Source: Mobula hypostoma
Lineage: Eukaryota
Length of the DNA: 64,000 nt
Reading direction: 5' to 3'
NCBI RefSeq assembly: GCF_963921235.1
Contig: NC_086097.1
Location: forward strand, 112,346,001 to 112,410,000
Below the pieces are notes generated by a model, which saw only the letters and a program-made list of their open reading frames with translations, ran no database searches and was not told the origin of the DNA. Position numbers and translations under genes: made by a program. Shown here piece by piece: positions 1 through 64,000 of the stretch (positions are counted from its first letter, which is position 1; each line of letters starts with the position of its first letter).

Positions 1-87
1 GATACAGATGGGTACAATTACAAAAAGACATTTTGATCGGCAGATGGATAAGGAAAGCTTTACATAGATATGAGCCAAGCACAGACA

Positions 88-310
88 AGGTAGTGTAGCA
101 GTTAGTGTAATGTTATTACAGTGCTAATGATCCAGATTCAGTTCTGCCTCTCTCTGAACGAGTTTGCACATCCTCCCCATTACTGTGTGGGTTTCCTCTT
201 GGTGTTCTGGTTTCCTCCCACATTCCAAAGACACACAGGTTCATAAGTTAATTAATCACAATTAGGCAGTGTACAGTGGGCTAGAAGGGCCTGCTACTGT
301 GCTGTATTTC
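88..310 (+). mobile_element. tRNA-derived V-SINE (HE1-like). Other copies: ~5345-5630(-), 15143-15455(-), 17615-17895(-), 21300-21610(-), 22040-22215(-), 26730-27010(+), 34045-34290(-), 46860-47180(-), 49200-49460(+), 54890-55175(-)
   Basis: V-domain core gagtttgcac..ctcccc..gtgggtttcctc..ggtg.tc.ggtttcctcccaca.tccaaagac, with a decayed A/B-box head. Confidence 0.82.
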
Positions 311-414
311 AGACATAGATACCCAGCTTCCAACAGGATGCAAATTAGGTGGCTTCCATACTGCTAATAAAAACTCATTTGCTTTAATATTGCTAATAAA
401 GACCAATCCACTTT

Positions 415-820
415 GATGTTGGATGATATCAAAGCAAAATGAGGGAAAACTCGAAGCTGTAGAAATATGTTTTTTGAGAAGAATGATAAAAATATCGTGG
501 AAGGACAGAGTAACAGATGAGGAGGTGTTGCAAAAAACTGGAATAAGAAGAGGGCTGATATCATCAATCAGGAAATGGTAGCTGGAATTTTTGGGACACA
601 TACTGAGAAAAGAGAAGCTCAACATCTTGCAGTGATGGGAAAAATTGATGAATGAGAAAAGTCCCAGTCAACAGCACATGACATTCATAAGCTCCAGCAA
701 GAGATGGACAAGCAAAAGTTTTGAGGAACTTATTAGAACTTCTCAGATTAAAGACAGATGGAAGACCATGATCGCCCATGTTACATGACTCGGCACATAA
801 TGATGATATGATGATGATCT
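415..820 (+). mobile_element. RTE-clade LINE 3' fragment
   Basis: Encodes EAVEICFLRRMIKISWKDRVTDEEVL, an RTE C-terminal signature, and ends in a (tga)n-like tail. Confidence 0.75.
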
Positions 821-1769
821 GATGTCAGAAGAAGTGAAAAAATTGAATAGCAGTTACTGACACAAGCACAGTATGGATATCAAATGATTAAGTAAATGGG
901 CTGTTTGACATGTGTTTTTCTTTTCTTTGTTGAAAAATTATTGCCACTACTCTGAGAACGAACAGTTCTCAGCCATTTTGAGATAAAGAGCACAATGCAA
1001 AACTGCCGTTTCAGATCAAATCCAGTCTCGATCATCTGGAGGAAGACTTTTCTTTAAGTTTCTCTTAAAAAATTAGAGAGTTAGAGATAGACAAACTAGT
1101 TTCATAGAGCAATTCAATGCCTAAAAGTAGTGGAAAGCAAGTAGAGATGTAAGGACTCTAATGAAGGGCCTCAGCCTGAAACACTTACTCTTTATTCTTC
1201 TCCATAGATGCTGCCTGACTTCTTGAGTTCCTCCAGCATTTTGCATGTATTACAGAGAATAAACAAATGCTGGTGAAGTTTATTGATAAGTGTTTTGATT
1301 CTGACCTGAAGAGAAGGCTACTGTCGAGGAAGTAAATACTGAATTAGCTGTAACACCATAAGATCACAAGCTATAGGAGCAGATTTAGGCCATTTGGCTT
1401 ATCAAATCTTCTCCGCCATTTCATCAAGGCTGATCCATTTTCCTTCTCAGCCCCAATCTCCTATCTTCTCCCCATATCCCTTCATACCCTGCCTAATCAA
1501 TAATCTATCAATCTCTGCCTTAAATATACCTAATGATTTGGTCTCCACAGCCACCTGTGGCAACAAATTTCACAGATTCATCGCTCTCTGGCTAAAGATA
1601 TTCCTCCTCATCTCCATTCTAAAACTAAAAGTGATGTTAAGGGATGTTATGAAAAACAGAAATTGTGCAGTGAGCTAGTCAGTAATGCTAAAAAAAATGT
1701 AATTTTGGCAGGCTGTTCCAATCCTTCTGCAGTGAGGTGAATTTAATTAAACCAAAAGAGGGCAGCATA

Positions 1770-1890
1770 ATTGCAGTTGGAGTGTTTTAGATGACATAAA
1801 CATATGGCCTATCTGCCTTCTCAGGTAGACAGAAAAAGATCCCATATTCAAGGATGAGTTAGAGGAAGTACAGGGTCAGTAGCACTGCCC
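1770..1890 (+). mobile_element. Ancient Deu-domain SINE remnant (others at ~60355-60445 + and 61200-61330 -)
   Basis: gatgacataaa..ggcctatctgccttctcaggtagac..aaagatcccat resembles the recalled Deu-SINE core. Confidence 0.55.
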
Positions 1891-2583
1891 TCCATAGCAG
1901 ACAAAATAAGTTTGAGGAAATGGGAATGCAAGCTTTGAATGCAGACAATGCACCTAAACAGGAAAATCTGAACCATTATTACTTGTGAATGTTTAAAAAA
2001 TACATGCCTTGATAGATAAGGGCTTTTGGTAGAAATTTTATTGGTATTTCCATGGCAATAAATGAGTTTACATAATTGCAGACAGGAACCACCCATTCAG
2101 CAGAGTCCCTTATTGCATCTGTGCCCTCTGATAACATGCTTTTCACAACAGGTAAAAATGATATATAGCAGTATTTGTTCCTTGGAAAATTAAGTGAGGT
2201 CTAGGAAGAGCAGGAAAATTGAGGCAAAGGAAAACAAAATTAAAACAATTTGAGGATTGGACTGGAAAGAAAAAGATAATGGTGAGGATCTACATGAATG
2301 GCAGATCAGGCTGAAGGGACCTCCTCCTGCTCCTACTTCTTATGCTCTTATGTTATTGCAATAGGTGGTTCTATTCACCAAACTGTTGCAATGACATCCA
2401 GCCAAAAAATATTTTGGGACATTGTATCCACAGAGTTTTAGGTACAAATGGTCTCAATATTAAGGCATCATTCAATCAAGTGTGATGTTAAGAAGGTCTG
2501 GAAAAATTGATGTCAATGGCAACCACAGCGGAACTCTGTAATGCTCATAATTTTCACAGTTTTAAATTAAGTAACTTTTAGAT

Positions 2584-2663
2584 CAGGGGTTCCCAACCCT
2601 TTTTATGCCAATGAGCTTTACCATTAACTGAGAGATCCGTGAACCCCAGGTTGGGAAACCCTG
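2584..2663. mobile_element. ~80-bp hAT (Charlie-like) MITE
   Basis: TIRs caggggttcccaacc / ggttgggaaaccctg, with an 8-bp TSD ttttagat/atttagat. Confidence 0.8.
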
Positions 2664-2777
2664 ATTTAGATCAATGATTAAATTCAGGTTGAGTCCACAG
2701 CTCATGCCCAGAAAGAAATGATATGTTTTGGGCTGTAATATGAACTGCCAAACATATTTATATTGAATATATACCTT

Positions 2778-3220
2778 GTGGCCACTGTATTAGGTACACT
2801 TGTATGACCACTCATTAATACAAATAGCTAATCAGCCAATCACGTGGAAGCAACTCAATACATAAAGCATGCAGGCATAGTCAAGAGGTTCAGTTGTTGT
2901 TCAGACCAAATATCAGCATGGGGAAGAAATGTGATCTAAGTGACTTTGACTGTGGAATGTTTGTTGGAGCCAGACGATCTGGTTTGAGTATCTCAGAAAC
3001 TGCTCATCTCCTGAGTTTACAGAGAATTATGTGAAAAATAATTTTTAAAAAAAATATCCAATAAGCAACAGTTCTGTGGGTGAAAATGCCTTGTTAATGA
3101 GAGGAGAATGGTCAGACTGGTTCAAGCTGACAGAAAGGTGACAGTAATTCGAATAACTGTGTGTTACATCAGTAGTGTGCAGAAGACTATCTCTGAAAGC
3201 ACAGGTCAAAGGCTTGAAGT
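2778..3220 (+). mobile_element. Tc1/mariner DNA transposon 5' fragment
   Basis: From ATG 2918: MGKKCDLSDFDCGMFVGARRSGLSISETAHLL, the Tc1 paired-like N-terminus. It is preceded by the TIR-like gtggccactgtattaggtacac. Confidence 0.8.
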
Positions 3221-4458
3221 ATATATATATTCAGTGGACAATGATTGTAGAAAGAACATACATGTGATAGTCCAGTGAAGTAATCAAAATCGATTGGCAG
3301 TCATGCAGTTTACTTAGAACTCTATATCTATCATCTGAGTTCCTGTGATATGCTGCATACTGAGTCGATGTGAAATATGTGGTTATAATTTCTAAGCTTG
3401 GTTGGATTGCCTCCAGGACAGTTGTATAAATTAACTATTTCCATGGCAACAGTTTTTGTGGCTTATGCAGTTAAATACAACTTCACGCAAGACTCGGTCA
3501 AAAAGATAAGCCTTGGGATACTTAATAGTCACAGGAGAACACAAAAAATCTCCTTCATAGGAAAACATTGTTTCCCCATTAAATCCTAATGGACAAATAG
3601 GGTGTTAACTTTCTGAAACAGGAAATATTCCAACCATGTAGGGGCATTTCATCAACATATTCAAATATTGCTGATTTTTGTAGAATGAGGCACCCAAATG
3701 TGCTTCACCAGCAAGATTTAAATATATTAGTGAAGTTGCTCATTTAAATGTCACAATCCCCAATCTGGTTTCCCAGGTTTTTGAATACTGTCAGATAAAC
3801 AAAGGTGAAGACTCTTGTCTCCTGAAGTTGTGCTTTTTGCAATACTTCTCATGAGGCAAGAGAAACAGGAATGTTTTCCAACAGCTCGAAATCCTCAGCC
3901 TTCTCTAAGCAAGTTGCCCCTCCCAGCTCTGCAGCAGAAGACATTAGCCTTACTGTTTTGCTGCATCTCTAGTGCTTTCTGTCTGTCTACTACTATCCCT
4001 TATTAGTATCAGCCCCACCTCCTTCATAATCGACGTGAAATCTAATGATATATCCTCCATAACTAGCCTTTTCAGTGGGTGGAAAACTGCACATGGCTTT
4101 CTTATTTTATAAGAAATTCCATTCCTCTAAAATGGAAGGCAGGGGCAAAAATGATGGTAAACATTTCACCATGGAAGGAAAAAACTGAAATGCCTCAGCA
4201 TGAATTAAATAAATCAAATTTTAATCAGAAATGAAACTGGGATGAGTACAACACTTCAAAAAGTAAATTACTTTCATTTGTTGGCTCCTCATATATCTGA
4301 GTTAGTGAATATGAGGAAGATACTCAAACATAGCTGATGTCCTGCTCCCTTACTGAACTCAGTAGCAATTTCTCATTGCTGAAGAAATGGACATCATGTT
4401 TAGTGCTTTTGATGAGCCTAAGTAAAAAGTTAAACGCAGACAACACTTTAAATGTTTT

Positions 4459-4558
4459 ACTCAACACGCACAAAATGCTGGTGGAATACAGCAGGCCAGA
4501 CAGCATTCATAGGAAGAAGCACAGGCGATGTTTCAGCCTGAGACCCTTCGTCAGGACA
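4459..4558 (-). mobile_element. Penelope pLTR fragment with partly decayed hammerhead (further decayed copies at ~1150-1250 +, ~50790-50890 +, ~53330-53460 +)
   Basis: Reverse complement gtcctgacgaagggtctcaggctgaaacatc, plus the shared atagatgctgcctgacctgctgagttcctccagca-type tail. Confidence 0.75.
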
Positions 4559-7500
4559 AAAGAGAAGCTCTGGTTGTCCGAGGTCAATCTTCTTTTGCTA
4601 AGGGGCAACATCTCAAGTTCAAATCACCTCCTTCATCAGTTACCTTCCTCTCGTAACAAGGTTAGAACTGGATCAAATTTGCTCTCAACTCTTTAAAGTG
4701 AACCAGTTTATGTATGCGTGCAGCAGTATCTGGACAATATTCAGACATGAGTTGATAAATGTTAAAACACATTTGAACCATACAAACGGTAGTTTATGAT
4801 CATTCTCCTAGAACAGAGTCCAGCCATCTCCCCTTGATATTCAGTGGCATTAACATTGACAATTCACGATATATGTGATATATGTCGGTGATATTAAATA
4901 TGATTCTGGAGTCATCATATCAACTCCATAAAGGTCCCTAGAAACCTAAATGGATCAGCCACATAATTACTATCAAAAGCTATGTTTCCTCTAGTGAATA
5001 AATCATTCTCTGATCCTCAAGAGCCTTTCTACCATTAACAAGCACAAATAGGAAGTGTCTTCATTTACCTGCATGAATGCAGCTCCAAACCATGCAAGAC
5101 TGTCAATGCCATCAGAATAAAATACCTTGAAATTCCACCTTACACTCTTCAACAGTACATACCATCTAAAGCTCACAGCAGTTACTCATTTAAGTTTCTT
5201 CCAAAGCATCTCCAACTCTAGTTTCCTCCACACTCTAAAGACCAAGGGCAGCTGAACATCCCTATCAACATTATCAAAGAGATTACTGAAGGCAAAGAAG
5301 GTGCTCACCATCAGTTTGGATCACACTGCCTGTGAATAATCTATTTTATTTTTTAATTTGGAGATACAGTGTGGAACAGGCCCTTCCGGCACACCGTCCC
5401 TGACCACCAATTCACCCCCAGCCTAATCACAGGACAATTTATAATGGGCCATTAACCTACTAACCAAGTTTTCTTTGGACTGTGGGAGGAAGCAAGAGCA
5501 CCCAGAGGAAACTCAGGCACACCTGGGAAGGACATACAAACTTTCTTTCAGAGTACGCCAGAACAGCGCTCCAAACTCTGATGCCCCTAGCTGTAGTAGC
5601 ATCGTGCTAACCATGATGCTACATCCGTCACTCAAAAAATAAGCACTGCTATAGGCTTCATACTACATCTTGCAGACCGCACCTAGTACCAGTTAATTCA
5701 ACCCCGATAGTTGAATTTCCAAACAGATTACTGGCGTAACATCCTATCCCTTTCAAGAAAAGGTGCATGTAATTAACATTCCCAACTCCTCACAATGTAC
5801 CAGGGCTTGAGGGGGTACCTGGGCAGGGTACCAAAAACCTGTGCTGAACAACAATCTGGAATGATTATAGACATCTTCAACTTTTCATTGCTGTAATCAA
5901 AGTTTTCCACCTGCTTCAAAAGTGCAGCAATCTTACTGGTGCCCAAGAAGAGCAGGGTGAATTGCCTCAATGACGATCAAAGTTCAAAGTTCTTTCTTGC
6001 AGGCACTCACAGTAAATACAAGAAACATAACAGAATCAATGAAAGACCGCCGCAACAGGATGGACACACAACCAATGTGCAAAAGGCAACAAATTGTGCA
6101 AATACGGAAAGAAAGGAAAAAAGAAACAATAATGATAATAATAATAAATAGGCAAGCAATAAATATCAAGAACATGAGATGAAGAGTTCTTAAAAGTGAG
6201 CCAATGGGTTGTAGAAACAGATTGGAGATGGGCTGAGTGAAGTTGAGAGAAGCTATCCCCTCTGGTTCAAGAGCCTTAAGGTTGAGAGGTAATAATTGTC
6301 CCTAAGTTTTCTGGTGTGGGTCCTGAGACTCCTGTACATCCTTCCTGGTGGTAGCAATGAGAAGAGCAGAGCATGGCCTGGATGGTGGGGTCCTTGATGG
6401 ACACTGGTTTCCTGTGATAGCACTCTATGTAGATGTGCTCAATGGTGGGGAGGGCTTTACCCATGACGGACTGGGCCATATCCACTACTTTTTGTAGGTT
6501 TTTTCATTCAAGGGCATTGGTGTTTCCATACCAGGCTGTGAAGCAGCCAATCAATACACTTTCCACCACACTATAGAAGTTTGTCAAAGTTTTAAGTATC
6601 ATGCTAAATCTCTCAAACATCTTAGAAAGTATAGGCACTGTTAAGCTTTCTTTGTAATGGCACTTACGTGCTGGACCCAGGACAGGTCCTTTGAAATGGT
6701 AACACTGAGGAATTTAAAGTTGCTGACTCTCTCCACCTCTGATCTCCCGATGAGGACTGGCTCATGGACCTCTCATTTCCTCCTCCTGAAGTCAATGATC
6801 AGCTCCTTGGTCTTGCTAACATTGATTGAGAGGCTGTTGTTGTGGCACCACTCAGCTAGGTTTTCAATTTCTCTCCTATATGTTGATTCATCACTATCTT
6901 TGGTTCAGCCAACAATAGTAGTGTTGTCGGCAAACTCAAATATGGTATTGGAGGTTTGCTTAACTTCACAGTCATAAGTATAAAGCAAGTAGAGCAGGGG
7001 GCTAAGCACACAGACTTGTGGTGCAGCTGTGCTGATGGTGATTGCAGGGGAAATGTTGTTGCCAATCCAACCTGACTGGGATATTGAGGGTCCAGTTGGA
7101 CAAGGAGGTATTAAGACCCAGGTCTTGAAGCTTATTGATTAGTTTTGAGTGGATGATAGTATTGAAGTTGTAGTCAATGAAGAGCATCCTGATATATGCA
7201 TCTTCACTGCACAGATGTTCCCATGTTAAGCGAAGAGCCAATGGCATCCGCTGTGCCCTGATGGCAAATTGGAGCAGATCCAAGCCGCTTCTCAGGCAGG
7301 AATTGATATGTTTCATCACTAACCTCTCAAAGCACCTGATCACAGTGGATGTAACTGCTACTGCACGATCATCACTGAGGCAGGTTAACCAGTTCCTCTT
7401 AGGCACTAGTATGAAAGCTGCTTGAAGCAAGTGGTTACTGTAGACTGCCAAAGTGAGATGTTTAGCACAAGTCTTGAGTTCTCGGCCAGGTACCCCATGT

Positions 7501-8855
7501 GTGACGTATGCCTTCCATGGGTTCACCTTCCTGAAGGATGCTCTCACATTGGCCTTGGACCACTGAAATCACATGGTCATCAAGGGCTGTGGGAGTTTGT
7601 GAAGGTGTTTTGACGGTCAAAGTGTGCATAAAAGGCACTGAGCTCATTTGGGAGTGAAACCTTGTTGTCACTTATATTGCTTGGTTCCACTTTGTAGGAG
7701 GTGATAGCATTCCAGCTCTGCCACAGCTGTCAAGCATCCATCAGTGATTCAAGATTAGTCCAGAATTGCCACTTTGCATGTGAGATGGCTTTCCGGAGAT
7801 CGTACCTGGACCTTTTTTTATCTTACTTGGTTGCTAGACCTGTATGCTACTGATCTGGCCCTCAGCAGATTGCAGATCTCATATTTCATCCAGTAGCTTC
7901 TTGTTGGGGACACACTCATCTACGACTATTTTTATGAAGTCCGTGACCCTAAGGCATTTTCGTTCAGATTCTCTGATGAGTCCTTAAACACTGCCTAGTG
8001 CACTGACTCGATGCAATCTGGTAGCCACACCATGCCTCCTGCTACTACCTCTTAATTTTTCCTTGCTTCTGGAGCTTTGCTCTTTAGCCTCTGCCTGTGT
8101 GCAGGTAGGAGGAAGATAAACAAATGGTCAGATCTCCAAAATGTGCTCTAGGGAGCTTTATGGTAGTGTAGCAGTGCTCGAGTGTGTTTGGGCCCTCGGT
8201 GTTGCAGATGATATGTCGATGCTAATTGGGCAGAGATTTCTTCAAGCAAGCCTGATTAAAGTCCCCAACAATGATTTGAAAAGCATTGGGGTAGGCTGTT
8301 TCTTGTTTGCTGATGGCGGCACTCAGGAACTCCTTAGTATTGTACTTTGCAGTATGTAAACTGTGGTCAGGATTACGGAACAGAACCCTCTAGGTAAGTA
8401 GAGTGATTGGCACTTAATCATTAGATGTTCCAGGTTGAAGGAACAAGAGTGCATCGACCACTGTGTTTGAGCACCACAAAACGTTTATCATGAAATACAG
8501 ACCCCTCGTCTTTTGCCTTCTCCTAATCAGCAGTCTGGTCCATCCAGTGTATTGAAAAGCCATCAGCTCTTACTGACCTATCTGGCTTGACTGGAGAGAG
8601 CCATGTCTCCATGAAACACGGAATGCAGCAATTCCTCATTTCCCTCTGATACAACAATCTTGTCCTTAGGTCCTCAATCTTGCTCCCCAAAGACTGTACA
8701 TTTGCATACAAAGTACTAGGTAGGGGAAGTTTCTTACCCCAGCATTTTAGTCTGGCTGGAGTCCTTCTGGCCTTGGTGATGTGCCTTCATCCACTTAAAG
8801 GTGCACTCCTGAGAGCTTAGTCTGCCAAGTCCTTCAGAAGATTGTAAAATCACTA

Positions 8856-10304
8856 CACACATAAAAGTTGCTGGTGAACGCAGCAGGCCAGGCAGCATCT
8901 CTAGGAAGAGGTGCAGTCGACGTTTCAGGCCGAGACCCTTCGTCAGGACTAACTGGAGGAAGAGTGAGTAAGGGATTTGAAAGTTGGAGGGGGAGGGGGA
9001 GATCCAAAATGATAGGAGAAGACAGGAGGGGGAGGGATGGAGCCAAGAGCTGGACAGGTGATAGGCAAAAGGGATACGAGAGGATCATGGGACAGGAGGT
9101 CCGGGAAGAAAGACAAGGAGGGTGGGGGGGGGGGACCCAGAGGATGGGCAAGGGGTATATTCAGAGGGACAGAGGGAGAAAAAGGAGAGCGAGAGAAAGA
9201 AAGTGTGTATAAAAATAAGTAATAGATGGGGTATGAGGGGGAGGTGGAGCATTAGCGGAAGTTAGAGAAGTCGATGTTCATGCCATCAGGTTGGAGGCTA
9301 CCCAGATGGAATATAAGGTGTTGTTCCTCCAACCTGAGTGTGGCTTCATCTTTACAGTAGAGGAGGCCGTGGATAGACATGTCAGAATGGGAATGGGATG
9401 TGGAATTAAAATGTGTGGCCACTGGGAGATCCTGCTTTCTCTGGCGGACAGAGCGTAGGTGTTCAGCAAAGCGGTCTCCCAGTCTGCGTCGAGTCTCGCC
9501 AATATATAAAAGGCCACATCGGGAGCACCGGACGCAGTATATCACCCCAGCCAACTCACAGGTGAAGTGTTGCCTCACCTGGAAGGACTGTTTGGGGCCC
9601 TGAATGGTGGTAAGGGAGGAAGTGTAAGGGCATTGTTCCGCTTACAAGGATAAGTGCCAGGAGGGAGATTAGTGGGGAGGGATGAGGGGGACGAATGGAC
9701 GAGGGATTTGCGTAGGGAGCGAGCCCTGAGGAATGCAGAAAGGGGGGGGAGGGAAAGATGTGCTTAGTGGTGGGATCCCGTTGGAGGTGGCGGAAGTTAC
9801 GGAGAATAATATGTTGGACCCGGAGGCTGGTGGGGTGGTAGGTGAGGACCAGGGGAACCCTATTCCTAGTGGGGTGGCGGGAGGATGGAGTGAGAGCAGA
9901 TGTACGTGAAATGGGAGAGATGCGTTTAAGAGTAGAGTTGATAGTGGAGGAAGGGAAGCCCCTTTCTTTAAAAAAGGAAGACATCTCCCTCGTCCTAGAA
10001 TGAAAAGCCTCATCCTGAGAGCAGATGCGGCGGAGACGGAGGAATTGCGAGAAAGGGATGGCGTTTTTGCAAGAGACAGGGTGAGAAGAGGAATAGTCCA
10101 GATAGCTGTGAGAGTCAGTAGGCTTATAGTAGACATCAGTGGATAAGCTGTCTCCAGAGACAGAGACAGAAAGATCTAGGAAGGGGAGGGAGGTGTCGGA
10201 AATGGACCAGGTAAACTTGAGGGCAGGGTGAAAGTTGGAGGCAAAGTTAATAAAGTCAACGAGCTCCGCATGCGTGCAGGAAGCAGCACCAATGCAGTCG
10301 TCGA
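8856..10304 (-). mobile_element. 5'-truncated Penelope-like retroelement (RT C-terminus, GIY-YIG endonuclease, pLTR)
   Basis: The minus strand starts at YIDDCIGAAS and ends with VIYCVRCSRCGLLYIGETRRRLGDRFAEH...FSNFR* (stop at 9252), with frameshifts. There is a 13-bp TSD, tgtaaaatc(a/g)cta, at 8843-8855 and 10305-10317. Confidence 0.92.
8914..8951 (-). ncRNA. Minimal type-I hammerhead ribozyme (Penelope pLTR), intact core
   Basis: The minus strand reads UAGUC-CUGACGA-AGGGUCUCGGCCU-GAAA-CGUC^GACUG. This gives the CUGANGA/GAAA core, stem I UAGUC/GACUG, a short stem II and a palindromic ACGU stem III. Confidence 0.8.
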
Positions 10305-13300
10305 TGTAAAATCGCTAGTTCGTTAAGCTGGTTTAAAAGTATACAACTTCAAGGGAAAATACAGGCTGTAGATTGCAGCGATAATATTCCAAAAGAGGTA
10401 TAGCGAGAAGTTTGGTGTGCAGCCTGCAAAATGTCGCTGTGCCTCACCAGCGCCATCTATTGCCCGGCAGCACTCATAATGACTGTGATGAAGTGCTTTG
10501 AGAGGTTGGTCTAGAATTAAGTCATGCCTGAGTGAGTATCTGGACCCATCGTAAATTACCTGCCTTAGGTCCACAGTGGATCCAATATTACTATCTCTCC
10601 AGCTGGACAACAATAATACTTATATGAGATTGCTGTTGATTACACTCAGCACTGAACATCATCTTCGCCTCAGTACTCATCAACAAGCTTTGAAACCTTG
10701 GCCTCCATACCTCCCTCTGAAACTGGATCTACTGCTTCCCTATTAGGAGACCACAATCAGTATAGATCAGTAATAACATCTTGTCCTAGCTAATAATCAA
10801 CCTATTAACACTTCCAGAATGCGTGTTTATCCCACTGCTCTGCTCTCTCTACACTCAAAACTCTGTGGTTAGGCACCGATCAAATTCTGTATATAAATTC
10901 ACCAATAACACTATTGCTGTTGGCAGAATCTCAAATGATGAGCAAAAGTATACAGGACTGAGAGAGATTGGCTAGTTGATCTAGCAACCTTGCACTCAAC
11001 ACCAGTAACACCAAGGATTTGATCGTGGACTTCAGGGAAGGAAGTCCAAAGAACACACAACTGTCCCCATTGACGGAAAATCAACGAAAAATGTGAGGAG
11101 CTTCAAGATCCAGGGGATCAGTATCTCGGAAGATCTATCCTGGGATCAACAGGTTGATGCAATTGCGATGTAGGTACACCAGCGCCTCTACTCCAGGAGT
11201 CTGAGTGGGTTTGGTATGTCATCAAAGAATGTTGCAAATTTCTGCAGATGTATGGTGGAGATCATTCTGATTGGTTCCATCACTGCAAGGATTGGACAAG
11301 GCTGCAGAGGATTGTAGACCCAGCTGCTTCATCATGAGCATGACCCTCCACATCATCAAAGACATCTTCACAAGGCAGTGCCTCAAGAAGGTTGCATCCA
11401 TCATTAACGACCCTCTGCTTGTCGCTGTCATTGGTGAGGAGATACAAGAGGCTGAAGACCCACAATCAAAGCTTTAGGACCAGTCCACTCCCTTCCAGCT
11501 TCAAATTTCTGAACGGTTTCTGAACTCATGAACATTACCTTGTTATTCCCCTTCGGTACTATTTATTTATTTGTTTCTAACTTACAGTAACGTTCTACCG
11601 CTAGTAACTGTACTGTTGCTGCAAAACAAGAAACTTCATGACATTGGATAATAAATCTGATTCTCATTCTGATTTATCTTCCTAATCTATAAGCTCTTCC
11701 AATTTATAAACTGAAGTAAACATGCATCACCGTCTTAATCCTCTTCCTTTTCCACATTCCCTTCTCCTTTGAGAAACCAAGATCCAGCAAAGTCAACCAG
11801 GAAGCTGATCGCGCTCTCAACTTTACAGAAGCCACCTGCCGACATAACGATACCTGATCTGATTTAGAACATATCATTCAACTCCAAGCTGGAGATGGTG
11901 AGAAAAAGAGCATATGTCCTGTAGCCAGAACAGAGGCAACGACAGCATAGGCTGAAGGGTGAGTTTTCAAACAGGACTGCAACAGACATTTCAGTCAAGA
12001 ACTAAGGCTGCAAGGAAGCTGAAGTTTTTGTACATAGATCATTTGCTCAACTGAGAGGCCTATCAGAAAATTTATCTAACATCAAGGAGAAAGTAACAAA
12101 GCAACTTGAGAAAAGGCTTTGTGTAGAATTTGAGCCAATTCTTTAAAATACAGAACAGGTTGTCAACTCTATGCACACATTCAAGGATTGCAACCATAAC
12201 AGAATATTTAATAACCAATGTCAGATCATCAATTGCAACAGAAACAGCAGTCATCATCACCCTGACTACTGCAGCAGAAGCTCTAGTTACTATGATGAAG
12301 GTCAATTTTGTGGCACTCAAATTTCGATTCTTATCTTCATGAACAGGGGTTACAATGTCAAAAGTGCCTTGTGGTTGTAACTGGGTCTGTTACCTTGTGG
12401 TTGTTACCTGCTTTATGCTCTTGGGAAGACACCATTCTTCTACTGACCCTTGTCAGATTGCAAACTCCTGTCAGAAGGAAATCAGACTCATTCAGTTCTA
12501 TGTCGCCGTGTGAAGGTGCAGATTGGCACTGCATTCTTGTGGTGCTCTGGGATGGGTCTGGTATCCACAGCCAAGATCTAACCTTCAACCCCAGACTTGT
12601 GCGACATTTACCTACTGCTTGTGTTAACAGGAATTAACTATCTGGAATCTGTTTTTTGAGATTTTGAATAAAATATCTATTTGCCATTGCTGCTCTTTGC
12701 TATTTCTAACCTAGCTGTCAGGTCAGAGTAACCAGAGTTAAGATTAGGACTGCATAAGATAAATTAGTATTGTTTAAATGATGAGAAACTAGAAATTGGA
12801 GAGGATCAAACAGGTTTGAGAATCCAAGTGAAGATATAATTTAATGTTAGTTGGTACAAGGATTTATTCTGAGGAATGGAGGGTCACTGGCCAGCAAGGA
12901 AAGTTGAAAGACACATCTAAAAAATTTTTGGGCCTGAAAGGCAGAAAAATACAAATGCTAGAAATCGGAAACAAAAATAGAAAATATTCATGATAAGCAC
13001 GTCAATCAGCATCTTTGGAGATAGAGAACTAGTATTTCAGTTTGACATTTCAACTATTTTTATTTTATCTTTTGGGCCCCATGCAGGCCCTTGCGATCTT
13101 ACATTCAAGGGTCCGCATGGAACTTCAATCTGAATGCTGCTTTCTTCATTGGGCCTGATCTAAATTGTTAATCACTGCCCTCCTTCCTGCAAGTGTCCTA
13201 CTCAATGATGGGGGCCAATAAGGAGCACGCCCGAGAGAAAGTTGGTTCACAGGGAGTAACAAGTTCAAATTCATTTCGCCGCATTCCTATCCTGTCCACA

Positions 13301-14194
13301 CCAGGTAAGGCAGTCTCAAAGGAAATTCTCTCTTCTCTAGGTTCTATCTGATCTGTTGTGTTTAATAGCATTTTTGGCTTATTTTAGATTTCCATTGTTT
13401 GCAGATTGTTTGTATTTTGCTTATACAGTACAACCTCATTAAGCAAAAACAAATTGACTATACCTGCCTGAGATTCTCTTACAGAAGGACTGCTCTATAG
13501 CTAATCATGGATTTCTGCAGCTTTCTCACAGCACAATCTATCTATGTTAAGAGTTATTGTAAATTGCCAGTATCTTATAATGCAATCCAATTCATGGATT
13601 ATGTTTTAAAAAAAGACTTGGTGATGATTTGAGGATAACAAACAAAATTTATCATTCTTTGTCTATAAAAATGGATTCACCGAAAACATTTTCTGTTTTC
13701 ACTGGGTTTCTGTTCAATGCAGAAGGAAGCAGGTCCTGCAGGCAGACCAGAACTAAGCACTTGATGACATCAGTTCTCAGACAAAGCTGACTGTCCGACA
13801 GCTCTAACAAACTGGGCTGTGATAATCCAGCTCATACTGTTATTTAATCAGACAAGGAAAATCTTGATATCTAGAAGAGACCAACCTGCCCTTGTCTCTC
13901 TCTACTCACCCACTCCGTTCTCAACCTGTTCTATTTTCAGAGTATTGCAAGCACTCAGTTTCATACATATGTGTTGATGATTGGTCCGGAATTTAGTTCA
14001 AAAGAGACAGCTGCCAATATTCATTTGTAAGATCGTTAACATTAGGTAAATCATTCAGAAATTGTTGCAACTTACACTGAGGTTTCATACTCAGTATATA
14101 TTTTCAGACATATTAAGTGGCTACAATGATAACCATTCCATAGGGCTTCAATATTTCTTAGAAGTTTGTGGAGATTCTACGGTCTTAGAAGTCT

Positions 14195-14845
14195 GCTACT
14201 TCCTTAGGAGCCTGTGGAGATTTGGCATGGCATCTAAAACTTCGACAAACTAGTATAGTTTTGTAGTGGAGAGTGTATTGACTGGCTGCATCATGGCCTG
14301 GCTTTGGAAACACCAATGCCTACAAATAGAAAATCCTACAAAAGGTAGTGGATTTGGCCTAGTACATCACAGGTAAAGCTCTCCCAAATGTTGAGCACAT
14401 CTACATGAAACGCTGTGGTAGCATCCATCATTCTGCGATCCCCGCCACCCAAAACATGCTCTCTTCTCACTGCTGCTATCAGGTAGAAGGTACAGGTTTT
14501 TCAGGACTTGAACCACCAGGTTCAACAACAGATACTACCCCTCAACCATCAGGCTCTTGAACAAAAGGGGATAATTACACTCACTTACTCATCCATTGAG
14601 ATGTTCCCACAACCTTAGAGTCACTTTAAGAACTCTTTATCTCATTATCTCATGTTCTTGTTATTTCTTGCTATTTATTTATATTTGCATTTGCACAGCT
14701 TGTTGTCTTCTGCACTCTGCTTAACTTTCATTGATTCTGTTATAGTTACTATTCTATAGATATGCCTATGGGAAAATAAATCACGGGGTTGTATATGGTG
14801 ACATATATGTATTTTGATAATAAAATTTACTTTGACCTTTGAATA
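14195..14845 (+). mobile_element. Rex/Babar LINE 3' fragment
   Basis: YFLRSLWRFGMASKT..., with a 3' UTR ending ataataaaatttactttgacctttga. Confidence 0.75.
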
Positions 14846-16197
14846 CGATACAGAGAGGGTAGCTTGTAGATCAAACCAAGGTGCTAGCAGAATCGTGAGG
14901 AGTAAAATTTGACAAGGATGGTGGTGTTATACTGCGTGTGGAACTTGATAAGCAAAGTTGTCTGCAGAGACATCATTTATTAAGAGAGGGTGCTGATTTC
15001 TGACAGATGGGAAAGCAGGTCCTAATTTTTTATTTTGCCTCAATCATTCCAGGCCGAGGGCTGATGACATTGACAATGTGCTTTAGTCTGCAGCTCTCTG
15101 CCCTTTAGCAAAGATGGTATAGGTCGGGTTCATCTTCTCCTTTTAAAGATTGACTTTATCTGTCACATCTACATCAAAACATACAGTGAAATGTGTCATT
15201 TGCAACAATGACCAACATGGTCCAAGGAGGTTCTCGGAACAGCTTGCAAGTGTCACCATGCTTCTGGCACCAGCATTGCATGCCCACAGCTCACTAACCA
15301 TAATCTGTATATCTTTGAAATGTGGGAGAAAACCAGAGTACCCAGAAGAAACCCATGCGGTTATGGGAAGAACATACAAACTCCTTACAGATTGTGGTGG
15401 GAAATGAACCCTCATCCTTGGCACTGTGCGCTAACTGCTATGATACCATGCCACCCATGAGTAAAGAGGAGAAATCAGTATGGGTTCAAGGATCACTATT
15501 CATCTTGGACTTCCTAATGGTGCAGAAGATGATCTTTGCCTTCACAACTTCATCTGACAACACAGAACTGTACCAGAGATGTTCCTTTCCTAAAGGATTA
15601 ACTGATCCGCATTAAAAAAAAATGGCTGATGCCAGACTTCTAGGAATTCTCACAATACTTTAACATCAATCAACTAAGTCTTATATCTACTGTCCACAAT
15701 AGCAGCCTAATGGTACTGTTAGGGATAAATATCCATTTTCTGTAAAAGAGACAGATGCAGCAACTTGGAATATCATCATCCTAAACATGATTCTGTGACC
15801 TGGACCTACACAACCTAATGACTGGCCCTTGGAGATCTGCATAGCAACAGGAAGGGGAGTAAAATGTGATCTACTGACCTATTGTGAAATGTTTCTGCTT
15901 AATTCCCACAGAATCTAGCAGATAATAGATAAGGAAGAACTGGTTTTACATCTCACACATCCAGTTCTATTCATAACTATAACTAATTTGATCGGGTCTC
16001 TTCTAAGCTAGTATATCCAAATCTGCACAATTATTTCAATAAGTGTAACTACTAGTGATGAACTATTTTCATAGTTTCCCTTCAATATATACTTGCGTAA
16101 CAATCAAAAGCAATAGAGCAAAGTTCCAAAATGAGCAATTTACATGAGATTGAGTGCAAGATGTTTTTGCATGGAAGTGAAAGAGGTAGGTACAGTT

Positions 16198-16210
16198 GTT
16201 GCTAGGCAAC
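16198..16210. promoter_or_regulatory. RFX X-box motif GTTGCTAGGCAAC
   Basis: Matches the RFX consensus and sits within the near-palindrome ttgttgctaggcaacaa in unique intronic sequence. Confidence 0.45.
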
Positions 16211-19200
16211 AAGCATTTCCTCAATTTTCATTGACTTACATTTCACAATATGTTTTTCAACCTTATTGGATGTGAGAGATATTGTAATAAGAGAAGCTTT
16301 GGGATTGGCTGCTATTTTTTCACAGAAATATTGAAGCTACAGTTTCAGGCATCCATTCTCCTGATCCATTATCAGATTTGTTATATGCAATGAAAAATGG
16401 ATAATATCCCTTTTCTCGAAAAAAATAAAATCAAGTCAGTAATAAATTAACATAAATATTCAAAACTATGGCAATTACAACATCTATACAATAACACTAC
16501 ATATTTACAGTTGCTAGAAAAACAGTGCTAACTCTACTTAAAATTGTTTTGGATAGGTATTTTATTGCACAAGGCTTTTATAATAATTTTATTTGAAAAG
16601 TGACAACTTTTCACTTCTATAAATGTATAACTCAATAACAAATTGTGATGTAGCATTGTATGTGTATGACATTCTTATGCATGGAAGCAAATGGCACACA
16701 TCAGTGATATCAGTTGTTAGCTGAAAATATCATGTGGGCTCAAATGCAGAAGGAGACTTTGCCAATATGGAGAGCCTTCACCAAAGACCTGGTTTTGTTT
16801 AAGATAAATAGGCTATCATCTCTGGCTTATTTCTTTGTCCTAGAAATCTCTAGTAGACAAATATCTGGAATTATTTCCAATATTTCTAATAATTTCGATG
16901 GTGCAGCAGACAATTACATGGGGTAGCTATAATTCCTTGGGGCACGAGATGTCGTCAGGGACCACTCCACCTGTTATATGGAAGTAAACCTATTTCAACT
17001 GGTCCCATCAATTTAAGCACTGGTTAGACCATAAAACATGAAGACATTGGAGCAGAATTAGGCTATTTGGCCCATTGAGTCTACTTTATTTTTCCACTCA
17101 ACCCATTCTCCTACTTTCTTCCCATACATAACCTTTGACACCCTTACAAACCAAGAACCTATCAACTTCTGTTTTAAATATACCCAGCAACTTGGCCTCC
17201 ACATCTGCCTGTGGCAATGAATTCCAGATTCACTAGCCTCTGGCTAAAGAAATTCCTTCTCATCTTTCTTCTAAAGTGCCGTCCTTCTATTCTGATGTTA
17301 TGCCCTCTGGTCCTAGAATGTCCCACTATTGGAAACATCCTCTCCACATTCATGAAGAGATCCTACTTTAACAAAAGATAGCATTCTGAAGTGACTTTCA
17401 TAAAGCATTATTTCCACACAATTTATGCTTTGACTGTCATGTGCTCCCTCCTGGCCAGCTGAAAACTGCCATTAACCCTTCTTGTGTTTAAAATGCAAAA
17501 GAAGTTATGAGCTCTCAACTCAAGATTAATTGAACAAGTTCACATCACCTTCTGATCAAGATTTTCAAGACAAATATCTGACATCTGAAATCAATTCTTT
17601 CCTCACTAAACATGATTTATTTATTTAGAGATACAGTGAAGAACAGGCTCTTCCGGACCCAGAATTCGCATTGCTCATCAACTCATCTATTCAACCCTAG
17701 TCTAATCACAGGACAATTTACAACCATCAATTAACCAACTATCCAGTACTTCTTTGTACTGTGCGAGGAAACTGAAGTACCCGGAGGAAACCCACACACT
17801 CATGGAAAGGACATACAATCTCCTCACAAAAGACACCAGAATTGAGCTTCGAACTCCGCCCCCCCAAACTAGTAACCGCTATACTACTGTGACACCCCGC
17901 ATAATATTAAATTGGGAAAGTTACAACACAGTGCTGGAATAACTGTTCATCAGATAGACTGATGACCCATTACCCAAGGCCCAAGGTCACTGGTCCAGAA
18001 TTATCTCAGCAGTTCCCATGACCATTAACCATGTACTAATTCTTAATTACATTGCTGCAGCAAAGTTAACGTGCTTTGCTCGGGGTATTAATAAAATAAT
18101 TATCAGCGCTATCATTTCTTGCTGTTAATTACCATCAAAGTGCCCACCTTACCATTTCTATTGCTCTGACCTGCATGTACCATGTACATTTGAGATTTCC
18201 CAAAATTCTGATGTCAGTCATACATATTAGCTACATCAACATCCCTTCACCGAATCTTCTTTTTCACAATGCAATCTCTCTCAAAGTGTTTGTTTAATAT
18301 TTCTTCTAGCTTTTATTATTTGTTATTCAGTTCTGGGTGTTGCATCTGTTGTTCATTCCCAATTCCCTATAAAGATACTGGTGGGCATTCTCCTTGGACT
18401 GCAGGAGTTCAAAGTACATTTATTATCGAAGTATTATCATGTACTATCACATTGTACAACTTTGAAGTTCATCTTGTAACTGTCTGTTAGGAGATGAATC
18501 TCAAGGTTGTATAATGTACTTGAATGATAAATGCATTTTGCATTTTGAACTCCTGTAGCTCAGAGGAGGAACTGCTTTTCCCAGTGGGTGGTGAATCTAT
18601 GGAATTCTCTGCCCAATGAAGCTGTGGAGGCTAGCTCAGTAAATATACTTAAGACAAGGTCGGATAGGTTTTTGGACAGTAGGGGAATTAAGAGTTATGA
18701 TGAAAAGGCAGGTAGGTGGAGATGAGTCCATGGCTAGATCAGCCATGATATTATTGAATGGTGGAACAGGCTCTACAGGCCAGATAGCCTACTCCTGTTC
18801 CTATTTCTTATGTTCTTATGTAGTGCTTATGATGTCTGTTCCCACACTGATATTAGGAAGGAAAGTACAGAACTATAAACCAGAGGCAATGAAATAATGG
18901 CAGTATATCTAAGTCAAGATGATACACAACTAAAATGGAGATCTGGAATTAGTAATGTTCTTACAACATTGTTCTTCTTGGAAGTAGATTTCACATCGCA
19001 GTGAAGTTCTGTCAGAATGAACGTGATCAACTGTAATGCACCCTGGATCTAATATATGTTGCAATTGCTGTTTATCACAATGCAATATGTAAACATTGAA
19101 TCTAGGAACAAGTTTACTGATCAAATGAACTGCCCTAGCCTGAATAGTGTTCAGCTACTTGAGTGTTGTTGTGGATATTGCTAACTAAGCAAGTGGTAAG

Positions 19201-19334
19201 TATTCCAGCACATTCTTGCTTTAAGAATATAAGTAGTGGAACAGATTTCTAGAATCAGGAGAGGACCATAAGAAGGTTGGAAATAAATAGGGTTACTCTT
19301 GTGTTCCTTTACTGCAGTAGTTCCATATTTTTCA

Positions 19335-20975
19335 TAGAAACATAGAAATCTACAGCACATTACAGGCCCTTCGGCCCACAATATTGTGCCAACCATGTAA
19401 CCTACTCTAGAAACAGCCTAGAATTTCCTTACCACATAGCCCTCTATTTGTCTAAGCTCTGTGTACCTAAGAGTCTCTTAAAAGACCCTACTGTATCCGC
19501 CTCTACCACCTTCACTGGCAGTGCATTCCATGCACGCGCTACTTTCTGTGTGAAAATCACTACCTCTGAAATCCCCCTTGTACCTACTTCCAAGCATCTT
19601 AAAACTATGCCCCCTCATGTTATCCATTTCAGCCCTGGGAAAAAGCGTCTAGCTATCCACACGACCAATGCCTCTCATCATCTCATACATCTCTATCAGG
19701 TCTCCTCCCATCCTCCGTCGCCTCAAGGAGAAAAAGCCAAGTTCACTCAACCTATTCTCATAAGGCATGCTCTCCAACCCAGGCAACATCCTTGTAAATC
19801 TCCTCTGCTCTGTCTCGATAGTATCCACATGTTTCCTGCAATGAGGTGACCAGAACTGAATACATTACTGCAAGTGGGGTCTTATATAGCTGTAACGTTA
19901 CTTCACGGCTCTTGAACTCAATTCTATGGTTGATGAAGGCCAACGCATCATACGCCTTCTTAACAACACTATCAACCTACATAGCAGCTTTGAGTGTCCT
20001 ATGGACATGGCCTCCAAGATCTCGCTGATCCTCCATACTGCCAAGATTCTTACCATTTATATTCTATCTTCAAATTTGACCTACTGAAATAAACCACTTC
20101 ACACTTATCTGGTTTGAACTCCATCCGCCACTCTCAGCTCAGTTCCTGCATTCTATCGATGTCACCCGGAAACCTATGACAACCCTTCAGACTATCCACA
20201 ACACCCCCAACTTTTGTGTAATCAGCAAACTTACTAACCCATCCTTCTATTTCCTCATCCAGGTCATTTATAAAAATCACAAAGAGGAGGGTCCCGCGGA
20301 ACACTACTGATCACCGTCCTCCATGCAGAATACAAACCATCTACAACCACACTTTGCCTTCTGTGGTCAAGCCAATGCTGGATCCACAAAGCAAGGTCTT
20401 GCATACATTCTGAATGAGCCTTGCATGGGGAACCTTATCAAATGCCTTACTGAAATCCATATACACTACATCCACTGCTCTACCTTCATCAATGTGTTTT
20501 TTTACATCCTCAAAGAATTCAATCAGGCTCATAAGGCATGACCTGCCCCTGACAAAGCCATGCTGACTATCCCTAATCAGATTATGTCTCTCCAAATGCT
20601 CATAAATCCTGCCTCTCAGGATCTTCTCCAACAACTTGCCCACCACTGAAGTAAGAGTCACTGATCTGTAATTTCCAGGGTTATCTCTATTCCCTTTCTT
20701 GAACAAGGGAACAACATTTGCAACCTTCCAACCCTCTGGTACTTCTCCTGTCCCTATTGATGATGCAAAGATTATTGCCAGAGGCTCAGCAATCTCCACT
20801 TTCACTTCCCATCATTGCTTGGGGTATATCTCATCCAGTCCCGGCAGCTTATTGAACTTAATACCTTTCAAAAGCTCTAGCACATCCTCTTTCTTAATAT
20901 CTATATACTCAAGCATTTTGGTCCACTGTAACTCATCCCCACAATTGCCAAAGTCCCTTTCACTGGTGAATACCC
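19335..20975 (-). mobile_element. CR1 (HER1-like) LINE, 5'-truncated
   Basis: WKVANVVPLFKKG..PGNYR..SQHGF..VYMDFSKAFDKVPH, with a catagaaa 3' tail. Confidence 0.92.
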
Positions 20976-23464
20976 TGAATACCCTAAATTTTCATTCTCT
21001 AAATACCTAAAAACCTATTGATTACTGCTTTGAATCTTTCATCATGGGGTACCTGATATCAATCCTGCTTTTTTCAGTAATGATGGATAAGCTATTGATG
21101 GTTGAGCTTCTGGTCAATGTCACAACTAACATGGGGGTTTGGTTGAAAGTCTTTGTGAAAGAGGAGATCAGGAAAGAGGCCCTGCATGGTCATGGGCCTA
21201 CAAAGAGCTTGAGAGGCAAAATGAAACAGTACTGAGAGGAAGATGCCAGAAACCACATAATCTCAGAAAAGTTATGGAAGAGAGAAAGAAAGAAAGTTTA
21301 GCTTTATTTATCACATGTACGTTGAAAGATTGAAGCATGAAGTGAAATGCATGACTTGGGTCAAATCAAATCAGCGAGGATTGTGCTAGAGGCAGCCCAG
21401 AAGTGTCGCCATGCTTCAGGTGCCAACATAACGCACCCACTACTTACTGACTCTAACCCCAACCGTGCAGCTTTGTAATGTGGGAGGAAACCCACATGAT
21501 CAAGGGGAGAATGGACAAACTCCTTACGAACAGCAGCGGAAATCGAACCCCAATCAGTAACTGTTGGTGTTGTAGAGCAACTGTGGTAACCACTACGCTT
21601 TGGCGCCACCCACATGTAGAAGAATGTCATTTTGACCTGTTGACGCCAGGCTGGCGGGAATCAATAGCCCTGCAGATTACAGTTCAACTAAATTATTTAC
21701 ATATAACGAGGGTTTCTGCCTCTATCACCTTTCCAGCAAATAAGTTCCAGACCCCAAGCAAACCTCTGGGCAAAAATGCTTTTTCTTCATCTTCTCCCTA
21801 ATTCCCCACCAATTAACTTAAACTTATGCTCCCTGTTTTTGACCCATTTTTAAAGGAAATACAGCAAGTACCACCTGCTTATTCTCTCTAGGCTCCTCAT
21901 AATTTGACTCACTTTAGCCTCTTTTTTTCCAAACAATCCTACCTTAACTAATCTTTCCTCATCATCGCATTTATCCAGTCAATAGAGCAACCTTTTTAAA
22001 TATCCCTTTGCAGTCTCTCCAATACAATCACATATTTAAAGAGGCAAATTAACAAAACGACCTGCAAGTTTTGGGATGTGGGAGGAGATTGGAACTCAAC
22101 CTAGGAAACACATGTAGTTACTGTACAAAAAGAGTGTATGTCCTCACAGAGAGAACCCAAGGTCAGATTTGAACCTGGTTCACTGGGATCTTGAGGCAGC
22201 AGTTACCACTGTGCCATCCTGATTTCTCAGTTCATTCTGAGTGAACACAGGTGATTTCCTGTACAGTATTTCTGGATTTATTCTCCCTGGCTTGATAGTA
22301 ATGATACAGTGAGATGTACTAGGCCAAGTTTACATATTGTGGTGGAATACAATAGTACTGCTGATGGTCCACAGAGTCACAGGGATGTCCAGCTTTGAGC
22401 TGGCTGGTCTATTCCATTATATATGTATATGACATCCTTGGTGTAAGAGTGGAATTTGTCTACACAAGTGTTGTGCTGCCATTACTCCAATTAATGTTGT
22501 ACTTAAATCCTTCTATAGCACTGTTTCCACTGCTGGGTTATACCTCACAAGATCCTGGTCACTGTGTTAGAAGCTGCTTACACTTGGTCAAAATCTTTAA
22601 CTATTTTAAGAAGTCCAACCAACCAACAAGTGCACCACTGCAGGATATAGCAAGTGAAGTTGGAGCAGGATACCATCTCCGTAGCATTTATCAAAATACT
22701 TCCTGACAGCTCCAAGTATCAAAGTTTTGGATGTCCAACATCTGCAGAATTCCGTGTGTTTTATGATCAGGGTTTTGGTTTAAGGATTTTGATGGTTTCC
22801 ATCATTGGCATCTTTGAGTCACTCAGTATTGACTGTCATTGTGTCCTCCAGCTACTGCAGCAGACCAGATATAGCCTTGTTCTCCTGCAGCCATCTTGTA
22901 CCTGACAAACGGGTGGCACATAACTCCAGACTGGAGCAGTAGAGTTTCTGCTGCATCTGTATGTCAACATTTTAACATAACCCAAAATTTCGGCCCAATG
23001 CACCAAAAATTATTTGTAAGTTACAAAAAAATTGTAGGTACTACAAACCTGAAATAAATATAAAAATTTTGAAAATGCTCAACAAATCAGGTGCATCGGT
23101 GGATAGAGAAACAGAGGTAATGTGTCTTTCACAGAGGAGCGTAAACATCCAATTTGGATCCAATGATATACAAGCAGACTCAATGGTCAAATGGCCTAAT
23201 TCTGCTCCTGTATCTTATAAGTCAGGTTGCCAAATAATTGATCTTCATTCTGGCATGTGTGGCCTACACCTGCTCTGGGTTACACAGCAGTGACAGTGTG
23301 GCATAAAGTATAACATTAAAGCAATGAATAGCCATTCAGCCACAATGTTATGCCAGTTTTGATTCCACTTTATACCAAATATCCTCCTCACGTATATCTT
23401 CCATAACCCACCATTCCCTTCATATTCATGTTTGTATTTAAAAGCATTTTAAACACCAAACTGC

Positions 23465-23857
23465 AAACATGAGGAAATCTGCAGATGCTGGAATTTCAAG
23501 CAACACACATAAAAGTTGCTGGTGAACGCAGCAGGCCAGGCAGCATCTCTAGGAAGAGGTACAGTCGACGTTTTGGGCCGAGACCCTTTGTCGGGACTAA
23601 CTGAAAGAAGAGATAGTAAGAGATTTGAAAGTGGGAGGGGGAAGGAGAGATCCGAAATGATAGGAGAAGACAGGAGGGGGAGGGATGGAGCTAAGGGCTG
23701 GAAAGTTGATTGGCAAAAGGCATATGAGAGGATAACGGGACTGGAGGCCTTTAAGTTAGTCCTGACGAAGGGTCTCGGCCCGAAACGTCGACTGTACCTC
23801 TTCCTATAGGTGCTGCCTGGCCTGCTGCGTTCACCAACAATTTTTATGTGTGTTGCC
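23465..23857. mobile_element. Non-coding Penelope-derived inverted pLTR insertion
   Basis: Inverted ~103-bp arms at 23500-23602 and 23754-23856, and a perfect 15-bp TSD taaacaccaaactgc (23450-23464, 23858-23872). The sequence is shared with 8856-9100. It is inserted in a CR1 3' end. Confidence 0.9.
23757..23794 (+). ncRNA. Minimal type-I hammerhead ribozyme, intact core
   Basis: TAGTC-CTGACGA-AGGGTCTCGGCCC-GAAA-CGTC^GACTG, with predicted cleavage after C23789. Confidence 0.8.
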
Positions 23858-24799
23858 TAAACACCAAACTGCTTACTTCCAGTAATACCCCTGGATACCT
23901 ATCCCAGGCACCTACCACTCTGCATAAAACACTTGCACCTCATGACACCTTTAAACCCCACCTCCAACCTTAAAAGCTGGGTCCTCTGGGGTTTGATATT
24001 TCTACCCTGGAGAAAATATTTTGACCTTCTATGTCTCTTATAATTTTAAAACCCCCCAACAGGTCTTCTCTTAGCCTCCAGCACTCTAGGGAGAACAACA
24101 CAAGTTTCTTCATATTATTGATATATATCGATCCTTGTAGAACACCACTGGTCACTGACCTACAGCCAGGATAACAGCCTTCCACCCCTACTCTCTGCTT
24201 TCTGTGGCAGTGTCAGTTCTAAATCCAAACTTAAAATTCACCCGCAATACCATGCATCTTTACCTTCTGAATTAACTTTCCATGAGGAGGCTTACCAATT
24301 GCCTTAATAAAGTCCATGGAGATGAGCACCCACTGCCTTAACATCAGCAGGCTCCTTTATCATCTGCTTAAAACACTTGGTCAAGTTTGTCACACCTGTC
24401 CCTGCTCTGCACAAAGCCACGCTGACTGTCCCTAAGCAGGTCATGCATTCCAGACATGAATCAGTCTTATGCTTCAGTAACTTCTCCACTAGTTTCCCTA
24501 CCACTGATGTGAGGCCTCTCATGACTTGGATTACTCCTATTTCCTTTCTTGAACAAAGGCACAACACTTTTTATTCTCCAGTCCTCTGTGATTTCACTTG
24601 TCACTAGTGAGGATACAAAGATCTTTGTCAAAGCACCAATCTCTTGACGTGCTTCTTTCAATATTCTACCCTGGTGACGAATGCATCTTAATGCTTTTCA
24701 AAAGACCCAGCTCAACTTCCTGCTTAATCTCAAAATGCTCCAGCACAGTAACATGCTTCACTCGGACTTTTCTATCTCCCAAATCCTTCTCCTTGGTAA

Positions 24800-26295
24800 A
24801 CAGAAACATAGAAACATAGAAAACCTACAGCACAATACAGGCCCTATGGCCCACAAAGCTGTGCCAAACATGTCCTTATCTTAGAAATTACATAGGCTTA
24901 CCCATAGTTCTCTATTTTTCTAAGCTCCATGTACCCATCCAGGAGTCTCTTAAAAGCCCTGGCAGCCCATTCCACGCACTCACCACTCTCTGCGTAAAAA
25001 AACTTACCCCTGACATCTCCTCTGTACCTATTTCCAAGCACCTTAATACTGTGCCCTCTCGTGCCAGCCATTTCAGCCCTGCGAAAAAGTCTTTTGACTA
25101 TCCACATGATCAGTGCCTCTCATCATCTTATACACCTCTATCAGGTCACTTCTCATCCTCTGTTGCTCCAAGGAGCAAAGGCCGAGTTCACTCAACCTGT
25201 CTTCATAAGGCATGCTCCCCAATCCAGGCAACATTCTTGTAAATCTCCTCTGCAACCTTTCAATGGTTTCTTCCTGTAGTGAGGCGACCAGAACTGAGCA
25301 CAGTACTCTAAGTGGGGTCTGACTAGGGTCCTATATAGCTGTAACATTACCTCTCAGCTCCTAAAATCAATCCCACGATTGATGAAGGCCAATGCACTGT
25401 ATGCTTTCTTAACCACAGAGTCCATCTGCACAGCAGCTTTGAGTGTCCTATGGACTCGGGCCCCAGGATCTCTCTGATCCTCCACACTGCCAACGGTCTT
25501 AATATTAATGCTATATTCTGCCATCATATTTGACCTACCAAAATGAACCACATCACACTTATCTGGGTTGAACTCCATCTGCCACTTCTCAGCCTAGTTT
25601 TGCATCATATCGATATCCCATTGTAACCTCTGACAGCTCTCCACACTATCCACAACACCTTCAACCTTTGTGTCATCAGCAAATTTACTAACCCATCCCT
25701 CCACTTCCTCATCTAGGTCATTTATAAAAATACCAAAGGGTAGGGGTCCCAGAACAGATCCCTGAGGCACACCTCTGGTGACTGACCTCCATGCAGAATA
25801 TGACCTCTCCACAACCACTCTTTGCCTTCTGTGGGCAAGCCAGTTCTGGATCTACAAATCAATGGCTCCTTACTTTCTCAATAATCCTTGCATGGGATAC
25901 CGTGTCAAATGCCTTGTTGAAATCCATATACACTACATCTACTGCTCTACCTTCATTAATGTGTTTTGTCACATCTTCAAAAAATTCAATCAGGCTTGTA
26001 AGGCATGACCTGCCTTTCACAGAGCCATGCTGACTATTCTTAATCATATTATGCCTCTCAAGATCTCCATCAACTGACCAACCACTGAAGTAAGACTCAC
26101 TGGTCTATAATTTCCTGGGCTATCTCTACTTCCTTTTTAAAATAGTGGAACAGCCTCTGCAACCCTCAAATCCCCCGGAACCTCTCCCATCCCCATTGAT
26201 GATACAAAGATCATTGTCAGAGGCTCAGCAATCTCCTCCGTCGCCTCCCACAGTACATCCCATCCAGTCCCAGTGACTTATCCAACTTGATGCTT
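24800..26295 (-). mobile_element. CR1 (HER1-like) LINE, 5'-truncated
   Basis: GVPQGSVLGP..SKFADDTK and YMDFNKAFD, with a (catagaaa)n tail. Confidence 0.92.
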
Positions 26296-28829
26296 GATCC
26301 TCCTTTATCCTAGCGTGGGTCTTCATTTTCCATTGTTATCCTCTTTTTCTTCATAAAATGCCTTGGGATTCTCCTTGATCCTGCACACCAAGGACATTTC
26401 ATGGCTCCTTTTGCCCTGCCTAATTGCTGATCTAAGCACTTTTTCTGCTACCTTTATAATCCACAAGTGCCCAGTCTGAATTTAGATTTCTAAACTTTAC
26501 TTATGCTTCCTTTTTCTTCCTGTTATGCTGCTGGCATTTAGGGCAGCAATGGAAGTCCCTCATCTCTGGCGGTGTTCAGGGCTTCCTTCATTGTGTCAGT
26601 AGCTCAGTTATTGCCTGGCAGCAGTTGCATCCAGTTCAGGCCCCTGAGCTCCCAACTTGTCGGAATTTGCCCTCCCCAAGTTTAGTACCTTCCCGCAATA
26701 TCTGACTTTATTCTTATTACAATGAATGTTGCATTCTCACTGCTCCAAGATCCTGGGTTCAACCTGTGCTGTTTGCCTCTTCTCTAATCGCAGGGCTTTC
26801 CTCTAGGTGTTCCAGTTTCCTCCCACATCCCAAGGACACACTCAGGTAGGTTAATAACAAAAATAATCAAAGGAGAGTTGATGGGTCTTGTGAGAGAGAT
26901 TAAGTTGCAAAGGTACAGGGAAATATGGAAAGGGATAAGGGAGCTACTGGGTCTGCTCTCTTGGGAGTCGGCATGGACTCCTTGGGCAAAAAATCTTCCT
27001 TCCATGTCATGCTGACTCTAAGTCTTCTGAGTACTTGAGAGCTCTGCTTCGTTAGCACCAGTGTAGGTTTAAGCACGGGTCTCAGAGAAGATTTGTACTG
27101 GGAACCTATCTCAGGTGTTCATTCTTTTGAGTTAAAAACTTACTCTTCGCATCAGATCTTCCCCAAACCCCTCAGATCACTACCTCTCCATTAAAATCCA
27201 GCTACAATTACTGCCACCCCATTACCACTGGTGGCCAATTATACCCAACATTACAATGAGGTCTGACTTAACTCTCTAAAGCTCAAGCTCTTTCCATCTA
27301 TACCTGCCTTTCATTCATGATCCATGAATTAATCAGCAAAGGCGTCAGCAAATTCATTGCCTAAGGACCAACAGGTGGCACATTATGCCCACCAATTTAT
27401 TTTTGGCCAACATACACTGCTGATTTAATAGGTGTATCCAGGTGGTCACAAAACAATCCCCAGGCCAAGGGATTTCAGAGGGCAGTGTCCCATTGTGGTC
27501 TTCTCCCTCTGAACGAACTTTACCGTATTCCCCTTTACCATATTTCTGCATAGCTGGGTAAATATTTACTTTTCAAGCACAAATTCCTTGTGAAACTGGT
27601 AAATGACTTTGCTTTCATCAAGCCTTCAGACTGTGCACTCCAGCTAACAGCAACTTGCAATATCATTTCTCTCCCACTTCCTTGTTTTTTTTTGTCAGTT
27701 GTCTCAGAGTAAATTGCTGCACCATATTAACAGCTGAATACTTAACAAGACATCATTAGGTTTCATATTCCAATCCATTATTGGGTATATTCCTAGTAAC
27801 CAAATAGGCTTTCTAATTCCTTTAATATCTTGGTATAAAACACTGATATTCCTGAAATATTCAGATATTATGATATCTTAAAAGTAGCAAGAAGAAACTG
27901 CCATGATCTCAGTAATCATCAACACAAGAAATACTTTTGCATGTTCATTACTGTCACCAAATTGACAGTGCATTTTTGGTATATTTTGTTAATTACTGTG
28001 AAAGGGTGAAAGGGTAGTCATCCACGCTGGCAAGGCCATCAAACTGTGGGGCAGTGCATGACAGAACTACAGGTAGTTGTATTTGTCTTTAATTTCACTT
28101 ACACCCTTACGGGAAACATCATTCTAATTGTTTCATTAATAATAGAGCCAGGACTGGTATTGAACCAATGATGATTGAAAAAATTGTCTATTTTATGACA
28201 CAAGGAACAGAAACACCAATCTATAGTGAAAATATCTTTCTTTTGTAAAGCCATATTTACTGTCAATAAGTAGATCAGCTGACAGTGATCAGAGCCGCAG
28301 TAAGCCATTCCCACCTGCAGCTTGGAACTGTGGATTAGTTATTCCCAATGCCAATCATCTGGTTATCTGTACTCTGTAGCCATTCTTGCATTCTATGTTA
28401 TTCTATTAGGCTAGAATTCATAGCGAGGAAGGATGGTGGTAAAAGGAGAGTACATGCCATTTCTCAGTGTGGTTTATAAAAGTACGCTTTTGTGAAAGTA
28501 ACCTTTGAATCACCTACAATCTTCACCAAAAATAAGTCAACACCAGGATTATTCAAAATTTTCAGTGATGACCTTGAATAGAAGAGAAACTATTTGTCTT
28601 TTTAATCAACATAAACTGCTGCATGTGATCACAAGCAAAGAGGACAATATTAGCTAAAAAGGGTGCACACAGCAAAGGTTCTTGCTACACTAAATAGATA
28701 ATGGTCACACAAACAGAAGGGAATTCTTTGGGTCCACACAGAGGAGGGCAGTGAGGTATTAGGGGATGAGGATCTTTTAAAGTTAGCTCTAAGGCTATTT
28801 AAACCAACTACATGGTGGTTAGACTTTAC

Positions 28830-29273
28830 CTGACATCATTTTCAGAGTATCGCCTTTGCATATCCTCTTTATTCTTTTGTTTCTTCCCTGTCTCGTCTTC
28901 CTCCTCCTCCTCCTTCTCCTCCTCTTCCCCCTCCTCCTCCTCTTTCTTCCCCTCTTTCCCTTCATCCTCCTCCACTTTCTCTTCCTCCTCCTTCTTCTTG
29001 TCCTTTGCCTCCTCCTCCTCATCTTTCCCTTTCACCTCTTCTCTCTCTTCCAACTCCGCACATTCCTCTTGCTCACATTCCTCTTGTTCTTCCTTTGGTT
29101 TGCTTTCTTCCCCCATATCCTCATTATCCTCTTTATTCTCACTGGCGTTTACTTTTTCGCCCTCCCCATATTTCCTTGTCACCTCTTCCTCCTCTACTTC
29201 AGCCTCCAACTCTGCCTCTTCCTTGTCCCCTTCTTCCCCTCCATCTTTCTTTTCTTCTAATGCTTTTGACCGC
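28830..29273 (-). CDS. RIMS2: Glu/Lys-rich symmetric cassette exon of RIMS2 (444 nt, phase 2-2): RSKALEEKKDGGEEGDKEE...KEDMQRRYSENDV
   Basis: Acceptor ttttgcaatttgatcttcag|G and donor CAG|GTAAAG. The frame is open, the length is a multiple of 3, and the phase matches the phase-2 end of exon 32707-32879. Confidence 0.8.
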
Positions 29274-30925
29274 CTGAAGATCAAATTGCAAAATAATGGA
29301 GGCATGCAAGACAGAATAAAACAAAAAATGATATTAGCTGCAATAAAAGGGATGAAAGAATTCCAAAAGGAAAAAAAACTAAAATTAAACAAGCAAGCAA
29401 TCTATGTAATAAACATTGTTTTGCATCAAATCACAGATAATTCAGAATAATTCTAAGCACAGTCAGTAATTTATATCTATTTTCTATACCAGATTTAATT
29501 AGAAACAAACCAAACATAATATTTGTAAATGCTCTTACAATATTATTTTATGAATTGATATTTCAACAATAACTATTGTAGTATAACACATAAATTAATA
29601 ATATATAGTAATTGACCAGCAATGCTGATGTCCCCAGTTGGGCCCTTGATCTATGACTTTGTTTTCCATTAACCTGATTTTTAAATGTTGGTTTATTGAC
29701 TCAAGTTCTTGAACTCATTGAACAGGCAGTAATCTGATGGAGCACATGAAAAGCCAATTGCAAAAAGAAACCAATTCTATATTTATGTAAGAAGCCCTTC
29801 ATATTGAGGATAAATATCTCATTGACCATTAATTTCTAATTCTGCTTTAACCTTTAAACATCTTTTATCCATGTGGCATTTTGTGTATGGGTGGTTCAGC
29901 AATATTAATAAGAAAGCTCCATTGCACTGAAATTCAAGAGACAAAAGGAAGTGATGAATTAGGGCTAATGGCAGCATCTGATTTGGTGCCATTCAGCCAC
30001 CTGACCAGGTGTAGTGTCGCTACACTGTACATACCTCAGTTATGACGTAGCTCTTCCATTGTAAATTCTACACTAACATTGTGATATGCAAACCACATAG
30101 ATGTTTTATATTATTTTCTAACAATCTTACTAATATTTATTGTAGCTGTGAAGCGTAAGAAATGAGAGCATAACCGGCTTGATAAGTAACTAGTTATGTA
30201 CTTAAGAACTGATTTGTTACTCAACTGAATGCTTTTACACTCTGTGCATGTACTTATGCCAACCCAGAAAAATCACAATATTCTCCTTTAGAAGACAAGT
30301 TGAGCTGCTCTTCCCATTATCACTTCCCTAATTTCACAGTTATATTTCAAGTTTGGCAGTAAGGGGAAACACTAATGGAAACAAAAATGAAATTGACTTT
30401 GCTATTTTGGCCCTTGGAATAATAGCAATGTAGAGATGTGTTTCTTGCAACAGGTTGATGTCTTGTAAATGGGGATTATAGTGGTGTTAGTGATGGTACT
30501 TGTAGTGTTGGTGTTGTTGTTGGTGGTGGTTACAGCAGAGCACGGGCATGGAATAAGAAAAATCTTTGCCTGGTCACCAACAGATAAGCTGTTTTTTGTT
30601 TTTCCAAAAGAAACCTGGAATATATTGAGTCTTCAATACACTTCTTCATGAAAGGATTTACTAAAATAACATGTTGTTTTAGTATTTATTTCTTCCAAAT
30701 GAAAGATGCTTGTAACACTGCTTTGATTGACAAACTGGTTAATTATAGACAAATGCAAGATCAGTATATTTTTGAAGTGAAAAAACATTGGAGAAATGTT
30801 GGCATTCAGAAGCATTTGGCATCCAAAAGTATAGTGGCAGACTTAGTGATCTGAATTTGTAAGTCCAAGAATTTTGTATTAGATATTGCTTCTGTGGGAA
30901 TCCCAGACTTTGTGCTGTTTAAATG

Positions 30926-31625
30926 GGTAAACGGGAGGGTGGAGAAGATGGCGGTGCGATGGTAGTGCGCGTGGCCACTTCGGTGATGAATATCTGTTAT
31001 CTGTCAAGTAGAGGGCCGTGCACAATCCTGATTTGATTGAGACAGACGTGACAGCACAGCGGAACATCTGGAAAACTTCTGAAATGCCGCTTTGCTGCCG
31101 CTGCTACTGTGTGGAAACTGTTATCTCCGGAGCTGAAGGCCCCAAAATCCTCGGCTTTGTGTGTTTCAGTGGCCAGGGAGAGGTCAAAGGCGCTCGGCAG
31201 AGGGTGGCGCTCGGGAGGCGGTATCGGAAAGGCTACTCGGAAGCTTGGAGTTTTTGGATGGATGGACTCAGGGTCGGCTGGGGTCGGCTGCTTCCTCGGT
31301 ATCGGCAAGTTGACGGTGCCTGGAGGTTTATGGCAGGGAGTTTCTCCCTTTTGCCGCCTGCTATCGGGGACTCGGGAGTCGATCGACTCGGGACTTTGAG
31401 ATTTTTTTTTACTGTGCCCATGGTCTGTTCTTTATCAAATTATGGTATTGCTTTGCACTGCTTTAACTATATGTTATAATTATGTGGTTCTGTTCGTGTT
31501 AGTCTTGGTCTGTCCTGTTTTCTGTGATATCACTCCGGAGAAACATTGTATCATTTCTTAATGCATGTACGCATTTCTAAATCACAATAAAAGAGGACTG
31601 AGTGTTCTCATAATCTAATCTAACC
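30926..31625 (+). mobile_element. Young CpG-rich non-autonomous retroelement with a Rex-like 3' tail
   Basis: Head aagatggcgg, then aataaaa and a (taatc)n tail, with a possible TSD taaatg (30920-30925, 31626-31631). Confidence 0.65.
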
Positions 31626-32706
31626 TAAATGCTCAAGGCTTTGCTCAGAACTGTCAGCATAGGCAGAGCTAGGTTTATAACCTGCAGTCCATGGACCCCT
31701 TGCTTAATGGCATTGGTCCATGGCATTAAAAAGGGTTGCTAATCCCTTGGCTAGAGTGATGCAGTTCATAATAATTAATGCCTTGACAAAGTAGATGTTG
31801 TGAAAATGTGGAGTCAAGGCTCGGGGCTTAAAGTCTTAAAGTAAGCAGATGGCCATTTTGTAATGAGAAGAGGAGACACTTATGCACTCAAAAGATTGTT
31901 CACAAATGGAATTCTCTACCCTTAAGGAGTATAAATATTTCTGCTGCAGAGTACATTAAAGACATACATTGAGAAACTTCCGCACAGGTAATCAGTGGAT
32001 ACCGGTGGGGAAACAGAAGCAGTACAGAGAATTGGGAACGGAGTACTACATTAATCATGATATTGGAAGTGTCAACAACTGTCCTATTCCAACTCCTACT
32101 TCTAGAGTCAATACAGCATGGATACAGGCCCTTTGGCCTAACAAGTACATGCAGACCATGGTGCCCATCCAGTTTGTCCCAATTTCCTGCACTAGACCCA
32201 TATCCCTCTGAGCCCCTCTCCTCTATCCATCTGCTTCTTGACTAATTTCTTGCAGTCTTTTGAAAAGTGAAACACAATGGACAATTGTGCAAGATATTTC
32301 TCAAGCCGCACTATTTAACACATTTGTTTCATTATATAAACAACATTGCCTGGTGTATAATGACGACGCTATTTACTGTGCAGTGTCTTTGTGAGTGCTG
32401 ATGACTCAGCATTGCCATATGCACCAGGCAACACTGCTTAGCCCAATGCTTAGCAATAATGTTATAATACTGAGGTTTCTGAATGTCTGAAATGGGTTGT
32501 TGTATGGTTTAAAAAAATAAAGATGGATATTACTAGAAAGAATAAAATTATTTAACTCAAAAAATCTATGAAGAAGCAACATTCCAAATATAAAACTCAC
32601 TTAAGGTGTAAGAGTGAAGTACTATCTCATTAATCAAACTGTTTAAACCTGAGACAAATGAATTGAGTAATATTCTACATAAGGTAACACCATCACTGGG
32701 TCTCAC

Positions 32707-32879
32707 CTGATCTTCCTGGTTGTTCGAGGATGCTCAGACTGCACAGACATGTAACTTGTACTGCTCATTCGTGAAGCGCTACTTGTCCTTGATACGGCAG
32801 ACACGTCACTTACATCGCTGTCTGATGACTTGTTAGAGATATTATCTGACCCTCGGTGTGTGTCTCGTCCCAACCGATG
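32707..32879 (-). CDS. RIMS2: RIMS2 internal exon (173 nt, phase 0 to 2): HRLGRDTHRGSDNISNKSSDSDVSDVSAVSRTSSASRMSSTSYMSVQSEHPRTTRKI
   Basis: Acceptor ttttcaatag|CAT and donor CAG|GTGAGA. SSDSDVSDVSAVSRTSSASR..SSTSYMSVQSE is the RIM Ser-rich block. SYMSVQSE matches RIM2 rather than RIM1 (SFMSEQSE). Confidence 0.95.
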
Positions 32880-35800
32880 CTATTGAAAAGTAATTATATC
32901 AATAACTTTAATCATTAAATCAAAGATAAAATTCCTCATTTGTTCTCATGTTCTTATTTCCATTCATATGTTACTCCAAAGCATTGAGTTTTTATATCAT
33001 GCTGATAACAATATTCAGTTCAAATTTAAAAGAAGGCGGGCTAAGAGTTATTCAAGGCTCAGGTGAATTAAAACCTGATGTTAAACTGATCAACCTGCGG
33101 TTTAGGAAAGCTTAACTTCCAAGCTTAATTGTTTCAAGTCATCTTCAGTAGAAGTATCAAGCTCTTTCTTATAAAGTCATAGAACAACTGCTTCTAAAGT
33201 ACCATTACTATAGAAGTTAATATCTGGAATTTGTTTCACTTTAAAAGATCTCATAAAGTGGCTTAAGGCCGTGGGTCCCAACAACATCCCAGAGATAATG
33301 CAGAAGAATGATACTCCAGATTGTCCAAATTGACTTTGTATAACAACACACATCAACTACTCAATAATGCAGGACAAATCCAGTCCATCAGTCTTCTCCC
33401 TATTATCAGCAAGTTAATGGAATATTATATCAACAGTTGATCAACAGACGTTTACTTACTAATATTCAATGATGCTCAGTTTGAGTTACAACTGGGCTGC
33501 AACTTCAGATGTCATTAAAGTCTGGACCGAATATTTAGAAAGTAGATGTTTGCCCATGTGAGTCCAGGAATTAAGGTATCATTTAACACAGTGTAATAGA
33601 TGAAATGCCATGTAAAACCAAGTCACTGGTAAGGAAAAAACTTTCCACTTGCTGAAGTTATAATCAGCATAAAGAAAATACTGAAAGCCAATCATCACAG
33701 CTCCACAGGAACTCCTCAGGACGATACCTAGGGCCAACCATCGTCAGCTGCTTCATCTTTAACTTTCCTTTCATCACAATACTAGAAGTTGGAATGTTTA
33801 CTGACTGTTCCAGTGTTTTGTTTCACTCACAGTCTGAGCCCATGCAATAAAACAGGTAACAATTGAACTGAGCTGGAAAGAATCAATATTTGTATCTCTG
33901 CACTACACATCTGCCAAGATATGACCATCTCCAGGGAGAATACACATATTTACTCCTGATACTTAGTAGACAGCTATTACAGAATCCCTCTTCATCAACA
34001 TCTCAAAGATCACTAATGATTAGAAATTTCATTGGACCTGCTTTGGTCAGAAGCTGGCTTTTTTTTTGGAGATATAGCACAATACCAGGCTCTTCTGGCC
34101 CAACTAGCCCATACTGTCAGTTACACCCATCCTAGCCAGCATGTCTCTGGAATGTGAGAGAAAACCTGAGCTCCTGGAGGAAACCCATGCAGTCACAAGG
34201 AGAACATATAAACTCCTTACAGACAGAGGGGGAGTTGAACCTGGGTTGCTGGCGCCATAGTCGCATTATGCTAACCACTATGCTGCCAAGCAACCCCTTT
34301 GCATTAATTGTCTCACCTACCCTGACTCCCCAAAACTTTCCATCAATTGCATGGTAAAACTCAGGAACTCTCCACTTCTCCAGATGAATGGACGTCCAAC
34401 AATAAGAAGCTTGCCACCATCCTATCTAAGCATCTCACTTATTTGGCACCTCATTCATCATCCTAAATCTTCACTGTCTACAATGTCAGATGTAGGTACA
34501 CGGGAACATAATCGCTGCATATTTTCATGCTGGATATGCACCGTCCTAGCATGGAAATATATCACCATTATTACTAGTTCACAAAACAATCAACCTGAGT
34601 GCCTTCACCAAGCAAGCTGCTGAGATTCAGAAAGGCAGTTCATCATTTGATTCTCAAGGGCAATTCTCAATGGATTATAAATTCTATTTTGCCAGTGAGG
34701 TCAGCATCCTATGAATAATTAATTAAACAGACTTCTGCATACTTAGTTCCAATCAATTGTTAAAAGTATGTGGCAAGAGCTCTTTGGCTTGTACTTGGAA
34801 ACCCAACGGAATTGAGGGATGAAGCACTGGGTCATTCTAGCCAACAGGATGAAAGAAAGCCTCGGTCAGTGGGAGACCAAAGATTTCAATATCCATTTTG
34901 GAAAAGATATCAGGCTTTGCTTTGTCTAAAAAGATATTAAAATTAACCTATTTTTCTGTGTTTCCAGCTCCAACTATGTTACCATTGAGTTTGATCAAAC
35001 AAGAAAATCATCATATATTTCCTGATCATGGCTCAGTTTAGGACCGTAATGAAGATACAATATTATTATTGCTTATGGAAAGAAGAACCATGGTGCCTCC
35101 AGGTGGATCTACTCAATTCTCAAACTGAGCAGGTTAAATTTTTTGTGTGTGATGTCAGCTGTTAAGATAAATAAAATCCTTTATTTTTAGCCATGTTTAC
35201 CAACAAACATTGGTGTGGTTTTCTCATTACAGTTTATGTGACAAAAATACTAAGTATTTGCTTCCCGTCCAAGGATTCTGTTGGACTTCAGATGGAAAAA
35301 GACTTACAACTACAGTGATAATGTCTTGTGTCACCTGCTCCATTACAAATTCAACCACATGCTACCTCCTTGAATCCTTTTTGTGTCCAGGAATAAGCTG
35401 ATGGTTATGATTTGTTTATATTTTGTAATATGGAACATAAAATCATTATCGGAATGCTGTTAGAAGACTCAGATGTAAAATTAGGATCTAATAAGGAGAC
35501 TGTAAAGATCAGTCTCATATTAGCAAGATTTTGGATGTGCAAACCAATTTCATTTCTGCAGCTTTGACCATTTAAAAATAGTCACATAACTTAGAACAGT
35601 ATGGTGCAGGAATAAGCACTTCAGTTTATCATGCCTGTGCTGACCTGGACACCAATCTTGACTAGTCCCATTGCCTGCACATAGCCCAGATCTCTCTATT
35701 CACTGCCTGTGCATGTGTCTGTCTAAATGCCTCTTAAACACCACCACCATACTTGCTTCCACCACCACTCATAGTGACGTGTTGTAGGCACCTACCACTT

Positions 35801-36749
35801 TCTGTGTAGAAATTCTGCCTCCCAAATTTCCTTTGAACCTTTCTCAAATTATCTCAAAGATGTGCCCTCTAATATTTGACACTTCCACACTAGCACAGTG
35901 GACGTTGTCTGCACGGACTCCGGTAACACATATGAAAAGGTTGCTCATGGTAGACTGATACAAAAGAATAAGGCACATGGGAAAAAAGACTCTCACTATC
36001 TACTTCATTGAGGCCCCTCATAATTTTATAAACTTCTATCAGGAACCACAGTCTGCAAGGGTTCAGAGACAAACAATCCAAGTTTGTCCAAACCTCCCCT
36101 ATAGCTAAAACACTTCAGGCAGGCAGCATCTGGGTAAACCTTGTCTGTACCCTTTCTGAGCCATCAGATCCTTCCGAGAGTGTAGGCACCAGAAATGCAC
36201 GTGGTACTCCAAATGTGGCCTAACTGATGTTCTGTACAGCTGCAACATGAGTAGCCATCTCTTATACTCAAAGATTCATAGATTCAAAGTACATTTATTA
36301 TCAAAATATGTATGCAGTATACAACTCTGAGATTTATCTTCCCACAGACAGTCACAAAACAAAGAAAACCATGGAACCTGCTCAAGGAAATACATCAACC
36401 CCCCCACTCCCCCCCCCCCGCCACCAGCCCAACCACGTGTAAAGAAATAGATTGCATAAATGGCAACAAAAATTGTTCCAACTGATAACATCAGACCTGC
36501 CTTACCATTCATTATTTGGAATAAATAATCTACCTATACACTCCTAGTAACAGCTCATACAGGAGTTTAGCAAAGCCTCAAGCACTAGCCATTGCAAAAC
36601 CATTGCCTTATTAAAATATCATATTCTAAGGTACAATAAGGCAACATCATCATGCTCTTACTATGGTGAATGGGTATTCCCTAGTAAGTCTTATTAGGTG
36701 TAATGGCAAAACCAGGCAAAACCAAACCAAACCGAAACCAAAACAATAC

Positions 36750-36845
36750 TGCTGTTGCCGGCGACCCGATGGATTTGTTATACTTGCATGATGCGCCCTC
36801 ACTCCTGTGATGACTGCTCCAAAAGTTGACGATATGTATTTGATC
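36750..36845 (-). CDS. Candidate 96-nt cassette exon (DQIHIVNFWSSHHRSEGASCKYNKSIGSPATA), phase 0-0
   Basis: gctaattggtaataaag|GAT...GCA|gtattg followed by a U/G-rich tract. The sequence is unique and retains CpGs, but both splice sites are weak. Confidence 0.22.
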
Positions 36846-37379
36846 CTTTATTACCAATTAGCAAACATACAATCTTGAGGCGATGAAACTCAAGCATACC
36901 CGTGTGTGAGCTAAGCATAATTGAGCATTATTGAGTGTTCAGCAAAAGACAGGGTCTCCATCAGCCCCCAGTTGCTACCAACTGCAGAGAACAAAGCATG
37001 AAGACAAAGCTTATTCCCTTTGCTTTTACAATGCCCTCCACTTATGTGACAAGTTATCATAATAACTGCACAACACATAGTACAACGCAGATAGAGAACA
37101 GATGCATGACTCTTACATTAAGTATAAACTTATTTCACTTTGTTTTCTTTGTGGCCCTGTTTTACCAATATTATAATGTATTTGTCAATCCCATGACAAC
37201 AACACTACAATACCTGGAGAGCAAACATAATGTTTTGCTGCCTAAAATTGATGAAAGGCAATTAGCAACATTCTCCCAGGCTGCAGCTTTTTTTCCCTCT
37301 CCAATTAAATTATTTCAAGTTCTTATTTGAGATAGTGATTGTTGTCTGTCAAGCTCAATTATTTCCGGCTTCCTTAAAG

Positions 37380-37458
37380 CAGGGGTTCCAACTTGGGGTC
37401 CACAGGCCTCTCGGTTAATGGGAGGGGTCCATGGCATAAAAATGGTTGGAAACCCTTG
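37380..37458. mobile_element. ~80-bp hAT MITE (same family)
   Basis: caggggttccaac...ggttggaaacccttg, with TSD ccttaaag/ctttaaag. Confidence 0.78.
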
Positions 37459-37661
37459 CTTTAAAGTAACATTTCCTCTTTCCTACTTGAATTAAACTAG
37501 GAAGAACTCAGTTAATGGTAGAATTTTTGAGATAACAATCTTTCCCTGGTTCCCCTGACAATCTTGGAGATATGGCGTTAGAGTAGGCGCATTCAATAAA
37601 CAGAAATACTAATGAAATTCAGCAAGTCATTTCAAAAGGTTGCAGTTTTCGTATACCTTAC

Positions 37662-37685
37662 CGAGCATCTAAAATTCTGACATCT
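37662..37685 (-). CDS. Candidate 24-nt microexon (RCQNFRCS), phase 0-0
   Basis: gtttatttcTGCtag|AGATGTCAGAATTTTAGATGCTCG|gtaagg. It lies in the phase-0 RIMS2 intron, in unique sequence. Confidence 0.4.
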
Positions 37686-38065
37686 CTAGCAGAAATAAAC
37701 TACTTTTACTCCAAAATACACAGATTTTTGGGATCATTAACCCCTTATCCCTCACCAGGTAAATTTCACATTGGCATTTGCTACTTTCAGCTTATGCTTG
37801 TTTGAAATAAATTGAATTAACTGCAGACTGACTTTTGTGATGGTGGGGAGCTCAAGTAAAGCTGAAATGGATAAATACCTTGTTGCAAGTGCTTCAGCCT
37901 TGGTCATCTGTAATTGAACACTTTGAGGTTCATCACTGAAAGGTTTGTCATGGAGTCTTTTCCTCCTTTTAAATACTCTGTACCTGGATATGTCAGGATT
38001 ACAGAACTCAGTCTGAAATAGTGGTCATGGGATCAATTAGCCCTGTTTATAAATATTGCTTTTAT

Positions 38066-39120
38066 TTAGTTCAAGTTCAAATTCAAGTTTAATTGACATT
38101 CCCCATACATGAATACCCATGAATACAGAAAAATATAACAGCATTACTCCAGGGCCAAGGTGTAAAACTAATAATTATACACAGCAACAAGGCACATACA
38201 GCAAATATAAGACAGCAAGTATATATAAGATACCAATAGAATACAGTTACACACAAAAAATATCATCCAAGCCCTGGAGTCCATGAATGTTGCAGCAGTC
38301 TGCAGTTGAACACAATATAGTTTATCTTCTGCTGAGGAAATACTAGGGGGCAGCACCAAATCCAGCATGGACTCCACACTGTCTCCGGTACTCCGGTGGA
38401 GTGCTCGACTCTGACGCCTCTGCCTCAGGTGGCTGCGGAGAGGCAACACCACGGCTTGAGGCCCAGTATTCTCTATGACCACGGGTTGAGGCCCAGTACT
38501 CACTATGACCACGGCTTGAGGCCCAGTATTCTCTATGACCACGGCTTGAGGCCCAGTACTCACTATGACCACGGCTTGAGGCCCAGTTCTCACTATGACC
38601 ATGGCTTGAGGCCCAGTTCTCTCAATGACCACGGCTTGAGGCCCAGTACTCTCTATGACCACGGCTTGAGGCCCAGTTCTCACTATGACCACGGCTTGAG
38701 GCCCAGTTCTCTCAATGACCATGGCTTGAGGCCCACTACTCTCTATGACCAACTCACCCAACGTCCACCCCCGCAGTTCGCCATTAAGCCAATGAATTGG
38801 ACTTGCAACATTCCACACCACCAATGTCTAACAGGGTCTTGTGATCACAAGAAAAGCCACTAAGATGATCACTCACTGTTAGACTGCACTTATCCTTTAT
38901 GCACTGATGCCCTCTCTGCTGCTGGCAGTATCACAGTCTACCATGTCCAGCCCCTTCAGTTTCTCAATGAGCAACTCAATGATGGGGTATACCTGCAGTA
39001 CTTTAAGTTCTCAATGTCTGGCAGGACCTTGTGATCATAAAAAATGTGTTTAAAAAAGACAGCTACACCTTTGGTTGACTCTATAGAAGCCGTTGCATCG
39101 GAGTGCGCTGCCATCTTACC
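38066..39120 (-). mobile_element. Non-autonomous retroelement (head GGTAAGATGGC, (ttgaac)n tail) hosting a minisatellite
   Basis: Tail gttcaagttcaaattcaagtttaatt at 38069 and head gccatcttacc at 39110-39120. There is no coding capacity. Confidence 0.6.
38451..38750. repeat. 30-bp minisatellite, 10 units (consensus acggcttgaggcccagtactctctatgacc)
   Basis: Directly visible tandem units starting at 38451, 38481 ... 38721, with recurrent variant positions. Confidence 0.97.
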
Positions 39121-39481
39121 AGATATTTACCGAGCATGCTTTCAAGCATTCTAGTTTTACCAGGTTGGGATCAGATTGGTCCCAAGGATGGTGGAGTGAG
39201 GAAGAATACAGACTGTAGTGCAGCTTAATTTTCCACCATAACTGCCTCACTGTCTCTGCAACACATACAGCAAATTTAAACAGCATCTGACGATAATTTG
39301 CATTCTTCTTCTCAAGAATTGCTCACCTCAAGAGCCTCCAAAATGTGTCTTGGAAATCTGAACTCTGATCACCGTGAAATTCAACATCGAGTGAACTGAA
39401 ATGGAACCATTGCAATTTAATTCAGCAGGGAAGTATAGTCTACACTGGCTTGCATTTAGATCCTAGTTGAAACTTCTGGCA

Positions 39482-39740
39482 CACGTTAAACCTGGGAGTG
39501 GTCCGACAGAGGTATGGCGGATAGACTACAGTGATCCACTTCCCCTAGAACAGATACAAATACTTTTTAAATATGGTTTTCACCTATTCAGGTTTTTTGA
39601 TGGCCATCCCTTCTGTGAAGGCAGACCAGGACAATATCCTCACTAGCTTCAACAGTAGACAGCTTATTATGTTGATCACACTGAAACACAATCTGATATT
39701 GGGACTCACTTTTCAGGACATAAGTTATACAAACGGTCAT
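39482..39740 (+). mobile_element. Fossil retroviral integrase core fragment (ERV)
   Basis: HVKPGSGPTEVWRIDYSDPLP / YKYFLNMVFTYSGFLMAIPSVKADQ / TQSDIGTHFSG across frameshifts. These correspond to the WQ(I/V)DYIGPLP, DTYSG and SDxGTHF motifs. Confidence 0.75.
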
Positions 39741-39771
39741 CTGCATTAACTATTGCATTTCCAAGGGTATA

Positions 39772-42700
39772 GGATCAAAGATCAACTTTATTCGCCAAAT
39801 GCATTTTTCATTATTAGCCTTTTCCTTAGGTGTGTTGGCACAACATGCAACAATAAAAACAAAATTCAACAATTATAATAATAAGGAATTATACAAGAAT
39901 AAGCTGGAGTTTAAAGTACAGATATGGAGTATAATGTGCATAAATACATAAATATCAGCATGTATTTACGATGTAAATGGCATTGTAAAAGTGCTTACTG
40001 TGCATTGCAGGGACTGAGGTAAAATATAGAGGGGGTGGAGGGGGGCTAATTAGAATGGAATGCTTGATCAGATAAACTGCCTGGAGGAAGCAACTTTTAA
40101 GATGGCATGAAGATTTTGTTTTAACAGGCCTATAACGGTTTCTAGAAAAACACTTTTGGAAATGGCAGTTTGTAGGGTGGATATTGCCTGCAATGATTTT
40201 TCCTGTTTGCTTCTTTGACTTGGAGACATCCAAGTCCTTCAGAAATGAGACCATAAGACTGTAAGACACAGGAGCAGAATTAGGCCATTTAGCATATCAA
40301 GTCTGCTTCAGCATTCCATTGATTCTCTTCGGCATTCCATCATGGTTGATTTATTACCCCTCTCAACCCCATTCTTCTGCCTTCTCCCCATAACCTGTGA
40401 TAGCCTGATTAATCAAGAACCTATCAACCTCTGCCTTAATTATGATTGCATAGCCGTCTGTGGCGATGAATTCCACAGATTCACTATTCTCTGGCTAAAG
40501 AAATCTTTCCTCATCTCTGTTTTAAACAGATGTCCATTTATTCTGAGGTTGTGCCCTCTTGTCCTAGATTCCCCACTATAGGAAACATCCTCTCCACATA
40601 CACTCTATCTCGGCCTTTTATTATTTAATAGGTTTCATGAGGTCCCCTTCATTCTTCTAAACTCCAGTGATTACAGGCCCAGAGATATCAAACACACCTC
40701 ATATGTTAACTTGTTCATTGCCAGGATCATTCTCATAAACCTCCTCTGGACCCTCTACAATGCCAAAACATCATTTCTCAGATACTGGGCCCAAAACTGC
40801 TCACAATACTTCAAGTGCGGTCTAACCAATGTCGTATAAAGCCTCAGCATTCCATCCTCGATTTTGTAGTTTAGTCCTCTCAAAACGAATGCTGACATTG
40901 CATTTGCCTTCCTTACCACTGACTCAACTTGAAAGATAACCTTTAGGAAATCTTGCACGAGGCCTCCCACGTCCCCTTTGCACTTTTGATTTTTGAATTT
41001 TTTTCCCCATTTAGAAAATAGTGCACACCTTTATTCCTTCTACCAAAGAGCATGACCATGCACTTCCCTGCACTATTCCATCTGCAACTTATTTGCCCAT
41101 TCTCCTAATCTGTCTTAGGCCTTCTGCAGACACCCTGCTCCCTCAACACTTCCTGTCCCCCACATATCTTTGTATCATACACAAACTTTGCCACAAAGCC
41201 ATCAATTCTGTCAAACCATTGATATACTGTATAATGTGAAAAGAAATGGTCCTAACACCAACCCTGGTGGTACACCATTTGTCACCAGCAGCCAACTAGA
41301 AAAAAACACTGTATTTTCACACTTTTCCTCCTGCCAGTCAGTCAATCTTCTATCCATACTAGTATTTTCCCTGTAACACCATGGGCACTTACCTTGTTAA
41401 GCAGCCTCATGTGTGGCACCTTGTCAAATGCCTTCTGAAACTCCAAATAAGCAACATCCACTAACACTCCTCTGTTATTTCCTCAAGGAATTTCAACAGA
41501 TTTATCAGGTAAGATTTCCCTTTAAGGAAATCATTCTGTCTTTGGCCTATTTTGTCATGTGCTCCATGTACCCTGAAACCTCATTCTTATTGATAGGCTC
41601 CAACATCTTTCAAACCACTGAAGTCAGGCTAACTGGCCTATAATTTTCTTTCTTCTGCTGCCCTCCCTTCTTAAAGAGTGGAGTGACATTTTTATGCTAT
41701 TTTTGACTTCCCTTGTCAATGCAGTTGCCTCATCTTTCCTTTAGAATCCTTTGTCATGCTTGGGATGTATCTATCCTGTGCATTTCGAATTGCCCCCAGA
41801 AATTCCAGCTATTGCTGTTCTCCAGTCATCCCTGATAGTGACTCCTTCCAATCAACTTCTGCCAATTACTCTCTCACGCCGCTATAATTCCCTTTACTCC
41901 ACTGTAACACTGATACATCTGAATTTATCTTCTCAAACTACAGGATGTATTCAATCATATAATCACTATTTCCTAAGGGTTCCTTTACCTTAAGCTCCTG
42001 AAACAAATCTGGTTCATTACACAGCACACAATCAACGATTGCCTTTCCGTTAGTGGGCTCAACCACGAGCTGCTCTATAAAGCCAAATTGTAGGCATTCT
42101 AAAAATTCCCTCTCCCTGGATCTAGCACCAACACGATTTTCCCAGTCTATCTGCACATCAAAATCCCTCATGACTGCCATAACATTGCCCTTTTGACATG
42201 CCTTTTCTATCTCTCAATGTAATTATATCCCAGATCCTGACTACTGTCATTGGTGCTAATGTGCACCATGATCTCTGGCTGCTCACCCTCCCTCTTGAGA
42301 ATCTTCTGCAGCTGTACTGAGACATCCTGGACCCTAGCACCTGGGAGGCAATCCACCAACCTAGCATCCTTTTTATGGCCACAGAGTTTGCTATCTGACC
42401 TGCTAACTATCGAATCTCCTTTCACAATCACAATGCCTGACTTTACCCTTCCTTGCTGAGTCTTGGAGCCTGCCACATGCCACTGGCCTGGCTGCTGCTG
42501 TTGTGCCCTGTTAGGTCATCCCTCTCACAGTACCCGAAGGGTTGTTGCTGAGTATAATCACTACAGGTAAGCTTTACATTGACTGCTTACTCCCCTTATT
42601 TCTCCTGGTGGTCACCCATCTACTATCTGAAGCCTGCACCCTGGCTGTGGGCACCTCAGAAAATGTCTCACCTATGAGGTTTTTAGCTTTCTGGATGGTC

Positions 42701-43790
42701 CTGAGTACATTCAGCTCCAGCTCCAGTTCCTTAACTTTGTCAGTCAGGAGCTGATGATAGGTGCACATCCTGCAGATGTGGTCAACAGGGAGACAGTTTG
42801 GTACCCTGAAATCCCACATCTCACAGTGGGAGCATTTTACTGCCTTAACTACCATCATGTTATACCTCTAACTTCTCAAGCTTAATTTCTAGCCTGTTCT
42901 GTTCTCGCCTTGGCCTGTTGAGCCAAAGCCTGGCCACTCTAACAGTCTCCAGTCCATCAATGGCTGCTCCACTTACATCTCGCTTCTTTTTATTGGCCCC
43001 TGCTAAGTTCCTAAGAGATTGCTATGATAGCAGCTTGCCAAATAGTTTTGAAAGGCCCAGAGTTCTTTTTAAACCTCATGCCAACTCACCAAGGAATGAC
43101 TTCTTGCAATGACTACAGACAACAAAAAGGTCCTGAAAGTCTCCTCTTGTGCTGCTTCATCGACAAATGACTTCTCGGCTGATTGCAGCTTGCGGACAAG
43201 TTCCAAAAGGCCCCAAACTCTTTTTACACCTCGTGCTGCCTCATCAACAAATGACTTCTTGCAATGATTGCAGCCCTCTGAAATGGTAGACTGCAGCCAG
43301 TGAGCCGACAGTCTGCTGTGGTTTTTGTGGACTGTGAGATGATGCTGGACCAAACCAGATAGTAATGGCTGATGTGAGGATGCTGTCTTTGATGGCAGTG
43401 TAGTACTGCTCCAATGTTTTCTGGAGATGACGTAACTTTACCAAATGCCGCAAGAAGTACATCGTCTGCTGAGCCTTTTTGTTAATGAAGGAGATGTGGT
43501 TTTCCCACGAGGTTCTGCGAAATAGCAATGCCAAGGACTTGAATGTTGAAACGATGCTAACTATAGAGTTGTTGCTGATAAGTGGGTGGAGAGGAGACAC
43601 ATTTCTCCTGAAATCAACAGGCATCTCCACATTTCTGAAGGTTTTCAGCTCCAGGTTGTTGTGACTGCATCATGACACGACCTTGTATACTTCCTGGTGG
43701 TACTTGGTTTCATTGGCTCTGACAGTCCAATGACAGTGATGTTGTCCACAAACTTTATCAGATTTCAATTTGGGAAGTGACACAATGTGG
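39772..43790 (-). mobile_element. Rex/Babar LINE 3' half, split by the CR1 insertion
   Basis: VDFRR...KKAQQTMYFLRHL...SILTSAITIWFG. The 3' tail gatcaaagatcaactttatt is at 39772. Confidence 0.75.
40248..43279 (-). mobile_element. Near full-length, internally deleted CR1 LINE with an ORF1 esterase
   Basis: ORF1 CSHCEMW...ICRMC followed by the SGNH-like GDSIVS...CLPGARVQDVS, then ORF2 fragments. TSD gaaatg at 40242-40247 and 43280-43285. Confidence 0.88.
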
Positions 43791-44741
43791 AGAAACCAAA
43801 TGGTTGTTTAAGAACTGTATGGCACTAGGAGGGTTAGGGTTTTGGGAATACCCAGCTAATGTTTGTAATGTCACAAAGTAGAACCCATGAACTAGTGGTA
43901 GAGAAGTGTGGTAATGATATATCTGTACTATTGTCTGAGACTGGTATGCAACACAACATCTGCCTTTTGAGATGATGCAACCCATATTGTTCATGCCTTC
44001 TGTCATGTTTAGGCATGTATGGTGAACTGACAACTATTTGTGATGAGAGAGTTCAAAGCAGATGTTCTTATTCAAAATTGAGTTTTCTGTCCACAGTATC
44101 CACAACAAGCAGGTATGTTAATCAGGAAGATAAGTTAAAAAAAAAGGTCTTGATTCATTGGGGCCCTAAGGCCTTGAAGCATGCAGACAACAGACATTGA
44201 AGAGTATGAAATGACTAGATCATCTGTTTTTTTTTCTTGGAGACGAGCGAGACCAGTTCAGTGACAATGTAAAATTCATTAAGAAATAATTATCTTTAGA
44301 ATTTTAGTTGGCTGGAATGCATAGATTAGAAAACAAGTATAGGTTTTCTTGATTATATGAGTAGTGAACAAGCTCATTGTACTTCTTGGACTGGAATCAC
44401 AATCAGTGTTAAGGAAATCTGAGATTTTCCGGACCATTTGTTGTAAATTGGATTCCCTACTAAGCAGAAGGCGTGAGTCTTGTTCATATGTACTTTATCT
44501 GTGTAATACTTCAAATAAATACTCTTAAGTGTTCTTTCTTCCTCATTGATCTGAATACCTGAAACCTGCTTATTTCCAGAGGAACAAATGTGGGGAATGC
44601 TAAGAGTTCAGTGAAAGCTGGTATTGGAAATTTTAGGGAAAAATGAAATTTGAGGTTCCAGATGTTGATTTTGTTCAAGGAATTTCCATTTTTTTAGTAA
44701 CAGATCGATTTCATGCAGTATGTGGAATGATGAATTCTGAA

Positions 44742-44965
44742 ACAACAGGAATTCTGCAGATGCTGGAAATTCAAGCAACACACATCAAAGTTGCTGGTGA
44801 ACGCAGCAGGCCAGGCAGCATCTATAGGAAGAGGTACAGTCGACGTTTCAGGCCGAGACCCTTCGTCAGGACTAACGAAGGGTCTCGGCCTGAAACGTCG
44901 ACTGTACCTCTTCCTATAGATGCTGCCTGGCCTGCTGCGTTCACCAGCAACTTTGATGTGTGTTG
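44742..44965. mobile_element. Penelope-derived perfect fold-back (91-bp arms, 8-nt loop)
   Basis: Arms 44776-44866 and 44875-44965 are reverse complements around the loop caggacta. TSD atgaattctgaa at 44730-44741 and 44966-44977. Confidence 0.92.
44837..44874 (-). ncRNA. Minimal type-I hammerhead ribozyme, intact core, sense to RIMS2 pre-mRNA
   Basis: The minus strand reads UAGUC-CUGACGA-AGGGUCUCGGCCU-GAAA-CGUC^GACUG. Confidence 0.78.
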
Positions 44966-45199
44966 ATGAATTCTGAAGATTATCTGAAGGAGCTGGAAGT
45001 GTGATAAAGTTTATACTTGGAATATCTCCAGTTCTATTAAAATTTTACAATATCATAGAATAATAAATTGGTAAAAAGGCCCCAGAAATCCACGCTGACC
45101 CTCTGAAGATTTGAACCACTCTTGACCAGGAGAAAGGTCATCTTGACTTCATTAGTTGAGTGGCAGTAGGACACATGCAGAGCTTGGAGGCAACCTTTA

Positions 45200-45900
45200 A
45201 CTGATGACCAGATGTTCACTGAAGAAGACCTCACACTCAACATCTGCAAAAGAAAGGTCCTGAGCTAACCTCTCCCCACTGTACTACAATCTCCTTGAAC
45301 AATTAAGGCGTAAGGTAAAACCCTAGAAATTGTGATCTGTTTTCCTTACCTCGGGATCACCAATAAAATTTGCCATCAGCAAAGTACAAAGTATAATCAG
45401 AACCTCTGGTCATCTGGGAGAAAGAATGTTCAAAGGTCAAGACCTCATGTTCAGCATAGACCGCATGGTCGACTGGACAACAGTGATCTCTACTCTCCTG
45501 GATGCTTCTAAGACTTGGATTAACTCAGTAGGCAGGTCAAAGCACTGAAGAGGTATCAACAAAACAGTCTATGCAGAATATTTCAAATCACTGTCATCAT
45601 TCTTGCCTTGACTAAAATCTGCATCTCTGAGCCCCGAAGCATTCAGTTGGTTCCACTGGTCAGGATGTGCCCAAGATCAAAGTCCTTAAAGAGACTCCTT
45701 TCTGAGCTGTTCTAAAAAGTGATAACCAGTGAGATGGAGAAAAGTATTCATTGATGTTCTTTAAAGACCTTTGGAAAGCGCAATATCCCCACCAATTATT
45801 GGTAATCCCTGGGCTCATGATTGCTCATAGATGGGAAGAAGCATTCAAGATGGGGCTGACAGCCTAAAGTCTGCCATAGACCAGAGAAGGAAAAAAAAAT
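45200..45900 (+). mobile_element. Highly decayed RTE LINE fragment
   Basis: Remnant TLNICKRKVL...LEIVICFPYLGI, resembling the RTE RT C-terminal LE.V..F.YLG motif. Confidence 0.5.
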
Positions 45901-47183
45901 CTCACAAACTATCTATCCCTCTGCTCTGTCAAACACTTTCTGACCCATGTGTGCCAAAACCTGTAGGTTAGCCTCACCGGACATTTGTGTGTCATGTAAA
46001 AAAATCATGAAAGAATCTAGCTTTTACACACTTCCAGGTAACATATTCCATATACTTAACACTTGCTCAAAATGTGGAATGCTTTACTTTTAAATTATGC
46101 CCTCTGACTTTTGACTTCTCTACCAATGGAAATAGTTTCTCTCCATCTACTCTAAGTCCTTCATCATTTTCAATGTCACTGTCACATCTTCCTTTGATCT
46201 TCTGAGCTCTAATGAAAGCAGCCTTTTCTTAAAACAAGTTCATAACTACAAGAACCATTCTAATAAACATTTTCTATACTGTCTAACTGGTTCTTACATT
46301 TGGCCAGAATTGGATACATTACACTATCTGCAGCTGAATATATATATGCATACTTTTTATTATTTATTTTAAAATACTCCACCAAAATTCCCAACCTATA
46401 CACTTCCTCTAGAAGTGTATTCTTTAGAGTGAGCTGGAATTTGAGAATTGAGAAATGTCATTGTTCTCCAGTCCTACATTTTTCACGGAGTTAACTGGGG
46501 GAGCATGTTTAATTCCTTATATAATTTCTAAAAGCTTTTGGGTCACGGATTTTCACAACCATTGAGAAAACCTATTAACTTAGACAGATAGTAAAACTCT
46601 GGGTATGATTTTGCTATTTGTCAAAGGTTTTCTCAGTTGGTGTGTAGGTGGAGCTTGTTTAGACAAGCCGCACATCATTATTACATAATGCAAGACATTG
46701 GCACCACAAGTGTCTCGCTCAATGGGATTTTAACAGTCTGTATCAGGAAGATATATATGAATTAACTGTACATCTTAACAGTGCATGAATTCTTTGAGCT
46801 GCACATGGCATCTTCTGGGCCATTACAATGTCTCTCTTTCTTCTACTTAGCCAAGTGCATTTATTCTTATTTATTTTATTTTATTTAGAGATTCAGCATG
46901 GAATAGGACCTTCTGGCCCTTCAAACCGCACCACCCAGCAATCCCCGACAACCCCTGATTTAACCCTAACCTAATCATGGGACAATTTACAATGACCAAT
47001 TAACCTACCTGGTATGTCTTTTGTACTGTGGAAGGAAAATGAAGAGTCCAGAGAAAACCCATGCATTCCACAGGGAGGATATACAGACACTCCTTACAGA
47101 GGATGCCAGCATTGAACTCTGAACTTTCATGCCAAGCTGTAATAGCATCACGCTAAACGCTACACTATCATGGCGCCAAACTC

Positions 47184-47476
47184 TTTTTTTTTGCGTGTGC
47201 ATGCATGCGTCTGTGACGATGTCTTTTTCATGGCTTTTTACAAGGCGCAGAACGAGAGAGCGAGAGAGAGAGAGAGAGAGAGACTGTGTGGGGCGTCACT
47301 CCTCACACAGACACTTTCGCAGTATTTTCCTTTTATTTTACGAGGCCAAGTTGCAATCTTGACACTCAACCCAGCACGGATGGAAAGCGTACTCGGGAGC
47401 GGACCTGGCTGGGTTCAAACCTGGGAAACTCCGCTCCCGGGTCCGGCGCCGATGTCGTTGCGCCACCAGCCGACCC
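47184..47476 (-). mobile_element. Young tRNA-headed SINE with a (TC)n tract and poly(A) tail
   Basis: 5' GGGTCGGCTGGTGGCGCAACGA (A box) and GGTTTGAACC (B box). TSD atgg(c/t)gcca(a/g)actc at 47170-47183 and 47478-47491. CpG-rich. Confidence 0.8.
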
Positions 47477-48984
47477 TATGGTGCCAGACTCTTTGCATTT
47501 ATTCAATAGATTTTATTTGTCATATGCCTGCTTGTCTACCAGCTTATCTATGCTCTCCTGAAGTTCATCAAAATCTTCACAACTACAAATTCCAAATTCT
47601 GGTATAATTTCTAATCTTTTTTACTTGTCTTCTGTACACCAAATTCTAAGTCATTCAAAAGCAGAAGAAAGAACAGCAACTCTTGAGAAACATCATCTTT
47701 CAGAATGAAAATCAAGCATTAACTATGCTTCTCTGTTTCCTGTCATTAAGCCAAATTCACATCAGTACTTGTTTTATTCTCTGGTCTTCAACTTAGGTGA
47801 TAAATCTAACATTAAGTGCTTTATCAAAACTTCTGGAAACCTAAATATGCAATATTAACTGTATTGTTTCTGTATTAATTCTGTTATCTCATTAAGAAAA
47901 TTAACCTGTTAGTTAAATATGATATTCTTTCTGGAAATCAGTATTGGCTTCCAATAATCAAACCATCCAGGTGACTGATAATTTTATTCCAAACTTCTGC
48001 TTCTAAAATAAAGCTAAATTGCCCTGGTGATACCTTCTGTAAAATTATCTTAAAAAGTATGTAATTCCCCAGTCCCCTTCCAGCACTAGCATCATGATGA
48101 GACGGTGAAGACTGATCCCCGTTATGAGCCTCTCAACCTTGCACTTGTACTTATTAATTGTCATGTTATCTACATTGTGAAAGCCCTTGCACTTTCTGTT
48201 TAATCTTGTCAGATTTATCTTGACTGGCATGGGTCTCCAGCCTACTGTGATTCTACAAAGCTGACTCCCAATTAGCACAGATCACGGTGCGTGTGTGTTT
48301 CGAGAAAGAGTCACGGTCAAGCCACTGATGTTGTGCTGGAATTTCTATAAATAATTGCTTCTGTCTCAACATGGGAGTCTGCCATTCCTCCACACTTGTG
48401 TTCAGTCGCCTGTCTGTGCACACTGTGACAGATCCCAGTACTAGTGATATATTTTTTTACACTACTCAGCAATCTAGGAAGCAACTATGAAATCATAGCC
48501 TTTTTACCTTCCATACAGAACTTTCAAGAACCTCCTTCTTGTGTTTTTCACAATGTGGCATTTCAAACACATCCCCTTTTATTGTGAATGAATGGGAGGT
48601 ACCAGCCTCGAAACAGCATCACAGGACTACATGCATGCTAAACAATAAACGTGTGCAATAAACAGAACTCAGCAATCTCAAAGCTGATGTACAAAATCAG
48701 AGTTCTAAAATTCTTCCACGTCTAGTCAGGAATAGATGTTGTCTTTTAAGCAGTTATTGGATGATGAAGACTCCAAGAGCTTCCATGTGCTCAATAAGTA
48801 TCAAAGATAAAGATTAAAGTATTTGCAAATATTTTGTGATCCATCTCTACTTCCTCCTCAGGTCTTTACTGTTACAGTGGTTTCTTACCAATTCAAATCA
48901 TTCTATCTGACGTATAGATCTATCTCAGGGCAGTAAACACAGAAAAAAACAACAAGGTGGTTTATTGGTAAAAAAAAAGAAATC

Positions 48985-50762
48985 AAATCATTAGAAAGAA
49001 GTGATATAGGATTAGAAGGCATAGAAGCCTTGTCGGTTGAGTTAAGAAACTAGGGGTAAAAAAAACCTGCTGGGAGCTATATACAGTCCTCCAAAGCATA
49101 GCCAGATGTGGGGTACAAATTACTACAGGAGATAGAAAAGCCATGTTAAAGGGCAATGCCTCAATGGCAGTGTTGGATTTTAATATGCGGGTAAAGGGGC
49201 ACCATTGTTGACAGTGGTTAGCGTGACACGATTACAACTTGGGGCATCAGAGTTTGGAGTACAATTCTGATGCCACTTGTAAGGAATTTGCACGACCTCC
49301 GTATAATATTTGTATGTTTCTTCCAGGTGCTCTGGTTTCCTCCCACAGTCTAAAGATGTACCGGTTAGTAGGTTAATTTGTTGTTGTAAATTGTCCTGCG
49401 ATTAGGCTAGGGTTAAATGGGTGGGATGCTGGACAGTACGGCTCAGTGGAAATAAATAAAGTCACCTGGATCGGGTGGACTACAACCCAGGATCCTAAAA
49501 GAGGTAGCTGAAGAAATTGTAGAGGCTTTTACAGTGATGTTTCAAGAAAAACTACTTTGTACAACGATTCCGGAGGACGAGAAAATTGTAAATATCACTC
49601 CACTCTTTAAGAAGAGAGGGAGGAAAAAGACTAGAAGTTATGGGCCAGTTAGTCTGACTTCAGTGGTTGGCAAGAAGTTAGAATCCATTGTTGGGGACGA
49701 CATTTCAAGGTATTTGGAAGCACATGATAAAATAGGCTCAAGTCAAGCATCTTTCCATCAGGGTAATCTTGCCTGATATAGCTGTTAGAATACTTTGAGG
49801 AAATAATGGTCAGGATTGACAAAGGAGAGTCAGTGGATGTTATTAACTTAGATTTTCAGTAGGCCTTTGACAAAATGCCACACCTGAGGCTGCGGAACAA
49901 GATAAGAGGCTGTGGCATTACGGGAAAGATACTAGCATGGATAGAGGGTTGGCTGACTGGCAGGAGGCAAAGAGTGGGAATAAAGGGAGCTTTTTCTGTT
50001 TGGCTGCTGGTGACTGGTGATGTTCTACAGGGGTCTGTGTCTGGTCTGCTACTTTTTACATTATATGTTAATGATCTGGATGATGGATTTGATGGCTTTG
50101 TGGCCAAGTTTGCAGATGATACAAAGATCGGTGGAGGGGCAAGTAGTATTGAGGAAGCAGGGAGTCTGCGGAAGGCCTTGGACAGATTAGGAAAATGGGC
50201 AAAAAGTGGCAGACAGGATACTGGGGAAGTGTTTAAACATAAAGATGTAATACTGAGGCTTTATAAGGCATTGTTCAGACCACACTTGAATCACAGGAAT
50301 TAAAGAGTTTATGTTTGAGAATCGTTTGCTGGCTCTGGGCCTGTATTCACTAGTATTTAGAAGAATGAGGGAAATCTTGTTGAAACCTACAAAATATTGT
50401 AAGGCCTACATGTAGTGGACATGGATGGGATATTTCTAAATAGTGTGAGAGTCTAGGACCAGATTGCACAGCCTCAGAAGAGAATGATATCCCTTTAGAA
50501 CAATGATGAGGAGGAACTTCTTTAGCCAGAGGGAGGGTGATGAATCTGTGGAATTTATTACCACAGAACGCTGTGGAGGCCAAGTCATTGGGCATGTTGA
50601 AAGTAGTGGTTGATAGGTTCTTGATAAGTAGAGACATCAAAGGTTATAGAGAGAAGTGAGGAGAATGTGGTTGGGAGGGATAATAAATCAGCCATTTTAG
50701 AATGATGGAACTATAGCGGAACAGACATGTTGAGTTGAATAGCTCCTATATCATAAGGTCTT
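48985..50762 (+). mobile_element. CR1 LINE with an internal deletion and a nested V-SINE (~49200-49460)
   Basis: NITPLFKK..YGPVSLTSVVGK and GDVLQGSVSG..VAKFADDTKIGG. Confidence 0.88.
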
Positions 50763-51022
50763 AAGGTGCTTACAATTCACAATCCATCTAAGATCCTGAT
50801 GAAGGGTCTCGGCCCAAAACATCAACTTTATTCATTTCCATAGATGCTGCCTGACCTGCTGAGTTCCTCCAGGATTTAGTGCATGCCCAAATAAGATAAC
50901 TTGCTCCTTGGAATAGTACAGGGTAGGTGTTTTCTCTGTTCTTACATTGGTAGGGCTATGTGAAGTGGATGCTGGTTTTGGAAAAAATGTATAAACCCGT
51001 GCACCATTTACTGTAACCTCCC

Positions 51023-51409
51023 TGTCAGTACCTCCAGTTGAACTCTGTCTTTTTGTGTGTTTCCCCCTAGCTGTCAGTCTGTGGTTTTGTATTGCCATGT
51101 GCTCCTGTCCCCGCTCCTGCTCTATTCCAGCCCCTGTATTACTGAGTACTCCATCTCTCATCTAGTTCTCATTATTACCTGTTTTGCTGCCACTTCTGTC
51201 TCATTGTGCTCCACTTATCATCTGCCTCTGTTTATTGCTCAGTGTATTTCAGTCCTGTGTTTTCACCTGTTTGTTGCCAGATTGTCCCAGTGAGTTTTCC
51301 TGAACTTTGACGCCAGCTTTGTTTGCACCTCGGGATTTGTTAATCAATTAATATCACTGTGTGCACAGTACTGGGTCTGTGATTGGTTCCCTGCTCCATC
51401 GCCCTGACA
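51023..51409. mobile_element. Probable solo LTR (Gypsy-like)
   Basis: Bounded by the inverted termini TGTCAG...CTGACA, 387 bp, non-coding. No clean TSD. Confidence 0.5.
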
Positions 51410-54400
51410 CATCCTCTCTTAATCTTTACATGAGCAGGCACATGGGACATGGTTTAATGGCTAGGTTTCACATTGAAAATGCAGAATGGAGCACAAGTGG
51501 AATCGGGGGAAGAGTTATAGAATGTTGAAAGGCTTAGGTAGGATGGATGTGGAGAGGATGTTTCTTATAGTAGGAGAGTCTAAGACCAGAGGACACAGCC
51601 TCAGAATAGAAGGATATTCATTTAGAACAGAGATGAGGAGAAATTTCTTTCGCCAGAGAGAAGTGAATCTGTGGCATTTATTGACACAGGCAGCTGTGAA
51701 GTCCAATTCATGAGGTATATTTAAGGCAGAGGTCAATAGATTCTTGATTAGTCAGAGAGTGAAGAGATGTGGGGAAAAGGCAGGAGATTTAGGATGAGAG
51801 GGAAAATTACCCTGAGCATTAGTTATATGAAATGGGGCCATTGGAGTGTGTTGCAGAGGTCATCCAGCTGACAATGAATACAATGTAATCCAGTTTGAAT
51901 TAATTATATAAAGAAACCAGATAAAAATAAAAAGATTTGAAGAACGAGTGCGAATGAGTTAAATAGAGACCATCACCAGTGTACTGGGAAAAAGATATAC
52001 GAAGTCTAGAAGTGGAGTTCATTCTGGAAAACAATGTGTAAACGTATTCCTTTACAGACCAAGAGCAAAGCATCCAAAGGTGAAGCATCAAGGATAAAAA
52101 AGGGGGGAGAAAGGCAAAATTAAAATAGAAAGCAGAGGTAATAAAATAGAGAAAGGAGTAGAGTGTACAGTATAGAGAAGAAAAATAATACATTCAAGAG
52201 AGAATAAAATAATTGATGAGGGTAAGCAAGCTAAGGTGGAGATAAGGTTAGGATACATCATTACATTGAACTGTTCAAAAATATGAATACATAAACTATA
52301 AATAATTAACTAGAAATAAAATGGCCTATAACAATGCAAATACTAAATGCTGCCTTAAGTACTAAATGGGAATCTTTGTAAAATAAAGTGGCATTAATGG
52401 GTAAATGGTAATGACAGATGTGATGTCAAACAGATGACAAGAAGAAATATGTATTAGTAAATGTTTTTAATATGTTGGGTGGCTTTCAGTTATGCTTTTT
52501 AATATTCAGCTTTACCACCATGGCACTGTTCAACTTTTGTTTAAAATACACCTCGTTTTTATTATTCCAGATGGCTGGGACTACAGACTGCCCACCATGG
52601 GTAAAAAAAAACATGGATATGTAATGACACTCCATTGATATAACAACTGAAATGCAGGTTTCAGTGTGTATACTGTACTTCATTCCTATTTTGGTAGAAA
52701 ACTAGCCCGTGTTGCTACCTGAAATGTTTCTTACCCTGACCCCAACTTCAGCCATATACCTGGTTAATACTCCAGACCTCTCGTTGTAGAACCTACCCAG
52801 ATTCCTGACTACCAGTATTCCCGGTGACTCCAGTTCTGGCCACATACCAACATTTCTTGCCAGCATAAGCTGTCAAATGCCATCCATTTCATGATAAACA
52901 GGACTCATGAGAAACCAAGGGAGAGGAGTCTGAAGGAATATGCTGTACTTCCCAACACTTCCTGTAATACAATGCTAGTACATGGATCTACAGATGGTCA
53001 GTCAATAGATTATGAGGATTTTGTGCAGTACAATTAAGGAAGAGCATTATAAAGATTTGAGCTTTTGTGGAACCTTCATGGATGTAGATGGTGATGTAGA
53101 CAGCCAAGCTTCAGATAAAGATCAGTGGTTCACTAACATTTTTTACTGAGATGAACATCCTTGTCCCATTCTCCATAGTATCTATAAATAATTTTAATTG
53201 TTAGCATTGTCTGGCAAGTCCCCTCTAATTGTCACCCTTTCCTTCTCTGCCTGACTGCATCTGCCAAGTACCCCTCCTTACCAGGATCTTCTTACTGCTT
53301 ATTAGCTCTTGCTTTACCCCTCTCCCCTCACTCTCTATACTGGCTATCCCCCCTCTACTCTTCAGTCCACATGAAGCATCTCGACCTTAAATGCCAAATG
53401 CCCATTTCCTGGTGGAGATGCTGCCTGGCCCCCTGAGTTCTTCCTACATATTCTGTTTTTGTTTGGAAAGTTAGTAGTGTTCTTCTTGGAACTCAGAAAT
53501 CTTAGGAGTGATCCAGAGGAGGTTTTCAGATGATTTAGAAAACAAATTCTCTTTGAGTCAGTTAATAACCAGAGATCAAATACTCAGAAAGAAATCTTTT
53601 GCTTAGTGCATATATCTAAAATGCTTTACTTAAGACATAGTAGAATCTGACTATATAAATAATTGTAAAAGTGGAAATAGACAGGTTTTTGATGATGAGA
53701 AATATACAAAGTTATTGACTATGAATACATGACAGAGCAAGCGTTCTCTTTCAAAGAGTTGAAGGACAACTGGCCAAGTGTTTTTTTCCGGTACTATTAA
53801 TTTCTATGATGACGTGTGCTGATAAAAAGGATATTAAAAATTACTAAGCTGTATGAGTACAAAATTTTAGTTTCAGCATCTAATGTGCTGATTTTGCCGA
53901 AAGAGCCTAGGATAGATCTGGAGGTCTGGAGCTCTGATAGTCAGAGGCCTTGGAAAGAAACTAAAAATAAAACAGAGTGGTGAGTGCATGGAACACCCAC
54001 CAGGAGTGGCGCTAGAGGCCGATACATTTAAGAAACTCTTAAATAGGCACATAAGAAACTCTTAGATAGGTGGCCTCATATCCTGGTGAGATAGGGACAT
54101 GCCTGTGCTAAAATGTGAAGTCATTTCAGGTGGACTGGGCGGATGAGATCTATAGTGAGCTCTGACAGCCAGGAAGGCAGTACTGCAGCGTTTCATGGAG
54201 AGTGTGGGGTATGACAGGGCACAGAAAATGTTATGGTCATTCGCTGCAACCAAGGAAGACCCCAGTTTGTAACACTTGTTCGTACCACTGGACTTCTGAG
54301 GTTGACAGAGTGAAACTTCCCCAGTGCAACAGTGCTTCTACTTTAAAAACTCTCCCGCACAGGTTTCTTGTCATTGACAGATACGATGGACAGCGACCAC

Positions 54401-55319
54401 CAGGTAGATACATGAATGACAGAAAAATGGAGGGCTATGTAAGAGGGAAGGGTTAGATTGCTCTTAGAGTAGGTAGTCAGTACTAGATCGTGGGCCAGAG
54501 GACCAGTACTGTCTGATGTTCCATCTTTCCATGATCTTGAGCTTCTGACAGTTGACCACCTTATCTGTCTATTACCACTTTTCAGAATTCTGTTGTGATA
54601 GAAGTTTATGATACCTCAGCATCTGATGACCCAGTTTACATCCTTGTGAATCAACATTGTGTTCAACAATTTCACATTCCTGTTGGATTTTTCCATGCTG
54701 CGGGAACCAAGACTCCATAGTTTCTTTCTTGCCCTGTTGCCTTTCTTTCTCACCCTGTATACTAAGCCTTTTATCATTAAATCATCCTGACTTCTAATAT
54801 GATCTTTCCCTATCATCATTTACTGTTTCTGAACATCTACAAAATGGTGAAAGGTTGAAATGTTTATTCTTCCTCAGTGCTGTCTGATTATCTATTTATT
54901 TGAGATATAGCATGGAATAGTCCTTTCCAGCCTACTGAGCAGTGCTGCCCAGCAACCCCCAATTAAACCTAAGCCTAATTACGGGACAATTTACAATGAC
55001 CAATTAACCTACCAACCGGTACATCTTTAGACTGTGGGAGGAAACCGTACCACCCAGGGGAAATGCCTGCGGTCACTGGAAGAACATGCAAACTCCTTAC
55101 AGACAGTGGTGGGGATTGAACCGTGGTCAATAGTATTGTAAAGTGTTGTGCTAACCAGTACACTACCATGCTGTCCCATTGAGTATTTTCAACATTTTTT
55201 TGTTACTACCCATTATAACAAACAAATTGTAGCCTCCAAAGTAAAACTGTAGCCTATGTGAGCATTGATTCAATTTTGCTTTGGGTGTCTTTTATGTCAG
55301 GAGAGGATTTCACACTTGC

Positions 55320-55426
55320 CTTAGAATGGTATTCCTGTTCCAGCCTGGAATCTGATGCTGCCACCTGCTTGTACTTGTTCATTTTCATTTTCATTTGGCG
55401 AGTTCTTTCTTCCATGTCCATTGAAC
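55320..55426 (-). CDS. RIMS2: RIMS2 internal exon (107 nt, phase 1 to 0): xSMDMEERTRQMKMKMNKYKQVAASDSRLEQEYHSK
   Basis: Acceptor ttttctctacag|GTTCA and donor AAG|GCAAGT (GC donor). The peptide matches recalled mammalian RIM2 (AMDIEERNRQMKINKYKQVAGSDPRLEQDYHSK). It joins in frame to exon 32707-32879. Confidence 0.93.
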
Positions 55427-57024
55427 CTGTAGAGAAAATTCCAAATTAAACATCAACATGGAACTGGCACTTACCCCGCTACTCCTTTGTTGGACATGGC
55501 AAATGTAACACAAGTAACGTTGTGCTTGAGGTGGAACTTGGTCAGGGACTTGGACAAGACTCTGGGGTAGAAATTCATCCCTAGTAAATGCATTATGCCA
55601 TTTCTGAAATTCATCCATCAATTGAATCAAATTCCAGAAGCAAAAGGCTGTGTGCAGCCATTTTGAAGACGGATGTTCAGCGTAGCATGTGGAAAACCTC
55701 TCACCCCTCAGATCGTTTTGACTCAGAGAGATCTTCATTCAAGACAAAAGAAGATTTGCATAGTTAATGCTGGATTAGTATCAAATATTAGTATCAAAAT
55801 CGTCTGGTTTAAAAGAAATAATCTCAACTGATCTGCTATAGAAATAACAGGAGGGTAAAAAAAGAAGCAGGTGATAGCCAAGGACTTTTTCCCAAGGTGG
55901 AAATGGCTAATACATGGGGACATAATTTTAAGGTGATTGCAGGAATGTATGGGGTGATGCCAGAGTTAAGTCATTTACACATAGATTGGTAGGTACATGG
56001 AACACCCTGCCAGAGGTGGTGGTAGAGTCAGATACATTAGGAGCATTTAAGAGCATTTAGTGGACCATAGGATGAAGGGAAGGAGAAGGGGACGCAGGGG
56101 GAAGTAATAGACAGTCAAAGGCAAGAATGGGGAATAGAGGAAGGGGGGGGAATAGATATTATTGGAAGGAGATATCGATATTACTGTGCTGTAATGTTCT
56201 ATGTAATATTGCAGTGTCAGAGTTGCTGCAGATGAGAGTTCCCCACTAGCTTTCTACAATTCTCCTAAAGACTAAGTAAAATCTCAGGAGTTACCCGTGC
56301 TAGTACAGCACAGTGAAGGATTCCACAGTCTACACAGCCGGACTCAGCATTGTATTATATGAACATTAACACAACTTCTCCATGCGACCCTGCTCTGGCT
56401 GAAGTGAATAGAACACAATAAACTAAAGGAAAAATTCTCCCTTAACTGTCTGTCTGGTTGTCAAGAGCTATGAATCTATTTTGAATTGAGTACTGATTGA
56501 AGATTCTACCTGCAGCTTTATTATTTTATTCATCAGCTTTATTTACTGCTGCTACAGTTTTACATTCATTTGTTTCTCAAACGTTGACCAGAACAATGCC
56601 AGTCCCACCATCTCCACTCCTCATCAAGCTGTTCACAGAATAAGAAGCTGGAAGAAGTAAATGTGACCTCTCAACCCAAAGTTTTTTTTCTCTGAGTCAG
56701 AAACAGTTTCTGTCTGATTTGCTACTCCTCCTCATTCACAGCAATCAACCTTCTCCCTGCTCAATGTGCCGTATCTGATCCAGTTTCAGTGAAATACCGT
56801 GGTAAGGAGCTTTACTAAACTAACACTCGACAATGGATAAACAACGTTGATCCATGTTGTCTCTGGGTAAATCTCACAAAGAAAGCAATTAAGGCTATTC
56901 TTTTTGCCTCTGCTTGGCAACAAAAATCAAAGTAATTGCTACAATAAACTGAGGTAGGCTTACCATGCTAAATCAAGATGATTAACCCTAAGGGTGAATT
57001 ATGGCATTCATCATTTTAGGCCTA

Positions 57025-57610
57025 AGGTTGTTATAGCCGGGGGTGGTGGTGGGGGTAAGCTCCCACTACCTATAAAGTGCTCCAAATGATGTGCGTCTCT
57101 AACAGTCTCTGACAACCAAGTCCAAATCTTGGCCTTCACATGTGGCTTAGCTACTCAGCCTGGCAGAACTGTTTCAACTGACAAGGGAAGGATCACTGGA
57201 GACTCAAAAACCAGTTGCTTCAGGCAGGCTGGGCTCGTCAGCCTTGGACAGCAGCCCGCTTAGCAGAAGAAAAACTCGGATTTTAAACCTCTGCTGCCTT
57301 GCAGCCATACCCACCTATGGGAAAGGGTTCGGGAATAAACCCCGAGGAAGAAATCCAGAGCCGGGGTCCCTAAGGCAATTTGATGCTGTTTACAACTTCA
57401 CTCTGGCAACCTCCGTGGCGACATTGGTGCCAAGCTGTATCAGTTCTTGCCCTTCCCTTGGACTACATCAGTGAAGTGGAGAGGGGAACCCGCTGCATAG
57501 GCAACAGCCGGTTCTTCAAATCTTCCCGCCCAGGCTTGCGCCCTGGAGAGGACACAGTCCACAAGAAGTGCAAACCCATGATCCCCTGGGATCGATGGCT
57601 GCCTATTACT
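57025..57610 (+). mobile_element. Unclassified non-coding interspersed repeat, possibly derived from an RTE 5' UTR; second copy at ~61615-62030
   Basis: Shared blocks in both copies: gggctc(g/a)tca..gaag(a/g)aaaactc, atacccac..atggg.aa.g.tt.ggga.taaacccc and ctaaggca. Confidence 0.6.
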
Positions 57611-57825
57611 TGAATCAGAGGACATTTTGCATAATTCTAACTTGTATACCTTATATTTTGTCTATATTTGAAAACTGACTACCTGGTATGGAAGGATTCA
57701 TATGTCTTCCTTTAGAATGTAAACGTTTTTATCATCTTAGGTCGAAGGCAACTTTACAAGCAGAGAAAATGGGAAGAGATTATATTGTAGGGATGAATAT
57801 GTTGATTCAGTAATTTGATTTAATT

Positions 57826-58732
57826 CATAGAAACATAGAAACATAGAAAACTGACAGCACAATATAGGCGCTTCGGCCCAAAAAGTTATGCCAAACATGC
57901 CCATACCTTGGAAATTACTAGGCTTACCCATAGCTCTCTATTTTTCTAAGCTCCATGTACCTATCCAAGTCTCTTGAAAGACCCTAACATATCTGTCTCC
58001 ACCACCGTTGCTGGCAGCTCATTCCACACACTCACCACTCTCGGAGTAAAAAGCTTACCCCTGACATCTCCTCTGTACGTACTCCCCAGCACCTTAAACC
58101 TGTGCCCTCGTGTGGCAACCATTTCAGCCCTGGGAAAAAGCCTCTGATTATGCACATGATCAACACCTCTCATTGTCTTATATACCTCTATCAGGTCACC
58201 TCTCAGCCTCCATCGCTCCACAGAGAAAAGGCTGAGTTCACTCAACCTGTTTTCATAAGGCATGCTCCCCAATCCAGGCAACATCCTTGTAAATGTTCTC
58301 TGCACCCTTTCTATGGCTTCCACATCCTTTGTATAGTAAGGTGACCAGAATTGAGCACAGTACTCCAAGTGGGGTCTGACCAGGGTTCTCTATAGCTGCA
58401 ACATTACCTCTTGGCTCCTAAATTCAATTCCATGATTAATGAAAGCCAGTACACCGTATGCCTTCTTAACCACAGAGTCAACCTGCGTAGCAGCTTTGAG
58501 TGTCCTAAGGATTCTATGAGATCCCTCTGATCCTCCACACTGCCAAGAGTCTTACCATTAATACTATATTCTGCCATCATGTTTGACCTACCAGGATAAA
58601 CCACCTTACACTTATCTGGGTTGAACTCCATCTGCCACTTCTCAGCCCAGTTTTGCATCCTCTCAATGTCCCGCTGTAAACTCTGACAGCCCTACATACC
58701 ATCCACAACACCTCCAACCTTTGTGTCATCAA
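57826..58732 (-). mobile_element. CR1 (HER1-like) LINE 3' fragment (more CR1 3' ends at ~1355-1620, 17030-17350, 18555-18820, 35580-36270, 51515-51800, 55865-56060, 63913-64000)
   Basis: [10 protein letters not shown]...[14 protein letters not shown], with a (catagaaa)n tail. Confidence 0.9.
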
Positions 58733-58767
58733 ACTCACTTAAAATCTATTCAGTAGTCCATTTGGAT

Positions 58768-58846
58768 GAGGGGCTCCCAACCTTTTTTATGCCATAGGCC
58801 AATACCATTGAGCAAGAGGTCAGTGGACCCCAGGTTAGGAACCCTG
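58768..58846. mobile_element. ~80-bp hAT MITE (same family; a decayed fourth copy lies at ~31670-31750)
   Basis: gaggggctcccaacc...ggttaggaaccctg, with TSD atttggat/ttctggat. Confidence 0.72.
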
Positions 58847-59899
58847 TTCTGGATCAATCCAAAGATTCAGGGCCCATCTAAGGTTTACATTCCAGATCCT
58901 TAGACTTGGACAGGGTAGAAAGGGAGATTTCCAGTAAGGCAGCCAAGATATTGTTCGATGTGAGGTGATGGGAGGAAAGGTGAAGCATGTTAAAATTTTG
59001 TATACTCTTTGAATTCCTGTGGTGACAGCTACTGCGTGCATTTTAGGATTGCCACTTCCCATGCCAAAAGGAGGAATTATCGTATTTCTTCCAGAATTCT
59101 GCCCATTAGGGTTTTCTTTTGGTTTTCAAACTCACTTCTTTTACTCCGTAGAAGTGTCTTTTATTTGAGAAACAATTCTGGTGAATTTCTCTGGCATTTT
59201 CTGGACATGCATCAGAAATCAGAAAAATTCCAGCACTGGGTTTGGAGAAGCTTGTGCAAAATCAAAGCTATTGTTCCTGGAAGAATTAGCTCTATGTTTT
59301 GTGACTGGCCCAGAAAGCCAGTGTGGGTCTTCTTGAAACATGGATATTGGGTCTTCCACTTTCCAATGAAGTACAGGAAGTGAAGCCACGAATAAGTATT
59401 TGCAGACATACTGTACACATCCTAGTTAATCCACAGTTTAAGATAAGGCTCAAAGAAGCCAAATCACACAAACATCAGTAAAAGGGAAATGGCTTCTGAT
59501 TCATCTATTGGTGTGAGTGAAAGAAATTTAGCACAATGATCTATGCCACTTCATGCTAACATTAAGAGGTAGGAATTGTAATGAAGTGAGTTTCCAGCTT
59601 TTTTTTTGCCCCAGAATCTTATCACCTAGGGACTTATATAGTAAAATTCAGGAAAATTGACTCTCAGTTGGTGATAGACCAAGAAAGCTAAATGTCTCAG
59701 AGTTTATATTGTTAAATACCTTGTTGCAAATATTCAAGACAAGAAAGAAAGATTTACCTGCACACAATAAGAAAATTCAGACAAATTTCACTCCATGTTC
59801 CTTGCACAATACGGCTTTTAGAGAAGCACTGATTCCAAACAGCTGACTATTGACTACAGGAGGAAGAAGTTAGAGGTCCATGAGCCTAATGAGTCCTCA

Positions 59900-60345
59900 T
59901 TAGGGGATCAGAGATGAAGAGGGTCAGTAACTTTAAATTCCTTGGCATTATCATATCAGAGTGTCTGTCCTGGGAACAGCATGTAAGTACCATCCCAAGG
60001 AAGGCATGACAAGATCTACTTAGATGTTTGTGTAGATTTGGCAAGTCACCTAAAACTTTGACAAACTTCTATAGATGCACAGTGAAGAGTATCCCAACTG
60101 CTTGCATCACGGCCTAGTATAGAAACGCGAATGCCTAGGAATGGAAAGGACACAGAAATAAGTGGATGCAGCCCAGCTTATCACAGGCAACACCCTCTCC
60201 ATCATTCAGCACATTCACAAGGAGCACTGCCACAAGAAAGCAGCATCTATGATTAGGGACCACAATCATCAATGACATGCTCTCTTCTCAGTACTACCAT
60301 TGGGCAGGAGTTACAGAACCCCTAAGATCCCACACCATCAGATCA
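59900..60345 (+). mobile_element. Rex/Babar LINE 3' fragment
   Basis: aactttaaattccttggc (NFKFLG) ... aacttctatagatgcacagtgaagagtatc. Confidence 0.72.
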
Positions 60346-63300
60346 ATGTTATGGGCATGCTGCTATTGAAAGCTTAGGGCCACCTTCAATTCTTCCATGA
60401 AAAGTCCTAGAAATCCCAGTATATAACAAGATGAGGCAGTGCAAGTGAATTGTGTTCAGGGAAATGAGCAGTCCCTAAGCCCATTTACCCTGCAGCAGCA
60501 TGCAAGAGAATTTATAGCACACAATGTGACAATAATTATTAATAATGCTAGATTGTCTGTTGCATTCCAATATACAGGTATGAGAGCAATTTTAGATAAT
60601 TTTTTTTTCATTCTACTGGGGAATATTGCATTAACAAGAGCAAATGTGAGAAAAAGGAAAGGGTTTATATCGCTCATTTTCTGACACCTTTACATTGCTC
60701 CAGGATTTCCAGAATGTTTCCAGAGCTTCAGAAGTCAGAGATGTTATTTGTAACTCCAGCAAGTGTGAGAAAAGTGACAGTATGCAAAGAAGGCAAGAAA
60801 GACAGGGATGTATCACAATTTCATTCATTTGAGAGGTGCTGAACAGAGTTGAGAATTGAGCTGCAAGTTCTGTCACAGCCATGCGTCAATTGCAGACAGG
60901 AAAATTTTTTACTCAGCCCTTCCATGAATGAAAAGATGAGGAATGAATCATAAGAAGATTGTGAATTGTATTTATATGGAGCTATTCATGCTATTTTCTG
61001 GATGTAGCAAAATGGTTTACAGATCGGACAGCAGAAGTATTTTTAAACTATCATAATTCGGATATTGTGTACAGAGCAAACTCCCACGAGTGAAAATAGC
61101 TGGAACATTTGTTTTTAGGAAAGCTTGAATAGGGATACATTTAGGCTGGAGATGAGATATAGAGAAACCTGCTATTCAACACTATGTCAACTTGAAAACA
61201 AATTGGCCCTGGTGGCAACTCATCTGAATGACAGCATGGGATTACAAGCCTAGACATTTCTGTTCAGCTGAGATCTCTGGAGTAGGACTTGCACTTCTAC
61301 CTACTGACTCAACAGCAACAGGGCTAGTTTTCAGACATTAGAAAGTTTATGGTGCTGACTTTGGATATCTGTTTCTGAAGCCCTATATTCAGAGCTATTA
61401 ATGCAAAAACCTATCAAATTATCAGTTAAAACACCTATACAGACAGTGCTGATGAGTCACACAATACAATAATAGTCCAACAAAAGCTAAGAAGACAGAA
61501 ATTCCACTCAGCCAGCTATGTTTCTACCTGAACATTGGCTAGTCAATAGTTAAAGACTGTTGAGAAGACATTTACAATTTCAATGATACCTAAGGTGTAA
61601 GACTATGCACTTACATTGTTTTTACTGACAGGAAAACAGGTAAAGGTGGGTTACTTGCTCCTTAAAGCCAGTCCTTTGGGCAGATGGGCCTCATCAACCG
61701 TAGTTGGCATCTCTTCTAGGAGAAGGAAAACTCTGAACTCTTGCAGCTATATACCCACTCATGGGGAAAGTTTTGGGAGTAAACCCCAAGGGAAAATTCT
61801 GGAGCTGAAGTCTCTAAGGCAGTCCAACATTGAGTTCAATGCTGACTGGCAACTCCTGAGACACAGCTGGTGCTGAACTGTATCGGACTCTGCCAATCCT
61901 TTGGGTTCATCAGATGTGTGGAGAGTGGAAGCTTGATGGGCAGCAGATTGCTCTCCACATTGTACTGCCCAGGCTTGTGTATCTATACAGCTAGGATGCA
62001 ACATTCATGGTCGACCCTGAATGATGGAAGCTCCCCAAAGGCTATGCAAATTGAGGGCCAACATCAGTTCTAAACTGATTTAGATTGTGAGAGATCATTG
62101 AGAAGTATCAACAATTGAAGACTCACTCTTCAAAACTATATTTCTATGCATTCTTCCTGATTCCCAAAAATACCATGAGTCAACATTTGTCCTCATTTTT
62201 ACCTCCATCTCCACCTTCATCCCAAGTGACTGGAATTCACTGTTATTTGGCAAGAAATGACGCAATGCTCGCTAACAATTCATCCCATGTTCAATGTGGC
62301 TCAAGCACTTTACAGCCATACATTAGTGTCAAAGAAATTGCTCCGTCACCCTGTTACACGCTACATTCCACCCACAGGTATTGTCACTCACAGATACTTG
62401 GACTTAATGAGGGATCTGAAAGGTGCAATGTGACTCTTCACTTAGGGGCAGGTGGCACATCTCAGACTTGTACAGATTTCCCTACGTTCCTTTGGGGTAT
62501 TTCCTTCAGATCCTTCACCAATATTTTAAGTTAATTATAAGTGATTTTAGGTAACTGATTTTGTAATTTTAGAATAAAAATATTCACTTTTAATAACTAA
62601 TGTATCTGTGAATATCAGACATTTAAAACCTATTAATACCTTTCAGAGTCAGCACATTGGTTGGCAGTAGTTTTTATTTATCAATGCTTTGATGTATGTC
62701 TAAGGATGGGCTATCCTCACTGTTTCGCTGGAGACCCTTTGCCATGGATAGCATGCTGACAGAAGCAGGGATGCTTTTGTACAGTATGATAGGCTCTCTG
62801 CATCTGGCCAGGAATGGGACTGACACTGCTGTCTCCAAGCAGGGGTCCCTGCAATGCCTCTCAAGATCTTACACATTTCAACGAAGCACCTTCTCATCCT
62901 TCTAAATCGCAGCAGATGCAAACAAAAATCTTATAGATTAGTTAATTAACACAATTAAAATCCTACAGCTGCCAAAATGTGTTTTGAACTCACATATTTA
63001 GATTATTATTCCAAGGTTCAAGTTTACAATTCCAGTAATTTAACTATTATGCCAGTATTCAAAATTAATGACTGTCTTCAAAGTTAATAATCACGCAATT
63101 AAACCTATAAGCAGCACTATGGTACCATTAACTTAGGACCTTGCATTATCTGCCCAACAGTATCTACACATCCATAGAATCTGACACACTGCACTCCTGT
63201 TACCAGTGACTTGCTGAAGATCAATAACAGGGATGTCTTAACTCATGGACAAAAAAGCTTAAAGGTGGCCCTAAAACTTACCTGGAGGAAACATGAAATT

Positions 63301-64000
63301 TCATTGGATAATACTGGATAAATGAGTAGGATTCTAAATTAATTTATAGGCTGCTCTATTTTAAATACGGTGGGTTAAGTGAAAGGAGATGATATAATTA
63401 TTATTCTATCCAGCATTTTACATTGAAATTTATATTCAGTGAATTCCATTTGGACAAACAATTTAGTTGTGTGCAATCTCATTGGCATTCCTGATTAAAT
63501 GCACATTGTGCGTTTGGAATATTGTAATGTGACCTTAGCAAAAATAAGCTTGATTAATCTGGTGTTTTAAAATAGTCATTTAACTTTGAACTACAGTCCA
63601 ACAACTGCAATTCTGGAAAATTTACATGCTGAAGATGTTCCCATTGGCCTTTAAGATGCTGTTCTCTTGAAATGCTTGGACCAAATTTGATTTGACAATC
63701 TTTCCTAAAGCATTACCATTTAGGTCCCCTGTGATTAACCCACTGTTAAAGTGCGGATGCCATAATCAGTAATCTTCATGCCAGTACAAAGAAAACTGAC
63801 ATCTTTGCCGCACAGTAGAATCTGCTGACCGCTAACTATTTTGTGTTGCACTGCTCCCGCAAAACAAAAAAAATCATGGCACATGTCAGTGATATTATCC
63901 AGTTTTAGATTCATAGAGTACTACAGCACAGAAACAGGATCTCCTAGTCCATGCTGTACCACTATTCTGCTTAGTCCCATCTACCCACACATGGACCATA

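What the first reader, a model, noticed from the sequence alone, without database searches (positions are those of the whole stretch)
28830..29273. Large Glu-rich cassette exon inserting a ~148-aa acidic tract into RIM2
Seen: canonical splice sites, symmetric phase 2-2, in frame with the preceding RIMS2 exon, and 60 Glu among the 147 full codons (hand count), built from GAG/GAA/AAG repeats. Known: RIM2 is heavily alternatively spliced in the linker before C2B, and the canonical protein runs directly from ..KI|S into VFTSKMQ. Inference: this is a lineage-expanded acidic, disordered spacer. I recall, unverified, a much shorter acidic exon at this position in some predicted tetrapod isoforms. It could alter active-zone scaffold spacing or phase separation, or be a glutamylation substrate like RPGR-ORF15.
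Basis: partly seen in the sequence, partly recalled or inferred. Interest (0 to 1): 0.72.

Follow-up and report, generated by a model that had tools for sequence, protein, structure and literature searches.

The report
Ancient acidic photoreceptor exon of RIM2
This is a real optional exon of the synapse-scaffold gene RIMS2. It is very old, its mouse counterpart is used almost only in rod photoreceptors, and sharks and rays have lengthened it into a long negatively charged stretch whose function has apparently not been tested.

Summary
In detail: a 444-nt, AG/GT-bounded, phase 2-2 exon (29273>28830, minus strand) adds 148 residues (60 Glu in 147 full codons) to RIMS2 of a ray-like elasmobranch. 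It is not lineage-new. Database models place an orthologous exon at the same junction in 9 chondrichthyan species, non-teleost ray-finned fishes, axolotl, reptiles, birds and mammals (79-102 aa), and a 54-aa, barely acidic version in two hagfishes. Elasmobranchs expanded it to 126-153 aa. Matching exon sizes (101/173/252/242 nt) identify its mouse orthologue as chr15:39586534-39586785, listed in two papers' supplementary tables as photoreceptor-enriched (86% inclusion in rods, 0% in brain, 1% in hair cells). The window's flanks carry a weak Musashi/RBFOX-type signature. Inclusion turns the basic linker before C2B (about +12) roughly neutral in bony vertebrates and to -27 to -36 in elasmobranchs. 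Best reading: a photoreceptor-selective polyanionic spacer that tunes RIM2 at the ribbon synapse; the function is inferred. No usable RNA was found for this species. I found no paper discussing the exon. It may be dispensable, like other conserved photoreceptor exons.

The parts
28830..29273 (-). Acidic RIMS2 cassette exon, 444 nt, phase 2-2, +148 residues, net charge -41 over its 147 full codons
   Evidence: orthologous exon at the same junction in database models
28830..28873 (-). Conserved 3' end of the exon: basic-KED(L/M)QRR(F/Y)S(E/Q)(N/D)D, with an RRxS PKA-type consensus (consensus recalled)
   Evidence: mean column identity 0.83 against 0.59 for the middle; RRxS in 22 of 31 rows; deleted in 4 of 4 birds
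29232..29273 (-). Conserved 5' end of the exon (RSKALEEKK.GG)
   Evidence: mean column identity 0.73 over the first 14 columns
29057..29086 (-). Two tandem 15-nt units coding for (Q)EEC(E/A); the same Cys pentapeptide occurs 5-8 times in sharks and skates
29274..29423 (-). Pyrimidine-rich acceptor region (68% pyrimidine over 150 nt) ending in CAG
29303..29308 (-). UGCAUG (RBFOX-type element) 35 nt upstream of the acceptor; a repressive role is inferred from a recalled positional rule
   Evidence: 3.7% of 100-nt windows of this strand hold one
28789..28810 (-). Cluster of three UAG (+20, +33, +39) behind the GTAAAG donor, Musashi-type; three more at +138, +143, +174
   Evidence: 2.4% of 6,394 60-nt windows have such a cluster, 6.8% of 6,380 200-nt windows have 6 or more UAG; no such cluster behind the other two exons' donors
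32707..32879 (-). Upstream RIMS2 exon, 173 nt, Ser/Arg-rich, ends in phase 2; intron to the acidic exon 3,433 nt
   Evidence: same size as the mouse upstream exon
55320..55426 (-). Preceding RIMS2 exon, 107 nt, with a GC donor (22,440-nt GC-AG intron)
   Evidence: mouse counterpart 101 nt

Best explanation
An ancient vertebrate RIMS2 cassette exon, used mainly in photoreceptors, that inserts a disordered polyanion into the basic Ser/Arg-rich linker between the PxxP region and the C2B domain. SHOWN: exon anatomy and frame; orthologues from hagfish to mammals; expansion in elasmobranchs; the charge change of the linker (about +12 without the exon; 0 to -14 with it in bony vertebrates; -27 to -36 in elasmobranchs; about -28 for this copy if its downstream linker equals the stingray's). 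SHOWN IN MOUSE ONLY, with orthology inferred from exon sizes and order: about 86% inclusion in rods and about 0% in brain. INFERRED: Musashi binding the downstream UAG cluster switches it on in photoreceptors, and RBFOX at the upstream UGCAUG helps keep it off in other neurons. INFERRED MECHANISM: the acidic tract cancels the linker's positive charge and lengthens the tether to C2B. This weakens non-specific binding to acidic membranes and self-association, and so modulates how C2B reaches PIP2, liprin-alpha and Ca-channel subunits at the ribbon base. Net charge and length, not the middle sequence, are what matter, so the middle can grow by repeat slippage. Step odds: real exon 0.98; orthologue of the mouse rod exon 0.93; photoreceptor-selective in this animal 0.75; charge/spacer tuning as its function 0.5.
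For: 13 of 120 chondrichthyan RIMS2 proteins carry the exon at this junction and 107 lack it, so it is optional. It is also present in bichir, reedfish, sturgeon, bowfin, gar, axolotl, lizards, tuatara and turtles, in birds, crocodile, mink and otter, and in a bat and two hagfishes. The hagfish 3' end matches the gnathostome end profile at the junction (0-2 of 2,000 shuffles reach the score). Mouse exon chr15:39586534-39586785 is 252 nt = 84 codons, the length of the mink, otter and bat exon. It lies behind a 173-nt exon (window: 173) and a 101-nt exon (window: 107; the bat peptide is two residues shorter), and ahead of a 242-nt exon (1+240+1 nt from P0004). Inclusion is 0.77-0.81 in wild-type and 0.35-0.41 in photoreceptor-less Aipl1-/- retina (PMC4991804 suppl. 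file 3). It is 86.5% in rods, 0 in brain, 5.6 in DRG, 1.05 in hair cells and at most 9.3 in any other column (PMC6952364 suppl. file 3). UAG clusters downstream mark photoreceptor exons, and photoreceptors lack RBFOX (passages); the window has both elements. The ends are conserved (0.73 and 0.83) and the middle less so (0.59); acidity is kept in all 31 rows (33-50% D+E). RIM2 sits at the ribbon base; C2B binds liprin-alpha, PIP2 and Ca-channel subunits, and RIM forms condensates with RIM-BP.
Against: No RNA evidence exists for this species. The mouse exon's sequence was not seen, so orthology rests on sizes and order. The splice motifs are short, were picked after looking, and are only modestly rare (2.4-8% of windows); I could not test their conservation. 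Musashi dependence of the mouse exon could not be read (PMC9509328 Supplementary Data 2-4 too large; its coordinates were found in 0 of the 11 readable files). The 35-41% inclusion left in Aipl1-/- retina shows it is not photoreceptor-exclusive within the retina. Five photoreceptor exons, four of them conserved, were dispensable in mice. A RIM1alpha construct lacking alternatively spliced exons of this linker region is the standard rescue construct in hippocampal neurons. The hagfish version is hardly acidic (net -1 to -4). No binding or condensate experiment supports the charge mechanism.
Confidence: 0.5

Rival explanations
1. Tolerated passenger: the exon is spliced in photoreceptors and kept in frame, but its peptide does little. 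The elasmobranch length comes from neutral slippage of purine-rich repeats in a disordered linker.
For: Conserved photoreceptor exons of Ttc8, Cep290, Cc2d2a and Cacna2d4 were dispensable (PMC9509328 passages). Length varies from 54 to 153 aa, and the expansions differ in make-up between stingrays (E/K-rich, 1-2 Cys) and sharks/skates (6-8 Cys). Birds lost the most conserved motif. RIM1alpha tolerates loss of exons and tag insertion in this region.
Against: The frame and both ends are kept from chimaera to mammals, and the 3' end back to hagfish; acidity is kept in 31 of 31 gnathostome rows. The dispensable conserved exons were microexons of 30 nt or less, not 250-450-nt charge-changing inserts.
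Confidence: 0.25
2. Motif carrier: the working part is the conserved 3' motif, a PKA-type RRxS site or a short docking motif that gives photoreceptor RIM2 an extra regulatory site. The acidic middle only exposes it.
For: The last 14 columns are the most conserved part (0.83) and the only part recognisable in hagfish; RRxS is present in 22 of 31 rows and in the bat.
Against: The motif is deleted in 4 of 4 birds, and RR is lost in catshark, fence lizard, crocodile, mink and otter (9 of 31 rows lack RRxS), while the acidic body stays. That RRxS is a PKA consensus is recalled; no phosphorylation data were seen.
Confidence: 0.13
3. Electroreceptor or general ribbon-synapse adaptation: the long elasmobranch form serves ampullary or hair-cell ribbons.
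For: Rims2 is expressed in paddlefish ampullary organs and neuromasts (PMC5429088 passages). The expansion is confined to elasmobranchs. The residual inclusion in Aipl1-/- retina could come from ribbon-bearing bipolar cells (inference).
Against: Mouse Atoh1+ hair cells include the exon at about 1% (probably immature cells). Chimaera, sturgeon, bichir and axolotl (electroreceptive, recalled) have 87-102 aa, the same range as gar, bowfin and amniotes.
Confidence: 0.07
4. Rigid single-alpha-helix (E/K) rod setting a fixed distance between the PxxP region and C2B.
For: AlphaFold2 without an alignment models residues 60-144 as one helix (pLDDT 70-92 there, pTM 0.34). The window's i+3/i+4 charge pattern is reached by 5 of 1,000 shuffles.
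Against: Only 3 of 31 rows reach 50 or fewer of 1,000 shuffles. The exon has 12 Gly/Pro and a net charge per residue of -0.28. Single-sequence models of such tracts often show helix (own knowledge).
Confidence: 0.03
5. Polyglutamylation substrate like RPGR-ORF15.
For: It is a purine-rich, Glu-rich, photoreceptor-enriched exon.
Against: The longest Glu run is 5 and there are only two EEEG/GEEE motifs. It is an internal cassette in a presynaptic protein, whereas ORF15 is a terminal Glu-Gly repeat exon with a basic tail in a ciliary protein (recalled).
Confidence: 0.02

Closest known systems
Mouse Rims2 cassette exon chr15:39586534-39586785 (mm10), in suppl. tables of PMC4991804 and PMC6952364
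   Same: Same gene and exon order with matching neighbour sizes (101/107, 173/173, 242 nt); frame-preserving; 252 nt equals the 84-aa mink/otter/bat exon
   Different: The window exon is 444 nt (1.76 times) with about three times the net charge (-41 against -13/-14 in mustelids). Neither paper names Rims2 in its main text (0 occurrences).
RefSeq/UniRef predicted RIMS2 isoforms of Hypanus sabinus (P0029) and Hemitrygon akajei (P0030)
   Same: Same exon and junction, 77-78% identity over its length, 153 and 150 aa
   Different: Computer models without tissue or function; the window copy differs in its run lengths
Musashi-promoted photoreceptor 'switch-like' exons (Ttc8 2A, Cep290, Cc2d2a, Prom1)
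   Same: High in rods and absent from brain (mouse orthologue); UAG cluster in the proximal downstream intron
   Different: Several of those are microexons in ciliary genes; this is a 250-450-nt exon in a presynaptic scaffold. Musashi dependence was not seen.
Srrm4-dependent Rims2 exons 12 and 18 (PMC3464207 Table S2) and the RBM5-dependent exon 20-22 block (PMC7381114)
   Same: Alternative exons of the same gene
   Different: Exons 12 and 18 have other, non-acidic sequences. The 20-22 block is a three-exon unit changed in cortex; I could not map it.
RPGR exon ORF15 (recalled, not looked up)
   Same: Purine-rich, Glu-rich, photoreceptor isoform
   Different: Terminal, much longer Glu-Gly repeat with a basic tail, ciliary; here internal, with short E runs, and synaptic

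Membership tests
RIMS2 cassette exon | Lies between RIMS2 exons, in frame, with AG/GT sites and a length divisible by 3 | tested here: met
RIMS2 cassette exon | Included and skipped isoforms both exist | tested here: met
   In database models of relatives: 13 of 120 with and 107 without; in mouse reads
RIMS2 cassette exon | Junction reads in this species | tested here: inconclusive
   No RNA holder listed; the 4 runs laid matched only short low-complexity patches and an intronic repeat
Orthologue of mouse Rims2 252-nt exon | Same exon order and neighbour sizes; length equal to the mammalian peptide | tested here: met
Orthologue of mouse Rims2 252-nt exon | Sequence match to the mouse exon itself | not testable with these tools
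   No mouse or human exon-plus protein was returned; the tables give coordinates only
Musashi-type photoreceptor exon | High inclusion in photoreceptors, skipped elsewhere | tested here: inconclusive
   Met for the mouse orthologue; no data for this species
Musashi-type photoreceptor exon | UAG cluster in the proximal downstream intron | tested here: met
   Three UAG at +20/+33/+39; 2.4% of windows; weak, one species
Musashi-type photoreceptor exon | Inclusion falls in Msi1/Msi2 knockout | not testable with these tools
   The relevant file of PMC9509328 is too large to read
RPGR-ORF15-like glutamylation substrate | Long Glu-Gly repeat in a terminal exon with a basic tail (features recalled) | tested here: not met
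   internal exon
RPGR-ORF15-like glutamylation substrate | Glutamylated by TTLL enzymes | not testable with these tools
   needs experiment
Single alpha-helix (ER/K) domain | Conserved i+3/i+4 E-K/R pattern, few helix breakers | tested here: inconclusive
   Significant in the window, in 3 of 31 rows overall; 12 Gly/Pro

The most novel reading that the evidence does not exclude
Vertebrate photoreceptors have, since before the hagfish split, made their own RIM2 through one exon that acts as an electrostatic dial. It grew from a near-neutral 54-aa piece to a linker-neutralising 80-100 aa in most jawed vertebrates, and to a charge-inverting 126-153 aa in sharks and rays. It would retune RIM2 condensation and C2B/Ca-channel coupling for tonic release at the ribbon. 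If so, it is an unstudied determinant of ribbon versus conventional active zones and an overlooked exon of the cone-rod synaptic disorder gene RIMS2.
Probability: 0.25. Interest if true: 0.7.

Novelty: new member of a known kind. Interest (0 to 1): 0.4.

Why it matters
[quoted passage not shown] If most rod transcripts carry this exon, as the mouse tables say, experiments with brain-type cDNAs use a linker of different charge from the native rod protein. The exon gives a single-exon knockout and a natural series (hagfish, bird, mammal, ray) to test whether linker charge tunes active-zone assembly. Its existence is already in databases and supplementary tables; what is added here is the link between the acidic peptide, the rod-specific splice event, its age and the elasmobranch expansion.

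Tried and rejected
No whole genome is held for this window, so the downstream exons and orthologous introns could not be read. RNA: no RNA holder listed (best share 0.06). I laid 4 of the 24 listed runs: within the exon the listed pieces were 35-42-nt low-complexity patches, and no splice joint was seen. This is no evidence either way. Pfam: 0 families on the exon peptide. ESM Atlas: no usable hit. Earlier findings: none by sequence or by words. Lineage-new exon: rejected. The optional 8-residue piece behind the exon as a microexon inside the window: no match with splice sites; the 242-nt mouse exon size fits an alternative 3' splice site instead. Srrm4-regulated Rims2 exons are other exons. 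A paralogous exon in RIMS1: salmon P0362 has a 51-aa basic insert at the same junction, but neither end scores above shuffles (1,480 and 1,177 of 2,000); left open. The 49-54-aa acidic inserts of three otophysan RIMS2-like proteins likewise fail the end-profile test. Dropped row: Acipenser_a in the linker-charge count (C2B anchor misplaced), leaving 29 of 30 species rows. The region for one search was set by guess; it covered the upstream exon and the first 59 residues of the tuatara insert, and the list was cut at 120, so mammals are under-sampled and human, mouse, frogs and most teleosts were not seen. Paper searches listed no paper on this exon.

Full report
1. Observation. On the minus strand, 29273..28830 is a 444-nt segment between a pyrimidine-rich CAG acceptor and a GTAAAG donor. 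One frame is open for 147 codons (60 E, 10 D, 24 K); the others hold 11 and 5 stops. It is the most purine-rich 444-nt stretch of the window, and 8 of 10,000 base shuffles keep that frame open. The exon 3,433 nt upstream (32879..32707, 173 nt) ends in phase 2, so the segment joins in frame and adds 148 residues.

2. Gene context. The upstream exon is 100% identical to RIMS2 of rays, so the window is from a ray-like elasmobranch; no genome is held for it. The 120 proteins map to three places in the window only: 55426..55320 (107 nt, GC donor), 32879..32707, and the acidic exon. The next exon lies more than 28.8 kb further on, outside the window. In the stingray model P0029 the exon starts at residue 1233, between C2A (841-950) and C2B, which begins about 170 residues behind it.

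3. It is a cassette exon already in database models. Of the 120 chondrichthyan proteins, 13 carry it at exactly this junction and 107 lack it. They come from 6 of the 19 species listed; one search adds three more, giving 8 elasmobranchs and the chimaera. For 12 listed species no exon-plus model appeared, which fits tissue-restricted use or loss; I could not tell which. The closest copies (Hypanus, Hemitrygon) are 77-78% identical.

4. Age and length. The exon is found at the same junction in bichir, reedfish, sturgeon, bowfin, gar, axolotl, lizards, tuatara and turtles, in birds, crocodile, mink and otter, and in a bat. Lengths are 148 aa in the window, 126-153 in 8 elasmobranchs, 92 in chimaera and 79-102 in 21 bony-vertebrate rows. 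Two hagfishes have a 54-aa insert there whose end matches the gnathostome end profile (0-2 of 2,000 shuffles; net charge -1 to -4). So the exon predates the jawed/jawless split, and the expansion is specific to elasmobranchs. The ends are conserved (column identity 0.73 and 0.83) and the middle less so (0.59). Sharks and skates carry 5-8 Cys pentapeptide repeats, stingrays and the window 1-2 plus E/K-rich runs; 20 of 21 bony rows have a Cys in the middle and the chimaera has none. The 3' end holds RRxS in 22 of 31 rows and is deleted in 4 of 4 birds. Human, mouse, frog and most teleost proteins were not among the hits, because the lists are cut.

5. Tissue. No usable RNA exists for this species in the tools. 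Two supplementary tables list a mouse Rims2 exon, chr15:39586534-39586785, of 252 nt (84 codons, the length of the mink, otter and bat exon). Its neighbours measure 101, 173 and 242 nt. The window has 107 and 173 nt (the bat peptide of the first is two residues shorter), and P0004 implies 242 nt for the downstream exon. I take this as the orthologue; its letters were not seen. Its inclusion is 0.77-0.81 in wild-type retina and 0.35-0.41 in retina without photoreceptors (PMC4991804). It is 86.5% in rods, 0 in brain, 0.09 in Purkinje cells, 5.6 in DRG, 1.05 in Atoh1+ hair cells and at most 9.3 in any other column with data (PMC6952364). Neither main text names Rims2.

6. Splicing signature. Both papers report UAG clusters just downstream of photoreceptor exons, and one reports that photoreceptors lack RBFOX. 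The window has UAG at +20, +33 and +39 (2.4% of 6,394 windows have such a cluster; none behind the other two donors), six UAG in 200 nt (6.8% of 6,380 windows), and UGCAUG at -35 (3.7% of windows). These are weak, chosen after looking, and from one species. That upstream RBFOX sites repress is recalled. Whether the mouse exon needs Musashi could not be read.

7. Mechanism. From the upstream exon to C2B the linker carries +11 to +14 without the exon in 29 of 29 usable rows. With the exon it carries 0 to -14 in 20 bony rows, -6 in chimaera and -27 to -36 in 8 elasmobranchs (one sturgeon row dropped). The window's exon (-41) would give about -28. C2B binds PIP2, liprin-alpha and Ca-channel subunits, RIM condenses with RIM-BP, and RIM2 sits at the ribbon base. 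The simplest reading is a polyanionic, mostly disordered spacer that cancels the linker's charge and lengthens the tether to C2B in photoreceptors. This step is inference. Against it: conserved photoreceptor microexons were dispensable in mice; RIM1alpha works without its alternatively spliced exons in this region; and the hagfish exon is hardly acidic. Rivals are a tolerated passenger, a carrier of the RRxS motif, an electroreceptor adaptation, a stiff E/K helix (AlphaFold2 without alignment draws one helix, but only 3 of 31 rows show the pattern) and an ORF15-like glutamylation substrate (longest E run 5).

8. Known or new. The exon exists in RefSeq/UniRef models and, for mouse, as rows in two supplementary tables. 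Ten searches listed no paper that describes its peptide or function; most subscription papers, including the original RIM splice-site descriptions (recalled, not seen), are outside the library. It is a member of the RIMS2 cassette exons (met, except for reads in this species). It works like a Musashi-type photoreceptor exon (mouse tissue pattern met, dependence untested). It is not an ORF15-type tract.

9. What I saw of each paper. PMC4991804: passages and rows of suppl. files 1-4 (files 2 and 3 cut when stored, file 11 unread). PMC6952364: passages, one row and part 1 of suppl. file 3. PMC9509328: passages, the file list and a coordinate search of 11 files; four files too large, among them the knockout splicing tables. 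PMC3464207: one passage and rows of suppl. files 5, 7, 13 and 14 (file 15 searched without a hit; files 1 and 16-18 not searched). PMC4387716: one passage and a supplement search without a hit (file 6 not searched). PMC7381114, PMC8330894, PMC5429088, PMC11536687, PMC7273530, PMC10169678, PMC11055734 and bioRxiv 10.1101/2023.10.27.564439: passages only. All others: search listings only. Unseen supplements may hold Musashi, cone, bipolar-cell or human data on this exon.

10. Verdict. Real, old and already annotated. Its link to a rod-specific splice event and the charge inversion in elasmobranchs make it a modest, testable lead. Novelty: new member of a known kind. Interest 0.4.

Noticed in passing
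window 55320-55426 (-) and intron 32880-55319: The preceding RIMS2 exon (107 nt) uses a GC donor (AAG|gcaagt), giving a 22,440-nt GC-AG intron.
   Followed up: partly
elasmobranch proteins: Coupled splicing in the models: 0 of 37 exon-plus elasmobranch proteins keep the optional 8-residue piece of the next exon, against 98 of 108 exon-minus ones (6 of 151 not classifiable). In bony vertebrates 149 of 191 exon-plus proteins keep it. Models of one species are not independent counts.
   Followed up: partly
P0362 (Oncorhynchus nerka RIMS1-like): A 51-aa basic insert at the same junction with an internal RRFSQ; a possible paralogous exon, but its ends do not score above shuffles.
   Followed up: partly
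P0368, P0370, P0511 (otophysan fishes): RIMS2-like proteins with a 49-54-aa acidic insert at the same junction but unrecognisable ends.
   Followed up: partly
bird proteins P0171, P0230, P0254, P0258: Birds lack the 16 or so residues holding the otherwise most conserved 3' motif; the crocodile keeps a changed form.
   Followed up: partly
P0031, P0354, P0101, P0111, P0340, P0349: Shark and skate exons hold 6-8 Cys in (E/K)xC pentapeptide repeats, while most bony vertebrates have one; unexplained (metal or redox role possible).
   Followed up: no
P0034, P0038 (Narcine bancroftii): The electric ray has a different, basic 46-aa insert at this junction, with no convincing match in the window. Mouse also has a further 78/92-nt optional exon before the 242-nt exon.
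   Followed up: partly
P0005, P0032, P0033, P0035, P0036, P0103: Short (530-667 aa) models with the acidic exon and C2B only; either internal starts or model artefacts.
   Followed up: no
window 30960-31735: High-copy interspersed repeat in the intron upstream of the exon (very deep cover in run X22), with a 144-codon stop-free frame at 31431-31000; its end recurs at 37390-37448.
   Followed up: no
window 38448-38751: Tandem array, 30-bp unit, 10.1 copies, 91% matches, stop-free on both strands.
   Followed up: no
window 9255-10314, 20344-20811, 49863-50300, 57964-58389: Stop-free frames that read like decayed retroelement reverse-transcriptase or endonuclease pieces; judged by eye, not searched.
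   Followed up: no
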